Sequence record: MZ726792.1
Reading direction: 5' to 3' (one strand)
Length of the DNA: 64,000 nt
DNA from: Escherichia phage vB_EcoM_ASO1B
Part shown: positions 1 through 64,000 of the stretch, piece by piece
How the letters are laid out: each line of letters begins with the position of its first letter
How positions within the stretch are numbered: position 1 is the stretch's first letter
Notes under the pieces: generated by a model
Seen by the model: the letters and a program-made list of their open reading frames with translations, nothing else
Told to the model about the DNA's origin: nothing
Databases searched by the model: none
Made by a program: the position numbers and the translations under genes

Positions 1-5060: not shown

Positions 5061-5136
5061 GTGGCCTTATCATAAATGGTAATGACCCATGCTGTGAACA
5101 TGGTCTATACGGGTTCAAATCCCGTAGGTCACCCCA
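5061..5136 (+). tRNA. tRNA-His (anticodon GTG)
   Basis: D-stem TCAT/ATGA, perfect anticodon stem CCATG/CATGG with loop CTGTGAA, T-loop TTCAAAT, CCA. Confidence 0.7.
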
Positions 5137-5141
5137 ATTTA

Positions 5142-5218
5142 TAGTCCAAGTAGCTTATATGGTTAAAGCGCGTGTCTGAAAAACATGAGAAGAGGGTTCA
5201 AATCCCACTGGACTACCA
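5142..5218 (+). tRNA. tRNA-Phe (anticodon GAA)
   Basis: Perfect 7-bp acceptor TAGTCCA/TGGACTA, anticodon loop CTGAAAA, T-loop TTCAAAT; 5' end and D-stem register uncertain. Confidence 0.55.
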
Positions 5219-5234
5219 ATTTCAAAGGTGCTTA

Positions 5235-5969
5235 ATGAAAGAGATGACAGAACAAGGTAAGGAGATTTTTAATCTCTTAAAAACCGGTAAAGGGTTTTCT
5301 AACCCACTTATTACTGGTGCAGCAGTTCTCGGTGGAACCGTAGCTGCCTCTACATCACTTGTAAGCTCTATTAGTTCTGTAACAGACCCTACAATGCAGG
5401 AGAAACTTGTTGCTGCTGGACTTACAACAGTCCTTCTAAACAGCTTTACAACAAGCCTTACAAGCACTACAGCAACTACTAAGACCCTGACAGACTACGG
5501 TCAAAAGTCTATTGATGAGTTTTCATCACGTATGCAGGTAGCAAAGGGATATTCCAATGTTATGAGTGCAGCAGGAGAACAAGTTGGTTGTACACCGTTC
5601 AGTGGTATTATGGGTGTTGCTACAGAATATGGTCAAAAAGCTATTGATACAATTAACAGTACACTAGAGAGTGTTAACGATGTATTAAGTGACTTACAAG
5701 ACGCTATTGATGAGGGTCTTGATACTATTTCTGATTTAGCTAATCAGGCTGTTAGTAAGATTAATGAAGGTATTTCAAAGATTACAGCTTATGCAGATGA
5801 AGTTGTGCAGATGATTGAAGAAGAAGCTGCCCTTATTGCAGAGTACCTTAAAACGAATATCAATGGGTTCTTAGCAGGTATCTTACCAGACTGGTTTGAC
5901 GATGCCTGTAAAACTGGTGTAATTGACACTATTGCAACACCAGAAATGAAGAACGCATTACAGAAATAA
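5235..5969 (+). CDS. hypothetical Ser/Thr/Ala-rich protein (245 aa)
   Basis: ORF in track; start moved to ATG 5235 (AAAGGTG ribosome-binding site) because the track start at 5172 lies inside tRNA-Phe. Confidence 0.55.
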   Translation: MKEMTEQGKEIFNLLKTGKGFSNPLITGAAVLGGTVAASTSLVSSISSVTDPTMQEKLVAAGLTTVLLNSFTTSLTSTTATTKTLTDYGQKSIDEFSSRMQVAKGYSNVMSAAGEQVGCTPFSGIMGVATEYGQKAIDTINSTLESVNDVLSDLQDAIDEGLDTISDLANQAVSKINEGISKITAYADEVVQMIEEEAALIAEYLKTNINGFLAGILPDWFDDACKTGVIDTIATPEMKNALQK

Positions 5970-5971
5970 AT

Positions 5972-6064
5972 GGAAGATTAACCCTAAAAGGTAAGGGAGC
6001 AGTTTGCTAAACTGCCAGTAGCTGAGAAATCGGTGTACCAGTTCAAGTCTGGTATCTTCCTCCA
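5972..6064 (+). tRNA. tRNA-Ser (anticodon GCT), long variable arm
   Basis: Perfect acceptor GGAAGAT/ATCTTCC, perfect anticodon stem GCAGT/ACTGC with loop TTGCTAA, 21-nt variable arm, perfect T-arm, CCA. Confidence 0.75.
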
Positions 6065-6068
6065 ATTT

Positions 6069-6144
6069 GAATCCGTGACAGAAATGGCTATGTGCCTGTC
6101 TGCAAAACAGGTTTATAAGGGTTCGAGTCCCTTCGGATTCTCCA
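6069..6144 (+). tRNA. tRNA-Cys (anticodon GCA)
   Basis: Perfect acceptor GAATCCG/CGGATTC, perfect anticodon stem CCTGT/ACAGG with loop CTGCAAA, T-loop TTCGAGT, CCA. Confidence 0.75.
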
Positions 6145-6306
6145 AGTTATTTTACTCTCTCTCAATTAAAATAATAATAATGCCCTGCTATAAGTATTCT
6201 TCCTTTCGCTACCGAAGAGTATTTTTAGACAGGGCTTTTTTACAGAGTTATACTTTATAAGAAGGCTTATACAGTATGTCTCTGACGTACATTGTGGTTT
6301 CTCCTT

Positions 6307-6330
6307 GACGGTCTCTGTGCCGTCTTTTTT
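6307..6330 (+). terminator. rho-independent terminator after tRNA cluster
   Basis: GACGG-TCTCTGTG-CCGTC followed by TTTTTT. Confidence 0.6.
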
Positions 6331-6366
6331 AAGGAGAAACATGGTTAATTATTTGGAGAAAACATA

Positions 6367-6567
6367 ATGAGTGAGACCGTTTATAAAGAACTTTATGAAG
6401 CTAACAAAAAGCTAGAATTTATGCAGAATACTATCATGGCAATTGCAGACAGATTGTCTGTAGCAACAGGTATTGATATTAAAGAAGCATCTATGGATGC
6501 ACTTCTTGATGCTGTTGATGCAAAGTTCGAAGTTAAGAAAGAAGAGACTGCTACAGACTCTGAATAA
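6367..6567 (+). CDS. hypothetical protein (66 aa) immediately upstream of the large terminase
   Basis: ORF in track with GGAG ribosome-binding site; too short to call a small terminase confidently. Confidence 0.45.
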   Translation: MSETVYKELYEANKKLEFMQNTIMAIADRLSVATGIDIKEASMDALLDAVDAKFEVKKEETATDSE

Positions 6568-6588
6568 TTCTATTTGCGGAGGTGCTTA

Positions 6589-8190
6589 ATGGACTTAAAT
6601 GCTGTTAAGCAGAAGCGAGTGGAAGATGTTAGGAAAGTCCTAGCTGGAGAGTTGGGGCTTTCTGATGAAGTAAAAGAAATTATTAAATCATTCGGTAAAG
6701 ACCCCTCTAAATTCCTTCCAACTCAAATTCTGACTTTATTAAGATACACACCAGACCAAGTTCGCCTTATCTTTAAATTGATGACTGATAAGAACTATGT
6801 AGCCCCTCAGCCGGGTTCTCAAGAGGTCTTTTTAAATACTAATGCTGACTTGGTACTCTATGGTGGTGCTGCTGGTGCTGGTAAGACTGCCGCATTGTTA
6901 ATGGACTCTTTAAGATTTATTGAAGACCCTAACTATAATGCTGTATATTTCCGTCGAAATACAACACAGTTACAAGGTGGTTTATGGCCTGCTGCAAAGA
7001 AACTATTTGGTAAGTTTGGTGGGATTCCTCACGAGCAGAAAATGACTATCACATTCCCTTCTGGGGCAACTATCAAGTTTACCTATCTAGAACTTGAAAA
7101 GCACGCTGAAGGTCATCAGGGTATTGAATACTCAGCTATTTACTTTGACGAAGGTACACACTTCTCTGCTTCACAGATTTCATACCTACAAACCCGTCTA
7201 CGTTCTGGTGCTGAAGGTGATTCATACATGAAGATTTCTATGAACCCAGACAGAGACCACTTTATTTACGATTGGGTAGAACCTTTCTTAGATGAAGAAG
7301 GTTATCCAGACCCTGAAAAGTGTGGTCGTATTCGTTGGTATGTAATGAATGATGGTGTGATGGTTTCTGATTGGGAGAGAGACAAGATTCTTGAAATGTT
7401 CCCTCTTGAGATTCCTCAAACATACACCTTCATCTCTGGTACAATTGATGATAACCCAATTCTTGACTTCTTAGAACCTAAGTACCGTGGTAAGTTGGAA
7501 AACAACACTCCTGTAAACGTTGCAAGACTTCGTTTCGGTAACTGGAAGGCTCGTGCAGAAGGTTCAAATTATTGGCAAAGACAATGGTGTGAAATTGTTG
7601 ATTCACTCCCAGAAGATGTATTTGATGTTAGAGCATGGGACTTAGCAGCAACTTTACCATCTGAGATTAACCCTAATCCAGACTGGACAGCAGGTGTTAA
7701 GATGGGTAAATCTAAAAAAGACGGTTGCTATTATATCATTGATGTAGTAAGATTTAGAGATAGACCCTCTGGAGTCGAAACACAAATTAATTTGACTGCT
7801 GAAAGTGACGGTAAGCGAACTGGTATTTTTATCCCTCAAGACCCAGGCGCTGCTGGTAAATCCTACGCAACATCCCTCATCAGGAAACTTGCCGAGAAAG
7901 GTTATCGAGCAAGAGCCAAACCAACAAATAAAGATAAAGTTACCCGCTTTGCGGGATTTTCTGCTGCTTCTGAAGCTGGACTTGTAAAAGTCTTGAGAGG
8001 TAGTTGGAATGAAGCTTACTTTCAAGAACTTGAAGGCTTTTGTGGTGACGGTAAAACTAAAGATGACCAAGTGGATGCTACCAGTGATGCTTTCAACAGT
8101 CTTAACGAAGTTAAATTATTCAAGCCACCATCAATGGGTGCTCACACAGATTTAGTGAGAGGAAACCCATATGAGGGGCTTAGACGTTGA
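6589..8190 (+). CDS. terL: terminase large subunit
   Basis: Walker A GGAAGAGKT in the N-terminal ATPase region, C-terminal nuclease-sized domain, position ahead of portal; start set at ATG 6589 after GGAGGTG. Confidence 0.85.
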   Translation: MDLNAVKQKRVEDVRKVLAGELGLSDEVKEIIKSFGKDPSKFLPTQILTLLRYTPDQVRLIFKLMTDKNYVAPQPGSQEVFLNTNADLVLYGGAAGAGKTAALLMDSLRFIEDPNYNAVYFRRNTTQLQGGLWPAAKKLFGKFGGIPHEQKMTITFPSGATIKFTYLELEKHAEGHQGIEYSAIYFDEGTHFSASQISYLQTRLRSGAEGDSYMKISMNPDRDHFIYDWVEPFLDEEGYPDPEKCGRIRWYVMNDGVMVSDWERDKILEMFPLEIPQTYTFISGTIDDNPILDFLEPKYRGKLENNTPVNVARLRFGNWKARAEGSNYWQRQWCEIVDSLPEDVFDVRAWDLAATLPSEINPNPDWTAGVKMGKSKKDGCYYIIDVVRFRDRPSGVETQINLTAESDGKRTGIFIPQDPGAAGKSYATSLIRKLAEKGYRARAKPTNKDKVTRFAGFSAASEAGLVKVLRGSWNEAYFQELEGFCGDGKTKDDQVDATSDAFNSLNEVKLFKPPSMGAHTDLVRGNPYEGLRR

Positions 8191-8206
8191 TAGCTAGGTG
8201 AGAAGA

Positions 8207-9673
8207 ATGGCAGATATTACAGAAACACAAGAAAGCTTACCACCATTTAGAATGGGTGAAGTAGGTTCTTTGGGTCTGAAGGTTAAGAATGGAAGAATCT
8301 ATGAAGAACCTCGTCAGGCACTAAGGTTCCCTGAAAGTATTAAAACTTTCCAATTAATGATGCGTGACCCTGCTGTAGCAGCATCTGTAAATATTATTAA
8401 GATGTTTGTCAGAAAAGTCAACTGGAGATTCGTACCTCCAAAGGGAAAAGAGCAAGACCCTAAAATGCTTGAAAGAGCAGACTTCTTTAATTCTTTAATG
8501 GATGACATGGAGCATGATTGGGCAGATTTTATTAATTCTGTAATGTCATTCTGCACTTATGGGTTTTGTGTTAACGAGAAAGTTTATAAGAAGCGACAGG
8601 GTAAAAAAGGAAAGTACCAGTCAAAATTTGATGATGGTCTAATTGGATGGGCTAAATTACCAATCAGAAACCAATCAACACTTGATAAGTGGTATTTTGA
8701 CGAAGACTTTAGAAAAGTTACTGGTGTTAGACAGAATCTGAGAAATGTTTCACATATTGCTGGAGCAATTAATCTTGGAGAAAGACCACTAACAAGAAAA
8801 CTTCCACGAGCTAAATTCATGCTGTTTAAGTATGATGATGAATATGGAAACCCAGAAGGTCGTTCACCATTACTTAATGCCTATGTACCGTGGAAGTATA
8901 AAGTTCAGATTGAAGAGTACGAAGCCGTTGGTGTTTCAAGAGACTTGGTAGGTATGCCAAAGATTGGTTTACCACCAGATTATCTGGATGAAAATGCAGA
9001 ACCTGAAAAGAAAGCTTTCGTACAATACTGCAAAACTGTTGTTAACGATATGATTGCTAATGATAGAGCAGGTTTAATCTGGCCTAGATATATCGACCCA
9101 GATACTAAAGAGGATATTTTCGAGTTCTCATTAGTTTCTAGACAGGGTGCTAAAGCATACGATACAGGTTCTATTATTGACAGATATTCCAAGCAGATTA
9201 TGATGGCATTTATGTCAGATGTTCTTGCTATGGGTCAGTCAAAATATGGTTCATTCTCTCTTGCAGATTCTAAGACAAGCTTACTAGCAATGTCAGTGGA
9301 TATTCTGCTGAAGCAAATTAAGAACGTAATTAACCGTGATTTAGTTGCACAGACTTATGCTCTTAATATGTGGGACGATGAAGAACATGTACAAATCACT
9401 TATGATGATATCGAAACTCCAGACCTTGAAGCAATTGGTTCTTATATCCAGAAGACTGTTGCAGTAGGTGCTTTGGAAGTTGACAAAGAGCTATCTAACA
9501 AGCTTAGAGAGCATATTGGTCTTCCTCCTGCTGATGAGTCTCAACCAGTATCTGAAAAGCTTTCTCCAAATAGTCAAAGCCGTTCAGGAGATGGTTATAA
9601 GACCGCTGGAGAAGGTACTGCAAAGACACCTTCAGCGAAAGACCCAAGCACAGCAAATAAGGCAAATAAATAA
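8207..9673 (+). CDS. portal protein
   Basis: About 490 aa gene directly after terL and before protease/capsid genes; start set at ATG 8207 after AGGTGAG. Confidence 0.7.
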   Translation: MADITETQESLPPFRMGEVGSLGLKVKNGRIYEEPRQALRFPESIKTFQLMMRDPAVAASVNIIKMFVRKVNWRFVPPKGKEQDPKMLERADFFNSLMDDMEHDWADFINSVMSFCTYGFCVNEKVYKKRQGKKGKYQSKFDDGLIGWAKLPIRNQSTLDKWYFDEDFRKVTGVRQNLRNVSHIAGAINLGERPLTRKLPRAKFMLFKYDDEYGNPEGRSPLLNAYVPWKYKVQIEEYEAVGVSRDLVGMPKIGLPPDYLDENAEPEKKAFVQYCKTVVNDMIANDRAGLIWPRYIDPDTKEDIFEFSLVSRQGAKAYDTGSIIDRYSKQIMMAFMSDVLAMGQSKYGSFSLADSKTSLLAMSVDILLKQIKNVINRDLVAQTYALNMWDDEEHVQITYDDIETPDLEAIGSYIQKTVAVGALEVDKELSNKLREHIGLPPADESQPVSEKLSPNSQSRSGDGYKTAGEGTAKTPSAKDPSTANKANK

Positions 9674-10173
9674 TGGCTGAAGTTATCTCTATTTCAAATG
9701 CTACACGAGTGCATTCGTATAGAGGTGTTCTTATTATCACTGACAAATTATCTGTAGGGGCTGGCTCAAGGGTCAGCCTTTCAGGTTATGTAAGTGATGG
9801 TGGAACCTCTGACGTTTTCACTATTTGTAGGTTACTTGATGCTCCAATGAGTGGAAAACCGTTTATTTCAGGAAATTGTAGTGAAATTGTTAAAATTCCA
9901 TTTGACAGTTCATGCCTTTTGGGTGTAAAGTTATATAACTGCGAGAATAAACGTATCAATGTTAATAGCATTGAAGTCGCTTTCATTACCCTCGACACTG
10001 CATTTCAATCTCCAATGACAGTTAATAAAGAAACAAACAGACTTGAATACATTTTTTCACAAAATGATTACAAAGTACTTGTCAAAGGCAAAGTATATGA
10101 TATGATTGTAAATGTGGTAGATGAATCTGGTAACCATTCAACAGTCCTTAAACAAAAAGTAAGGTTTAATTAA
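9673..10173 (+). CDS. hypothetical protein (166 aa)
   Basis: ORF in track, start overlaps the upstream stop; no recognisable motif. Confidence 0.5.
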   Translation: MAEVISISNATRVHSYRGVLIITDKLSVGAGSRVSLSGYVSDGGTSDVFTICRLLDAPMSGKPFISGNCSEIVKIPFDSSCLLGVKLYNCENKRINVNSIEVAFITLDTAFQSPMTVNKETNRLEYIFSQNDYKVLVKGKVYDMIVNVVDESGNHSTVLKQKVRFN

Positions 10174-10505
10174 TGGGAACATTAACTATTGATGGTAAGA
10201 ATAAAATCCTCGCCACGCTAACCCCAACGACTATTATTTTACACAATGTAGACCCAACGGCAGACCCTACAGCAAATAAGGTTACTCAGCCAGTGGCTAT
10301 TTATTTTTCTGAACCGGATAATGGCTTAATTGCCTCAGAAGATACAGTTAATATTACTGTCCCAGCTTCTGCAACGGTCTCACACTATAGCTTGTGGGAT
10401 GCTAACGATAAATGCGTGGCAACTGGTGCTCTTAGCAAACCTCAATTCTTTGCTGAAGAAGGTATCTATGTTATCTCTTCAGTCTCTGTAGATTTAAACA
10501 AATAG
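10173..10505 (+). CDS. hypothetical protein (110 aa)
   Basis: ORF in track, start overlaps the upstream stop. Confidence 0.5.
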   Translation: MGTLTIDGKNKILATLTPTTIILHNVDPTADPTANKVTQPVAIYFSEPDNGLIASEDTVNITVPASATVSHYSLWDANDKCVATGALSKPQFFAEEGIYVISSVSVDLNK

Positions 10506-10516
10506 GGTGAGTAAAA

Positions 10517-11863
10517 ATGAGTTCGAATATCTTCAGACTTGCTGATAGATTATTCAACCAACCTTTACTAGCCACTGAATCATTAGCTCACTCAGCAGCA
10601 ACTTATGTGAATAACAGATTGCTGGGTGATGTCCAAGCAGCAGTAAACTTTGATAAACCCAAAGGTGAAGCAAGAAGTCTTTTAAAAGTAAAAGATGACA
10701 TTGCTATTATTCCTATTATGGGTGGTTTAACCCATCGTATGACATTCATTGATGCAATGTGTACAGGTGGATTAAGCTCTTATGAAGGTTTGCGTAGAGG
10801 CTTTGACGAAGCTTTAGCAGATGAGTCAATCAAGACTATTGTTCTGCACATCGATTCTGGTGGTGGTGAAGCTTCAGGTTGCTTTGAATTAGCACGTCAC
10901 ATTATGGCTTCAAGAGGCCAAAAGAAAATTATTGCTTATGTAGATGAGTTCGCTTGTTCCGCTGCATACGCTCTTGCATCTTCTGCTGAAGAAATTATTG
11001 CATCACCAGATGCAGATGTTGGTTCTATTGGTGTAATTATGGTTCATCAGGAATTAACTAAGGCATTTGAAAAGAATGGCGTAACAATTAACGTCATTAA
11101 AGCTGGTGAATTTAAAGGGATGGGTTCACCATTCCAAGCACTCTCAGAAGAAAGCAAAGAAAGACTTCAAAAGAGAATTAATGATACCTACGCAACCTTT
11201 ACAGGTTTTGTAGCCGAATCTCGTAATCTCTCTGAAGAAGCTGTAAAGAATACTGAGGCGAATGTTTATTCTGCTCAGGAAGCTCTTGAACTTGGTTTAA
11301 TTAACTCAATCATGTCTCAAGATGATTTCTTAAATTACTTACAAGGTTCTGAAGAGGCTCCTGTAAGTTTAAACGTTAACAATTCAGGTGAAGAAATGAC
11401 TGAACAAGAAAAGCAAGAACTAGAAGCTTTGCGTCTTCAGGTTGCTCAAATGAAAGCTAAAGAACAGGAAGCTGCTTTGTCAGATTTGACTAATAAGATT
11501 TCTGCTTCTGCTGAAGCTTTTGGGTTTGATGCAAAAGAAGCTGCAACGACTATTTTAGGTGCTGGTCTTGATAACCCTCTGAGCGTTCTGTTTATGAATG
11601 CTATGGAAGGTGCTAACCAGAAACTTAATGAAACTATCGCGTCCCATGCTTCTGCAATGGAAGAAAAAGAATCAGAAATTACCAAGCTGAAAGAAACTGC
11701 TGGTGCTGTTCTTGAACATTCCAACGCTATGGAAGAAATGGGTAATGACGGCGAAGCTGATTTGGTTGAAGAAGAAAAAGAACCAGCTAAGAATGCTTCC
11801 GAAGACACCGCTAAACAACGCAAACTGGCTCTCCAGAATGCTCTAAAATCTCTTATCAAATAA
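10517..11863 (+). CDS. prohead protease (S49/SppA-like serine peptidase) fused to a coiled-coil scaffold-like C-terminus
   Basis: ClpP/S49-type motifs (IIAYVDEFACSAAYALASSAEEIIASPDADVGSIGVIMVHQ); Glu/Ala/Lys-rich C-terminal half; sits between portal and capsid genes. Confidence 0.8.
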   Translation: MSSNIFRLADRLFNQPLLATESLAHSAATYVNNRLLGDVQAAVNFDKPKGEARSLLKVKDDIAIIPIMGGLTHRMTFIDAMCTGGLSSYEGLRRGFDEALADESIKTIVLHIDSGGGEASGCFELARHIMASRGQKKIIAYVDEFACSAAYALASSAEEIIASPDADVGSIGVIMVHQELTKAFEKNGVTINVIKAGEFKGMGSPFQALSEESKERLQKRINDTYATFTGFVAESRNLSEEAVKNTEANVYSAQEALELGLINSIMSQDDFLNYLQGSEEAPVSLNVNNSGEEMTEQEKQELEALRLQVAQMKAKEQEAALSDLTNKISASAEAFGFDAKEAATTILGAGLDNPLSVLFMNAMEGANQKLNETIASHASAMEEKESEITKLKETAGAVLEHSNAMEEMGNDGEADLVEEEKEPAKNASEDTAKQRKLALQNALKSLIK

Positions 11864-11874
11864 GGAACACAATA

Positions 11875-12252
11875 ATGGCATATCAAGGTTTTACTAAGTT
11901 AGGTAACAGAGAACCTCTGAATGATATCATTCTTTGGGAACAGATTACCCCAACAGGCCACTCTCGTAAAGAGTACACCCCACAGGCATCTACAGAGTAT
12001 CGTGTAGGTGAAGTTCTGAAAGCAGATGGTACTAAGGTACAAGCTGGAGAAGAAGCCCAAGCAGACTCTGTATGTATCGTTAATTTCTACGCAGACCTGC
12101 AACTGTCTTACCACGGTCAGTTGAAAGTGGTTGGTATTTACCGCGACGCAGAACTGAAAGACATGCTTACTCTTGAGTCAGATGTTAATGCTGATGAAGT
12201 CAAGAAAGCACTGGCTGCTAAAGGTATTGATTTCGTACCAACTGGCCTGTAA
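11875..12252 (+). CDS. putative head decoration protein (gpD-like position)
   Basis: 125-aa ORF between protease/scaffold and major capsid gene, as in lambda-like head modules. Confidence 0.4.
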   Translation: MAYQGFTKLGNREPLNDIILWEQITPTGHSRKEYTPQASTEYRVGEVLKADGTKVQAGEEAQADSVCIVNFYADLQLSYHGQLKVVGIYRDAELKDMLTLESDVNADEVKKALAAKGIDFVPTGL

Positions 12253-12285
12253 TAACAATAATAAGACATTCTGGAGAATTTTACA

Positions 12286-13389
12286 ATGTTGACTAATTCT
12301 GAAAAAAGCAGATTTTTCCTTGCTGACCTGACTGGTGAAGTCCAGTCTATCCCAAATACTTATGGGTATATTTCCAACTTAGGTCTGTTCCGTTCAGCAC
12401 CAATCACCCAAACTACTTTCCTTATGGACTTGACTGATTGGGATGTTAGCTTGCTTGATGCGGTAGACCGTGATAGCCGTAAAGCAGAGACTAGCGCACC
12501 TGAGCGTGTTCGTCAAATCAGCTTCCCAATGATGTACTTCAAAGAAGTTGAAAGCATCACTCCTGATGAAATTCAGGGTGTACGTCAGCCAGGCACTGCA
12601 AACGAACTGACTACTGAAGCTGTAGTACGTGCTAAGAAGCTGATGAAGATTCGTACCAAGTTCGATATTACTCGTGAGTTCCTGTTTATGCAAGCTCTGA
12701 AGGGTAAAGTTGTTGATGCTCGTGGTACGCTGTATGCTGACCTGTACAAGCAGTTCGACGTTGAGAAGAAGACTGTTCACTTCGACCTTGACAACCCTAA
12801 TGCTGACATCGACGCTTCTATTGAAGAACTGCGTATGCACATGGAAGACGAAGCTAAGACTGGCACTGTAATCAACGGTGAAGAAATTCACGTAGTTGTT
12901 GACCGTGTATTCTTCAGCAAACTGGTTAAGCATCCTAAGATTCGTGACGCTTATCTTGCACAGCAGACTCCGCTGGCTTGGCAACAGATTACTGGTTCTC
13001 TGAGAACTGGTGGTACTGACGGCGTTCAGGCTCACATGAACACCTTCTACTACGGTGGTGTTAAGTTTGTCCAGTACAACGGTAAGTTCAAAGACAAGCG
13101 TGGTAAGGTTCATACTCTGGTGAGCATTGATGGTGCTGGTGCAGAGGTTGGTGTAGGACACGCTTTCCCTAACGTTTCTATGCTTGGTGAAGCAAACAAC
13201 ATCTTCGAAGTGGCTTATGGTCCATGTCCTAAGATGGGTTACGCAAATACACTTGGTCAGGAACTGTACGTATTCGAATATGAAAAAGACCGTGACGAAG
13301 GTATTGACTTCGAAGCTCACTCTTACATGCTGCCATACTGTACTCGTCCTCAGTTGCTGGTAGATGTTCGTGCTGACGCTAAAGACTAA
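12286..13389 (+). CDS. major capsid protein (lambda gpE-like family)
   Basis: 367 aa, position after protease and decoration genes, gpE-like sequence features. Confidence 0.75.
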   Translation: MLTNSEKSRFFLADLTGEVQSIPNTYGYISNLGLFRSAPITQTTFLMDLTDWDVSLLDAVDRDSRKAETSAPERVRQISFPMMYFKEVESITPDEIQGVRQPGTANELTTEAVVRAKKLMKIRTKFDITREFLFMQALKGKVVDARGTLYADLYKQFDVEKKTVHFDLDNPNADIDASIEELRMHMEDEAKTGTVINGEEIHVVVDRVFFSKLVKHPKIRDAYLAQQTPLAWQQITGSLRTGGTDGVQAHMNTFYYGGVKFVQYNGKFKDKRGKVHTLVSIDGAGAEVGVGHAFPNVSMLGEANNIFEVAYGPCPKMGYANTLGQELYVFEYEKDRDEGIDFEAHSYMLPYCTRPQLLVDVRADAKD

Positions 13390-13410
13390 TATTCTTAAGG
13401 AGGGTTATGA

Positions 13411-13860
13411 ATGTGTTATACAGGCGACCCAGCCAATAACCCTCTTGATAGAGTAAGAATCCTCTGCACAGACACCAATAATGATGAAATTCTTATTGAA
13501 CAGTCTGTGCTAGAGTGGTTCTATCTAGAATCTGGAAAGGATGAAAAGAAAGCAGCCATCAAAGCTCTTAAATATTTACTCTTTCAAGTAGCCAAGATGG
13601 GAGATGAGAAGGTTGGTGGTGTTTATTTACGTAACTCTTCCAGATTCAAATCTCTGAAAGCTGTTTATGACGACCTTGTTAAAAGCTCTGTTTCAGGACT
13701 ACCCTATGCAGGTGGTATTAATCAGTGTGACATTGATATGCGTCGTCAGAATCCTTGCTCTGTCAAGAAATACACAGAATATGGTGATGCTGCCAGATAC
13801 GAAGGCAGAGATTACTGCAACCGTGTTAATGGCGTATTTATTATCGAGCGAGATGAATAA
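13411..13860 (+). CDS. hypothetical protein (149 aa), likely head completion or head-tail connector
   Basis: ORF in track; position between capsid and tail genes. Confidence 0.45.
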   Translation: MCYTGDPANNPLDRVRILCTDTNNDEILIEQSVLEWFYLESGKDEKKAAIKALKYLLFQVAKMGDEKVGGVYLRNSSRFKSLKAVYDDLVKSSVSGLPYAGGINQCDIDMRRQNPCSVKKYTEYGDAARYEGRDYCNRVNGVFIIERDE

Positions 13861-14342
13861 TGGTTAAAAGGGTTATTCACCCCGCTAGAGCAAAATTAGT
13901 CGGGGCTATGAAGAACTTGCAAACGGCTAATGCTCAAGTTGGGTATTTTCAAGAACAAGGTCAACATAGCTCTGGTTTTTCTTATCCTGCTTTAATGTAT
14001 TTACAAGAAGTTATTGGGGTTCCTTCAGCTTCTGGTAAAGTATATCGTAGGTTGTTTGAAATCACTATGATGCTAAACAAACAGACCTTGTTAGAGCAGA
14101 CTAAGAAGAATCTATATAAGCAACTTAGCAGTCTCAACACAGACCCTTCAAATACCTTAGAAGCATTTGCAAAGAATGCTCAAAAGGCAATTAAAAGGGG
14201 TTTTGGTAATTCTGCTATCCTCCCTCCTAACGCACCTTCCACAGTCAAGAAAAAAGGCTTTAATGCACCTCTTGTTGAGACAGGTGACTTAAGAGATAAC
14301 CTTGCTTATAAAATTTCTACTAAGAAGGGTATTAAGAAATGA
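13860..14342 (+). CDS. hypothetical protein (160 aa), likely head-tail joining
   Basis: ORF in track; overlapping start and stop with neighbours. Confidence 0.45.
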   Translation: MVKRVIHPARAKLVGAMKNLQTANAQVGYFQEQGQHSSGFSYPALMYLQEVIGVPSASGKVYRRLFEITMMLNKQTLLEQTKKNLYKQLSSLNTDPSNTLEAFAKNAQKAIKRGFGNSAILPPNAPSTVKKKGFNAPLVETGDLRDNLAYKISTKKGIKK

Positions 14343-14740
14343 GACTCTTAAACAGACACAGCTTTGTAGTAAAGCGTAAAGTCTCTGAAGACGGTTATTA
14401 TAATGATGATGGTGATTGGGTAGCTTCACAAGATGTTGTAGAGGTTAACTGTAAAGGTAATATCCAGCCATATATCAAAGGTTCTGTAAAGAATGGTACA
14501 CAGATTGCTTTACCGGAAGGTATTAGGCTTACCGATACAAGAATCCTGTATACCACATATAAACTTAGAACTTCAGATGATGTAGAGTGGAATGAGTCTG
14601 ACATTGTTATGATTGATGGTCATGAGTATGAAGTATTTATGACTATGGATTGGTCACAGCAATTAGCCCATACGTCCCATTATGAATATATCATTATTAG
14701 AAGGGATAAAATGAATGCAGTTAGAAACAGCAGAACTTGA
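14339..14740 (+). CDS. hypothetical protein (133 aa), likely head-tail joining
   Basis: ORF in track; translationally coupled to neighbours. Confidence 0.45.
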   Translation: MRLLNRHSFVVKRKVSEDGYYNDDGDWVASQDVVEVNCKGNIQPYIKGSVKNGTQIALPEGIRLTDTRILYTTYKLRTSDDVEWNESDIVMIDGHEYEVFMTMDWSQQLAHTSHYEYIIIRRDKMNAVRNSRT

Positions 14741-15314
14741 AAAAGGTCTAGTTAGAACCTTAGTGGATGTTATTGGTCACAGACTAGCTCGTGATAAGAA
14801 TAATAGACCAAATGTAATTAGAGCTTACCCTTCTGATAACTCAAATGACAAAGGTTTAAAACCTGACCAGCCATTTATTACCGTATATTGTCAAGATGCT
14901 GCAACACCTTATGGTTGGGTTCTTGATAAGTTTGTTGAGGATGATGTAGTTTGCTACAGAATTGCTTTTCAGATTCCTGTATTAATTACGGTGAATGGTA
15001 AAGGTGCTCACAGTATTATGCTTGAGCTTAAACAACGATTAGAGATGAGTTCAGTCAGAGATTTAATCCTTGAAGAAACAGGAGCTACAGTACTGGACAC
15101 TGGAGCTATCCCGAATGACTATACTTATCTCAATACAGATTTCGAAAATTCTGCACCTCTTGTTGTAACTCTTGTAAAAAACTCAGTCCTGAAGGATGAA
15201 CGTGGAAGTATTATTGAGCGTGTCATTGTTGATGGTGAGTTGGTTTATGAAGAAGGACAAGAGCCACCAGAATATACTATCCATCTAGATGTAGACTCCA
15301 AAGGGGTAAAATAA
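14715..15314 (+). CDS. hypothetical protein (199 aa), possibly tail completion
   Basis: ORF in track immediately upstream of the putative sheath gene. Confidence 0.45.
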   Translation: MQLETAELEKGLVRTLVDVIGHRLARDKNNRPNVIRAYPSDNSNDKGLKPDQPFITVYCQDAATPYGWVLDKFVEDDVVCYRIAFQIPVLITVNGKGAHSIMLELKQRLEMSSVRDLILEETGATVLDTGAIPNDYTYLNTDFENSAPLVVTLVKNSVLKDERGSIIERVIVDGELVYEEGQEPPEYTIHLDVDSKGVK

Positions 15315-16667
15315 ATGTGGAATCCAATTGTTAATGTAGATATTACATTGAACACCGCAGGAACTACAAGAGAAGGTTTTGGTTTGCCACTATTCTTAGC
15401 TTCAACAGATAATTTTGAAGAAAGAGTACGTGGTTACACTTCCTTAACTGAAGTTGCTGAAGATTTCGATGAAAACTCTGCTGCATATAAGGCTGCTAAA
15501 CAACTTTGGAGTCAGACTCCTAAAGTAACTCAGCTTTATATTGGTAGACGTGCTATGCAGTACACTGTATCAATTCCTGATGCCGTTACCGAAAGTACAG
15601 ACTACTCAATTACTGTAGCTGCTGGCGGTGGAATTTCTCAACCATACCAGTACACAGCACAAGATTCAGACACTGCTGAGGTAGTGTTGCAACAGTTTAA
15701 AACACAGATTGAAGCTGACCCAACAATCAAAGATAAGGTTTCTGTGAATGTAACTGGTAGCAATGGCTCTGCCACAATGATTATTACCAAAGCTGGTGAT
15801 AATGACTTTGTGAAAGTAACAACCACAGCACAGACTGTATACATTGCAAGTACAACTGCCGATACAGCATCAACTGCTCTGGCAGCTATCGAAGCTTATT
15901 CTACCGACTGGTATTTCATTGCAGCAGAAGACAGAACTCAACAGTTTGTCTTAGCAATGGCTTCTGAGATTCAGGCTCGTAAGAAAATCTTCTTTACGGC
16001 TAACTCCGATGTAACAGCCCTACAAGGTACAGAATTAGCCAGTGCAAATGATGTTCCAGCACAGCTTGCTAAGAATATGTACACTCGTACAGTTTGCTTG
16101 TGGCATCACGCAGCAGCAGAAGATTATCCAGAGATGGCATACATTGCTTATGGTGCTCCATATGATGCAGGCTCAATTGCTTGGGGTAATGCTCAGCTAA
16201 CTGGCGTAGCAGCTTCTCTACAACCATCTAATCAGAGACCTCTGACAAGTATTCAGAAGTCTGCTTTAGATGCACGTCACTGTAACTTTATTGACCTTGA
16301 TGGTGGTGTTCCAGTGGTTCGTAGAGGGATTACCTCTGGTGGGGAATGGATTGATATCATCCGTGGTGTTGACTGGTTAGAATCAGACCTGAAAACTTCT
16401 CTGAGAGACTTGCTAATTAACCAGAAGGGTGGTAAGATTACTTATGATGATACTGGTATTACTCGTATTCGTCAAGTCATTGAAACCTCTCTGCAAAGAG
16501 CAGTCAACAGAAACTTCCTGTCATCTTACACAGTTAATGTTCCTAAAGCCTCTCAAGTTGCTTTGGCAGACAAGAAAGCTCGTATCCTGAAAGATGTTAC
16601 CTTCGCAGGTATCTTAGCAGGGGCTATCTTGGATGTTGACTTGAAAGGTACAGTGGCTTACGAATAA
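15315..16667 (+). CDS. putative tail sheath protein
   Basis: 450 aa gene followed by a 148 aa tube-sized gene, chaperone pair and tape measure, the canonical contractile-tail order. Confidence 0.5.
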   Translation: MWNPIVNVDITLNTAGTTREGFGLPLFLASTDNFEERVRGYTSLTEVAEDFDENSAAYKAAKQLWSQTPKVTQLYIGRRAMQYTVSIPDAVTESTDYSITVAAGGGISQPYQYTAQDSDTAEVVLQQFKTQIEADPTIKDKVSVNVTGSNGSATMIITKAGDNDFVKVTTTAQTVYIASTTADTASTALAAIEAYSTDWYFIAAEDRTQQFVLAMASEIQARKKIFFTANSDVTALQGTELASANDVPAQLAKNMYTRTVCLWHHAAAEDYPEMAYIAYGAPYDAGSIAWGNAQLTGVAASLQPSNQRPLTSIQKSALDARHCNFIDLDGGVPVVRRGITSGGEWIDIIRGVDWLESDLKTSLRDLLINQKGGKITYDDTGITRIRQVIETSLQRAVNRNFLSSYTVNVPKASQVALADKKARILKDVTFAGILAGAILDVDLKGTVAYE

Positions 16668-16682
16668 TAGAGGTAAATTGGA

Positions 16683-17129
16683 ATGGCTATGTATCAGCAA
16701 TATTCCCCTAAAGACGTTGTATGTAGCTGGAATGGTATTGCCATTGAAGGCTTTGCCCCAGACTCATTTTTACGTCTACAGAGAACATCACCACTTATCA
16801 CACCAGTTGTAGGTGCAGGTGGTCAGGTTGCTCTGACAAGAAATGCAGACAAGACAGGTACTATTGAGATTGAGCTAATGCAGACTTCTCTCTCTAACCA
16901 GATGCTTTCTGCAATTCAAGCTAAACAAGACAACATGGAACTTGAAGAAGATATCTCTTCTAACTTCGTAATCTACGACCCATCAGGCTCTGTTCTGGCA
17001 ACTGGTATTAATGCTTGGTTGCAGGAATTACCACAGATTGAACTTGGGCGTGACCAGAACTCTAAAACTTGGATTTTTGGTTGTGAGAAGCTAGACTATA
17101 CTTCAACAATTCCAGCGTCAAGTGTTTAA
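16683..17129 (+). CDS. putative tail tube protein
   Basis: 148 aa, between sheath-sized gene and chaperones; followed by a strong terminator. Confidence 0.5.
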   Translation: MAMYQQYSPKDVVCSWNGIAIEGFAPDSFLRLQRTSPLITPVVGAGGQVALTRNADKTGTIEIELMQTSLSNQMLSAIQAKQDNMELEEDISSNFVIYDPSGSVLATGINAWLQELPQIELGRDQNSKTWIFGCEKLDYTSTIPASSV

Positions 17130-17142
17130 TAAATCCTATAAG

Positions 17143-17175
17143 GGGGAGACTTTAAAAGGTCTTCCCCTTTTTTGT
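17143..17175 (+). terminator. rho-independent terminator after tail tube gene
   Basis: GGGGGAGAC-TTTAAAAG-GTCTTCCCC followed by TTTTTT. Confidence 0.7.
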
Positions 17176-17201
17176 TTCTTTTAAAGTATTAAGGAATCAC
17201 A

Positions 17202-17600
17202 ATGAAAACAGAATCTAGAGTAATTAATGGTAAGAAAGTAAATATCGTTCTGCTTGGGGCAAGAGATGGTATTAAGATGTCTATGAAGTTGGGTAAAATT
17301 GTTGTTCCAACCTTTGCACAGATGCTATCAAGTCTGACTGATAAAGATAAGAAAGAAGCTCCAATGGTTCCATTTAAAGACCTTGTTGAAGCTTGTTTTG
17401 ACAGAATTGAAGAAATTAACCTTGAAGAGATGGCTACCTTATTATTTCAAGGGGCAACTGTTGACGACTTCCCACTTAATATTGATACGTACTTCCAAGC
17501 AAACTACGGTGAGTTTATTGATTACTTAGCATTTGCGCTGGAGGCAAACTTCGGAAGTTTTTTCGAAGCAAGCATTTTCAAAAGCCTAACTTCTCAGTAA
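17202..17600 (+). CDS. tail assembly chaperone (G-like)
   Basis: 132 aa acidic ORF directly upstream of tape measure; slippery heptamer T-TTT-TTC at 17558-17564 in the correct phase. Confidence 0.55.
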   Translation: MKTESRVINGKKVNIVLLGARDGIKMSMKLGKIVVPTFAQMLSSLTDKDKKEAPMVPFKDLVEACFDRIEEINLEEMATLLFQGATVDDFPLNIDTYFQANYGEFIDYLAFALEANFGSFFEASIFKSLTSQ

Positions 17601-17602
17601 AC

Positions 17603-17841
17603 ATGGGTAACACTCTACAGACACCACTAACTGATGCTGCTGTAGAGGCAACCTATGAAGAAGCAGACGAGATGAAATTTGTGCTTGCTATTTATGGTAT
17701 GGAAGGGTGTAAAGAAACACTTGACCAACTCTTTGCTATGACATTCTCTGATTTATTATCATTGAGACAATTTCTTGAGATTCAGAGGTCGTATAAAGAG
17801 GAAATTGCTTACAACGAACTTAGAAGAGCAGGAAAAATGTA

Positions 17842-17842
<1 letters not shown>
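17603..17842 (+). CDS. tail assembly chaperone frameshift extension (GT-like -1 frame ORF)
   Basis: ORF lies in the -1 frame relative to 17202-17600; the -1 frame is open from 17564 through ATG 17603. Confidence 0.5.
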
Positions 17843-25858
<8,016 letters not shown>

Positions 25859-25860
25859 TA

Positions 25861-27048
25861 ATGGCAGTAGGTGAAATTCAAATTAGTGCCTTGCCTCAAG
25901 CAGCCTTACCAATTGACCTTAGTGATATCTTCCATCTTAAACAAGGTATTGAGGATAAGAGATGCACTCTTGAGCAATTACTTGCTCCACACTCAAGCCT
26001 AAGAAATAACCCTCATGGTGTTACTAAAACACAAATTGGTTTAGATAACGTTATCAATGCTCTTCAGTTAGTTGCTGCAAATAACTTATCAGACGTTACT
26101 AATGTAGCTGAGGCAAGAGCAAATCTACAGATTATGTCTTCAGAAGAGGTTAATAACCTTGTCCAGCAACATATCAAGGACAAGAGTAACCCACACAATA
26201 CAACTAAGGCACAGGTTGGTTTAAGTAATGTTCAGAACTGGACAACATCTAATCTGTATAACGAAGATGCAGATAAGTATGCTACAGCAAGAGCAGTAAA
26301 TAACTTGTACAAGGCTGTTCAGGCTTCTTATCCAGTAGGTACTATCCATCTTTCTATGAACTCTGCAAACCCTTCTACATACTTAATTTGTGGAGGTACT
26401 TGGGAGTTAGTTTCAAAAGGTAGAGCATTGGTTGGTTATGACTCTGACACAAGACCAGCAGGTTCTGTATTTGGTGCTTCAACTGTCACTTTGTCAGTTA
26501 ATAACATGCCTCAACACTCTCACTCTGTGTCTCTTAGTGGTGGTGGTCATACTCATAATGCAACGGTGTCAATTTCAGCTTTTGACTATGGGACTAAGAC
26601 TACCAACTCTTTTGACTATGGAACTAAGACCACTAACACAACTGGTAACCACAACCATGTTGGTAGTGGGTCAACAAGTTCTGCTGGTGCTCATAACCAC
26701 AGATTGACCTATGAATCAGGTGGTGGTTTATCGGAAAGACCTGCAATGGTTTGGTCTTCAAGGAATGACCAATCATGGTACTCAGCAGATGCTGTCTGTG
26801 AAGTAGCTGGTGCACACACTCACTCTTTCAGTGTTACCACTAACACAACTGGTAACCACAACCATACGGTTGGTATTGGTGCTCATAGCCACACAGTTGG
26901 TATTGGTTCGCATACACATAATGGTACTGTAACAGTTTCTTCTTCTGAACATACGCATAGCGGGAACACTAATAGTGTTGGTGGAGGACAAGCTTTCAAC
27001 ATTGAGCAGCCATCCTTCGTACTGTATGTATGGCAGAGAACAGCTTAA
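25861..27048 (+). CDS. tail fibre protein with His-rich HxH repeat tip
   Basis: Repeated GNHNH/AHTHS/GAHSHTVGIG motifs and conserved C-terminal end (YVWQRTA); internal tandem duplication SFDYGTKTTN x2. Confidence 0.7.
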   Translation: MAVGEIQISALPQAALPIDLSDIFHLKQGIEDKRCTLEQLLAPHSSLRNNPHGVTKTQIGLDNVINALQLVAANNLSDVTNVAEARANLQIMSSEEVNNLVQQHIKDKSNPHNTTKAQVGLSNVQNWTTSNLYNEDADKYATARAVNNLYKAVQASYPVGTIHLSMNSANPSTYLICGGTWELVSKGRALVGYDSDTRPAGSVFGASTVTLSVNNMPQHSHSVSLSGGGHTHNATVSISAFDYGTKTTNSFDYGTKTTNTTGNHNHVGSGSTSSAGAHNHRLTYESGGGLSERPAMVWSSRNDQSWYSADAVCEVAGAHTHSFSVTTNTTGNHNHTVGIGAHSHTVGIGSHTHNGTVTVSSSEHTHSGNTNSVGGGQAFNIEQPSFVLYVWQRTA

Positions 27049-27057
27049 TTTCTTTAC

Positions 27058-27079
27058 AGGGGCTTGATAGCCCCTTTTA
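27058..27079 (+). terminator. rho-independent terminator after tail fibre 1
   Basis: AGGGGCT-TGAT-AGCCCCT followed by TTTT. Confidence 0.6.
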
Positions 27080-27094
27080 AGAGGAAAATTTATA

Positions 27095-29485
27095 ATGGCA
27101 GATTACAAGTTGAGTGAATTAAACTCAATCGATACAATCCGTTCAGATGACCTTCTTCATGTCAGGGTTAAAAAGAGACCTGAAATGCTAGGTGATGAAG
27201 ACCGTCGAATGACCTATCAAGATTTCTTAGCATCTTTTAAACTTGAAAGATTTGTTCAGATTGCTGGTAGTACTATGACGGGTGACTTAGGGATTGTTAA
27301 GTTACTCTATGGTGGCAAGGCAGTATTTGACCCAACAGGTTCTTCTGAGATTACTATTGGGGATGTTTTAAAGACTTTTAAAATCAACGCAAATGGCCTT
27401 AAACTAACTATCGCAGATGCTTCAAGGTCAGCAACTGTTTATCATACTCTGAATAAACCAAGCCCTAATGAACTTGGTATGAGAACTAATAAAGAGAATG
27501 ATGCAAGATACTCAAAATTAGCTGTAAATAATACCTTTAGAGGTACTCAAGCTATCCTCTCTGACAATGAAGCGCTCATTATTAAAAATATCACTCAAGG
27601 TGCCCCACTCTATCTTCGTGGTCAAGATGCAGATGGTACTAACAGATGGTATCTAGGTAATGATAATAGGGGCACAAATAATCTTGTATTGAAGAATGTA
27701 AAGTCTGACGTTTCAATTGCTATTTTAGAGAATTTGGTGACAGTCAACAGAACTCTTCAAATTGCTGGCCAAGTTCAGCCTTCAAGTTTTGCTAACTTAG
27801 ATGCTAGGTATTTTACCCAGACAGCAGCTAATCAGAGATTTGCGCAGTTAGCTGGTAATAACACTTTTACTGGTACTAACACTTTCTCTAATTTTGTTGC
27901 TAAGAAGAATGCTGAAGCCATCACTCTACAAAATGTGGACACTGCCCCCTCTTTATATATTCGAGCAAGAAAGTCAGATGGGAATTATAAGTGGTACATT
28001 GGTAATGACGGTGATGAGAACATTTTAAAAATCTATAACTATCTAACAAAAACACAAGTCTCACTAGGTAACACTATTGCCATGAGCAAAACAGTTCAAA
28101 TTGATGGTCAAGTACAACCTTCTGATTGGACTAACATTGATTCTAGATATATTCCGGCAGCCACTTTGAGTAATCTCCCTAAACTTAATGTGTCTAATAC
28201 TTTCACAAATGTGCAAACTATTGTATCTAACAACGAGGGTTTGGTATTAAGGAACTTGACACAGGGGCGGCCACTATATATCCGTGGTGTTGATACTGAG
28301 AATGTTTCTAGATGGTGGTTAGGTGTAGGTGGTTCAAACTCTAATGTGGTAACACTTAACAACAACTATTCTAACACTAAAATCGCACTTGGTGGCTCAT
28401 CAGTAATGACTAACAAGAGCTTAGCTATTACTGGTCAAGTACAACCTTCTGACTTCTCTAACTTAGATGCTAGATACTATACCCAAGCTGCCGCAAACGC
28501 AAGATATATGCTTGCAAGCATCACTGGTTCGGCTTCTGAAGCAGATGGTGGTGGTGGTGTTGCATGGGATGCAAAAACAGGTCTTTATAAGGTTACTAAC
28601 ACCACTGGACGGTATTCTTCACTTGTATATCACATGTTTTTAGGGACTGGTTCTACACCGTCTGCACAATTAAAGTTTTCGTTTAAAAATGGTGGGATGT
28701 GGTATAGAGCATCAAGAGATGCCTATGGCTTCGAAGTTAATTGGTCTAAAGTTTACACGGAAGCACAAAAACCAACCCCTTCAGAGATTGGTGCATACAC
28801 TAAAGCTGAAACTGACCAGAAAATTGCAACAGCAATTAGTGACTCTACAGACCTTAATAAAATCTATCCAGTAGGTATTGTGACATGGTTTAACAGCAAT
28901 GTTGACCCTAATACAGCACTTCCTGGTCTAACTTGGACGTACCTGAACAATGGTGTTGGTAGAACTATCAGAATTGCAGCAGCAAACGGTTCAGATGTTG
29001 CTACAACTGGTGGTTCAGATTCTGTGACGTTAGCTGTTGGTAACTTACCATCACACACCCATAGTTTCTCTGCTACCACTTCATCTTTTGATTATGGTAC
29101 GAAGAACACTAATAGCACTGGTGGTCATACTCACTCTGTAAGTGGTACAACAAGTGCTGCTGGTAACCACGCTCACCACTTAGGTCTGTTATTGGTTAAT
29201 GGTGGTGATGCTCAGTATGGTTACACAACTGTTAGCAACAGCAAGACAAGAACTCTTGACTGGCTTGATAGAAAAGATAACAAATTCCCTAACACTAACA
29301 CAACTGGTAACCATACACACACATGGTCTGGTACTACAAGTAACACTGGTGCTCACACCCACTCTGTAGGTATCGGTGCTCACACTCATACAGTTAGTGG
29401 TAACACTGGTGGTACAGGTTCTGGTTCAGCATTCAGTGTTACTAACCAGTTCTACAAGTTAATGGCTTGGGTAAGAACTGCTTAA
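27095..29485 (+). CDS. long tail fibre protein with three internal ~100-aa repeats and paralogous His-rich tip
   Basis: Repeats beginning GQVQPS(D/S)..N(L/I)D(A/S)RY three times; C-terminus GNHTHTWSG...GAHTHSVGIGAHTHTVSG...MAWVRTA parallels fibre 1. Confidence 0.7.
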   Translation: MADYKLSELNSIDTIRSDDLLHVRVKKRPEMLGDEDRRMTYQDFLASFKLERFVQIAGSTMTGDLGIVKLLYGGKAVFDPTGSSEITIGDVLKTFKINANGLKLTIADASRSATVYHTLNKPSPNELGMRTNKENDARYSKLAVNNTFRGTQAILSDNEALIIKNITQGAPLYLRGQDADGTNRWYLGNDNRGTNNLVLKNVKSDVSIAILENLVTVNRTLQIAGQVQPSSFANLDARYFTQTAANQRFAQLAGNNTFTGTNTFSNFVAKKNAEAITLQNVDTAPSLYIRARKSDGNYKWYIGNDGDENILKIYNYLTKTQVSLGNTIAMSKTVQIDGQVQPSDWTNIDSRYIPAATLSNLPKLNVSNTFTNVQTIVSNNEGLVLRNLTQGRPLYIRGVDTENVSRWWLGVGGSNSNVVTLNNNYSNTKIALGGSSVMTNKSLAITGQVQPSDFSNLDARYYTQAAANARYMLASITGSASEADGGGGVAWDAKTGLYKVTNTTGRYSSLVYHMFLGTGSTPSAQLKFSFKNGGMWYRASRDAYGFEVNWSKVYTEAQKPTPSEIGAYTKAETDQKIATAISDSTDLNKIYPVGIVTWFNSNVDPNTALPGLTWTYLNNGVGRTIRIAAANGSDVATTGGSDSVTLAVGNLPSHTHSFSATTSSFDYGTKNTNSTGGHTHSVSGTTSAAGNHAHHLGLLLVNGGDAQYGYTTVSNSKTRTLDWLDRKDNKFPNTNTTGNHTHTWSGTTSNTGAHTHSVGIGAHTHTVSGNTGGTGSGSAFSVTNQFYKLMAWVRTA

Positions 29486-29492
29486 TCCCTTG

Positions 29493-29521
29493 TTGACTGA
29501 TTGTTAAGATGGTGTTAATAT
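29493..29521 (+). promoter_or_regulatory. sigma70-like promoter (TTGACT-17-TAATAT)
   Basis: TTGACT 29493-29498, TAATAT 29516-29521, upstream of 29565 gene. Confidence 0.45.
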
Positions 29522-29564
29522 TCTTTATGGGTATTCTCACCATCTTGGCTGATGAGGTGATTAA

Positions 29565-29762
29565 ATGCCTACAATCCTAGCAATTCTTCTAAAAAATCTA
29601 GGTAGCTTCTTCTGGAAACTCATTTTATCCCTTCTAAGTGAATACATGATTGAGAAAGTGTTCTTTAGGCTTGCAAGATACCTTGCGAGTAAAACAGACA
29701 CACCTATTGATGATGAGTTCGTAGATAACTTAGAAAAAGCTTTTAAGGGGGAGAATAAATGA
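29565..29762 (+). CDS. small membrane protein (65 aa), holin-like topology
   Basis: N-terminal hydrophobic segment, GAGGTG ribosome-binding site; no adjacent endolysin identified. Confidence 0.4.
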   Translation: MPTILAILLKNLGSFFWKLILSLLSEYMIEKVFFRLARYLASKTDTPIDDEFVDNLEKAFKGENK

Positions 29763-30130
29763 AGTGGCTAGAGGAAGCTTTTAAAAATAATATTGGTGCA
29801 ATTGTTGTTGGTATTTTTAGTGTTATTGGGATGTATACCACTATGCAAGTTTCAAGTGGTAAGCAAGAAGTGTCTGTCACAACAAAGTTACAGCAGCTAG
29901 ATAATTATTCCAAAAGTAACTATTCAGCTATTCGTGATTTACAGTCTGACATGAGACTGATTCAGCTAGGGATGGAGAACCAGAAAGTTCAGTTAGAGAA
30001 CGTTAAGGGTGAGAATGCAAAACTTACCAAAACTCTTGATAAATTCTCTGACAGTGTGAATAATCTGGCTCAATCAGTATCAGCCTTGCAAGCTATTACT
30101 GAAAAGAACACAAAGAATACTGAAAAATAA
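29759..30130 (+). CDS. membrane-anchored coiled-coil protein (123 aa)
   Basis: Hydrophobic segment IGAIVVGIFSVIGMY followed by heptad-like coiled-coil sequence. Confidence 0.45.
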   Translation: MKWLEEAFKNNIGAIVVGIFSVIGMYTTMQVSSGKQEVSVTTKLQQLDNYSKSNYSAIRDLQSDMRLIQLGMENQKVQLENVKGENAKLTKTLDKFSDSVNNLAQSVSALQAITEKNTKNTEK

Positions 30131-30137
30131 AGTTTAA

Positions 30138-30164
30138 GGCTCCTTTTTACGGGAGCCTTTTTTG
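30138..30164 (+). terminator. terminator hairpin between convergent genes
   Basis: GGCTCC-loop-GGAGCC followed by TTTTTT; sits between the 3' ends of + and - strand blocks. Confidence 0.6.
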
Positions 30165-30166
30165 TT

Positions 30167-31066
30167 TTACTTGCCTACTGACAGAGGTGCTTCAATCTTC
30201 CCTGCATGTTGGTAGTTGTTAATTCCACCAATAAAGTCACTTGCAGTAAGATGTTTTAAGTCACTTAAAGTGTTAAGCTGTACACCAATCTCAAAAGTAG
30301 GTGCATGGAACTCTTCATTGTTCATCAGTTCATAAACCTGCTTCATATGGTTCTGATAAATCTGAGTATCTCCAAAGACACCTATCAAGTACCGTGGAGT
30401 GTATCCAGTCATCTTGCAAAGAACTTCCAGAATAAAACCATAAGACGCAATATTAAATGGAAGTCCTAAAAAGGTGTCTACAGAACGTTGATACCATTGT
30501 AAGTCAACTTCACCTTCATTAGTGATATAAATCTGAAACAGAACATGACAAGGTGCTAAAGCCATTGAGTTTGCTGCAATATCTGCTGCATTCCAAGCAT
30601 TAACAAGCATGTAACGGTCTGTGATATCACCCTTCATCTTCGTTACTAAGGCCTCTAACTGGTCTACAACACAACCATTATGACCTTCGAAGTTTCTCCA
30701 CTGAACCCCGTAGATTCTCCCACCTGCATCTTCTAACCAGTCTTGCTCAGAAGAATAGTTAGAGCTTAACCAACGTTTAAAATCATCTGACCAGATGGTC
30801 CAACGTTCTCCATCATTTTCACCCCAAGTGCGATAACGGAGTTCACCAAGTTTATTCTCACCATTCAGGAACCATAAAGCTTCCCCAATAACTTGCCGTG
30901 TAAACACCTGTTTAGATGTTAAGAGTGGGAAACCAGTTCTCATATCAAAACGAAACTGTGGTGGAGCAAATGCAGAGATAACATCCCCAGTTCGTGTAGT
31001 ACGCAGTTCACCAACGGATAAAACATGGTTCAGGATATTTTTGTAACTCAAATCAGCTTGTGACAT
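30167..31066 (-). CDS. thyA: thymidylate synthase (ThyA family)
   Basis: Motifs FPLLTSKQV, LWFLNG, YGVQWRNF, APCHVLFQIY (catalytic Cys), QRSVDTFLGLPFNIASYG, GDTQIYQNH; adjacent to DHFR. Confidence 0.85.
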   Translation of the reverse strand: MSQADLSYKNILNHVLSVGELRTTRTGDVISAFAPPQFRFDMRTGFPLLTSKQVFTRQVIGEALWFLNGENKLGELRYRTWGENDGERWTIWSDDFKRWLSSNYSSEQDWLEDAGGRIYGVQWRNFEGHNGCVVDQLEALVTKMKGDITDRYMLVNAWNAADIAANSMALAPCHVLFQIYITNEGEVDLQWYQRSVDTFLGLPFNIASYGFILEVLCKMTGYTPRYLIGVFGDTQIYQNHMKQVYELMNNEEFHAPTFEIGVQLNTLSDLKHLTASDFIGGINNYQHAGKIEAPLSVGK

Positions 31067-31067
31067 A

Positions 31068-31613
31068 TCAAAAGTGTCCTTTTACTTGTGGAACATAAAT
31101 TTCAAAAGTTGCTTTACCATCCTCTGATGGTTTTGACTGTACCTTTGTAAATACACGGTTATCATACAGCTTCTCAAAGAAGTTTTCAAAAGGTAAATGC
31201 ACAGTGGCCTCTTCAGTAACTTTATGGAAGACTGTATGGAACACCACACCAGCATACGGTAAAGCATTGACAAGGACACCTGCACCACCAATTACAAAGA
31301 CATCTTCATCAATAGAACTATCAAGATACTTCAAAAATGCTCCAAAGGATTCTTTGTTGGCCTTAGCATACATTACATCATCTTTGCCAAAATCTATGCC
31401 TAAGTATGGTACAGAATTTGTTAAGATGAGATTTGCACGTTCTGGTAAAGGTTTACTCCCCAGAGTCTTGAAAGTCTCATTACCCATCACTACTAAGTTA
31501 TTTTTAGTGAGTCTCTTAAACTCTTGCATGTCCTGTTTATGTCGAGGCCACGGCATACCAGTTGGAGTACCAAACTCTCCATTTTCACCACTTGCAAAGA
31601 TTAATTTAATCAT
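31068..31613 (-). CDS. folA: dihydrofolate reductase
   Basis: 181 aa with GMPW, VVMGNETFKTL and VIGGAGV motifs in DHFR-typical spacing. Confidence 0.8.
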   Translation of the reverse strand: MIKLIFASGENGEFGTPTGMPWPRHKQDMQEFKRLTKNNLVVMGNETFKTLGSKPLPERANLILTNSVPYLGIDFGKDDVMYAKANKESFGAFLKYLDSSIDEDVFVIGGAGVLVNALPYAGVVFHTVFHKVTEEATVHLPFENFFEKLYDNRVFTKVQSKPSEDGKATFEIYVPQVKGHF

Positions 31614-31870
31614 TTTGTAAACCCTCTCTTAATGAACCAGTTGATAACATTCTTCACAGCTTTATTGCTATGGTAGATTAAGTGCGGTGTAGGTTGGTAT
31701 GAACCATAAGCCCAGAAAGCAATGATTTCACTACACCCTGTACACCTTGTGCTCTCTTCAGCAATATGACCGTTGACTATTTCACTCACCTCACCTTGCA
31801 AGTCTGTACACCCACAATGTGGACAACGTATAGGTGTTCCATCAGACTCATAGCAGTATTCAATTTTCAT
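31610..31870 (-). CDS. small Zn-ribbon protein (86 aa)
   Basis: CPHCGC ... CTGC cysteine pairs. Confidence 0.5.
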   Translation of the reverse strand: MKIEYCYESDGTPIRCPHCGCTDLQGEVSEIVNGHIAEESTRCTGCSEIIAFWAYGSYQPTPHLIYHSNKAVKNVINWFIKRGFTK

Positions 31871-32392
31871 CTATTTAACCTCAAAAACTGGCTCAAGAAC
31901 CAATATAAAGTCTACACAGTCATCTTCTTCATCCAGAATACCATCAAAGTTCTTAGGAACGAAGTCGAAGAGGCTCATAACAAAACAGTCAGAAGTGACC
32001 TTGATAGTTCCTCCCATGTTCTCTACAGTCAACACTGTACGACTTTCTTTTACCTCCCTCAGAAGATTACCCACAAAGTCATCTAAGAAGTACTTCATCA
32101 GTGACTTAAAACCTTTAGGGTAATCTGTACCAGAGTATGTTTCAATCTGAGGCACAAGCTTAACATTTATACTAGTCTTTGTTAAGAACGTGTTAGAGAA
32201 CATGCTATCAGGTAACTTACAAACAGTCTTTCCAGTACCTTCATGCTCAATCTCAACAAAACCAGCTTCATCGCCACATGTAACTATTTTAAAAGATGCT
32301 TCATTCTCATACTGTGAAGCCATAAACTTTTTAAGCATCTCTTTAAGGAAATCTGCATGAGCATCTTGTAAGTAGATATCAATCATAATCAA
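31871..32392 (-). CDS. hypothetical protein (173 aa)
   Basis: ORF in track, co-oriented early block. Confidence 0.5.
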   Translation of the reverse strand: MIMIDIYLQDAHADFLKEMLKKFMASQYENEASFKIVTCGDEAGFVEIEHEGTGKTVCKLPDSMFSNTFLTKTSINVKLVPQIETYSGTDYPKGFKSLMKYFLDDFVGNLLREVKESRTVLTVENMGGTIKVTSDCFVMSLFDFVPKNFDGILDEEDDCVDFILVLEPVFEVK

Positions 32393-32399
32393 TCACCTA

Positions 32400-32759
32400 T
32401 TATGGGAACAGACACTTAATGTCGTCGTTTTTGAAAACGAAACTTGTGTAGTTGTGACCATCAACATCTAGCCAAACAGCCTGAACATCTACACCATCAA
32501 GATTCTGGTAAAGCTCTTTGATGAAGTGGTCTTTCACAATCTGGCTGCTAGTTGTCTCCAGCTTAATGTTCGAGATTGCTGAACCTACAGCCATATAACC
32601 CATGACACGTTTCTTCTCAGTATGCTTAATCTTACCATCTTTGTAAGCCATAATGAGATTGGAAAGAATCTTTACACCATAATACTTCTCAAGGTGAGTA
32701 GGTACACCATAAAAGCCTAGTGCGAAATTTTCAGAGTGGATAATGTTTTCACGTTTCAT
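32400..32759 (-). CDS. hypothetical protein (119 aa)
   Basis: ORF in track. Confidence 0.5.
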   Translation of the reverse strand: MKRENIIHSENFALGFYGVPTHLEKYYGVKILSNLIMAYKDGKIKHTEKKRVMGYMAVGSAISNIKLETTSSQIVKDHFIKELYQNLDGVDVQAVWLDVDGHNYTSFVFKNDDIKCLFP

Positions 32760-32760
32760 A

Positions 32761-33090
32761 TTAGTCTGCCAACCTTAAATTAAAATTAACACCAAATTTT
32801 TCACATACTTCCAACATATACTCAAGAGAGACATTCCCAGTGAGGTGGATTATGTTGGATACACGAGCTTGAGAGATGCCACAAATTTTAGCGACTTGCT
32901 CTTGAGAAAGACCTCTGGATTTAATCTCTCTCTTAAAACGATGTGCAACGAAGTCTCTCATTTCGTCTACATCCATTGGACAAATATAACTCTCCATTTC
33001 AGCCTCTCTATTAGCCTCCCAATCATCTTGTGGGGCATAAGGGTCAAAAACCTCATTCATCTTTCTTCTTCCGTTTGCGTGAAGTGTCAA
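32761..33090 (-). CDS. putative HTH DNA-binding regulator (109 aa)
   Basis: C-terminal helix-turn-helix-like segment LSQEQVAKICGISQARVSNIIHL. Confidence 0.5.
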   Translation of the reverse strand: MTLHANGRRKMNEVFDPYAPQDDWEANREAEMESYICPMDVDEMRDFVAHRFKREIKSRGLSQEQVAKICGISQARVSNIIHLTGNVSLEYMLEVCEKFGVNFNLRLAD

Positions 33091-33265
33091 TCAATGAATC
33101 TATGTTTGTAGCCCTAACCTTTTCACGTTCATCATTAAGATAATCATCAAGAGCCTTTTCAATCTGTGAATCATCTTGACAGATGACTGTAAAGACTGTA
33201 AAGCCGTCTGTATCGTCAATTATCTTACCATAACCGCTTCTGGGATGTAACTTTTTAAGAGCCAT
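33053..33265 (-). CDS. hypothetical protein (70 aa, basic C-terminus)
   Basis: ORF in track. Confidence 0.4.
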   Translation of the reverse strand: MALKKLHPRSGYGKIIDDTDGFTVFTVICQDDSQIEKALDDYLNDEREKVRATNIDSLIDTSRKRKKKDE

Positions 33266-33266
33266 A

Positions 33267-33656
33267 TCAAATACCTGTGCAGCTTCTGTTTTCTAAGAAA
33301 TACTCCACACCATACATAGCTTTTTGCATCAAATCTTCTTTAAACTGGATACGGTGGTTGAGCATCGCCTGTACATCAATATCATCACGGTGTTTCTCTT
33401 TAATGTTTGCAGATTGCAGGAAATACTCTGCAAGAACACGATACTGGTAGTCAGTTACCTTATCAGTCATCTCTGTTAAAGACTCTTCAGAGATTGGTTT
33501 AAGTAGTTCACCATTAGCTAGAGCAACACCTTTTACAATCTGGCAAGTATCCTCTGGGACACCTGATAAGTTCACATTTGGCAGTTCTGTTGCATTAACT
33601 GGTAAACTCATTGCCATAACCATTGCAGCAGCTAATAAAATCTTTTTCATAAACAC
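33267..33656 (-). CDS. secreted protein with N-terminal signal peptide (129 aa)
   Basis: MFMKKILLAAAMVMAMSLPVNA signal-peptide-like N-terminus. Confidence 0.55.
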   Translation of the reverse strand: MFMKKILLAAAMVMAMSLPVNATELPNVNLSGVPEDTCQIVKGVALANGELLKPISEESLTEMTDKVTDYQYRVLAEYFLQSANIKEKHRDDIDVQAMLNHRIQFKEDLMQKAMYGVEYFLENRSCTGI

Positions 33657-33719
33657 CTCAAAGTTATATTAAATTTTGTATGACGTTGAGTATAAAAATA
33701 AGCTATAACACCTGAACTG

Positions 33720-34040
33720 TCAACAGATTTTATAGCTTATTTGGCAGATTTTTTATAAGGCTACTGCCATCCTTCCATACATCACCTTACCTTACCTCAC
33801 CTGACCTGACCTGACCCTACCTAACATTACCGTGCCACACCTCACTTAAAAACCCTCTTAAAAGACTCTTAAGTGATGTAATCGAATTTTAATGTAGCTC
33901 CGATTAACTACCCATACCTTACTCCGCCTCACCTTACCTAACCGTACCGTACCATACCTGACATAACCGTGCCTTACCTTATTAAAAGACCCTCTTTAAA
34001 GACCTTTTAAAAAGGAGCCTCCGAAGAGGCTACCTAGTCA
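33720..34040. repeat. non-coding repeat region A: degenerate ACCTNAC-type pyrimidine-rich repeats plus conserved boxes; paralogous to region B
   Basis: Shares three boxes with 35100-35465 (box 1 AAAACCCTCTTAAAAGACTCTTAAGTGATGT, box 2 TTTTAATGTAGCTCCGATTAACTACCC, box 3 TTATTAAAAGACCCTCTTTAAAGACCTTTTAAAAAGG) in different order. Confidence 0.8.
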
Positions 34041-34042
34041 AC

Positions 34043-34483
34043 TTAGAAAGGTTTTCTGCGTTGCTTGTTAATATTAGCTTTCATAGCAGCTAAGTGATTT
34101 TGCTGTTCAATCAGTCGTGAACGTTCTTGATGACTAAGTGCCATAGTGTTCACATTCTCAATCGCTTGAGTGGCTTGCTTTAAAGCACGACCAATCTTAC
34201 CAGACATTTTGCGTTTTGCAATAGTTGCTTGATGCTTAGGTTCAACCACACGATAACCAACACCCATTGAAGCAACCAGATAAATCTTCTCTTCTTTAAG
34301 AAGTTTTTCAATAAACTTTTCAAGTCGGTTTAGACGTGTAAGCGCATAAGCCTTCATTTCATCTTCGTACTTAACAATGTCACCTTGATAAGTTGGCTTC
34401 ACAATACCTAAGAAGGTGTCCATCTCAGAATGTGATACAGTGTCACCGTAACTAAACTTTGCTGCTAATGCTTTTGTATTCAT
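34043..34483 (-). CDS. hypothetical protein (146 aa, basic C-terminus) in repeat-flanked cassette
   Basis: ORF in track; followed on - strand by a hairpin (AGCCTCTTCGGAGGCT) and short T-run. Confidence 0.55.
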   Translation of the reverse strand: MNTKALAAKFSYGDTVSHSEMDTFLGIVKPTYQGDIVKYEDEMKAYALTRLNRLEKFIEKLLKEEKIYLVASMGVGYRVVEPKHQATIAKRKMSGKIGRALKQATQAIENVNTMALSHQERSRLIEQQNHLAAMKANINKQRRKPF

Positions 34484-34485
34484 AA

Positions 34486-35091
<606 letters not shown>

Positions 35092-35099
35092 TTAGTTGA

Positions 35100-35465
35100 T
35101 TGTTAAGTTGTTTGTAAAGAACCCTCAACAGAAGACTCTTTAGAAACTTGGTAGATTTTTAACGTGGCTACTACCATCCACCCATACCTCACCTCACTTA
35201 ACCTCACCCTACCACACCAGACATCACCTTACCATACAGCACCTTATTAAAAGACCCTCTTAAAGACCTTTTAAAAAGGTAAGTCTCATTTTAATGTAGC
35301 TGAGACTAACTACCCGCACTTTACCGCACCGGACCTTACCGGACCGCACATCACCGCACTAAACCAGACATCACATTACCTGACCACACCAAACCAAACA
35401 TCACATTACTTAAAAACCCTCTTAGAAGACTCTTAAGTGATGTTGGTGAGTACCCGTTGGTTTAT
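35100..35465. repeat. non-coding repeat region B (paralogue of region A, modules rearranged)
   Basis: Contains the same three conserved boxes as region A interleaved with ACC/CAC-rich degenerate repeats. Confidence 0.8.
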
Positions 35466-35506
35466 GCTGCTCAGTATACTCACCAAATTTTCTATGTCAA
35501 CAACTT

Positions 35507-36610
35507 TTATTCATAATCTCGTATAACTAACCCAACAGGGAACTGTAAAGACCCCTTACGAGTCATCTTCTGGAACTGAACCGTTAAAGGTTTCCCGATA
35601 AACTCTTCAGGATGTTCAGCAAGATACTGTTTCTTCTCGTGTGTAGTTTTCCATGAAACATCTACAAAGACGTTAGGAAGAGTCTCTACAACGAACTTAC
35701 CATGACCACGTTTATCAGTCTTTACACCAGTCACTTTAAACTCTTCAGTGTGCATCTTCTTGTGCTTAATCAAGAAGTATGAACGGTGACAACACTCATA
35801 GAAAGATTCTTCAGAGATTGAACGGTACATTGCACCTTCAAACTGAGCTTCAACCCACTTATCATGGGCTTCATCAAACTCTTCCCAAGAATTTACACGA
35901 CGAGACTTAACAGGAACAACTTTACAGCCGTCTCTGAAGTCATTCAATGGTGAAGTCTCAATAATATCTCTACGCTCAGGCCACGTCTTAGTACTGTCAC
36001 AGATATCATACCAGTAAAACTTGAGTAGATGTCGGTCAGGATTGTCTTCATTTTTAATCATGGAGACAATATCTTCTAAGTCCAACCCATGAGCATAGAT
36101 TTCACCATCAAATTCATCAACGTCTTTATGGAGCCTCAACATTGCCATAATGTCAGGTATTAGCTCAGTAGGAATTTTATAAATAGTGTTCTCACGAGAA
36201 TATGCTGTAAATACACTACCAATACTTAAGTGTCTTGAAATTCTACAACGTACACCATCCAGTTTTGGTTGAGCATCAGCAGGGAACTTCAGATACTTTG
36301 CATGACTAACCTTTGCAGCATCATGAGCAAGCTGTACACCTACCTTCTCAGTATTCTGTGCAGACTCTTTTGTGTAAGCATAACCTTTACGGTCAACTTG
36401 CTTTTTATACTTTGCAGCAACTTCAAAGAGAGCTTGCTGTTCAGCGTTACGCTCATTCTTTTTACCGATGTTTTTAGGTTCTGCTGTATACTCTTCAAAC
36501 ATCATCTTGCCATTTTCTTTACCATAGGTTGTAATAACTTTGTCACCTACAGCAACACATGACCAGATGTTAAAAGAGCCATCTTTATTTTGTTTGTACA
36601 GTATTGTCAT
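35507..36610 (-). CDS. ATP-dependent DNA ligase
   Basis: Motif I KLDGVR (adenylation lysine), DGEIY, EGAMYRS and LIKHKK-like downstream motifs. Confidence 0.75.
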   Translation of the reverse strand: MTILYKQNKDGSFNIWSCVAVGDKVITTYGKENGKMMFEEYTAEPKNIGKKNERNAEQQALFEVAAKYKKQVDRKGYAYTKESAQNTEKVGVQLAHDAAKVSHAKYLKFPADAQPKLDGVRCRISRHLSIGSVFTAYSRENTIYKIPTELIPDIMAMLRLHKDVDEFDGEIYAHGLDLEDIVSMIKNEDNPDRHLLKFYWYDICDSTKTWPERRDIIETSPLNDFRDGCKVVPVKSRRVNSWEEFDEAHDKWVEAQFEGAMYRSISEESFYECCHRSYFLIKHKKMHTEEFKVTGVKTDKRGHGKFVVETLPNVFVDVSWKTTHEKKQYLAEHPEEFIGKPLTVQFQKMTRKGSLQFPVGLVIRDYE

Positions 36611-36611
36611 T

Positions 36612-36803
36612 TTATTCCTCTGAGTGATACCAAGTATTGCAAGTATTACATGCGTAAAGCTCTAAGTCGTTTTTATCTGGTTTATGAAAACAGTTCGCTC
36701 CGCAGTGGCAACGAAACGGCTTTCCACCAACTGTCAGGATGAAGGATTGAACCTTTCCATCAGGAGTTCGTACAGCATTTTTATGCTTATCTTCTTTGTT
36801 CAT
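36612..36803 (-). CDS. small Zn-ribbon protein (63 aa)
   Basis: CHCGANC ... CNTCNTWYH cysteine motifs. Confidence 0.5.
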   Translation of the reverse strand: MNKEDKHKNAVRTPDGKVQSFILTVGGKPFRCHCGANCFHKPDKNDLELYACNTCNTWYHSEE

Positions 36804-36962
36804 TTATCTCTTGCCTTTGTCAGATTTCATATATGACATATTACTACGCCTTTTAATGAAATGCACAACGCATTTTGGTGTATCTTTTGCATCTTTGATG
36901 TGCAACCTTTCGAAACTGCGCACTGTGAAGGTTGCATCTGTCATTGTTTGCTTAGGTTTCAT
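36804..36962 (-). CDS. small hypothetical protein (52 aa), below ORF-track size cutoff
   Basis: Hand-translated: ATG overlaps the upstream stop and its stop abuts the next start. Confidence 0.3.
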   Translation of the reverse strand: MKPKQTMTDATFTVRSFERLHIKDAKDTPKCVVHFIKRRSNMSYMKSDKGKR

Positions 36963-37165
36963 TTTCTCTTACCACCAATCTCTACGTCGATAACTTGAAC
37001 ATCACCAGCAACATCAAACTTATGAATGATGCTCTCAACAGTATAAGTCCAACCATCAATGCGAACCAACTCACCTTCTCGTGGGACGATTGGATTACGT
37101 TGAGCTATTGTTGTAGTGGAGTGAACAACATCATAACGATAGGTATAGTTTACTAATACTTCCAT
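36959..37165 (-). CDS. hypothetical protein (68 aa)
   Basis: Track ORF 36959-37264 trimmed to internal ATG 37165 with GAGGT ribosome-binding site, avoiding overlap with the lipoprotein gene. Confidence 0.45.
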   Translation of the reverse strand: MEVLVNYTYRYDVVHSTTTIAQRNPIVPREGELVRIDGWTYTVESIIHKFDVAGDVQVIDVEIGGKRK

Positions 37166-37175
37166 CGTGAAAACC

Positions 37176-37433
37176 TCACTCAATAACCGTAGTATGTGAT
37201 TGACCATTTTTGCCATAGCTATAAGATGTTGTTGTTTGAGAGTTTTGGCATCTGACAACAACAATATCTCTGCTTATAGCATCACCATTGAGTTTGTAGA
37301 TTTTGCAGTCTTGCATCTCTGGAGGGAGGCTGTAAGAAGCATCTTTGTTTTCATAAGATGGGTTGCAGCCAGCCAGAAAAATTACTCCAAGTGCAACCAT
37401 TGCTTTCACACAACTCTTAACCTTATTGTTCAC
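37176..37433 (-). CDS. lipoprotein (85 aa)
   Basis: Signal peptide with lipobox LAGC (MNNKVKSCVKAMVALGVIFLAGC). Confidence 0.6.
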   Translation of the reverse strand: MNNKVKSCVKAMVALGVIFLAGCNPSYENKDASYSLPPEMQDCKIYKLNGDAISRDIVVVRCQNSQTTTSYSYGKNGQSHTTVIE

Positions 37434-37569
37434 GATAGTCTACCTCTCTGTATGTTTTTAAATAGTGAGTGATGAGTTCTGGTAAGTCACTACGTTTAAC
37501 GTTTGAACGAAGAAGTGTCCAGTCAAAACCTTTACCAACCCTTCCCCAGAGACTGTACATTTTCTTCAT
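37423..37569 (-). CDS. small hypothetical protein (48 aa), below ORF-track size cutoff
   Basis: Hand-translated: ATG at 37569 overlaps the upstream stop; no internal stops. Confidence 0.3.
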   Translation of the reverse strand: MKKMYSLWGRVGKGFDWTLLRSNVKRSDLPELITHYLKTYREVDYREQ

Positions 37570-37799
37570 AGCAACTCCAGAATATCAATACGTTCACCTT
37601 TGAGTACTCCAGTACGGTCTTTTGCAATCTTACCGTCAACGATAAGGATGTGTGTAGACCTTAAAGCGTCGTTGTTAAAGGTTTTTACGAACTTGCTAGG
37701 CATGACTACAATGGACATCTCCTGAATTAACTCTGGAGTGTAGCAGTTATCATGAAGTTGCTGAATAACGTCTGCAAGTGTCATTTTTGATGTCTCCAA
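37566..37799 (-). CDS. hypothetical protein (77 aa)
   Basis: ORF in track. Confidence 0.45.
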   Translation of the reverse strand: METSKMTLADVIQQLHDNCYTPELIQEMSIVVMPSKFVKTFNNDALRSTHILIVDGKIAKDRTGVLKGERIDILELL

Positions 37800-37990
37800 T
37801 ATTCAATATCTACAAGTTCTTGTGCAATGCTTTTAAGGTTACTTTTAAGGAAAACTTTCTCACCACCAGACAGGGAAGTGTTATCAATGAGTCTATTCAT
37901 TTTCTCAAACAACTTCTGCTTACGGTTCTTGATAGTTTCCTTTGAAGCACCTTTCATCATCGCTGCATGGGTTCTTCCACGATGGCTCAT
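37781..37990 (-). CDS. hypothetical protein (69 aa)
   Basis: ORF in track. Confidence 0.4.
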   Translation of the reverse strand: MSHRGRTHAAMMKGASKETIKNRKQKLFEKMNRLIDNTSLSGGEKVFLKSNLKSIAQELVDIEYWRHQK

Positions 37991-38041
37991 AAGCCCTCCT
38001 ATACAAGATGTAGTATAAGGTACTCTTCCATGAGCACCTTG

Positions 38042-38557
38042 TCAACTTAGTTTTGCAAACTCTCCGTGGAGTTTAATAGCAGCTTCACAGTAAGCTTTAT
38101 GGGCTTCTTCTTCTGTTGTGTACGTCCCTATATGTATAGTCTTACCATTATGGTTAATCTGGGCTATCCACTTACCAGACTTGCTTCTACTTGTACCTTT
38201 TAAGTTTTTTGATGTTCTGGGTTGTCTCCTATTAGACATGTTCTGCTCTTTTGTGGCCTCTCTTAGATTGTCCCAAGCGTTATTCAAACCATCCCCATCT
38301 TTGTGGTCAATGTGTTTATCAGGCCACTTACCTGTCATCCAGAACCAAGCAATTCGGTGATTACCTGTCCTGTATCCTAAAATCTGTGTGTGCATATACA
38401 CACCAGACCTTGTGCGCTTAATTGCTCCGGCTTGGCTTCCAATGACCACCCTACTACTATGTGGAGGTCTGCCAATCCATGTTAAGACCCCTGTTTCGGG
38501 GTCATAATCTAACCAAGACTTTAACTGTTCATGTGTGAATCCACAATCTCTCATCAA
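38042..38557 (-). CDS. HNH homing endonuclease with AP2-like C-terminal domain (paralogue 1)
   Basis: Family signature YDPETGVLTW and HIDHKDGDGLNNAWDNLR; C-terminal GKWIAQINHNGKTIHIGTYTTEEEAHKAY; start overlaps the DNA polymerase stop. Confidence 0.8.
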   Translation of the reverse strand: MMRDCGFTHEQLKSWLDYDPETGVLTWIGRPPHSSRVVIGSQAGAIKRTRSGVYMHTQILGYRTGNHRIAWFWMTGKWPDKHIDHKDGDGLNNAWDNLREATKEQNMSNRRQPRTSKNLKGTSRSKSGKWIAQINHNGKTIHIGTYTTEEEAHKAYCEAAIKLHGEFAKLS

Positions 38558-41253
38558 TGTACCTCATACCAGCTTTTACCAACCTTACCAGTACCAGTTA
38601 CCAGTGTTTCACTCTTTAGTCCTAAGTTCTTAGAGGCTTGCCCGTAATACCAATCAGTGACAGCCTTCACCTCTGCCGTCATACTTTCTGGACATTCCCA
38701 ACTCGTCTCATCGTGATAGGAGCACAATAAACGAGCACCTATAGCTGGTTTGCGACCGTTCAACTTCATCAAACCTTCGTCAATCATACGACGGCAAGCA
38801 AGGTTAATTGCCTCGTTCTGAATCTGACTTTCCGAACCCATAAGCAAATAATTCAACAACTTATGTGGAGATTTACACCACAACCAAGCTCCAGCAACCT
38901 TTACAAAACCCCCTTTAGAGATTGCAGCAGTCTTACCAAACACCTCTTCAAGTGCCTTTTTAGTTGCTTTGTAGTCAGCTTCCAAGTCATCTAGCAGCTT
39001 CTTAATTTTAGGCAAACGAATAAAGTAAGTCTGTTTAGTCAGTGCACCTTCCTGAGTAGTTGCAGCTTTAATCGTCTTAGCAAACTTCTCATCACCTGCA
39101 CCGAACAGCAGTGCATAGATACCATTCTTAGCTTTCTTACGGCCTTTGCTAATCTCATGGAGAAGGTTCTCATCCTGAGTAGCTCGACAAGTCAAGATAT
39201 CCTGCTCATCATTCAAGCTAAAGTAAATACTGTTCAATGTATGTGCATCAGTCCCTGAATAGACAACGTACAGGTCATTCTCAGAGTCATAGCGAAGGTA
39301 CTTATCAATCTCTGGGTTCAGGTACTCATCAAAATGTTTGCAGTAATAGCGTCCATCTTCTTGACGAATGAACTCAATTTCTTCTTTACCTTGCGTTACC
39401 GCTTTGGTGAAGTCTTTATCACCCATAAAGTTACAAAGAAGAACTAGCTGGGCTGAGTTCATATCTACAGAGACAACGTTAGTACCTTCCTCACAAATCC
39501 ATACTGCCCTCATTGGTTCTCCATAGACAGCAGCACCAGACGGTACGTTTACAATACCATACTGTGTCATACGTCCAGTTGAAGTACCAAACACCATTGC
39601 ACCAGCACTAAGGCGACCATCAGGACGAATCTGGTTAAGCCAACCTTTTTCATCATCCTTTGAGTTCTCAATAGTTCTGCGTCGGTGCATCAAAGTATAG
39701 TACTTAGCAATCTTCTGTCCAAGCTCACCTTCAATCGTATCATAAGATGATTCAGTAAGTTTTGGTGAAGTACGGATTAAGCAAGGTTCAAGCAAATCTG
39801 TGTATTTCTTCACAGACCAGTTATGCTCGATGTACTGTACACCTTCATGTTCAACATAACTCAAACCACACCGCTCAACCATTTCCTGCCACTTAGGATG
39901 CTTTGTAATCATCTTTTTATTGTCTTTGAAACGACAAACTTTGACAGGGCGACCGTCTGAGTCTTTCTTGTAGTTCCAGTCATCTGGAATCCAACCAACT
40001 GATTTCAAGTAGTCTTTTACAACTGCTACCTGAGTCATACGAGAAACTTCAAACTCAATTGGTGTATATGGTGCATCAATCAATCCTGTGTAGCGACTTG
40101 ACTCAAGTTCAAAGTGGTTAACAACGTGGCTGTTATAGTACTTCACAGTTTTGACTGTTTTTACTGGCTTCCAGTCTTTGCATTTCTTACCAATCTTTGC
40201 ATTCAACTCATTGCAAATTGCACGAGCATCCTTCATTGCTACAAAACCTTCCTTGTACTCTTCACCAGTTACAGAGTTGGTTGGTGTGTAGCAATTTCTC
40301 TTTTCAATGTTAAAAATCTTTGTAGTTGGCTTACCAAACGGTTTGATTTCGTATGTCTGCATCTCACCGTTACGTACCTGTTGACGATACTTTGTCTTAG
40401 GGTACTTGGTAATTCTCTTCAGTCCATCTGCATGACCGAACGCTTCAACATACTCATTCCAAGCTTTTGCAAACTCTTCTCCAGTGACTTTACCTTTGGT
40501 CTTAATAGTTGGAGGAAGATGTGGTTCAACCTCTGAAGCAAGCTCATTAGTCAACTTGTCAAGTTCCTTTACATGGAACTCCATAAGCTCTTTATCAGCT
40601 TTCCAACCATTGATAGCTTGTTGACTCATCCAGAAAGATGTTTCTTTAGCTCGCATGTAGGTTTCATAAGTGTCTATGCCACACTTCTTAAGCTTGAGAT
40701 ACTCATTATCAAGTGCCCGTTTAGTTTTGGCGTTAATACGGATATCTTCTACAACACGAGTGAAGATTTCTGCATTCCACACACCCCAATGTTCAATCTC
40801 TGGTTTACGAACACCAACACGAGCACCCCATGCAGCCAAGCCATGAGCACCTTTATAACCCTTTGGAGTTGGTCTATCCATCCACTGAACACGAGACTGG
40901 ATAAGAGAATCCTGAAAGAAATTACTCCACGGCTTACACTTTGGATTATCAAAGTTCCATAAATCCGGTGCAATGTGATTGAAAACCCACCAGTCATAAC
41001 CTAGACCATTATGAATGCAAAGACGTTTTGCCTTTAACGCAAACTCAATACCTTCACGTAAGCCACCCTTAATGTACTTGGTATACTTGTGACCGAGGAT
41101 AGGCTCATCTGTAAAGACCCATACAGGTGGCTCTTCATCGTCAGATTTATAGTCTGCGAAAGCCATTACGTGCACTTTAGTGAACTCAAGGAGTAAACCA
41201 TCAGTTTCTGTATCACCAACTAAATGTAAGTTTTTAAAATCTACGTTTTCCAT
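38554..41253 (-). CDS. DNA polymerase, family A
   Basis: N-terminal DTETDGL exonuclease motif, motif B-like RKKAKNGIYALLFGAG, motif C YHDE; start set at ATG 41253 after GAGGGAG (track start 41283). Confidence 0.8.
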   Translation of the reverse strand: MENVDFKNLHLVGDTETDGLLLEFTKVHVMAFADYKSDDEEPPVWVFTDEPILGHKYTKYIKGGLREGIEFALKAKRLCIHNGLGYDWWVFNHIAPDLWNFDNPKCKPWSNFFQDSLIQSRVQWMDRPTPKGYKGAHGLAAWGARVGVRKPEIEHWGVWNAEIFTRVVEDIRINAKTKRALDNEYLKLKKCGIDTYETYMRAKETSFWMSQQAINGWKADKELMEFHVKELDKLTNELASEVEPHLPPTIKTKGKVTGEEFAKAWNEYVEAFGHADGLKRITKYPKTKYRQQVRNGEMQTYEIKPFGKPTTKIFNIEKRNCYTPTNSVTGEEYKEGFVAMKDARAICNELNAKIGKKCKDWKPVKTVKTVKYYNSHVVNHFELESSRYTGLIDAPYTPIEFEVSRMTQVAVVKDYLKSVGWIPDDWNYKKDSDGRPVKVCRFKDNKKMITKHPKWQEMVERCGLSYVEHEGVQYIEHNWSVKKYTDLLEPCLIRTSPKLTESSYDTIEGELGQKIAKYYTLMHRRRTIENSKDDEKGWLNQIRPDGRLSAGAMVFGTSTGRMTQYGIVNVPSGAAVYGEPMRAVWICEEGTNVVSVDMNSAQLVLLCNFMGDKDFTKAVTQGKEEIEFIRQEDGRYYCKHFDEYLNPEIDKYLRYDSENDLYVVYSGTDAHTLNSIYFSLNDEQDILTCRATQDENLLHEISKGRKKAKNGIYALLFGAGDEKFAKTIKAATTQEGALTKQTYFIRLPKIKKLLDDLEADYKATKKALEEVFGKTAAISKGGFVKVAGAWLWCKSPHKLLNYLLMGSESQIQNEAINLACRRMIDEGLMKLNGRKPAIGARLLCSYHDETSWECPESMTAEVKAVTDWYYGQASKNLGLKSETLVTGTGKVGKSWYEVH

Positions 41254-41510
41254 TTTTACTCCCTCTAAAATCATTAACCTCATACATTACTGCAAAAAAT
41301 TATAAAAAGCAAGTTGACAATGCACTTGACAAGGTGTTAATCTTTGCGAAGTGGGTTTTTACTTAAAAGGTTACTTAACAGTTTAACTATACAGATACTT
41401 TAAAAGTCTTAAAAGATTATTTAATAGCTTTTAAAAAGCTTTAAAGTATAACGTATAGAATACGTTAAGATAAAAGATTAAAACTTAATAGTTACTTAAA
41501 AGAGGCTTAC

Positions 41511-41933
41511 ATGCAGAAAATGTTTGTTCACCCAGACATAGCTGACTTTGTTAGAGCTTTGCAAAAGTTGGAAGAACTTGACATTGCTGCTCAACGGGAA
41601 TATGCTCACCATCACAGGAGAATGGTTGATATACAACATGAAATAGAGTTGTCTGAAAACTATGAAGATGACTTAAAATGCTCTGTATTTGAGCATATGA
41701 AAGATGTTGCTACAGCGAGACGTAAAGCTAAAGACACAGTTGCTTTACTAGATTCTCTTAAAAAGAGGTTGCAAAGTGGTACAGACCTGTGTAATCTAGC
41801 GTCACTGATTAACGATGTTGAAACTTCTTGGGATAGGCACTATTATCCACGTTCTGAAAAGACACTTGACTTTTCTTCATCCGAAAACTTAAAATGTTCT
41901 AGAAAGAAACTTAACCAACTGAGAGAGAAATAA
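41511..41933 (+). CDS. hypothetical protein (140 aa)
   Basis: First ORF of + strand block after the divergent intergenic region. Confidence 0.5.
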   Translation: MQKMFVHPDIADFVRALQKLEELDIAAQREYAHHHRRMVDIQHEIELSENYEDDLKCSVFEHMKDVATARRKAKDTVALLDSLKKRLQSGTDLCNLASLINDVETSWDRHYYPRSEKTLDFSSSENLKCSRKKLNQLREK

Positions 41934-41934
41934 T

Positions 41935-42735
41935 ATGAATATCGATGTAGAAAAGATGCTTGAAGAGAAAGGTATTGACGAAGCATTTTTAATCAATGCC
42001 GTAGAAAGCATGGCTATGATTCTTCGTGGTAACAACTACACAGAACAGTTTATGCCTGCAAGCTATAACTTGCCTGAAGACAAGTCTGATAACGGTGCTT
42101 TTGCAGAACAGGTTAACATGATGCTTTGCGACAAAACACTTGCTTTAGCATCTATCGTTGTAGGTGTTGATGCCCTTGCAGAGTTCATTTTTTATGAGAT
42201 GCAGAAAAATGATTATATTGCCATGACCACTGAAGAAAAAGACTTGCTACTACTCGCAGGTAACGATGAACTAATTGACCTGTTAATTTCATCAACTAGT
42301 GCTGTTATGGCTGCTCTTGAGAAGCGCATGGAAGAAAAACTTTCACGATATGAAAAACTTGATTGGGGTGTAGAAGAATTAAACCCACGAATCAAAGAAA
42401 TTATCCAGCAAACTAAAGAGTCTTTGGAAGAAGCTGTTGAAAATGACTCTGTAGCTGATATAGAACCTCTTCAGGTGAAAGTTGCACTGATGATTCCAGC
42501 TATCTCTACGATGATGAATATCGTTGCACTAATCCAACTTTCACAGATGATGGGTGTAAGTATTGAGTTCATTGAAGAGATGACTGGTGGCGTTAGTATG
42601 CAAGCAATAAATGATGTTTTGGTGAACATTGGTGCTTCAATCATTGAAGAGAAACTACGCATTAACTTCGGTGATGATTTTGTGAAGCAAATCTCAGCTA
42701 TGGCTGAAAAAGAGTATGCTGAGCAACTGCACTAA
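41935..42735 (+). CDS. hypothetical acidic protein (266 aa)
   Basis: ORF in track, followed by a terminator. Confidence 0.5.
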   Translation: MNIDVEKMLEEKGIDEAFLINAVESMAMILRGNNYTEQFMPASYNLPEDKSDNGAFAEQVNMMLCDKTLALASIVVGVDALAEFIFYEMQKNDYIAMTTEEKDLLLLAGNDELIDLLISSTSAVMAALEKRMEEKLSRYEKLDWGVEELNPRIKEIIQQTKESLEEAVENDSVADIEPLQVKVALMIPAISTMMNIVALIQLSQMMGVSIEFIEEMTGGVSMQAINDVLVNIGASIIEEKLRINFGDDFVKQISAMAEKEYAEQLH

Positions 42736-42753
42736 GTCTTTATAAATCTTACA

Positions 42754-42778
42754 AGCCTCCTTAGTTGGGGGCTTTTTA
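42754..42778 (+). terminator. rho-independent terminator
   Basis: AGCCTCC-TTAGTT-GGGGGCT followed by TTTTT. Confidence 0.55.
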
Positions 42779-42796
42779 GTAATTAATGGAGATAAA

Positions 42797-43540
42797 ATGA
42801 GTAATATTATCGCATTTACTGGAAAGGCACGTTCTGGAAAAGACACCTCATGTTCTATTGTGAAGAACATCTTAGAGGATGAGCACGGCTACAATGTTGC
42901 TGTAATGGCCTTTGCAGACAACCTTAAACTGTCTGCATCAAAGATATTTGACCTGACTTGGAATGACCTGTATGGTGAAACTAAAGAGACTCCACAGGTA
43001 TTTGACTTGTCATATCCTGAACTGATGTTTAAAGTTACGGAAGCTATGGAGTTCACCTTCAGAGATGAACGTTACCATATGGACTTCAAGCTTATGTCAG
43101 AGTTAACCGGACGATTAATCATGGAGCTTAAGAAGGTTGCTAAACCAACTCTATTGACACGTCTGGGGTTTAGCAAAAAGTATAAATTCTCATCAAGACA
43201 AATTCAACAGATTTGGGGCACTGAAGTTGTCCGTAAAGTAATGGGAGACAAGTTCTGGTCTAAAGACCTTGAAAAAAGAATGGTTAGATTCTATGAAAGT
43301 TGCTCACTTAGAAATCAATATGGTTTTGTCTTAATCAGTGATTTAAGATTTGACTCTGAAGCTGAGTGGCTGAGTAGATTTGCACACCAAACTATTGAAG
43401 TAAAAAGAGACAATGTGGATAAGATTTCATCACACGTTTCAGAAAATGGGCTATCCACCAAATATGAGCGTGACATTATTCATAATAATGGTACTCTTAC
43501 AGACCTTGAGAACAAGCTAAGAGCCATCATTAAAGTTTAA
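42797..43540 (+). CDS. putative deoxynucleoside monophosphate kinase (P-loop)
   Basis: N-terminal P-loop FTGKARSGKDT; 247 aa. Confidence 0.55.
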   Translation: MSNIIAFTGKARSGKDTSCSIVKNILEDEHGYNVAVMAFADNLKLSASKIFDLTWNDLYGETKETPQVFDLSYPELMFKVTEAMEFTFRDERYHMDFKLMSELTGRLIMELKKVAKPTLLTRLGFSKKYKFSSRQIQQIWGTEVVRKVMGDKFWSKDLEKRMVRFYESCSLRNQYGFVLISDLRFDSEAEWLSRFAHQTIEVKRDNVDKISSHVSENGLSTKYERDIIHNNGTLTDLENKLRAIIKV

Positions 43541-43548
43541 AAGAGAGA

Positions 43549-43749
43549 ATGAAGATGAGAGTAAAAGACAATTTTAAAGTTATTGACCACCGTTTAGTGG
43601 AACTCTCATCTCTTTCCAATGAGGTAATGATTGAACGTCTTAAGAGAGTTGAATCACGAAGGAAAGAGATTGCAGATGAAATTCATGAACTGGACAAGAT
43701 TGAAAATGGATTGAAGGCAGAACTACAACGAAGAGGTGCTAATGTCTAA
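43549..43749 (+). CDS. hypothetical coiled-coil protein (66 aa)
   Basis: ORF in track. Confidence 0.45.
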   Translation: MKMRVKDNFKVIDHRLVELSSLSNEVMIERLKRVESRRKEIADEIHELDKIENGLKAELQRRGANV

Positions 43750-45727
43750 AGGTCGTAAATTGAAAGAGGCTGGTCAGTTTGTTGGTCATTGTGCATGTCC
43801 ACGTTGTGGTTCATCAGATGCTGGTTCAATCTATCATCATGACGATGATTCTTATTCGATGACTTGCTTTAGTTGTAACAAAGGTTTCCCAGAGTGGGAT
43901 TTTGATAAAGGACAAATCGTGAGCACTTATTCTACTGGTTCAGACAATAAAAACCGTACTTTCCGTGGGATGGATTTAGACGATGTAAAAGACAACCTTG
44001 AAGCAATGGACTTAAAGGACAGGAAGATTCCTGCAAAAGTTCTTGAGCGTTTGGGTATCAAGGTTGACATTGATAGTGACGGTGAAATTGATGCGCATTT
44101 CTACCCAACTTACAAACGCAATGAAGATGGCAAGCTAGAGCATGTTGGCTACCGTGTTCGTCACCGTTACCCAGAAGACCATCCAAAAGAGCACCTACGC
44201 GGTAAGTTAAAAGACTTTTCTGGTGGTGTTGGAGATATTAAAGGTGAACTGGCAATGTTCGGTTCATGGATTGCTCCAGAAGGTGGTAACCGCCTATTCA
44301 TCTGGGAAGGTGAGATGGAATGTGCGACAGCAATCTATATGACTTCTCTTGCGATTAAGGACAAGTCTCGTCGTAAGAATTACTGTCACGTATCTGTTCC
44401 ATCAGGTGCAAACATCAAGTCTATCAAAGATAACTATCAGTACATTACATCATTTGATGAAATTTACTTGTGCTTTGATAACGATGAAGCAGGTGCTAAA
44501 GCCACTAAAGAGGCTGCTGGTATCCTACCTATTGAGAAGGTTCGTTTATTCCAGTATCCAGAAGGTGTAAAAGACCTTAATGAATGGTGGACAAAGTTCT
44601 ATAAAGAGAAAGATACAGTTCTGGAAGGATTTAAGCAGCGTATCTACAATGCACCTCGTTACTGCCCTGCTGGTATCAAGAACTTTGCAGACGGTTTTGA
44701 TGCAATGAAGAATCGTGGTCAGATTCCATTGATTCCTTTTCCAGAATCTTTCGGAGACTTGAACAGGCTAACTTACGGTGGTTATGGTTTAGGTGAGATT
44801 ACGACTATTGCAGCACCATCTTCAGTAGGTAAGTCAGCTTACACTCGTGAGATGATTTATTCAGCTTGGAAAGAAACTGATTATAATATCGGTGTAATTC
44901 CTGTAGAAGATACCTATGAAGAGTTGATGGAAATGCTCTGTGCAATCCACCTGAGCAAACAGATTTCTGAGATTCCTTATGATGAACGGGATTGGGATGA
45001 ATTAAAGGGAGCACACGCAGAGCTTTCAAAAGGTCGTCGCATCCATATCGTTGACCATCAAGGGGCGATTGACCAAGATAACCTGCTGGAGTTTGTTGAC
45101 TATCTTGTTAACAGTTTAGACTGTAAGATTATTATTCTTGACCCTATTACATTGGCTCTGTCACGTTCTGATACGGATGAAGAGGAAGTCTTGTCTGAAC
45201 TATTGCGTCGTTGCAAACGCTACCAGTATGCACAGGTAAACGTTTGTCACGTTCGTAAGAGTGCAGGTGGTCAGAAAGCTAACTCTGAAGGTGGAGATAT
45301 CTCTGAAGAGGATATTAAGGGTTCTGGTGCGTATTTCCAGATTTCCATGAACAACATTCTGTTAATGCGTAACAAGGTTGACCCAGACCCTGTTAAGAAA
45401 AACTTGACAAAAATCAAGTTAACTAAGTGTCGTCGTCATGGTAAGTCAACAGGTATTGCTGGTCATACTTGGTACAATCCAGACACAGGACGTCTTATCA
45501 AAGCTTCTGGATGTGGTGTTGACATTGATGGTGCAGCAGAAAATATTCGTCAACAGTTTGGTATTGGTGAAGCTGAAGACCATTATGACGATTCCCTACC
45601 ACATTATGAGGATGAAGTATTTGACCGTGAAACTGGTGAAGTTTATACTGAAGAACAACGTCAAAGTTCAACAATTCCACCAGTCGTAAGTGAGGATGCA
45701 GATGACTGCCCATTCGAAACTGAGTGA
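43742..45727 (+). CDS. DNA primase-helicase (T7 gp4-like)
   Basis: N-terminal Zn finger CACPRCG ... CFSCNKGF, central TOPRIM-like region, C-terminal helicase Walker A (APSSVGKSAYT); start set at ATG 43742. Confidence 0.8.
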   Translation: MSKGRKLKEAGQFVGHCACPRCGSSDAGSIYHHDDDSYSMTCFSCNKGFPEWDFDKGQIVSTYSTGSDNKNRTFRGMDLDDVKDNLEAMDLKDRKIPAKVLERLGIKVDIDSDGEIDAHFYPTYKRNEDGKLEHVGYRVRHRYPEDHPKEHLRGKLKDFSGGVGDIKGELAMFGSWIAPEGGNRLFIWEGEMECATAIYMTSLAIKDKSRRKNYCHVSVPSGANIKSIKDNYQYITSFDEIYLCFDNDEAGAKATKEAAGILPIEKVRLFQYPEGVKDLNEWWTKFYKEKDTVLEGFKQRIYNAPRYCPAGIKNFADGFDAMKNRGQIPLIPFPESFGDLNRLTYGGYGLGEITTIAAPSSVGKSAYTREMIYSAWKETDYNIGVIPVEDTYEELMEMLCAIHLSKQISEIPYDERDWDELKGAHAELSKGRRIHIVDHQGAIDQDNLLEFVDYLVNSLDCKIIILDPITLALSRSDTDEEEVLSELLRRCKRYQYAQVNVCHVRKSAGGQKANSEGGDISEEDIKGSGAYFQISMNNILLMRNKVDPDPVKKNLTKIKLTKCRRHGKSTGIAGHTWYNPDTGRLIKASGCGVDIDGAAENIRQQFGIGEAEDHYDDSLPHYEDEVFDRETGEVYTEEQRQSSTIPPVVSEDADDCPFETE

Positions 45728-45983
45728 TAGTTACAGAAGAGAGGGGTTCACACCCTTCTTTGAAGAAAAAAGTTTAAATGAATTTCAGGAAGAGTGTTTG
45801 ACAAAGGTTGATAGGTTCTATAGAATGCTCTACATGAAATGTGATGGGGGTGTTGAGGTAGAAGAAAAGTTCCATCACAGTATGATAACAGTCACTATTA
45901 CTATACCTCGACATAATATTGGTTGGCTGTTTATAATTAAAGAAAATGTGTTTGAATATCAAGTATATCGGAGAATATCATGA
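45690..45983 (+). CDS. hypothetical protein (97 aa)
   Basis: ORF in track. Confidence 0.4.
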   Translation: MRMQMTAHSKLSDSYRREGFTPFFEEKSLNEFQEECLTKVDRFYRMLYMKCDGGVEVEEKFHHSMITVTITIPRHNIGWLFIIKENVFEYQVYRRIS

Positions 45984-46129
45984 AACACTCTAAAGCATTT
46001 GAACAAGTTTTTGGGGATTCCTTAAAAGCCACTGCTGGTAAACCAGCAAAATACTATGAAGAGAAGCGTGTAAGAACTGGAAAAACTGCACGTAAAGCAG
46101 CTTCTAAAGATAAGCACAACTTCCAGTAA
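45980..46129 (+). CDS. small basic hypothetical protein (49 aa), below ORF-track size cutoff
   Basis: Hand-translated; ATG overlaps the upstream stop (ATGA). Confidence 0.3.
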   Translation: MKHSKAFEQVFGDSLKATAGKPAKYYEEKRVRTGKTARKAASKDKHNFQ

Positions 46130-46136
46130 TTAATGT

Positions 46137-46165
46137 TTGACAATAGAGTATCAACAAATTAGAAT
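46137..46165 (+). promoter_or_regulatory. sigma70-like promoter (TTGACA-17-TAGAAT)
   Basis: TTGACA 46137-46142, TAGAAT 46160-46165, upstream of the SSB-like gene. Confidence 0.5.
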
Positions 46166-46201
46166 TGGTACTCTTCATAAATTGAGATAGAGGTTTAAAT
46201 A

Positions 46202-47059
46202 ATGTCTAAAGTTGTTAAAATGAAAGCTCCGGTAGAGAAGTACAATGGTACTGAACGTCAAACTCTGCGTTACCTTCTGAAAGATGTTTGGTTTTATTAC
46301 CTGAACACTTCACCACGTCCGGGAAAAGGTAAATCCATTGATAAGAAATTCCCAGGCAAAGACTGCAACTACAGTGTTTCAATTCTGGCAGAAGATGGTA
46401 ACAAGCTGTTTAAAGAGTTTACTAAGTCTAAGAAAAACCCAGAAGGTTGGGATAAAGTTACTACTGAAGCAGTTGATGCAGATGACTTCGAAGAGAAGTT
46501 TGGTTGTAAACCACCTTTTGAAGCAGACACTTACTACATCTTGAAAGTAAGTCGTGCAGCAGCTTATAAAGATGGTGCTGTATGGACAGCTAAACAGTCA
46601 TTCCCTGTGATGCTGATTGAAGAAGTAAATGGTAAGCGTGTAGCTGTTAAACAGCCGATGAAGAAAATCAAAGCTCAAGCATCTGATAAACATGAAGATG
46701 ACAAGAACTATGATGTAATTCATCCAGATATTGCAGTCGGTAACGGTTCTTTTGGTAGTGTGATTCTTTCTACTCACTTCTACACTTTTGAGAACAATGT
46801 TCTGACAAAACCTATTCAGGAACAGTTTATCATTGATACTCTTGTACCTTACACTGGTGGTAACGGTGCTAATGGTGAACCTGAACTGGATGAAGATGAA
46901 CTGGCTATGCTTGGTCTTGATGGTGTTGAAGATAACGGTGAAATCACTGAAGAAGACGCAACAGACCATAAACCTTCGAATGCTTCTGATGATGGTGACG
47001 ATGAAGACTTGCCAGACCCAGATGACGAAGAAGATGAAGACTTCGATACAGAAGACTAA
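46202..47059 (+). CDS. putative single-stranded DNA-binding protein (acidic C-terminal tail)
   Basis: 285 aa with highly acidic C-terminus DDGDDEDLPDPDDEEDEDFDTED, as in phage SSBs; located in the replication block. Confidence 0.5.
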   Translation: MSKVVKMKAPVEKYNGTERQTLRYLLKDVWFYYLNTSPRPGKGKSIDKKFPGKDCNYSVSILAEDGNKLFKEFTKSKKNPEGWDKVTTEAVDADDFEEKFGCKPPFEADTYYILKVSRAAAYKDGAVWTAKQSFPVMLIEEVNGKRVAVKQPMKKIKAQASDKHEDDKNYDVIHPDIAVGNGSFGSVILSTHFYTFENNVLTKPIQEQFIIDTLVPYTGGNGANGEPELDEDELAMLGLDGVEDNGEITEEDATDHKPSNASDDGDDEDLPDPDDEEDEDFDTED

Positions 47060-47079
47060 TCTCTAAAAGTTACTTTAAA

Positions 47080-47105
47080 GCCCTGTACTCAGTATGGGGC
47101 TTTTT
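47080..47105 (+). terminator. rho-independent terminator after SSB-like gene
   Basis: GCCCT-loop-GGGGC followed by TTTTT. Confidence 0.5.
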
Positions 47106-47121
47106 CATATGGAGAGCCATA

Positions 47122-48168
47122 ATGGAGAAGTACACATTAACAAAACTTCCCGATTCAGTTACACATGTTTTTATTGACTCTGACAGTATTGCCTACAAAG
47201 GTGCTTGTGTAGTTGAGAAAGCAAAATATAAATATGTCAATAAACTCACAGCAGAAGAATCTGAGCCATTTGATAATGCGAAAGATGCTGCAAGATGGTT
47301 AGCAGACCAGAGAATCCTTGTGGAAGAACTTGGCCTGACATTTGATGAAGATGAATGGGAAAGACAGACTTGGAAAGAAGCTAAGAGTGAAAAAGAAGCT
47401 ATCATGGCTACTCAACAGGTGCTTCAGGAATGGCTTAAGGTTGTTGGGAAAGAAAGAACTTGGGTAGGTTATTTAACAGAGAAAGGTGTACATAAACATA
47501 AAGACATTAAAGGTCTTGAGCACCAATATCAAGGTAACCGTAAAGATGCTGTCACACCAACACACTTAGTTGCTTGTCGTGAGTATCTTCTGTCAAGACC
47601 AGAGTTCAAATTGATTCTTGATGGATTTGAAGCTGACTCTATCGTTATTGCTAAAGCTGAAAAGATGGGAAAAAAGGCTGCCTTGATGAGTATTGATAAA
47701 GACCTTCGCCAAGCTGAAGGGACTTACTGCATTGATATGACCTATGAAAAGTCGCCTTTGATTTTTATTGCTGATAACAACGTTGGTGAAATTTGGGATT
47801 GTCCAATAAAATCGACACCAAAAGCTAAGAAGGCAGTTGGGGTAGGTTTTAAATTTCTTTGTTACCAAGCTGTGGCTGGTGATAATGCTGATAATTATTT
47901 TGGTTTAAAGGGCGTTGGTAAGGCTACTGTAATGAAAGCCCTTGAAGGTAAAACTACTTATAAAGAGTGTCTTGATGCTATCTATGAACTTTATGCTAAG
48001 AAAGAGTCCTATACTTATGTCTCGTGGGATGGTCAAACAATTACCAGAACACCTTTAGAGTTAATGCAGCAACACTTTTTCTTAGCTTATCAGGAAAGAA
48101 ACAAGAAAGACGATTTCACTTTTGATAAGTATGGGTGGACACCAAATGTTAACTCAACAAACTCTTAA
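47122..48168 (+). CDS. 5'-3' exonuclease / flap endonuclease
   Basis: YQGNRKD motif and H3TH-like GDNADNYFGLKGVGKATVMK. Confidence 0.65.
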   Translation: MEKYTLTKLPDSVTHVFIDSDSIAYKGACVVEKAKYKYVNKLTAEESEPFDNAKDAARWLADQRILVEELGLTFDEDEWERQTWKEAKSEKEAIMATQQVLQEWLKVVGKERTWVGYLTEKGVHKHKDIKGLEHQYQGNRKDAVTPTHLVACREYLLSRPEFKLILDGFEADSIVIAKAEKMGKKAALMSIDKDLRQAEGTYCIDMTYEKSPLIFIADNNVGEIWDCPIKSTPKAKKAVGVGFKFLCYQAVAGDNADNYFGLKGVGKATVMKALEGKTTYKECLDAIYELYAKKESYTYVSWDGQTITRTPLELMQQHFFLAYQERNKKDDFTFDKYGWTPNVNSTNS

Positions 48169-48646
48169 AGAATACCTGCACTATGACCCCGAAACAGGGG
48201 TCTTTACTTGGTTAGTTGGTAGAAAAGGTAAGGCCAAAGCTGGCTCAGTAGCAGGTCTTAAACATCATAGTGGTTATATCTATATAAAACTCTTCGGAAA
48301 AAGATATGCAGCACACAGACTGGCATTCTTGTATATGAAAGGATACCTCCCAAAATTTGTTGACCACAAAAATGGTATCAGGCACGACAACTGGTTCGAC
48401 AATTTGAGAGAGTGTAGCAGGTCAGACAACAACTGCAATGCAGTCAAAAGAAAAGATAATAAGTCTGGTGTGAAGGGTGTATATTACCACAAGCAAAGAG
48501 GTAGATGGGCTGCACAAGTCAAGCATAATAAAGTATGCTACCATCTAGGTTTATTTGACTCTATCACTGAGGCTGAATCAGTTGTCAAAAAGAAAAGAGA
48601 AGAACTCCATAGAGAGTTTACAAATCACGGAGAAGCTCATGAATGA
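48146..48646 (+). CDS. HNH homing endonuclease with AP2-like C-terminal domain (paralogue 2)
   Basis: YDPETGVFTW, VDHKNGIRHDNWFDNLR, C-terminal GVKGVYYHKQRGRWAAQVKHNKV; overlaps the exonuclease 3' end. Confidence 0.8.
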   Translation: MLTQQTLKEYLHYDPETGVFTWLVGRKGKAKAGSVAGLKHHSGYIYIKLFGKRYAAHRLAFLYMKGYLPKFVDHKNGIRHDNWFDNLRECSRSDNNCNAVKRKDNKSGVKGVYYHKQRGRWAAQVKHNKVCYHLGLFDSITEAESVVKKKREELHREFTNHGEAHE

Positions 48647-49143
48647 TTAAAGTTAAAGGTTTTGGGAGTTGCCCCACTTATGGTCACTGGATTTCACTAT
48701 GTGGTGAAGTTGACCCAGCAAAGCACTTTGGTTTTGTCTACCTAGTGTACTGCAAAAAGACTGGACAGTACTATTTGGGTAAGAAACAGCTTAACAGTGT
48801 GACAAAAAGAAAAGTTGCTGGGAAGACTCGGAAGAAGGTAGTCACTAAGGAGAGTGATTGGATGACTTACGAAACCTCTTCTGAGTATATTAAAAAAGAT
48901 ATTGAAAGCTTTGGAAAAGAATCTTTTGATTTTTACATTATTCAAACCTACTACACAAAAGGTGGTCTAGTTTATGGTGAAGCAAACCTTCAACATAAAT
49001 TCGATGTAATGACAAAAAGGATTGACTCTAAGCTCAGACTCTTCTACAATGCCAATATTGCAGCAATTAAGTTTATTACTAAAGAAACTTATGAAGATGC
49101 TGAAAAAAGAATCCATAAGGTAATGAAAGCAAACTGTGCTTGA
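48643..49143 (+). CDS. putative GIY-YIG-like nuclease
   Basis: N-terminal GFVYLVYCKKTGQYYLGKK resembles the GIY-(10-11)-YIG motif; directly downstream of an HNH gene. Confidence 0.4.
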   Translation: MIKVKGFGSCPTYGHWISLCGEVDPAKHFGFVYLVYCKKTGQYYLGKKQLNSVTKRKVAGKTRKKVVTKESDWMTYETSSEYIKKDIESFGKESFDFYIIQTYYTKGGLVYGEANLQHKFDVMTKRIDSKLRLFYNANIAAIKFITKETYEDAEKRIHKVMKANCA

Positions 49144-49149
49144 TAACTA

Positions 49150-49413
49150 TTGAGAGAGAATAAAATGTTTAACAAAAGTAAAGCTGTGAGTCATGTAGCA
49201 AAAGTTGATAGCAAGATTGAAGAACTTGAGCACATTCTTGCAAATGCCAGAGAGTCAATAATTAAAGAGGTTGAAGCTGTTGAATCTCAAATGCAGCACC
49301 TAATGCTTAAACGTCAAGAGCTACGTGAGCATCTGGAATATATTGAAACACGAGAGCTAAAGGTTAACAGATATTTTAAGGAGTCAGAATGTTTAACTCA
49401 AGAGAATCAGTAA
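49150..49413 (+). CDS. hypothetical coiled-coil protein (87 aa)
   Basis: ORF in track. Confidence 0.45.
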   Translation: MRENKMFNKSKAVSHVAKVDSKIEELEHILANARESIIKEVEAVESQMQHLMLKRQELREHLEYIETRELKVNRYFKESECLTQENQ

Positions 49414-50144
49414 AAAACTGGAATCTTCGTTGTGGAAACACTCAAAAGCAACCCTACAGCAATGAGTATTGGGAATCTTTGAAATCTCAATCTCTATGTA
49501 TGCTTGAAGAAGCAAAAGAGCTTGTAAAAGCAATTGAAGAGAAAGACCCCATTGAGACACTGGATGCTCAGGCAGATTTGCAATATGTTCTTGACGGTTT
49601 GATTTACCTGTCACAACATGACCATAATGGTGCTATGGAAGCTGTTTGCCATAACAATGACCTAAAATACACAGACAACTATGAAGAAGCTTTAAAACGT
49701 CTTGCAGATATCGAGAAGCGTACTGGTCAAGAGTGTATCATCAGAATGTCAGTAGTTGATGGCAAAGAATGGTATGCAATTGTTCGTGCAGCCGATGGGA
49801 AGATTATGAAGCAATCTAATCTCCCTAAAGTTCAGCTTGGTGAATACATTGTAGAACTTGAAAGCCAAGAACTTTTTGTGGTAGTATCTGAGACATGCGT
49901 TATCTGCAAAGGTATTGTATGTAGCTTAAAGGATTTGGGTGTAGATGGTTTTGTAGAAGTTAATCCAATTACCTCTAAAGCAGATAAAGATTTCTGTAAA
50001 GAGAATGGACTATGGATTGCAGATATTGTCTACTATGATGGTGAGCAGTTCCATGTAACCTCATACCCAAAACTGAATTATGATGCTAATAACCTGAAGT
50101 GCTGGTTAAAAGGGGTTGGTTATAATGGATTCACAGAACATTAA
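49389..50144 (+). CDS. hypothetical protein (251 aa)
   Basis: ORF in track; weak resemblance to MazG-like helical NTP pyrophosphohydrolase segments, not confirmed. Confidence 0.45.
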   Translation: MFNSRESVKNWNLRCGNTQKQPYSNEYWESLKSQSLCMLEEAKELVKAIEEKDPIETLDAQADLQYVLDGLIYLSQHDHNGAMEAVCHNNDLKYTDNYEEALKRLADIEKRTGQECIIRMSVVDGKEWYAIVRAADGKIMKQSNLPKVQLGEYIVELESQELFVVVSETCVICKGIVCSLKDLGVDGFVEVNPITSKADKDFCKENGLWIADIVYYDGEQFHVTSYPKLNYDANNLKCWLKGVGYNGFTEH

Positions 50145-50448
50145 TAAAGAAGGTGTGGCTCAGAAGAGCCACTTCTCAAACTACAATATCTCTATGACGG
50201 TGTTTATGAATGACCCGTTACTTGAGAAGTATGGTGAGACTCCAGATACACTTCTGGATAATGAACAAGTTTTAAAAGCAGTTCTGTACAAATACGGGAT
50301 TGATATTGAGAAAGAGTATTCTTTTGAAATCTGTCAACACAGGAATGCTTTTGGTAAAGTTGTAATGGCTCCACTCTTCATGGGTGTAGAAAGAACTGAC
50401 TATGGTTGGTTATATCTAAAAAGAAACTTGGAGAAATACCGTGTCTAA
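50116..50448 (+). CDS. hypothetical protein (110 aa)
   Basis: ORF in track. Confidence 0.45.
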   Translation: MVIMDSQNINKEGVAQKSHFSNYNISMTVFMNDPLLEKYGETPDTLLDNEQVLKAVLYKYGIDIEKEYSFEICQHRNAFGKVVMAPLFMGVERTDYGWLYLKRNLEKYRV

Positions 50449-50773
50449 AGCAAAAAAGCTATCTTATGATGACATTATCTCAGGTGCTAAATTAGGTGTT
50501 GATAGTATCGGACAAGATGTTAAGCACGGGGACACAGTCATGTACTGTGACGACAGAAGAGGCAGAAGTGCAATCTTGTTTGGAAGAGTTGTGTGCAAGA
50601 TGCGAGGTAATTACGTTGTTGAAGACATGAATGTGGATGTCACAAAACAGCTTGAAATAATTATGAATAGTAATATATCATGGTTCGTGAATTGTATGCA
50701 CACCTCTTCAGTCACAAAGGTAAGTGATAAGTTTTACGATATGTGGCAGAATGAGCAAATTTTCAAGATTTAA
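50441..50773 (+). CDS. hypothetical protein (110 aa)
   Basis: ORF in track, followed by a terminator. Confidence 0.45.
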   Translation: MSKAKKLSYDDIISGAKLGVDSIGQDVKHGDTVMYCDDRRGRSAILFGRVVCKMRGNYVVEDMNVDVTKQLEIIMNSNISWFVNCMHTSSVTKVSDKFYDMWQNEQIFKI

Positions 50774-50778
50774 ACTAG

Positions 50779-50800
50779 GGAGCCTCTTCGGAGGCTCTTT
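50779..50800 (+). terminator. rho-independent terminator (UUCG tetraloop) upstream of nrdA
   Basis: GAGCCTC-TTCG-GAGGCTC followed by TTTT. Confidence 0.65.
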
Positions 50801-50819
50801 TCATCTGTAGGATTCAAAA

Positions 50820-53054
50820 ATGATTAAGACAATTAAAAAATCAAACGGTACAGTAGTAAGCTTTGACCCAGAAAGACTGAATAAGTGGGCATCATGGGCA
50901 GATAAGCGTGGAATCATCTGGTCAGAAGTCACTATGGAAGCCATGAAACGTGTCTATGAAGGTTGCACTACAAAAGAGATGCACCAAGCTATGATTGATG
51001 TTTGTGTTGATAAACAAACTCAAGAGTACTCAGACATGGCTGGACGGCTACTTCTAGGAATTATCTACAAAGAAGCCTTTGGAGGCTTTACTAAGGTTCC
51101 TACGCTGGTTACCTTCGTTAAAAATATGGAGAGAGCAGGACTTTGGGAGAAGATGGATTACTCACAGGAAGAGCTTGAATACCTGCAAGGTTACATCGTG
51201 CACTCAAAAGATATCTCTTACGGTTATGCAGTCTTGAAACAGTTCAGAGACAAGTATGGTATCCGTGATATTAAAACGGGAAGACTTTTTGAGTCACCAC
51301 AATTTATGTTTATGGGTATGGCTATGAAAGCCTTTGAGAAGCAACCAAAGCACCGTAGACTGCAAGATGTTATCAAGCTGTACACTTACCTATCTGACCT
51401 GAAGATTAACGCTCCTACGCCTTATTTAAACGGTTTGAGGGCAACTAAATCAGGTTATGCGTCATGCTGCTTGATTAAGGCAAACGATACTGCTGAATCA
51501 CTTGGTATTGCTGCAAAGGTTGCTTATGATATGACTACAAAGCAAGCTGGTATCGGTATGCTGATGGAGACTCGCACTATTGGTGATGGTATCCGTCAAA
51601 ACACTATCGAACACATGGGTAAACTGCCTTATTACAAGCTTGTACGTTCATCTGTAGAGGCAAACAAACAGAAGAGTCGTGGTGGTTCAGCTAATAACTT
51701 CTACACTGCTCTAGACCCGCAGATTGAAGATTTACTGCGTTTGAAGCACCCTACAACGGTTCCTTCTAAACGTATTAATGAGATGGACTACTCATTCGGC
51801 ACAAACGATTATTTCTGGCAGTGTGTTCAGTATGATACAGATTGGTTGCTATTCTCTTACAAAGATGCACCAAAACTCTATGACATGTTCTACACAGCAT
51901 CTGCTGATGAGTTTGCTATGGCAGTTGGTCACGCAGTACATTCAGGAGTTAAGCACAGACGAGTCAAGGCTCGTGAAATTGCTAAGCTGTTTATTCAACA
52001 GCGTTATGCTACAGGTCGTGTGTATCCATTCTTCACTAACAACGCAAACACACATACACCATTTAAAGAACCATTGAAGATGTCAAATCTTTGTATGGAA
52101 ATTGTGTTGCCAGTGTATGGTTTTGAGAAAGAGACAGACCTTTACAGAGACGATGCTGTGAAAGAGGATGGTGAGGTGGCTCTTTGCTTCCTAGCTAGTT
52201 TGGTTGCAGGGAGAATTTCAGAAGATGAATACGCTGACGTTGCTTATTATGCTCTTGCAATGGTTGACTCCGTTATTGACCTTATGGATTATCCGTATCC
52301 ATCGATGCGCAACCATGTTCAGAAGCGTCGTTCTGTTGGGATTGGCCTTACAAATGTGGCTCATTACCTTGCGAAGAACTACGTGAACTACTCTTCACGA
52401 GCAGGTAAAACGAAACTTCATGAACTGGCAGAGATGCACTCTTACTATCTGCATGAAGCCTCTCTGAGACTTGCTAAAGAGCGTGGCGTTCCAGAGTACA
52501 TGAAGTTCACTAAGTATCCTGAAGGCTGGGTTCCTCCAAAGACAGCTAACAAGAAGATTGATGAAAAGCATGATGCAAAACTACGATATGATTGGGATGA
52601 CTTAGCACAACGTATCAAAGAAAATGGTGGAATCCGAAACTCTGTATTAGAAGCTTACATGCCTAATGAGAGTTCTTCACTGGCAACTAATACGACAAAT
52701 GGCTTGTACCCAATTCGTGACTTTATTTTAACTAAAAAGTCTGCAACTGGTAACGTGCTGTTTATTGTTCCAGATTATGAAGAGTTGAAGTATGTATATG
52801 AAATTGCTTGGGGTATTGACACCTTTGACCTGATTGATTGTTATGCAATTGTTCAAAAGTTCACTGGTCAAGCTATCTCTTCAGATTTCTATGTTGACTA
52901 CGCAAAAGCTAAGAAGGTATCATTGGCTCAAGCTTTGAAGTACATGATTTATGCCAACTCGGTAGGTATGAAAACCATGTACTACCTTAACAGTCGCATT
53001 GGTGTAGGTAAATCTGCACTGCAAGATGCTTATTGCGAGGGTTGTGGTGTTTAG
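50820..53054 (+). CDS. nrdA: ribonucleotide reductase class Ia alpha subunit
   Basis: N-terminal ATP-cone, catalytic-site NLCMEI motif, C-terminal Cys pair; 744 aa. Confidence 0.9.
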   Translation: MIKTIKKSNGTVVSFDPERLNKWASWADKRGIIWSEVTMEAMKRVYEGCTTKEMHQAMIDVCVDKQTQEYSDMAGRLLLGIIYKEAFGGFTKVPTLVTFVKNMERAGLWEKMDYSQEELEYLQGYIVHSKDISYGYAVLKQFRDKYGIRDIKTGRLFESPQFMFMGMAMKAFEKQPKHRRLQDVIKLYTYLSDLKINAPTPYLNGLRATKSGYASCCLIKANDTAESLGIAAKVAYDMTTKQAGIGMLMETRTIGDGIRQNTIEHMGKLPYYKLVRSSVEANKQKSRGGSANNFYTALDPQIEDLLRLKHPTTVPSKRINEMDYSFGTNDYFWQCVQYDTDWLLFSYKDAPKLYDMFYTASADEFAMAVGHAVHSGVKHRRVKAREIAKLFIQQRYATGRVYPFFTNNANTHTPFKEPLKMSNLCMEIVLPVYGFEKETDLYRDDAVKEDGEVALCFLASLVAGRISEDEYADVAYYALAMVDSVIDLMDYPYPSMRNHVQKRRSVGIGLTNVAHYLAKNYVNYSSRAGKTKLHELAEMHSYYLHEASLRLAKERGVPEYMKFTKYPEGWVPPKTANKKIDEKHDAKLRYDWDDLAQRIKENGGIRNSVLEAYMPNESSSLATNTTNGLYPIRDFILTKKSATGNVLFIVPDYEELKYVYEIAWGIDTFDLIDCYAIVQKFTGQAISSDFYVDYAKAKKVSLAQALKYMIYANSVGMKTMYYLNSRIGVGKSALQDAYCEGCGV

Positions 53055-53109
53055 TTTTAATAACTATGAGGGTCGTAAAAGACCCTCTAAAAATAACTTT
53101 GGAGAGACC

Positions 53110-53367
53110 ATGAAAGATTTAATAGAAAAACATGAGCGACCAATATACTTGCTCTACAAACCCCGCAAAACATTGTACTATGTGAGCAGCACAGGTATCA
53201 TGATAAAGCAGAATGATGACTTATGGGTCACTGGAGCCTCTTACATCTCTACAGCAGATGGTAAAATCTACGCAAGACCTTATGAGATGTTTAACAAAGA
53301 AAATTGGGAAGTTTTAGACAGAAAACAAGCCTTAGAAATGATAAAGAAAGGAGAAATCACGCTATGA
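53110..53367 (+). CDS. hypothetical protein (85 aa) between nrdA and nrdB
   Basis: Track ORF trimmed to ATG 53110 with GGAGAG ribosome-binding site to avoid overlap with nrdA. Confidence 0.4.
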   Translation: MKDLIEKHERPIYLLYKPRKTLYYVSSTGIMIKQNDDLWVTGASYISTADGKIYARPYEMFNKENWEVLDRKQALEMIKKGEITL

Positions 53368-54437
53368 TTAACCAGCACCCAATCTTTTTAGGTGGTGAGA
53401 GAAAAACTTTTGACTCACTTAATAAACACTACCCAAAAATCTTTGAACTTTATAAACAACAAAAAGCACAAGACTGGTCAGAAGATGAGTTCCCTTTTGA
53501 ACAATCACGTCTTGATTTTGAGAGTGTCCCAGCATCAATGTCAGGTGTAATGCTTGAGATTCTTAAGTGGCAGTGGGAAGCAGATACTCAAGTTGCTAAG
53601 AGCTTGGCATTTGCCTTTGCACCATTTATCTCTGATGACATCTATGCAACTGCAATTATGAAGCAGTCTGAGATTGAAAACCTACATGCCCTTACTTACT
53701 CAGAGATTGTAAGGCAATGTATTAAAAACCCTGAAACAATCTTAGATGAGATTAACCAGAATGTTGCTGTGCAAGACCGATTAAAAACTGTGAATCGTGT
53801 TCTTGAAGAATTACTGGATGAAGGTATAAACTATCGTCTGAGTTATGTGCGTGATTCACTTCTGGACAAAGACCCTTTACACTTCCATAAAGTGATTCTA
53901 AAAGGTCTATTTGCAGTGACTGCACTTGAAGGTATATCTTTTATGGCATCCTTTGCATGCACTTTTGCACTTGATGCTCAAGATAAATTTCAGGGTATTG
54001 CTCAAGCTGTGCAGAAGATTATGCTTGATGAAATCCTTCACACTAAAATTGATATTGAAGTTTTAAAAGAAACTTTAAGAGATGATGAGTGGCAGAAAGC
54101 TTTTCAACAAATTCTTCCAGAGATTAAAGTAATCTTAGATGAAGTAGTTGAAAGTGAAGAGAAATGGTCGTATTATATCTTCTCCGAAGGACGTGCTGTA
54201 GTTGGCTTAAATACAAAGCTTCTTCATGAGTGGGTTTACTATAATGCTGCCCCACTGTATGATATGTTTGGCATTCCCAGAGATTTTGTAGCTCCTAAAG
54301 AACCACCTTTGAAGTACATGATTAAGAAGATGGAAATTGATAAAGAGCAGAATGCTAATCAGGAACAACAGAATGGCGCGTACCTATTGAATACTGTTGT
54401 AGATGATTTGAATAGTGGATTTTTAGAGGTTCCTTAA
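53364..54437 (+). CDS. nrdB: ribonucleotide reductase class Ia beta subunit
   Basis: About 357 aa, paired with nrdA; start set at ATG 53364 after AAAGGAG. Confidence 0.8.
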   Translation: MINQHPIFLGGERKTFDSLNKHYPKIFELYKQQKAQDWSEDEFPFEQSRLDFESVPASMSGVMLEILKWQWEADTQVAKSLAFAFAPFISDDIYATAIMKQSEIENLHALTYSEIVRQCIKNPETILDEINQNVAVQDRLKTVNRVLEELLDEGINYRLSYVRDSLLDKDPLHFHKVILKGLFAVTALEGISFMASFACTFALDAQDKFQGIAQAVQKIMLDEILHTKIDIEVLKETLRDDEWQKAFQQILPEIKVILDEVVESEEKWSYYIFSEGRAVVGLNTKLLHEWVYYNAAPLYDMFGIPRDFVAPKEPPLKYMIKKMEIDKEQNANQEQQNGAYLLNTVVDDLNSGFLEVP

Positions 54438-54679
54438 TGACTTATGTAATTTACTCCAAAACTGGATGCCCTCAGTGCGAGACTGCAAAGAATTTTGCAA
54501 AAGCTCGTGGTATTGACCATGTTGTGAGAATGTTAGGGCAGGACTATGAACTATCAGACCTGATTGATATTGCACAGATGCCAGTTCGTCAGATGCCATT
54601 CATCATGAAAACTGATGGGCAAAACCTAAAACATGTTGGTACGCTACAGAATTTTATGGCAGAGGTGAATAATGCTTAA
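54437..54679 (+). CDS. glutaredoxin-like protein (NrdH/NrdC-type)
   Basis: 80 aa with CPQC redox motif, directly downstream of nrdB. Confidence 0.75.
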   Translation: MTYVIYSKTGCPQCETAKNFAKARGIDHVVRMLGQDYELSDLIDIAQMPVRQMPFIMKTDGQNLKHVGTLQNFMAEVNNA

Positions 54680-54878
54680 ACGCATTTGGGAAGGTTTGGT
54701 TGTTGATGCACCAGCTATTGTGATTGGTATGCTTATCGTTAACCTATTTACTGACTTTGAACAAGGTTCATTGTTTGGAGCCATGTTACTATGGGTTATC
54801 TTCGAAATATTAGAGATACAGTTAGGTATCACTGAAAAACTAAGAGAACTCTTTGCGAAGTTTTCTAAAAAGATTTAA
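54672..54878 (+). CDS. small membrane protein (68 aa)
   Basis: Two hydrophobic segments; ORF in track. Confidence 0.4.
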   Translation: MLKRIWEGLVVDAPAIVIGMLIVNLFTDFEQGSLFGAMLLWVIFEILEIQLGITEKLRELFAKFSKKI

Positions 54879-54885
54879 AATGAAA

Positions 54886-54907
54886 GGGTCTCTTCGGAGA
54901 CCTTTTT
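54886..54907 (+). terminator. rho-independent terminator (UUCG tetraloop)
   Basis: GGGTCTC-TTCG-GAGACC followed by TTTTT. Confidence 0.65.
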
Positions 54908-54926
54908 AGCATGTAAAGGGGCAATA

Positions 54927-57071
54927 ATGAACAAAGTACAGATTATTAAAAAGAATGGCTCACTTGAAGAACCTGATATCAAAAAAGTTTTAGCAGCAGT
55001 CACAAAGTCAGCTAACAGAGTTGGTTATAAAGAGCTTCCACCAGATGTTACTCAAGCTCTTGAGTCAGCATTTATGAGGATTCTGGTAAAGTCCACTAAG
55101 CAGAATAATTTGCTAATTTCGGTAAATGATATTCACAGTATTGTTGAGGGTGCTTTGGCAGAAGTCAATCACGAGATTTATGAGTCTTACTCAACATATA
55201 GAAATTACCGTAAAGAGGTTGCTCAAAATTGGGATGAACTCTACCAGAAGACTAAAGATACACTCTTCTTAGGTGACCGAGAAAACGCTAATTTTGACAG
55301 CAGTTTAATTTCTACAAAAGGTTCAATTATTCGTGGTTATCTGACTAAAGAAATCTTTAAACAGTACCATTTAACACCAGAGGAACTTGAAGCCATTGAA
55401 AAAGGGTTTATCTACATCCATGATTTAAGAGACCTAATTTTTGGTGGTATCAACTGTTGCCTGTTTGACATTGGTAAAGTCCTGAAAGGTGGCTTTGAAA
55501 TGTCTGGCATCGAATATTGTGAACCGAAGTCTGTACTGTCAGCCTTACAGGTTATTGGTGATGTAGTTCTTTCAGCAACTGCACAGCAATTTGGTGGCTT
55601 TACTTTAGCAGAGATTGATAAGGTACTTGTACCGTATGCTAAGAAGTCTCTACACTATCATGCTGAGAAAGCAGCATCTTATGGTATTCCTAAAGAACAT
55701 TACCACAATTATGTCATGGAGCAGCTACAGATTGAACTGACTCAGGGTTTCCAGTCACTTGAAATGAAACTAAACACTGTACCTTGTAGTCGTGGGGATT
55801 TTGCATTCACAACTTTGACATTCGGGTTACTTGACTCAGATATGTCCAATGAAGATAACCGACTGCAATACATGATTGCAAGTACTCTCCTAGATGTTCG
55901 TATGAATGGACAAGGTAAGAGCAAGAAGCCTGTTGTATTCCCTAAACTGGTTTATATTTATGACCAGAAGAGACACGATGAGAATATCTGTCAAGGCCAC
56001 CTGTACAGTAAAGCTATTGAGTGTTGCTCTAAAGCAATGTATCCAGACTTCTTAAGTGTATCTGGTCATGGTGCTGTAGCAGAGGCTTTTGAGCGTTCTG
56101 GTAAGGTTATTTCACCAATGGGTTGCAGAGCTTTCTTGTCTCCATATCTTAATGAGGATGGGGAAGAGTTCTACGTTGGTCGTGCTAACATTGGTGCTGT
56201 ATCTTTGAACTTACCAATGATTTACCAGTATTCTAAAGAGAATGGATTAGACTTCTGGACAGAACTTGATAAATATCTCGAAATGATTCGTAGCTTCCAT
56301 AAGAAACGCTACGAAATGATTGCTAATATGCCAGCAAGTTCTAACCCTCTTGCATTCACACAAGGTGGTCTGTACAAAGGAACTAAGAAACCTACTGACA
56401 AGGTTGGTTGGGATATTGTGAAGTCCTTCACAGCTTCTTTTGGTGTTACTGCGCTTGATGAGTTGTCTGTTCTTGCTGAAGGTAAACGACTTCATGAAGT
56501 TGGAAGCTATAGTTTTGCATATGATGTTCTGGCATACATCAACATGAAAACCGAAGAGTTTAAAAATGAAGATGGCTTCTTATATGCCGTCTATGGTACT
56601 CCAGCAGAATCACTATGTGGGACTCAGCTAAAACAGTTCAGAGATATGTTTGGGGTTATCAAAGGTGTTTCCGATAAGGAATACTTTACAAACAGTTTCC
56701 ATATGAATGTTGCAGCAGACATCTCGCCATTTGAGAAGCAGGACTTAGAAGAGCCATTCTTCCATATCTGTAGAGGCGGTAGAATCCAGTATGTAAGAGT
56801 AGCTAACCCAGAAAACTTAACAGCACTTAAAAGTTGTATTACAAGAGGGATGTTGAAAGGTTTCTATCAGGGGCTTAACTTTGACTTAGCAATCTGTGAA
56901 CATTGTGGTAACAGACCAAAGGCTGATGTTGAAGAATGTGAGGTTTGCCATTCACATGATATCTCTGTGATTAACAGGGTGTGTGGGTATCTTGGATGGA
57001 CTAAGATTAAAGGTGAATCCCGAATGAACGATGCAAAAATCGCTGAGATTCGTGATAGAGTCTCTATGTAA
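54927..57071 (+). CDS. nrdD: anaerobic ribonucleoside-triphosphate reductase
   Basis: C-terminal Zn ribbon CEHCG...CEVCH and glycyl-radical motif RVCGYLG; 714 aa. Confidence 0.9.
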   Translation: MNKVQIIKKNGSLEEPDIKKVLAAVTKSANRVGYKELPPDVTQALESAFMRILVKSTKQNNLLISVNDIHSIVEGALAEVNHEIYESYSTYRNYRKEVAQNWDELYQKTKDTLFLGDRENANFDSSLISTKGSIIRGYLTKEIFKQYHLTPEELEAIEKGFIYIHDLRDLIFGGINCCLFDIGKVLKGGFEMSGIEYCEPKSVLSALQVIGDVVLSATAQQFGGFTLAEIDKVLVPYAKKSLHYHAEKAASYGIPKEHYHNYVMEQLQIELTQGFQSLEMKLNTVPCSRGDFAFTTLTFGLLDSDMSNEDNRLQYMIASTLLDVRMNGQGKSKKPVVFPKLVYIYDQKRHDENICQGHLYSKAIECCSKAMYPDFLSVSGHGAVAEAFERSGKVISPMGCRAFLSPYLNEDGEEFYVGRANIGAVSLNLPMIYQYSKENGLDFWTELDKYLEMIRSFHKKRYEMIANMPASSNPLAFTQGGLYKGTKKPTDKVGWDIVKSFTASFGVTALDELSVLAEGKRLHEVGSYSFAYDVLAYINMKTEEFKNEDGFLYAVYGTPAESLCGTQLKQFRDMFGVIKGVSDKEYFTNSFHMNVAADISPFEKQDLEEPFFHICRGGRIQYVRVANPENLTALKSCITRGMLKGFYQGLNFDLAICEHCGNRPKADVEECEVCHSHDISVINRVCGYLGWTKIKGESRMNDAKIAEIRDRVSM

Positions 57072-57079
57072 AACTTGAC

Positions 57080-57125
57080 AAGGTGATGTGGGTCTTGATA
57101 GGCTTACATCACCTTTTTTTTTTTT
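57080..57125 (+). terminator. rho-independent terminator after nrdD
   Basis: AGGTGATGT-loop-ACATCACCT followed by a 13-nt T-run. Confidence 0.65.
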
Positions 57126-57232
57126 TATTGGATGTTAGATATGGCAGAGAACATCATTGGCCTATTCATAGGTTCTGTCTTACTAGGGTTCTTTTTAGGA
57201 CTCTCTTATTGTGAATTAAGAGGCAAGTTAAA

Positions 57233-57433
57233 ATGTTTAAAATATCAAAATCGTTGATATACATTCTCCACATTCTAATCTTCTTCTTTGGGGTTAGTGT
57301 TATGGTATGGGGTTTTTCAGACCCACAGTGGAGTTTATCATATCATGGTCAGATGGATTTATGGTCATGCTTCAAACCATTTTTAGGGTTAGCCATAGCA
57401 TTCAGTGTATTGCCAACTAAGGTGAAATTATGA
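57233..57433 (+). CDS. small membrane protein (66 aa)
   Basis: ORF in track, hydrophobic. Confidence 0.4.
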   Translation: MFKISKSLIYILHILIFFFGVSVMVWGFSDPQWSLSYHGQMDLWSCFKPFLGLAIAFSVLPTKVKL

Positions 57434-57825
57434 TTAAGTTGAACAAAAAACAGTTAGAGTGGATTAAAGATTATGCCTCAGAGTGCGGCTCTTGCGAAAA
57501 GAATCACGTAAGATATTCAACATTCCATGCGACCTTCACATTGTACATCAGCGACAACGTTCTAAGTGATTCCGTAGAAGATGGTGTAGCGTTACCTAAT
57601 GAATTACTTGACAAATTAGCTGTAGTTACTGGAACGTGGAGTGAAGAAGATGGTCACGAACTATCTGACAATGTTGTCTTCTACAGTCTTGAAAATATTA
57701 TGAATCCAGAGTACATTATGTTAATGACTTGTGCACAAGACTGTGTGCCATTACAAAACTTCATTAAAGAGCATTGTGAAGAGTTTATTACTAAACAGGT
57801 TCCTTGTCAGGTGGTGTTTGAATGA
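57430..57825 (+). CDS. hypothetical protein (131 aa)
   Basis: ORF in track. Confidence 0.45.
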   Translation: MIKLNKKQLEWIKDYASECGSCEKNHVRYSTFHATFTLYISDNVLSDSVEDGVALPNELLDKLAVVTGTWSEEDGHELSDNVVFYSLENIMNPEYIMLMTCAQDCVPLQNFIKEHCEEFITKQVPCQVVFE

Positions 57826-58121
57826 GTAAAACAATTCGAAGAAAAGGTTTAAAGAACGTTCACGGACTCTATGAGTGGAGGAATGAGGTACGTAACAGAG
57901 AAAATGCTTCAGATGTCTACTTCCATTCTGATATGATGTCCAGAAAAGGTGGCTCTTATGACTTTACAAGTCAGCCTTGTAGAGAGATTAAGCAGGCTAC
58001 TAAACGTCTTACAAGAACACAAATCAGTCAGCTTTCTAAGACATCCTTCTTAGATGAAGATTTTGACATTGACAGCAAGTCTCCAAAGAAAGCTGCTCAG
58101 AGCACTTATATGTATTGGTGA
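57822..58121 (+). CDS. hypothetical protein (99 aa)
   Basis: ORF in track. Confidence 0.45.
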   Translation: MSKTIRRKGLKNVHGLYEWRNEVRNRENASDVYFHSDMMSRKGGSYDFTSQPCREIKQATKRLTRTQISQLSKTSFLDEDFDIDSKSPKKAAQSTYMYW

Positions 58122-58130
58122 GGTAACTAG

Positions 58131-58616
58131 ATGAATTACATGGAGATTAGACCATTTGACACAGCTAATGGTGAAGGGGTTCGTGTAAGCCTCTTCGTAG
58201 CTGGTTGTAAACATCACTGTGAAGGCTGCTTTAACAGGGAGTCTTGGAAGTTTAATGCTGGTAAAGAGTTCACTTATGCAAACCTCTATGGCATCATTAA
58301 ATTAATGGATGATAATGCCGTCAGTGGGTTGTCAATACTTGGTGGAGAACCTCTGGATGATAGAAATATTCAAGAGGTTACCAACATATGCAAACGTATT
58401 AAAACCGTTTACCCAGAAAAATCTATCTGGCTATGGACAGGTTTTCAGTTACACGAAAAAATTCACCTAGATGTGATGAAATATGTTGACGTGGTGATTG
58501 ATGGTAAGTATGATTCATCTAAACCAACAGTTAAACCATATCGTGGTTCTGATAACCAAAACCTCTGGAGAAAAGAGTATGGATGGCAAGGCGATTGTCA
58601 ATGGAGAGCCGAGTAA
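58131..58616 (+). CDS. nrdG: anaerobic ribonucleotide reductase activating protein (radical SAM)
   Basis: CKHHCEGC radical-SAM cysteine motif; 161 aa. Confidence 0.8.
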   Translation: MNYMEIRPFDTANGEGVRVSLFVAGCKHHCEGCFNRESWKFNAGKEFTYANLYGIIKLMDDNAVSGLSILGGEPLDDRNIQEVTNICKRIKTVYPEKSIWLWTGFQLHEKIHLDVMKYVDVVIDGKYDSSKPTVKPYRGSDNQNLWRKEYGWQGDCQWRAE

Positions 58617-58740
58617 GTCTCGTCGTAAAGTAGGTTATCGGTAAAGGGCACTTTACAATGTTCTACAGAACAAACTTAACCGTTTGTGTCACTGAAAAAG
58701 AACTTAAAACATTTTGTGAAAAGATTGAGAGAGATATGAA

Positions 58741-58998
58741 ATGGGACTCTGGAATAGTTTTAAATCAAAAGTAAAAGCAGCACTAGCTTCATTAGGTATG
58801 CTCACTGGTGTTGATGTGACTCACCTTATGCAGAACTTCAATATGGATGAGAAGCTGGCTAATGAGATTATGAAAAGTATCTATGTAGGCCGTGGTAAAG
58901 GTGGTAAGAAACAAGCCCACCGTCCGTCTGGTGCAGCAGCTATTAAACGAGCAGCTAAGAAAGCTCGTAACCGTAAACGTAATAAGAAGGCTAAATAA
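58741..58998 (+). CDS. hypothetical protein with highly basic C-terminus (85 aa)
   Basis: ORF in track; Lys/Arg-rich C-terminal tail. Confidence 0.45.
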   Translation: MGLWNSFKSKVKAALASLGMLTGVDVTHLMQNFNMDEKLANEIMKSIYVGRGKGGKKQAHRPSGAAAIKRAAKKARNRKRNKKAK

Positions 58999-59000
58999 TC

Positions 59001-59321
59001 ATGAGCAAAGTTTATAACACTCGCAAATTACAGATTTTCGTACTGTGCCAGTTTATGGCTAAAGAATATAACTTCTACTATTGCGGCACAGGTTTTATTA
59101 GCGACGATGATGGTTCATACCTACCATTTAAAGAAGCTGTGAAGCTCTTTAATGAAGAGAAAAGCTCTAAGAAAGATATTGAAAAGGTTAAGCTAACCTA
59201 CAGCAAGAAAGATAAGAAGATTATCTGCCTAGATAACTTTGTGAAAGTTACTGGAGAAGCAAAAGAGTTTATGGATGAGAGTGAGATTTCATTCACAAGC
59301 ATCTTGAAAGTAGCTCAGTAA
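59001..59321 (+). CDS. hypothetical protein (106 aa)
   Basis: ORF in track, followed by a terminator. Confidence 0.45.
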   Translation: MSKVYNTRKLQIFVLCQFMAKEYNFYYCGTGFISDDDGSYLPFKEAVKLFNEEKSSKKDIEKVKLTYSKKDKKIICLDNFVKVTGEAKEFMDESEISFTSILKVAQ

Positions 59322-59334
59322 ACAGATACTATAA

Positions 59335-59362
59335 GGGAACTGTAAAGGTTCCCTTTTATTTT
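59335..59362 (+). terminator. rho-independent terminator
   Basis: GGGAAC-TGTAAAG-GTTCCC followed by TTTTATTTT. Confidence 0.6.
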
Positions 59363-59371
59363 GGAGATGAT

Positions 59372-59887
59372 ATGTATCTGTCAAACCTAAAACGTTCTGC
59401 TGCAATGTCAGTTCTAAGACTCAGCTTTGATGAGCGTCAAGAGTTTATAGACTCCCACAAATATGACCCTTCAAATTCTAATCACATGGTTCTTTGGAAT
59501 CGTGATAACTTCCGTGAAAGAGCACTTGTCCGTTATTACCCACACTACACAATAGATAACCTGTATGAATGGTGTGTTGTGAAGAACACCATTGCAACAC
59601 TGAACAATCTTTGCAGGTATACGGGTAAGCAAACATTTACATTAGGTCATCACAAACCTGTTACAAAAGGTGGTGAACATCACTGTGCAAACTGGTTTAT
59701 CCAAACTAAAACTGATAACCAGAAGCAAGGAGATAGCCTCCTAAGTATCCCCAAGATGACCTATGAAGAGCAAGAGAAATATATCAAAAATAATATGCCA
59801 GATGTGCTTGACAACAACTATACAGATTTGGCAATATCTCTCCTGTTGAAGTTCGAGACAGTTTATAGGGCAACTTATAATGGCTAA
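59372..59887 (+). CDS. putative HNH-family nuclease (171 aa)
   Basis: LGHHKPVTKGGEHHCANWFIQTKTDNQKQG resembles an HNH core. Confidence 0.4.
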   Translation: MYLSNLKRSAAMSVLRLSFDERQEFIDSHKYDPSNSNHMVLWNRDNFRERALVRYYPHYTIDNLYEWCVVKNTIATLNNLCRYTGKQTFTLGHHKPVTKGGEHHCANWFIQTKTDNQKQGDSLLSIPKMTYEEQEKYIKNNMPDVLDNNYTDLAISLLLKFETVYRATYNG

Positions 59888-60158
59888 AGAAAAGTGGGAG
59901 ATTTTACCATTAGTCAGTGAAGGAGGTAATGGTTGTGAAATGTACATGATACGTGGTCATGTTCCAGAGCCAATTGCACTTGAGATGGTAAACAACTTTA
60001 CAGATGGTTCTTACAAAGACTTAGGCGAACCAACTGTCAAGCAACAATGGGTAAAGCCTGTACCAGACAGCACAGGTAACTGTAGTGTACTTTACCACGT
60101 TGTAGACCCTGTAAAATGCAAATCTGCAATGGCAGTAACAAACGTAACTTTTGATTGA
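59880..60158 (+). CDS. hypothetical protein (92 aa)
   Basis: ORF in track. Confidence 0.45.
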   Translation: MAKEKWEILPLVSEGGNGCEMYMIRGHVPEPIALEMVNNFTDGSYKDLGEPTVKQQWVKPVPDSTGNCSVLYHVVDPVKCKSAMAVTNVTFD

Positions 60159-60169
60159 GAGAGAAAACT

Positions 60170-61051
60170 ATGAAAACATCTATCCGTGTCACAATTCATT
60201 CACCGACTAAAGGAACTCATGAAGAAGAGTTTAACATCATCCAATTCCCTTCTGGTGAGATTGGTGGCCACTTTTCACAAGAGCTTGTTGATTTTACTGC
60301 TTATGCAGCATCATCTATTAACAATGTGGTTATGATTGTAAAGGGTTATGACAAAGACACACTGTTTGCTGTGGCACTGGCTAAAGAAGCAATTGACGAT
60401 TTAGTTCCTCATGATTATGCCCTGAAGACTGTCATTTTTTACTACTTGCCAAATGCACGATACGACCGTCACATGTTTAAAGGCGACGCAGCAGCTTTAA
60501 AGGTTTTTGCTAAACAGGTAAATGCAATGGGATTTGGTGCAGTCTGTGCAGTTGACCCTCACAGTTACGTTCCAGATAACCTGTTTAACTGCTTCCAGAG
60601 TATTCCTCAAAAGGAGATTGCAGTCCACTATGCAAATGACCCACTGGTTGATTACTTAGTAGCCCCAGATGCAGGTGCTGCTAAGAAGGTTGCAGAGACC
60701 GCTAAAGAGGTGGGTAAACCATATATCACAATGTCTAAAGTACGCAACCTTAAGACTGGTGAAATTACTGGTATGCGAATCCTTGATGATGTTGATTTGA
60801 CAGATAAAACCGTCATGATTCTGGATGATATCTGTGATGGTGGTCGAACCTTCATAGAAGCAGCGAAACATCTTCGTGAAGCAGGTGCAAAACGTGTGGA
60901 ACTTTATGTAACACATGGTATCTTCTCTAAAGATGTTGAAAACCTTCTTGACAATGGTATCGACCATATTTACACTACAAACTCTTTAGGTGAAGCTAAA
61001 GACCGTGGCTTAACACATTATAGTCAAGTTACTGTAGCAAATTTGGATTAG
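60170..61051 (+). CDS. prs: ribose-phosphate pyrophosphokinase (PRPP synthetase)
   Basis: PRPP-binding motif VMILDDICDGGRT; start set at ATG 60170. Confidence 0.8.
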   Translation: MKTSIRVTIHSPTKGTHEEEFNIIQFPSGEIGGHFSQELVDFTAYAASSINNVVMIVKGYDKDTLFAVALAKEAIDDLVPHDYALKTVIFYYLPNARYDRHMFKGDAAALKVFAKQVNAMGFGAVCAVDPHSYVPDNLFNCFQSIPQKEIAVHYANDPLVDYLVAPDAGAAKKVAETAKEVGKPYITMSKVRNLKTGEITGMRILDDVDLTDKTVMILDDICDGGRTFIEAAKHLREAGAKRVELYVTHGIFSKDVENLLDNGIDHIYTTNSLGEAKDRGLTHYSQVTVANLD

Positions 61052-61059
61052 GTATTAAA

Positions 61060-61551
61060 ATGGATAAGGGTTACTTCGAAAAATACCTAATATACGAACC
61101 AGAGACAGGTTTACTAATTTGGAAAGTAACCCTTTGCAATACCGCTATTGCTGGTAACGTTGCTGGCACAAGGTCTAAGAAGGGTTATATCCAAGTTCAG
61201 ATAAATAAGAAAAGGTACTATGCGCATAATATCGCATGGATTCTATCTGGAGGTGATATACCAAGTGGATATGAGATAGACCACATAGACCTTGACAAAA
61301 CAAATAATAGGCTGGAAAACTTAAGACTGAGTACAAAGTCACAAAACCAAAGGAATAGAGGTCTACAAAAGAACAATAAAACTGGCGTGAAGGGCGTAAG
61401 TGTGTGTCCACAGACAGGTCTTTATAAGGCAAGGGTGATGCTTTATCATAAAGAATACTTTTGCGGAAGATTTAAAACGCTAGAAGAAGCTAAAGAAGCT
61501 GTAATTAGAAAACGAATAGAACTTCATGGTAAGTTTGCAAGACATAACTAA
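61060..61551 (+). CDS. HNH homing endonuclease with AP2-like C-terminal domain (paralogue 3)
   Basis: YEPETGLLIW, IDHIDLDKTNNRLENLR, C-terminal GVKGVSVCPQTGLYKARV; inserted between prs and the NAMPT gene. Confidence 0.8.
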   Translation: MDKGYFEKYLIYEPETGLLIWKVTLCNTAIAGNVAGTRSKKGYIQVQINKKRYYAHNIAWILSGGDIPSGYEIDHIDLDKTNNRLENLRLSTKSQNQRNRGLQKNNKTGVKGVSVCPQTGLYKARVMLYHKEYFCGRFKTLEEAKEAVIRKRIELHGKFARHN

Positions 61552-61568
61552 TAGAGAGAGACATTAAT

Positions 61569-63350
61569 ATGAGTAAATCACTTTACGCAGTACCAGCAGG
61601 TCTTAATGCAGATGCTTACAAGTCATCACATATATATCAGTATCCAGATGCTACACAGTATCTTATGCTGAACCTGACACCACGTAGCGACAAATGGTTT
61701 AACAGCCCCTTAGCAATTGACGGTGTAGTAGCTTTTGGTATTCAACGTTTTGTTAAAGATTACTTGATAGACCACTGGAATGCCACTTTCTTTGAACGTG
61801 ATAAAAAAGAAGCAATTGACGAAATCTTAGAAGTCATGAATGGTGTTCTGGGTAAAGATGCTATAGGTCGAGAGCATTGGGAAGCACTTCACGACTTAGG
61901 CTATCTACCAGTTGAAGTATACGCTGTAGAAGAAGGCACAGTTGTCCCTATGCGTGTTCCGATGATTGTTTTCCAGAACACTGTTTCAGGTTTCCATTGG
62001 GTAGCAGGTTATCTGGAAGATGCTTTCTCTGCTGAGATTTGGAAGGCTTGTACCATTGCAACTATTGCATTGCACTACAAACGTATCTGTAAGAAGTGGG
62101 CTGACCTTACTTGTGACAACGACTTGCATTTACCTTATCAGTGCCATGACTTTGCTATGCGTGGTATGTCCGGCTTTACTGATGACGCATTTAACGCTGT
62201 AGGCCACTTAACCAGCTTTAAAGGAACTGATAGCTTTCCTGCTGTGTATACGGCTAAACGAATCTATGGACAGTCCTACCCAATCTCTGATATTGGTAGC
62301 TCTGTACCAGCCACTGAGCACTCTGTAATGTGTGCAAACATTGCTTGGGAAGGTGGTAATGAGTTGATTGAAGAAGAAAGACGCTTTAAAGGTGAGTTAC
62401 AAACCTTCCGTCGTTTCTTAACAGAAACTTACCCAACGGGTATTGCAAGTATTGTTTCAGATACTTATAACTTCTGGAGAACTGTGTCAGTTATATTACC
62501 AGAACTTCGTAAAGAGATTATGGAACGTGATGGTAAACTGGTAATTCGTCCTGACTCTGGAGACCCTGTACATATTGTCACAGGATACAAAGCAATCCAT
62601 TTAGAGTGTGCTAAAAAGGCTTATTACGAACACCTAAGTAAGCTGGAAGCCAGCGACACAATGTTGAATGCTGTTCTGAACATGAAGCTTGAAAACATCA
62701 ATTATGGTATTGCTGGATGGCTACTGTCAGAAGGCTACGAAATGGTTGTTGACAGAGAAGACTTTGAAGTTGCTGATACAGTGCTGTTGAAAAACGCTTA
62801 TATGGTTGGTTCTGCAAACGTTGTAACACGTCCTGTAGCTGAGATTGATGGAGCTATTAAGACACTGTACAACATCTTTGGAGGAACTATTAACTCTAAA
62901 GGTTTTAAGGTACTGGATGAGCACATTGGCCTTATCTATGGCGACTCTATCACGCTGGAACGTGCAAACGAAATCCTGAAGCGTCTGTATGAAATGGGTT
63001 TTGCAAGCTCTAACGTAGTGTTTGGCGTAGGCTCTTACACTTACCAGTACATGACTCGTGACACCTTTGCATTTGCTGTTAAAGCAACTCTTGCAAGCAT
63101 TGGTGGTAAAGAGATTATGCTTGCAAAAGACCCTAAAACAGATAGTGGTGTTAAGAAGTCTGCTTTTGGTGGTGTAGCACCTATGTGGGATGGTGATAAG
63201 TTGAAAGCTGTAGATGGCTATGGATTCCAGAGCTTTGCAGATGTACTTGAACATCCAGCTTGTGCTTTACGTTTAGTCTTTAGCGACTCTGAGCAGTTCG
63301 GTTACACAACGCTTGGTGATATTCGAAATAATATTGACAAGCAGCTTTAA
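61569..63350 (+). CDS. nadV: nicotinamide phosphoribosyltransferase (NAMPT/NadV family)
   Basis: CHDFAMRGMSGFTDDAFNAVGHLTSFKGTDS core matches the NAMPT active-site region; 593 aa. Confidence 0.75.
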   Translation: MSKSLYAVPAGLNADAYKSSHIYQYPDATQYLMLNLTPRSDKWFNSPLAIDGVVAFGIQRFVKDYLIDHWNATFFERDKKEAIDEILEVMNGVLGKDAIGREHWEALHDLGYLPVEVYAVEEGTVVPMRVPMIVFQNTVSGFHWVAGYLEDAFSAEIWKACTIATIALHYKRICKKWADLTCDNDLHLPYQCHDFAMRGMSGFTDDAFNAVGHLTSFKGTDSFPAVYTAKRIYGQSYPISDIGSSVPATEHSVMCANIAWEGGNELIEEERRFKGELQTFRRFLTETYPTGIASIVSDTYNFWRTVSVILPELRKEIMERDGKLVIRPDSGDPVHIVTGYKAIHLECAKKAYYEHLSKLEASDTMLNAVLNMKLENINYGIAGWLLSEGYEMVVDREDFEVADTVLLKNAYMVGSANVVTRPVAEIDGAIKTLYNIFGGTINSKGFKVLDEHIGLIYGDSITLERANEILKRLYEMGFASSNVVFGVGSYTYQYMTRDTFAFAVKATLASIGGKEIMLAKDPKTDSGVKKSAFGGVAPMWDGDKLKAVDGYGFQSFADVLEHPACALRLVFSDSEQFGYTTLGDIRNNIDKQL

Positions 63351-63365
63351 AAGTATATGATAAGA

Positions 63366-63386
63366 GGCTCCTACGGGAGCCTTTTT
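63366..63386 (+). terminator. rho-independent terminator after nadV
   Basis: GGCTCC-TACG-GGAGCC followed by TTTTT. Confidence 0.65.
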
Positions 63387-63403
63387 AATTTCTGGAGAAA
63401 ACT

Positions 63404-63739
63404 ATGAAAATCAAAGAAATGAACATCAACATTGTCTTAGAAGAACGTTGGGAGAACATCAAGAAGACTGAAGATGGTCATAAGTTCCTCAACAAAATTT
63501 TAGTAGCAGCTAAAGAAGAACTGACTGGAAAGGTTGCAGCAGCAATCACAATAAAGGTTTGTGTAAAAGGTCTTCCACAACATCACCAGTTTGCGCTTGA
63601 CGAGTTTAAAAAAAGCTTCTACAATCCAAACAAACAGATGCTTGAAAGTAACTTTGCAGTATCTACAAGTATCGTTCATGACAGAAGCTTTATCCTTTAC
63701 AAAAACATGAGAGGTGAGTCATGCAAGCATATTGGATAG
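63404..63739 (+). CDS. hypothetical protein (111 aa)
   Basis: ORF in track. Confidence 0.45.
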   Translation: MKIKEMNINIVLEERWENIKKTEDGHKFLNKILVAAKEELTGKVAAAITIKVCVKGLPQHHQFALDEFKKSFYNPNKQMLESNFAVSTSIVHDRSFILYKNMRGESCKHIG

Positions 63740-63897
63740 AAATTTTACTGTCACTTGGTAGTGTAGCAATATTTGTTTGCCTTCTTTGTAAGTACTTTGC
63801 AGAACACAAAAAGTGTGACTACTGTAACGGAGAAGGGTATACAAGAGCAGGTTGTTGCCCTATTTGTGGTGGTTCTGGTAAAATGTTTAATAAGTAA
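63721..63897 (+). CDS. small membrane-anchored Zn-ribbon protein (58 aa), below ORF-track size cutoff
   Basis: Hand-translated; hydrophobic N-terminus then CDYCNGEG ... CPICGGSG. Confidence 0.3.
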   Translation: MQAYWIEILLSLGSVAIFVCLLCKYFAEHKKCDYCNGEGYTRAGCCPICGGSGKMFNK

Positions 63898-64000
63898 TTT
63901 AACAGTAAACTAAGAGGAAAGTATTATGCGCATGGTAAATGACCACGCAGAAGTGATTAAGAGTTCAACTTCTTTAGAGACGTCTCAAGCACAGATTACA

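Follow-up and report, generated by a model that had tools for sequence, protein, structure and literature searches.

Escherichia phage vB_EcoM_ASO1B (MZ726792.1) carries a prs-like gene and a NAMPT-like gene with an HNH gene between them, within the 64,000-nucleotide stretch that we analysed (the window), and the locus raises the question of the route by which the two enzymes would supply NAD+. A first-pass annotation assigned PRPP synthesis to the Prs-like protein and NMN synthesis to the NAMPT-like protein, leaving a pathway without an NMN adenylyltransferase (NMNAT). The three ORFs were borne out by an ORF check of the window (Table 1), and the region from 60170 to 63350 is 100% identical to that of Escherichia phage vB_EcoM_ASO1A, a Felixounavirus. 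The genes, here named adps, HNH and namat, are on one strand, separated by spacers of 8 and 17 nt, in a unit bounded by two terminators. Two small genes directly upstream of adps, encoding 171 and 92 aa, occur in the same order in Bas63 (0077, 0078), FelixO1 and CHB7, and Pfam and NCBIfam searches gave no matches for either.

Table 1 Features of the adps-namat locus, in window positions; aa numbers refer to the encoded protein
Feature	Position	Strand	Details
Terminator-like hairpin, upstream bound of the transcription unit	59333..59355	+	The ASO1A record annotates a rho-independent terminator here (record 82946-82978)
Two small conserved genes directly upstream of adps, tightly packed	59372..60158	+	171 aa, PHROG 3500; 92 aa, PHROG 4726
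adps, predicted PRPS-like ADP-ribose pyrophosphokinase, 293 aa	60170..61051	+	ATG start; RBS GAGAGAGA at 60158-60165
Mosaic 5' part of adps, Suspvirus/CHB7-type allele	60170..60700	+	93-100% nt identity to that type; ~70-85% to FelixO1 and Bas63 (sliding identity)
Adps DDICD motif, aa 219-223, which contacts the distal ribose and begins the PP loop	60824..60838	+	Alignment; roles from PMC13586617
Predicted free-standing HNH homing-endonuclease gene, 163 aa, in the adps-namat spacer	61060..61551	+	HNH_3 E 8.7e-20; weak AP2-like domain; PHROG 99 E 3e-68
namat, predicted nicotinamide ADP-ribose transferase, 593 aa	61569..63350	+	RBS GAGAGAGA at 61553-61560
Namat selectivity-clamp loop (SCL), RSDKWFNSP, aa 39-47	61683..61709	+	K42-W43 same as in Bas63
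Catalytic histidine H251 (ATEHSVM), equivalent to SPbetaL1 H245	62319..62321	+	Alignment
Namat insertion 1 relative to SPbetaL1 Namat, about aa 258-272, IAWEGGNELIEEERR	62340..62384	+	Length variable in the clade
RPDSG motif (R327, D329), ribose-binding catalytic residues	62547..62561	+	Alignment
Namat insertion 2, about aa 340-427, ~85-aa alpha/beta subdomain of Ounavirinae-type Namat	62586..62849	+	After the RPDSG strand
Namat selectivity-clamp helix signature GSYTYQYMTRD, aa 488-498	63030..63062	+	Motif match
Terminator-like hairpin just 3' of the namat stop codon	63362..63385	+	Hairpin seen in sequence

The NAD+ reconstitution pathway 1 (NARP1) was discovered in genes 79-80 of Bas63 (Bas63_0079 and Bas63_0080) by Osterman et al. 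(bioRxiv 10.1101/2024.02.11.579819), who tested and rejected the PRPP/NMN route predicted for that pair from Pfam. In that study, Bas63 overcame SIR2-HerA even in a pncC nadR double-deletion host, a 79-80 deletion phage was used on SIR2-HerA hosts to show rescue, and ADPR-PP was detected in Bas63-infected cells by in vivo metabolomics. The purified Prs homologue of SPbetaL1 pyrophosphorylated ADPR and formed no Prs-type product, and the SPbetaL1 NAMPT homologue converted ADPR-PP and nicotinamide directly into NAD+ (bioRxiv 10.1101/2024.02.11.579819). Activity of the ICP1 Adps has also been shown in vitro (PMC13586617).

The window Namat is identical to Bas63_0080 at 579 of 593 positions (98%), with equal length and no gaps, and the window Adps is identical to Bas63_0079 at 226 of 293 positions (77%). 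The system is therefore already known: NARP1 has been published, and the ASO1B pair is a near-identical copy of it. Immediately beside namat, on one strand, lies a PRPS-like gene that identity places in the phage Adps clade, and the encoded proteins retain the Adps catalytic and acceptor residues, the Namat core, the clamp helix and the clamp loop. The operon is thus very probably the NARP1 of a Felix O1-like phage, in which Adps and Namat would rebuild NAD+ directly. We infer the enzyme activities and the anti-defence phenotype of the ASO1B pair from these identities and conserved residues. On the same grounds, the first-pass annotation was right to see a phage NAD+-regeneration module directed at NAD+-depleting defences, and its chemistry was wrong, the PRPP/NMN route having been rejected for the Bas63 orthologues and the window proteins carrying the residues of Adps and Namat.

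In the proposed mechanism, a host NADase of the SIR2, TIR or SEFIR type would cut NAD+ into ADP-ribose and nicotinamide. [quoted passage not shown] With NAD+ regenerated directly by Namat, there would be no NMN intermediate and no need for an NMNAT, so that the missing NMNAT is expected under NARP1 chemistry and is not a gap. Like the first-pass annotation, which recognised no NMNAT in the window, we found none: the ASO1A record has 190 features and no NMNAT annotation, and when the six-frame ORFs of the window and of ASO1A 1-25400 were searched by phmmer with NadR and NadD of E. coli, the best E was 0.7, in a single-sequence search of low sensitivity that remote homologues could escape.

The Adps product belongs to PHROG 619 (E 5e-97), and its Pfam matches are weak and confined to the C-terminal Pribosyltran and Pribosyl_synth domains. 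Among Prs models it passes the broad TIGR01251 subfamily alone (125.5 against a cut-off of 113) and none of the equivalog models (for example, 106.5 against 296), and its best PDB Prs match has an E of 3.5e-17. By the equivalog models and the N-terminal domain, Adps would not be classed as a canonical class I PRPP synthetase. Identity to the ICP1 and SPbetaL1 Adps proteins is about 31-36%. In the alignment, residues R87, H121, D161, K185, D212, D213, D216 and F221 of ICP1 Adps, whose roles have been described (PMC13586617), correspond to R97, H131, D167, K190, D219, D220, D223 and F228. Of the aromatic residues that contact the adenines of ADPR and ATP in ICP1 Adps, F221 is retained, and some others lack an aromatic counterpart in the alignment, which is weak at the N terminus: F92 aligns with M102 (with F103 adjacent), F18 with T16 (F in Bas63) and F223 with E230.

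Namat belongs to PHROG 448 (E 1.7e-201) and matches Pfam NAPRTase and NAMPT_N. Its best PDB match in both sequence and fold is the SPbetaL1 Namat (9w5w/9w5x), ahead of NadV and NAMPT, with a sequence E of 4e-129 and, for an AF2 model of pLDDT 92.9, a Foldseek E of 5e-54 and a TM of 0.95. Core residues F189, R192, D215, H245, R306 and D308 of SPbetaL1 Namat are F195, R198, D221, H251, R327 and D329 here and are invariant in a 32-sequence alignment; mutants of SPbetaL1 R306 are inactive (bioRxiv 10.1101/2024.02.11.579819; PMC12774641). The remaining core and clamp residues are likewise all kept (D15, Y17, K42-W43, A248, G458, D459, G488, S489, Y490, Y494, T496, R497 and D498), and the possibility, raised in the first-pass annotation, that NAMPT active-site residues might be missing does not hold. 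The clamp helix has been defined as GS-X-phi-X-phi-X-phi-TRD, where X is aromatic, and the clamp loop as one in which adenine is stacked either by Arg or by the residue next after a Lys/Tyr (PMC12774641). Adenine stacking is ascribed to Arg40 in SPbetaL1 Namat, whereas K42-W43 occupies the clamp loop here.

These features bear on the alternative of salvage through NMN, in which the prs-like product would make PRPP, the NAMPT-like product would make NMN, and either the host NadR/PncC route or an unrecognised phage NMNAT would finish the synthesis, a NARP2-like logic without the second enzyme. The Pfam, PHROG and NCBIfam names all agree with it, and in vitro SPbetaL1 Namat can still convert PRPP into NMN, about half as fast as human Nampt does (PMC12774641). 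However, the anti-defence effect of Bas63 does not need host pncC or nadR, and the SPbetaL1 "Prs" lacks the Prs-type product while ADPR-PP is seen in vivo (bioRxiv 10.1101/2024.02.11.579819). The window Namat has the adenine clamp that Nampt lacks, Adps falls below every Prs equivalog model, and no NMNAT was found in the ASO1A annotation or the NadR/NadD search. We regard this alternative as extremely improbable. Within NARP1, PRPP-dependent NMN synthesis by Namat may make a side contribution, because the enzyme keeps that reaction in vitro (PMC12774641).

The HNH gene had been described as splitting the NAD+ genes. It does interrupt the two-gene operon, but no gene is split: it is intergenic, and both flanking ORFs and the namat RBS are intact. 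It encodes an HNH domain, lies between genes and is variably present in genomes that are otherwise syntenic, all of which mark it as a probable free-standing homing-endonuclease gene. Of 258 related phage records, 61 carry it, FelixO1 among them; the FelixO1 copy is 99.6% identical, and identity to FelixO1 peaks (97-100%) in a tract with the HNH gene at its centre. Bas63 and CHB7 lack the gene and have in its place, as a precise replacement, a 27-nt spacer hairpin, GGGGCUU-AAAGCCCC (-11.5 and -14 kcal/mol in Bas63 and CHB7, respectively), which is missing here. The HNH gene would thus be a selfish, variably present element that displaced a hairpin between the two cistrons.

Such an insertion might have cost the operon a regulatory hairpin and broken the coupling between its two genes, leaving a NARP1 copy that is poorly expressed or decaying. 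The lost hairpin and the 0.5 kb foreign ORF that now separates adps from namat would fit this. However, both ORFs are intact and namat keeps its RBS, the three genes follow one another closely on one strand between the two terminators, and the 61 records in which the HNH arrangement persists span several hosts and countries. The whole namat gene, insertion included, is under purifying selection, with dN/dS of 0.01-0.12 against the HNH-carrying phages FelixO1 and ESCO50. We therefore consider an impaired operon very unlikely.

Counting somewhat against the NARP1 assignment, the N-terminal ~180 aa of Adps represent an allele other than that of Bas63, with about 65-70% identity in that part. Adps is 97% identical to CHB7 gp6. 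Two adps allele groups are apparent in tblastn, one of 154 records at ≥90% identity and one of 94 records at 60-80%.

Compared with known systems, the locus is closest to NARP1 of Bas63 (Escherichia phage JohannRWettstein), with which it shares genus, gene order, neighbours, Namat insertions and clamp residues. It differs in that Bas63 has a 45-nt spacer with the hairpin instead of the HNH gene, the other allele in the N-terminal half of Adps, an additional ORF of 114 aa following namat, and an nrdD that carries an intron/HEG. The SPbetaL1 Adps and Namat (9w5w, 9w5x; PMC12774641) and the ICP1 Adps (PMC13586617) have the same fold, catalytic residues, clamp motif and adps-namat adjacency, whereas their identity to the window proteins is 47% for Namat and in the low-to-mid thirties (see above) for Adps. 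NARP2, as in the KVP40 NadV and NatV (Nampt and a bifunctional NMNAT/Nudix), also uses a NAMPT-fold enzyme and nicotinamide in phage NAD+ supply against depletion. In contrast to the present locus, where the partner is Adps, Namat has a clamp and no NMNAT was found, NARP2 proceeds from PRPP via NMN and needs an NMNAT.

NARP1-AP (bioRxiv 10.64898/2026.01.28.702374) likewise has three genes with an extra one between adps and namat, but its middle gene encodes the Macro-domain ADPR-1''-P phosphatase Adpp and not an HNH endonuclease. No Macro-domain phosphatase was found in the ASO1B operon, the middle gene being HNH_3/AP2, and four extra ORFs beside adps in phage ESCO50, considered as Macro phosphatase candidates, had no Pfam matches. 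Lacking Adpp, the operon should by published logic not counter aRES. The closest cellular relatives found are NrtR-controlled prs-nadV operons of bacteria (Rodionov et al. 2008, PMC2330246). In one example, from Klebsiella michiganensis (locus L015), the Prs-like protein has 289 aa and matches the C-terminal two-thirds of Adps at 48% identity, and a 496-aa protein containing GSYTYQYNTRD reaches 48% identity to Namat over a best local alignment that spans 56% of the query. In such operons ADPR releases NrtR from DNA. Unlike the phage locus, they lie on chromosomes, a divergent NrtR gene regulates them, and they have neither the insertion subdomain nor an HNH gene.

Automatic annotation (Pfam, PHROG, NCBIfam and GenBank) still misnames both enzymes, and a careful reader was led to the same wrong chemistry. 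The correct assignment predicts the host range of Felix O1-like phages used in therapy and typing, which should resist NAD+ depletion of the SIR2, TIR and SEFIR types and, by the published logic, not aRES.

At 593 aa, Namat is about 100 aa longer than SPbetaL1 Namat (491 aa), HdNadV and mammalian NAMPT, and the first-pass annotation correctly suspected an extra domain. Start mis-assignment, which it had allowed for, is excluded: Namat aligns from residue 1 and end to end with Bas63_0080 and dozens of 593-aa relatives, and the extra residues are internal. They form no terminal extension and consist of insertions, mainly the ~85-aa alpha/beta subdomain at about aa 340-427 (insertion 2), which takes the place of a short loop, GDPEAKDELVRKG, in SPbetaL1 Namat. 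Domain analysis of the extension, as had been proposed, gave a confidently modelled, autonomously folded subdomain for which fold and Pfam searches found no relative, and our literature search found no description of the Felixounavirus Namat insertion. An intein or intron as the source was rejected, the insertion being in frame, without intein termini, integrated as a subdomain in the model and present in the functional Bas63 protein.

The subdomain could be a functional add-on that docks the Adps hexamer and channels labile ADPR-PP, acts as a regulatory module or shields Namat from a host inhibitor or countermeasure, in which case the Felix O1 type of NARP1 would represent a mechanistic variant of the pathway; we consider this possible but rather unlikely. 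Its confident fold, the purifying selection on it, its lack of a fold relative and the conservation of its length across a clade down to 46% identity all favour a function, as does the fact that SPbetaL1 Namat, without the subdomain, does not bind Adps stably. Two homologues (P0102 and P0112) carry an unrelated insertion of similar size at the same site, which points to a site where added modules are tolerated or favoured. However, the SPbetaL1 and ICP1 systems function with Namats of ~490 aa that have neither this subdomain nor the 15-aa insertion, and the subdomain may be mere structural decoration. Felix-type Namat also occurs with both Adps N-terminal alleles, and this speaks against close co-adaptation at an interface with Adps. 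The conserved subdomain belongs to the Bas63-type Namat, the one used for in vivo work. In another homologue (P0064), in which an Adps-Namat fusion was considered and rejected, an intein-like insert lies at RPD/SG, between the D and the S of that motif.

The two nucleotide-metabolism genes of the window belong to a known system and are nearly the type specimen of NAD+ reconstitution pathway 1 (NARP1), whose discovery rests on genes 79-80 of the Felixounavirus Bas63 (JohannRWettstein, MZ501086.1) (Osterman et al., bioRxiv 10.1101/2024.02.11.579819). The window NAMPT-like protein matches Bas63_0080 at 579 of 593 positions without gaps, and the Prs-like protein matches Bas63_0079 at 226 of 293. 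Osterman et al. began with the Pfam-based expectation that Prs forms PRPP and Nampt forms NMN, and then refuted it: the purified SPbetaL1 "Prs" homolog (Adps) gave no Prs-type product and converted ADPR and ATP to ADPR-pyrophosphate (ADPR-PP), and the NAMPT homolog (Namat) formed NAD+ from ADPR-PP and nicotinamide. In the same work, ADPR-PP was seen only in infected, defense-carrying cells, deletion of genes 79-80 rendered Bas63 sensitive to SIR2-HerA, and escape by wild-type Bas63 persisted when the host carried neither pncC nor nadR. The first-pass annotation had assigned the PRPP-to-NMN route to the window genes, which is wrong; its guess of a counter-defense purpose is right.

The features that separate Adps and Namat from Prs and Nampt have been defined structurally (PMC12774641, PMC13586617). 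Alignment with the SPbetaL1 and ICP1 proteins places window Adps R97, H131, D167, K190, D219, D220, and D223 at ICP1 R87, H121, D161, K185, D212, D213, and D216, and the Namat catalytic core (F195, R198, D221, H251, R327, D329) is kept relative to SPbetaL1. The Namat clamp helix, GSYTYQYMTRD, fits the signature GS-X-phi-X-phi-X-phi-TRD, which is absent from Nampt, and the clamp loop contains K-W, the pair reported for Bas63 Namat (PMC12774641). A Namat crystal structure was the top PDB match by sequence and fold, above Haemophilus NadV and mammalian NAMPT. Together with the Bas63, SPbetaL1, and ICP1 orthologs, these conserved residues predict Adps and Namat activities for the window proteins.

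NARP1 needs no NMNAT. The earlier statement that none is recognizable holds: the annotation of the related phage vB_EcoM_ASO1A (MZ726791.1; 190 features) lists no NMNAT, Nudix, or Macro gene, and E. coli NadR and NadD queries gave a best E of 0.7 in a low-sensitivity search of six-frame ORFs from the window and the first 25.4 kb of ASO1A. The extended variant NARP1-AP includes a Macro-domain phosphatase, whereas this enzyme is absent from the window operon.

Among NCBIfam models, Adps clears the broad ribP_PPkin subfamily model by a narrow margin but falls short of all Prs equivalogs, Namat scores as a "nicotinate phosphoribosyltransferase," and no Adps- or Namat-specific model was reported for either protein. 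These matches show how annotation of the two enzymes goes astray, and the persistence of this mis-annotation is one of three residual points of interest.

Another is a conserved Namat insertion subdomain. The extra length of approximately 100 residues, previously suspected to be an additional domain, is internal and comprises three differences from SPbetaL1 Namat (491 aa): a clamp loop longer by 4 residues, an insertion of ∼15 aa (aa ∼258-272) after the catalytic His segment, and a folded insertion of ∼85 aa (aa ∼340-427) between the RPDSGDPVHIVTG strand/turn and the helix IKTLYNIFGG. AlphaFold2 (32-sequence alignment) gave a pLDDT of 92.9 overall and 93-97 across the ∼85-aa insertion, a beta-alpha-alpha-alpha-beta-beta-alpha-beta-alpha unit that still folds when modeled alone (pLDDT 92.5, pTM 0.82). 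By inference from topology, the insertion would lie on the catalytic face, because the beta-alpha connection that holds it follows the R327/D329 strand. It is under purifying selection (dN/dS of 0.02-0.06 within the genus and 0.23 against Suspvirus CHB7) and diverges faster than the core (50% versus 75-89% amino acid identity). The long form (590-610 aa) is common to Felixounavirus and Suspvirus proteins and to Ounavirinae-like proteins of Yersinia, Pectobacterium, and other phages, at identities as low as 46%. A literature search found no comment on the Felixounavirus insertion, although Bas63 Namat was modeled in published work. In the homologs P0102 and P0112, the same site (alignment columns ∼380-470) holds an insertion that is similar in size (∼75 aa; …DTPHG…KFEGKYYKLVIEVEYNRYDKQYY…) but unrelated, which suggests that the site after the RPDSG strand is an insertion-tolerant hotspot.

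Five same-strand ORFs in the window ORF listing, enclosed by two terminator-like hairpins, form the gene block; ORF, Pfam, and PHROG analyses agree with the first-pass coordinates and family-level identities.

Features of the NARP1 gene block in the window
Feature	Position	Size	Matches
Terminator-like hairpin, left boundary	59333-59355		
Small conserved gene	59372-59887	171 aa	PHROG 3500
Small conserved gene	59880-60158		PHROG 4726
prs-like gene (adps)	60170-61051 (start ATG 60170)	293 aa	
HNH gene	61060-61551	163 aa	Pfam HNH_3 (E 8.7e-20), weak AP2-like tail; PHROG 99
NAMPT-like gene (namat)	61569-63350	593 aa	Pfam NAPRTase + NAMPT_N; PHROG 448 (E 1.7e-201)
Terminator-like hairpin, right boundary	63362-63385		

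The adps gene most plausibly starts at the tabulated ATG, which is preceded by GAGAGAGA and is the annotated start in related records; a TTG start at 60155, given by the ORF lister, is less likely. The 171-aa ORF weakly matches the HNH-endonuclease PHROG 2214 (E 2e-6), contains a HHKPVTKGGEHH stretch, and could represent an atypical HNH protein or a degenerate one. Window positions 60000-63500 are 100% identical to ASO1A, a Felixounavirus, and 90-95% identical to ∼180 other Felix O1-like phages of Escherichia, Salmonella, Shigella, and Citrobacter. The exact ASO1A match spans only ∼38200 to 64000; over 1-38200 the two are not collinear, the offset shifting stepwise by ∼1.6 kb, and exact 60-mer matches are missing from several stretches (e.g., 14401-16400 and 33801-35600). 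This partial matching points to a sibling or mosaic genome as the source, not ASO1A itself. Variable cargo flanks the locus among relatives: phage ESCO50 has four additional small ORFs (131-154 aa; locus 369-2095) directly upstream of adps, with no matches in a Pfam scan, and Bas63 (Bas63_0081; locus 20509-20853) and D4 have a 114-aa ORF after namat that is absent from the window. These are candidate accessory or anti-defense genes.

The first ∼550 nt of adps (60170-60700) are 93-100% identical to CHB7 and ∼70-85% identical to Felix O1 and Bas63, and the 3' end, like the HNH gene, resembles Felix O1. Window Adps is a recombinant in which the N-terminal domain (hexamer core, adenine contacts) has been exchanged. 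Both Adps alleles are widespread beside Felix-type Namat, which speaks against an Adps-Namat interface that is tightly allele-specific.

The third point, of lesser interest, is the HNH element and the accompanying loss of a hairpin. In HNH-less Bas63 and CHB7, the adps stop precedes TTTATA-GGGGCTT(A/G)AAAGCCCC-ATTTT, after which comes the namat RBS GAGAGAGA; the conserved hairpin, GGGGCUU(A/G)AAAGCCCC followed by AUUUU (Bas63 locus 18629-18673, CHB7 locus 4383-4427; folding energies -11.5 and -14 kcal/mol), looks like a terminator or attenuator. The window has the 492-nt HNH ORF in place of this ∼27-nt segment, with spacers of 8 and 17 nt and the RBS retained. The HNH gene occurs in 61 of 258 related records (megablast), and the window copy is 99.6% identical to that of Felix O1. 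Identity to Felix O1 is 97-100% over ∼60710-61600 and falls to 69-85% on the left and 90-97% on the right, a profile that fits homing with flanking co-conversion but that recombination alone could also have made. The mosaic adps arose either as a consequence of such homing and co-conversion or independently of it.

Homing endonucleases are numerous in Felixounavirus and their positions vary, as several cases indicate: nrdD is uninterrupted in the window (54927-57071, 714 aa), its annotation in Bas63 joins two segments around a homing-endonuclease ORF, and an HNH gene overlaps its 3' end in CHB7, and HNH and GIY-YIG genes adjoin DNA polymerase and exonuclease in the ASO1A record. The Namat family is itself a repeated target of mobile elements: the 843-aa Nampt/Namat homolog P0064 has a ∼340-aa intein-like insert exactly within the catalytic RPD|SG motif (...VVRPD CYDDKTEILTEKGW ... 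VVISGN SGTPEDIICG), and Namat is divided between PHROGs 16547 and 15800, which contain its N- and C-terminal halves, respectively. PHROG 12872 (547 positions) matches Adps at 35-224 and the Namat C-terminal half at 236-534, which hints that some phages naturally encode fused or chimeric Adps-Namat proteins.

The closest cellular relatives found lie in a chromosomal locus of Klebsiella michiganensis (contig 2211-5491), where nrtR (NUDIX + WHD_NrtR) is divergent from a gene for a 289-aa Prs-like protein, 48% identical to the C-terminal two-thirds of window Adps, followed by one for a 496-aa Namat-like protein with GSYTYQYNTRD. This is the "prs-nadV" operon, the ADPR-released repressor of which puzzled Rodionov et al. 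2008 (PMC2330246); under a NARP1 reading, the pathway's substrate would itself induce the operon.
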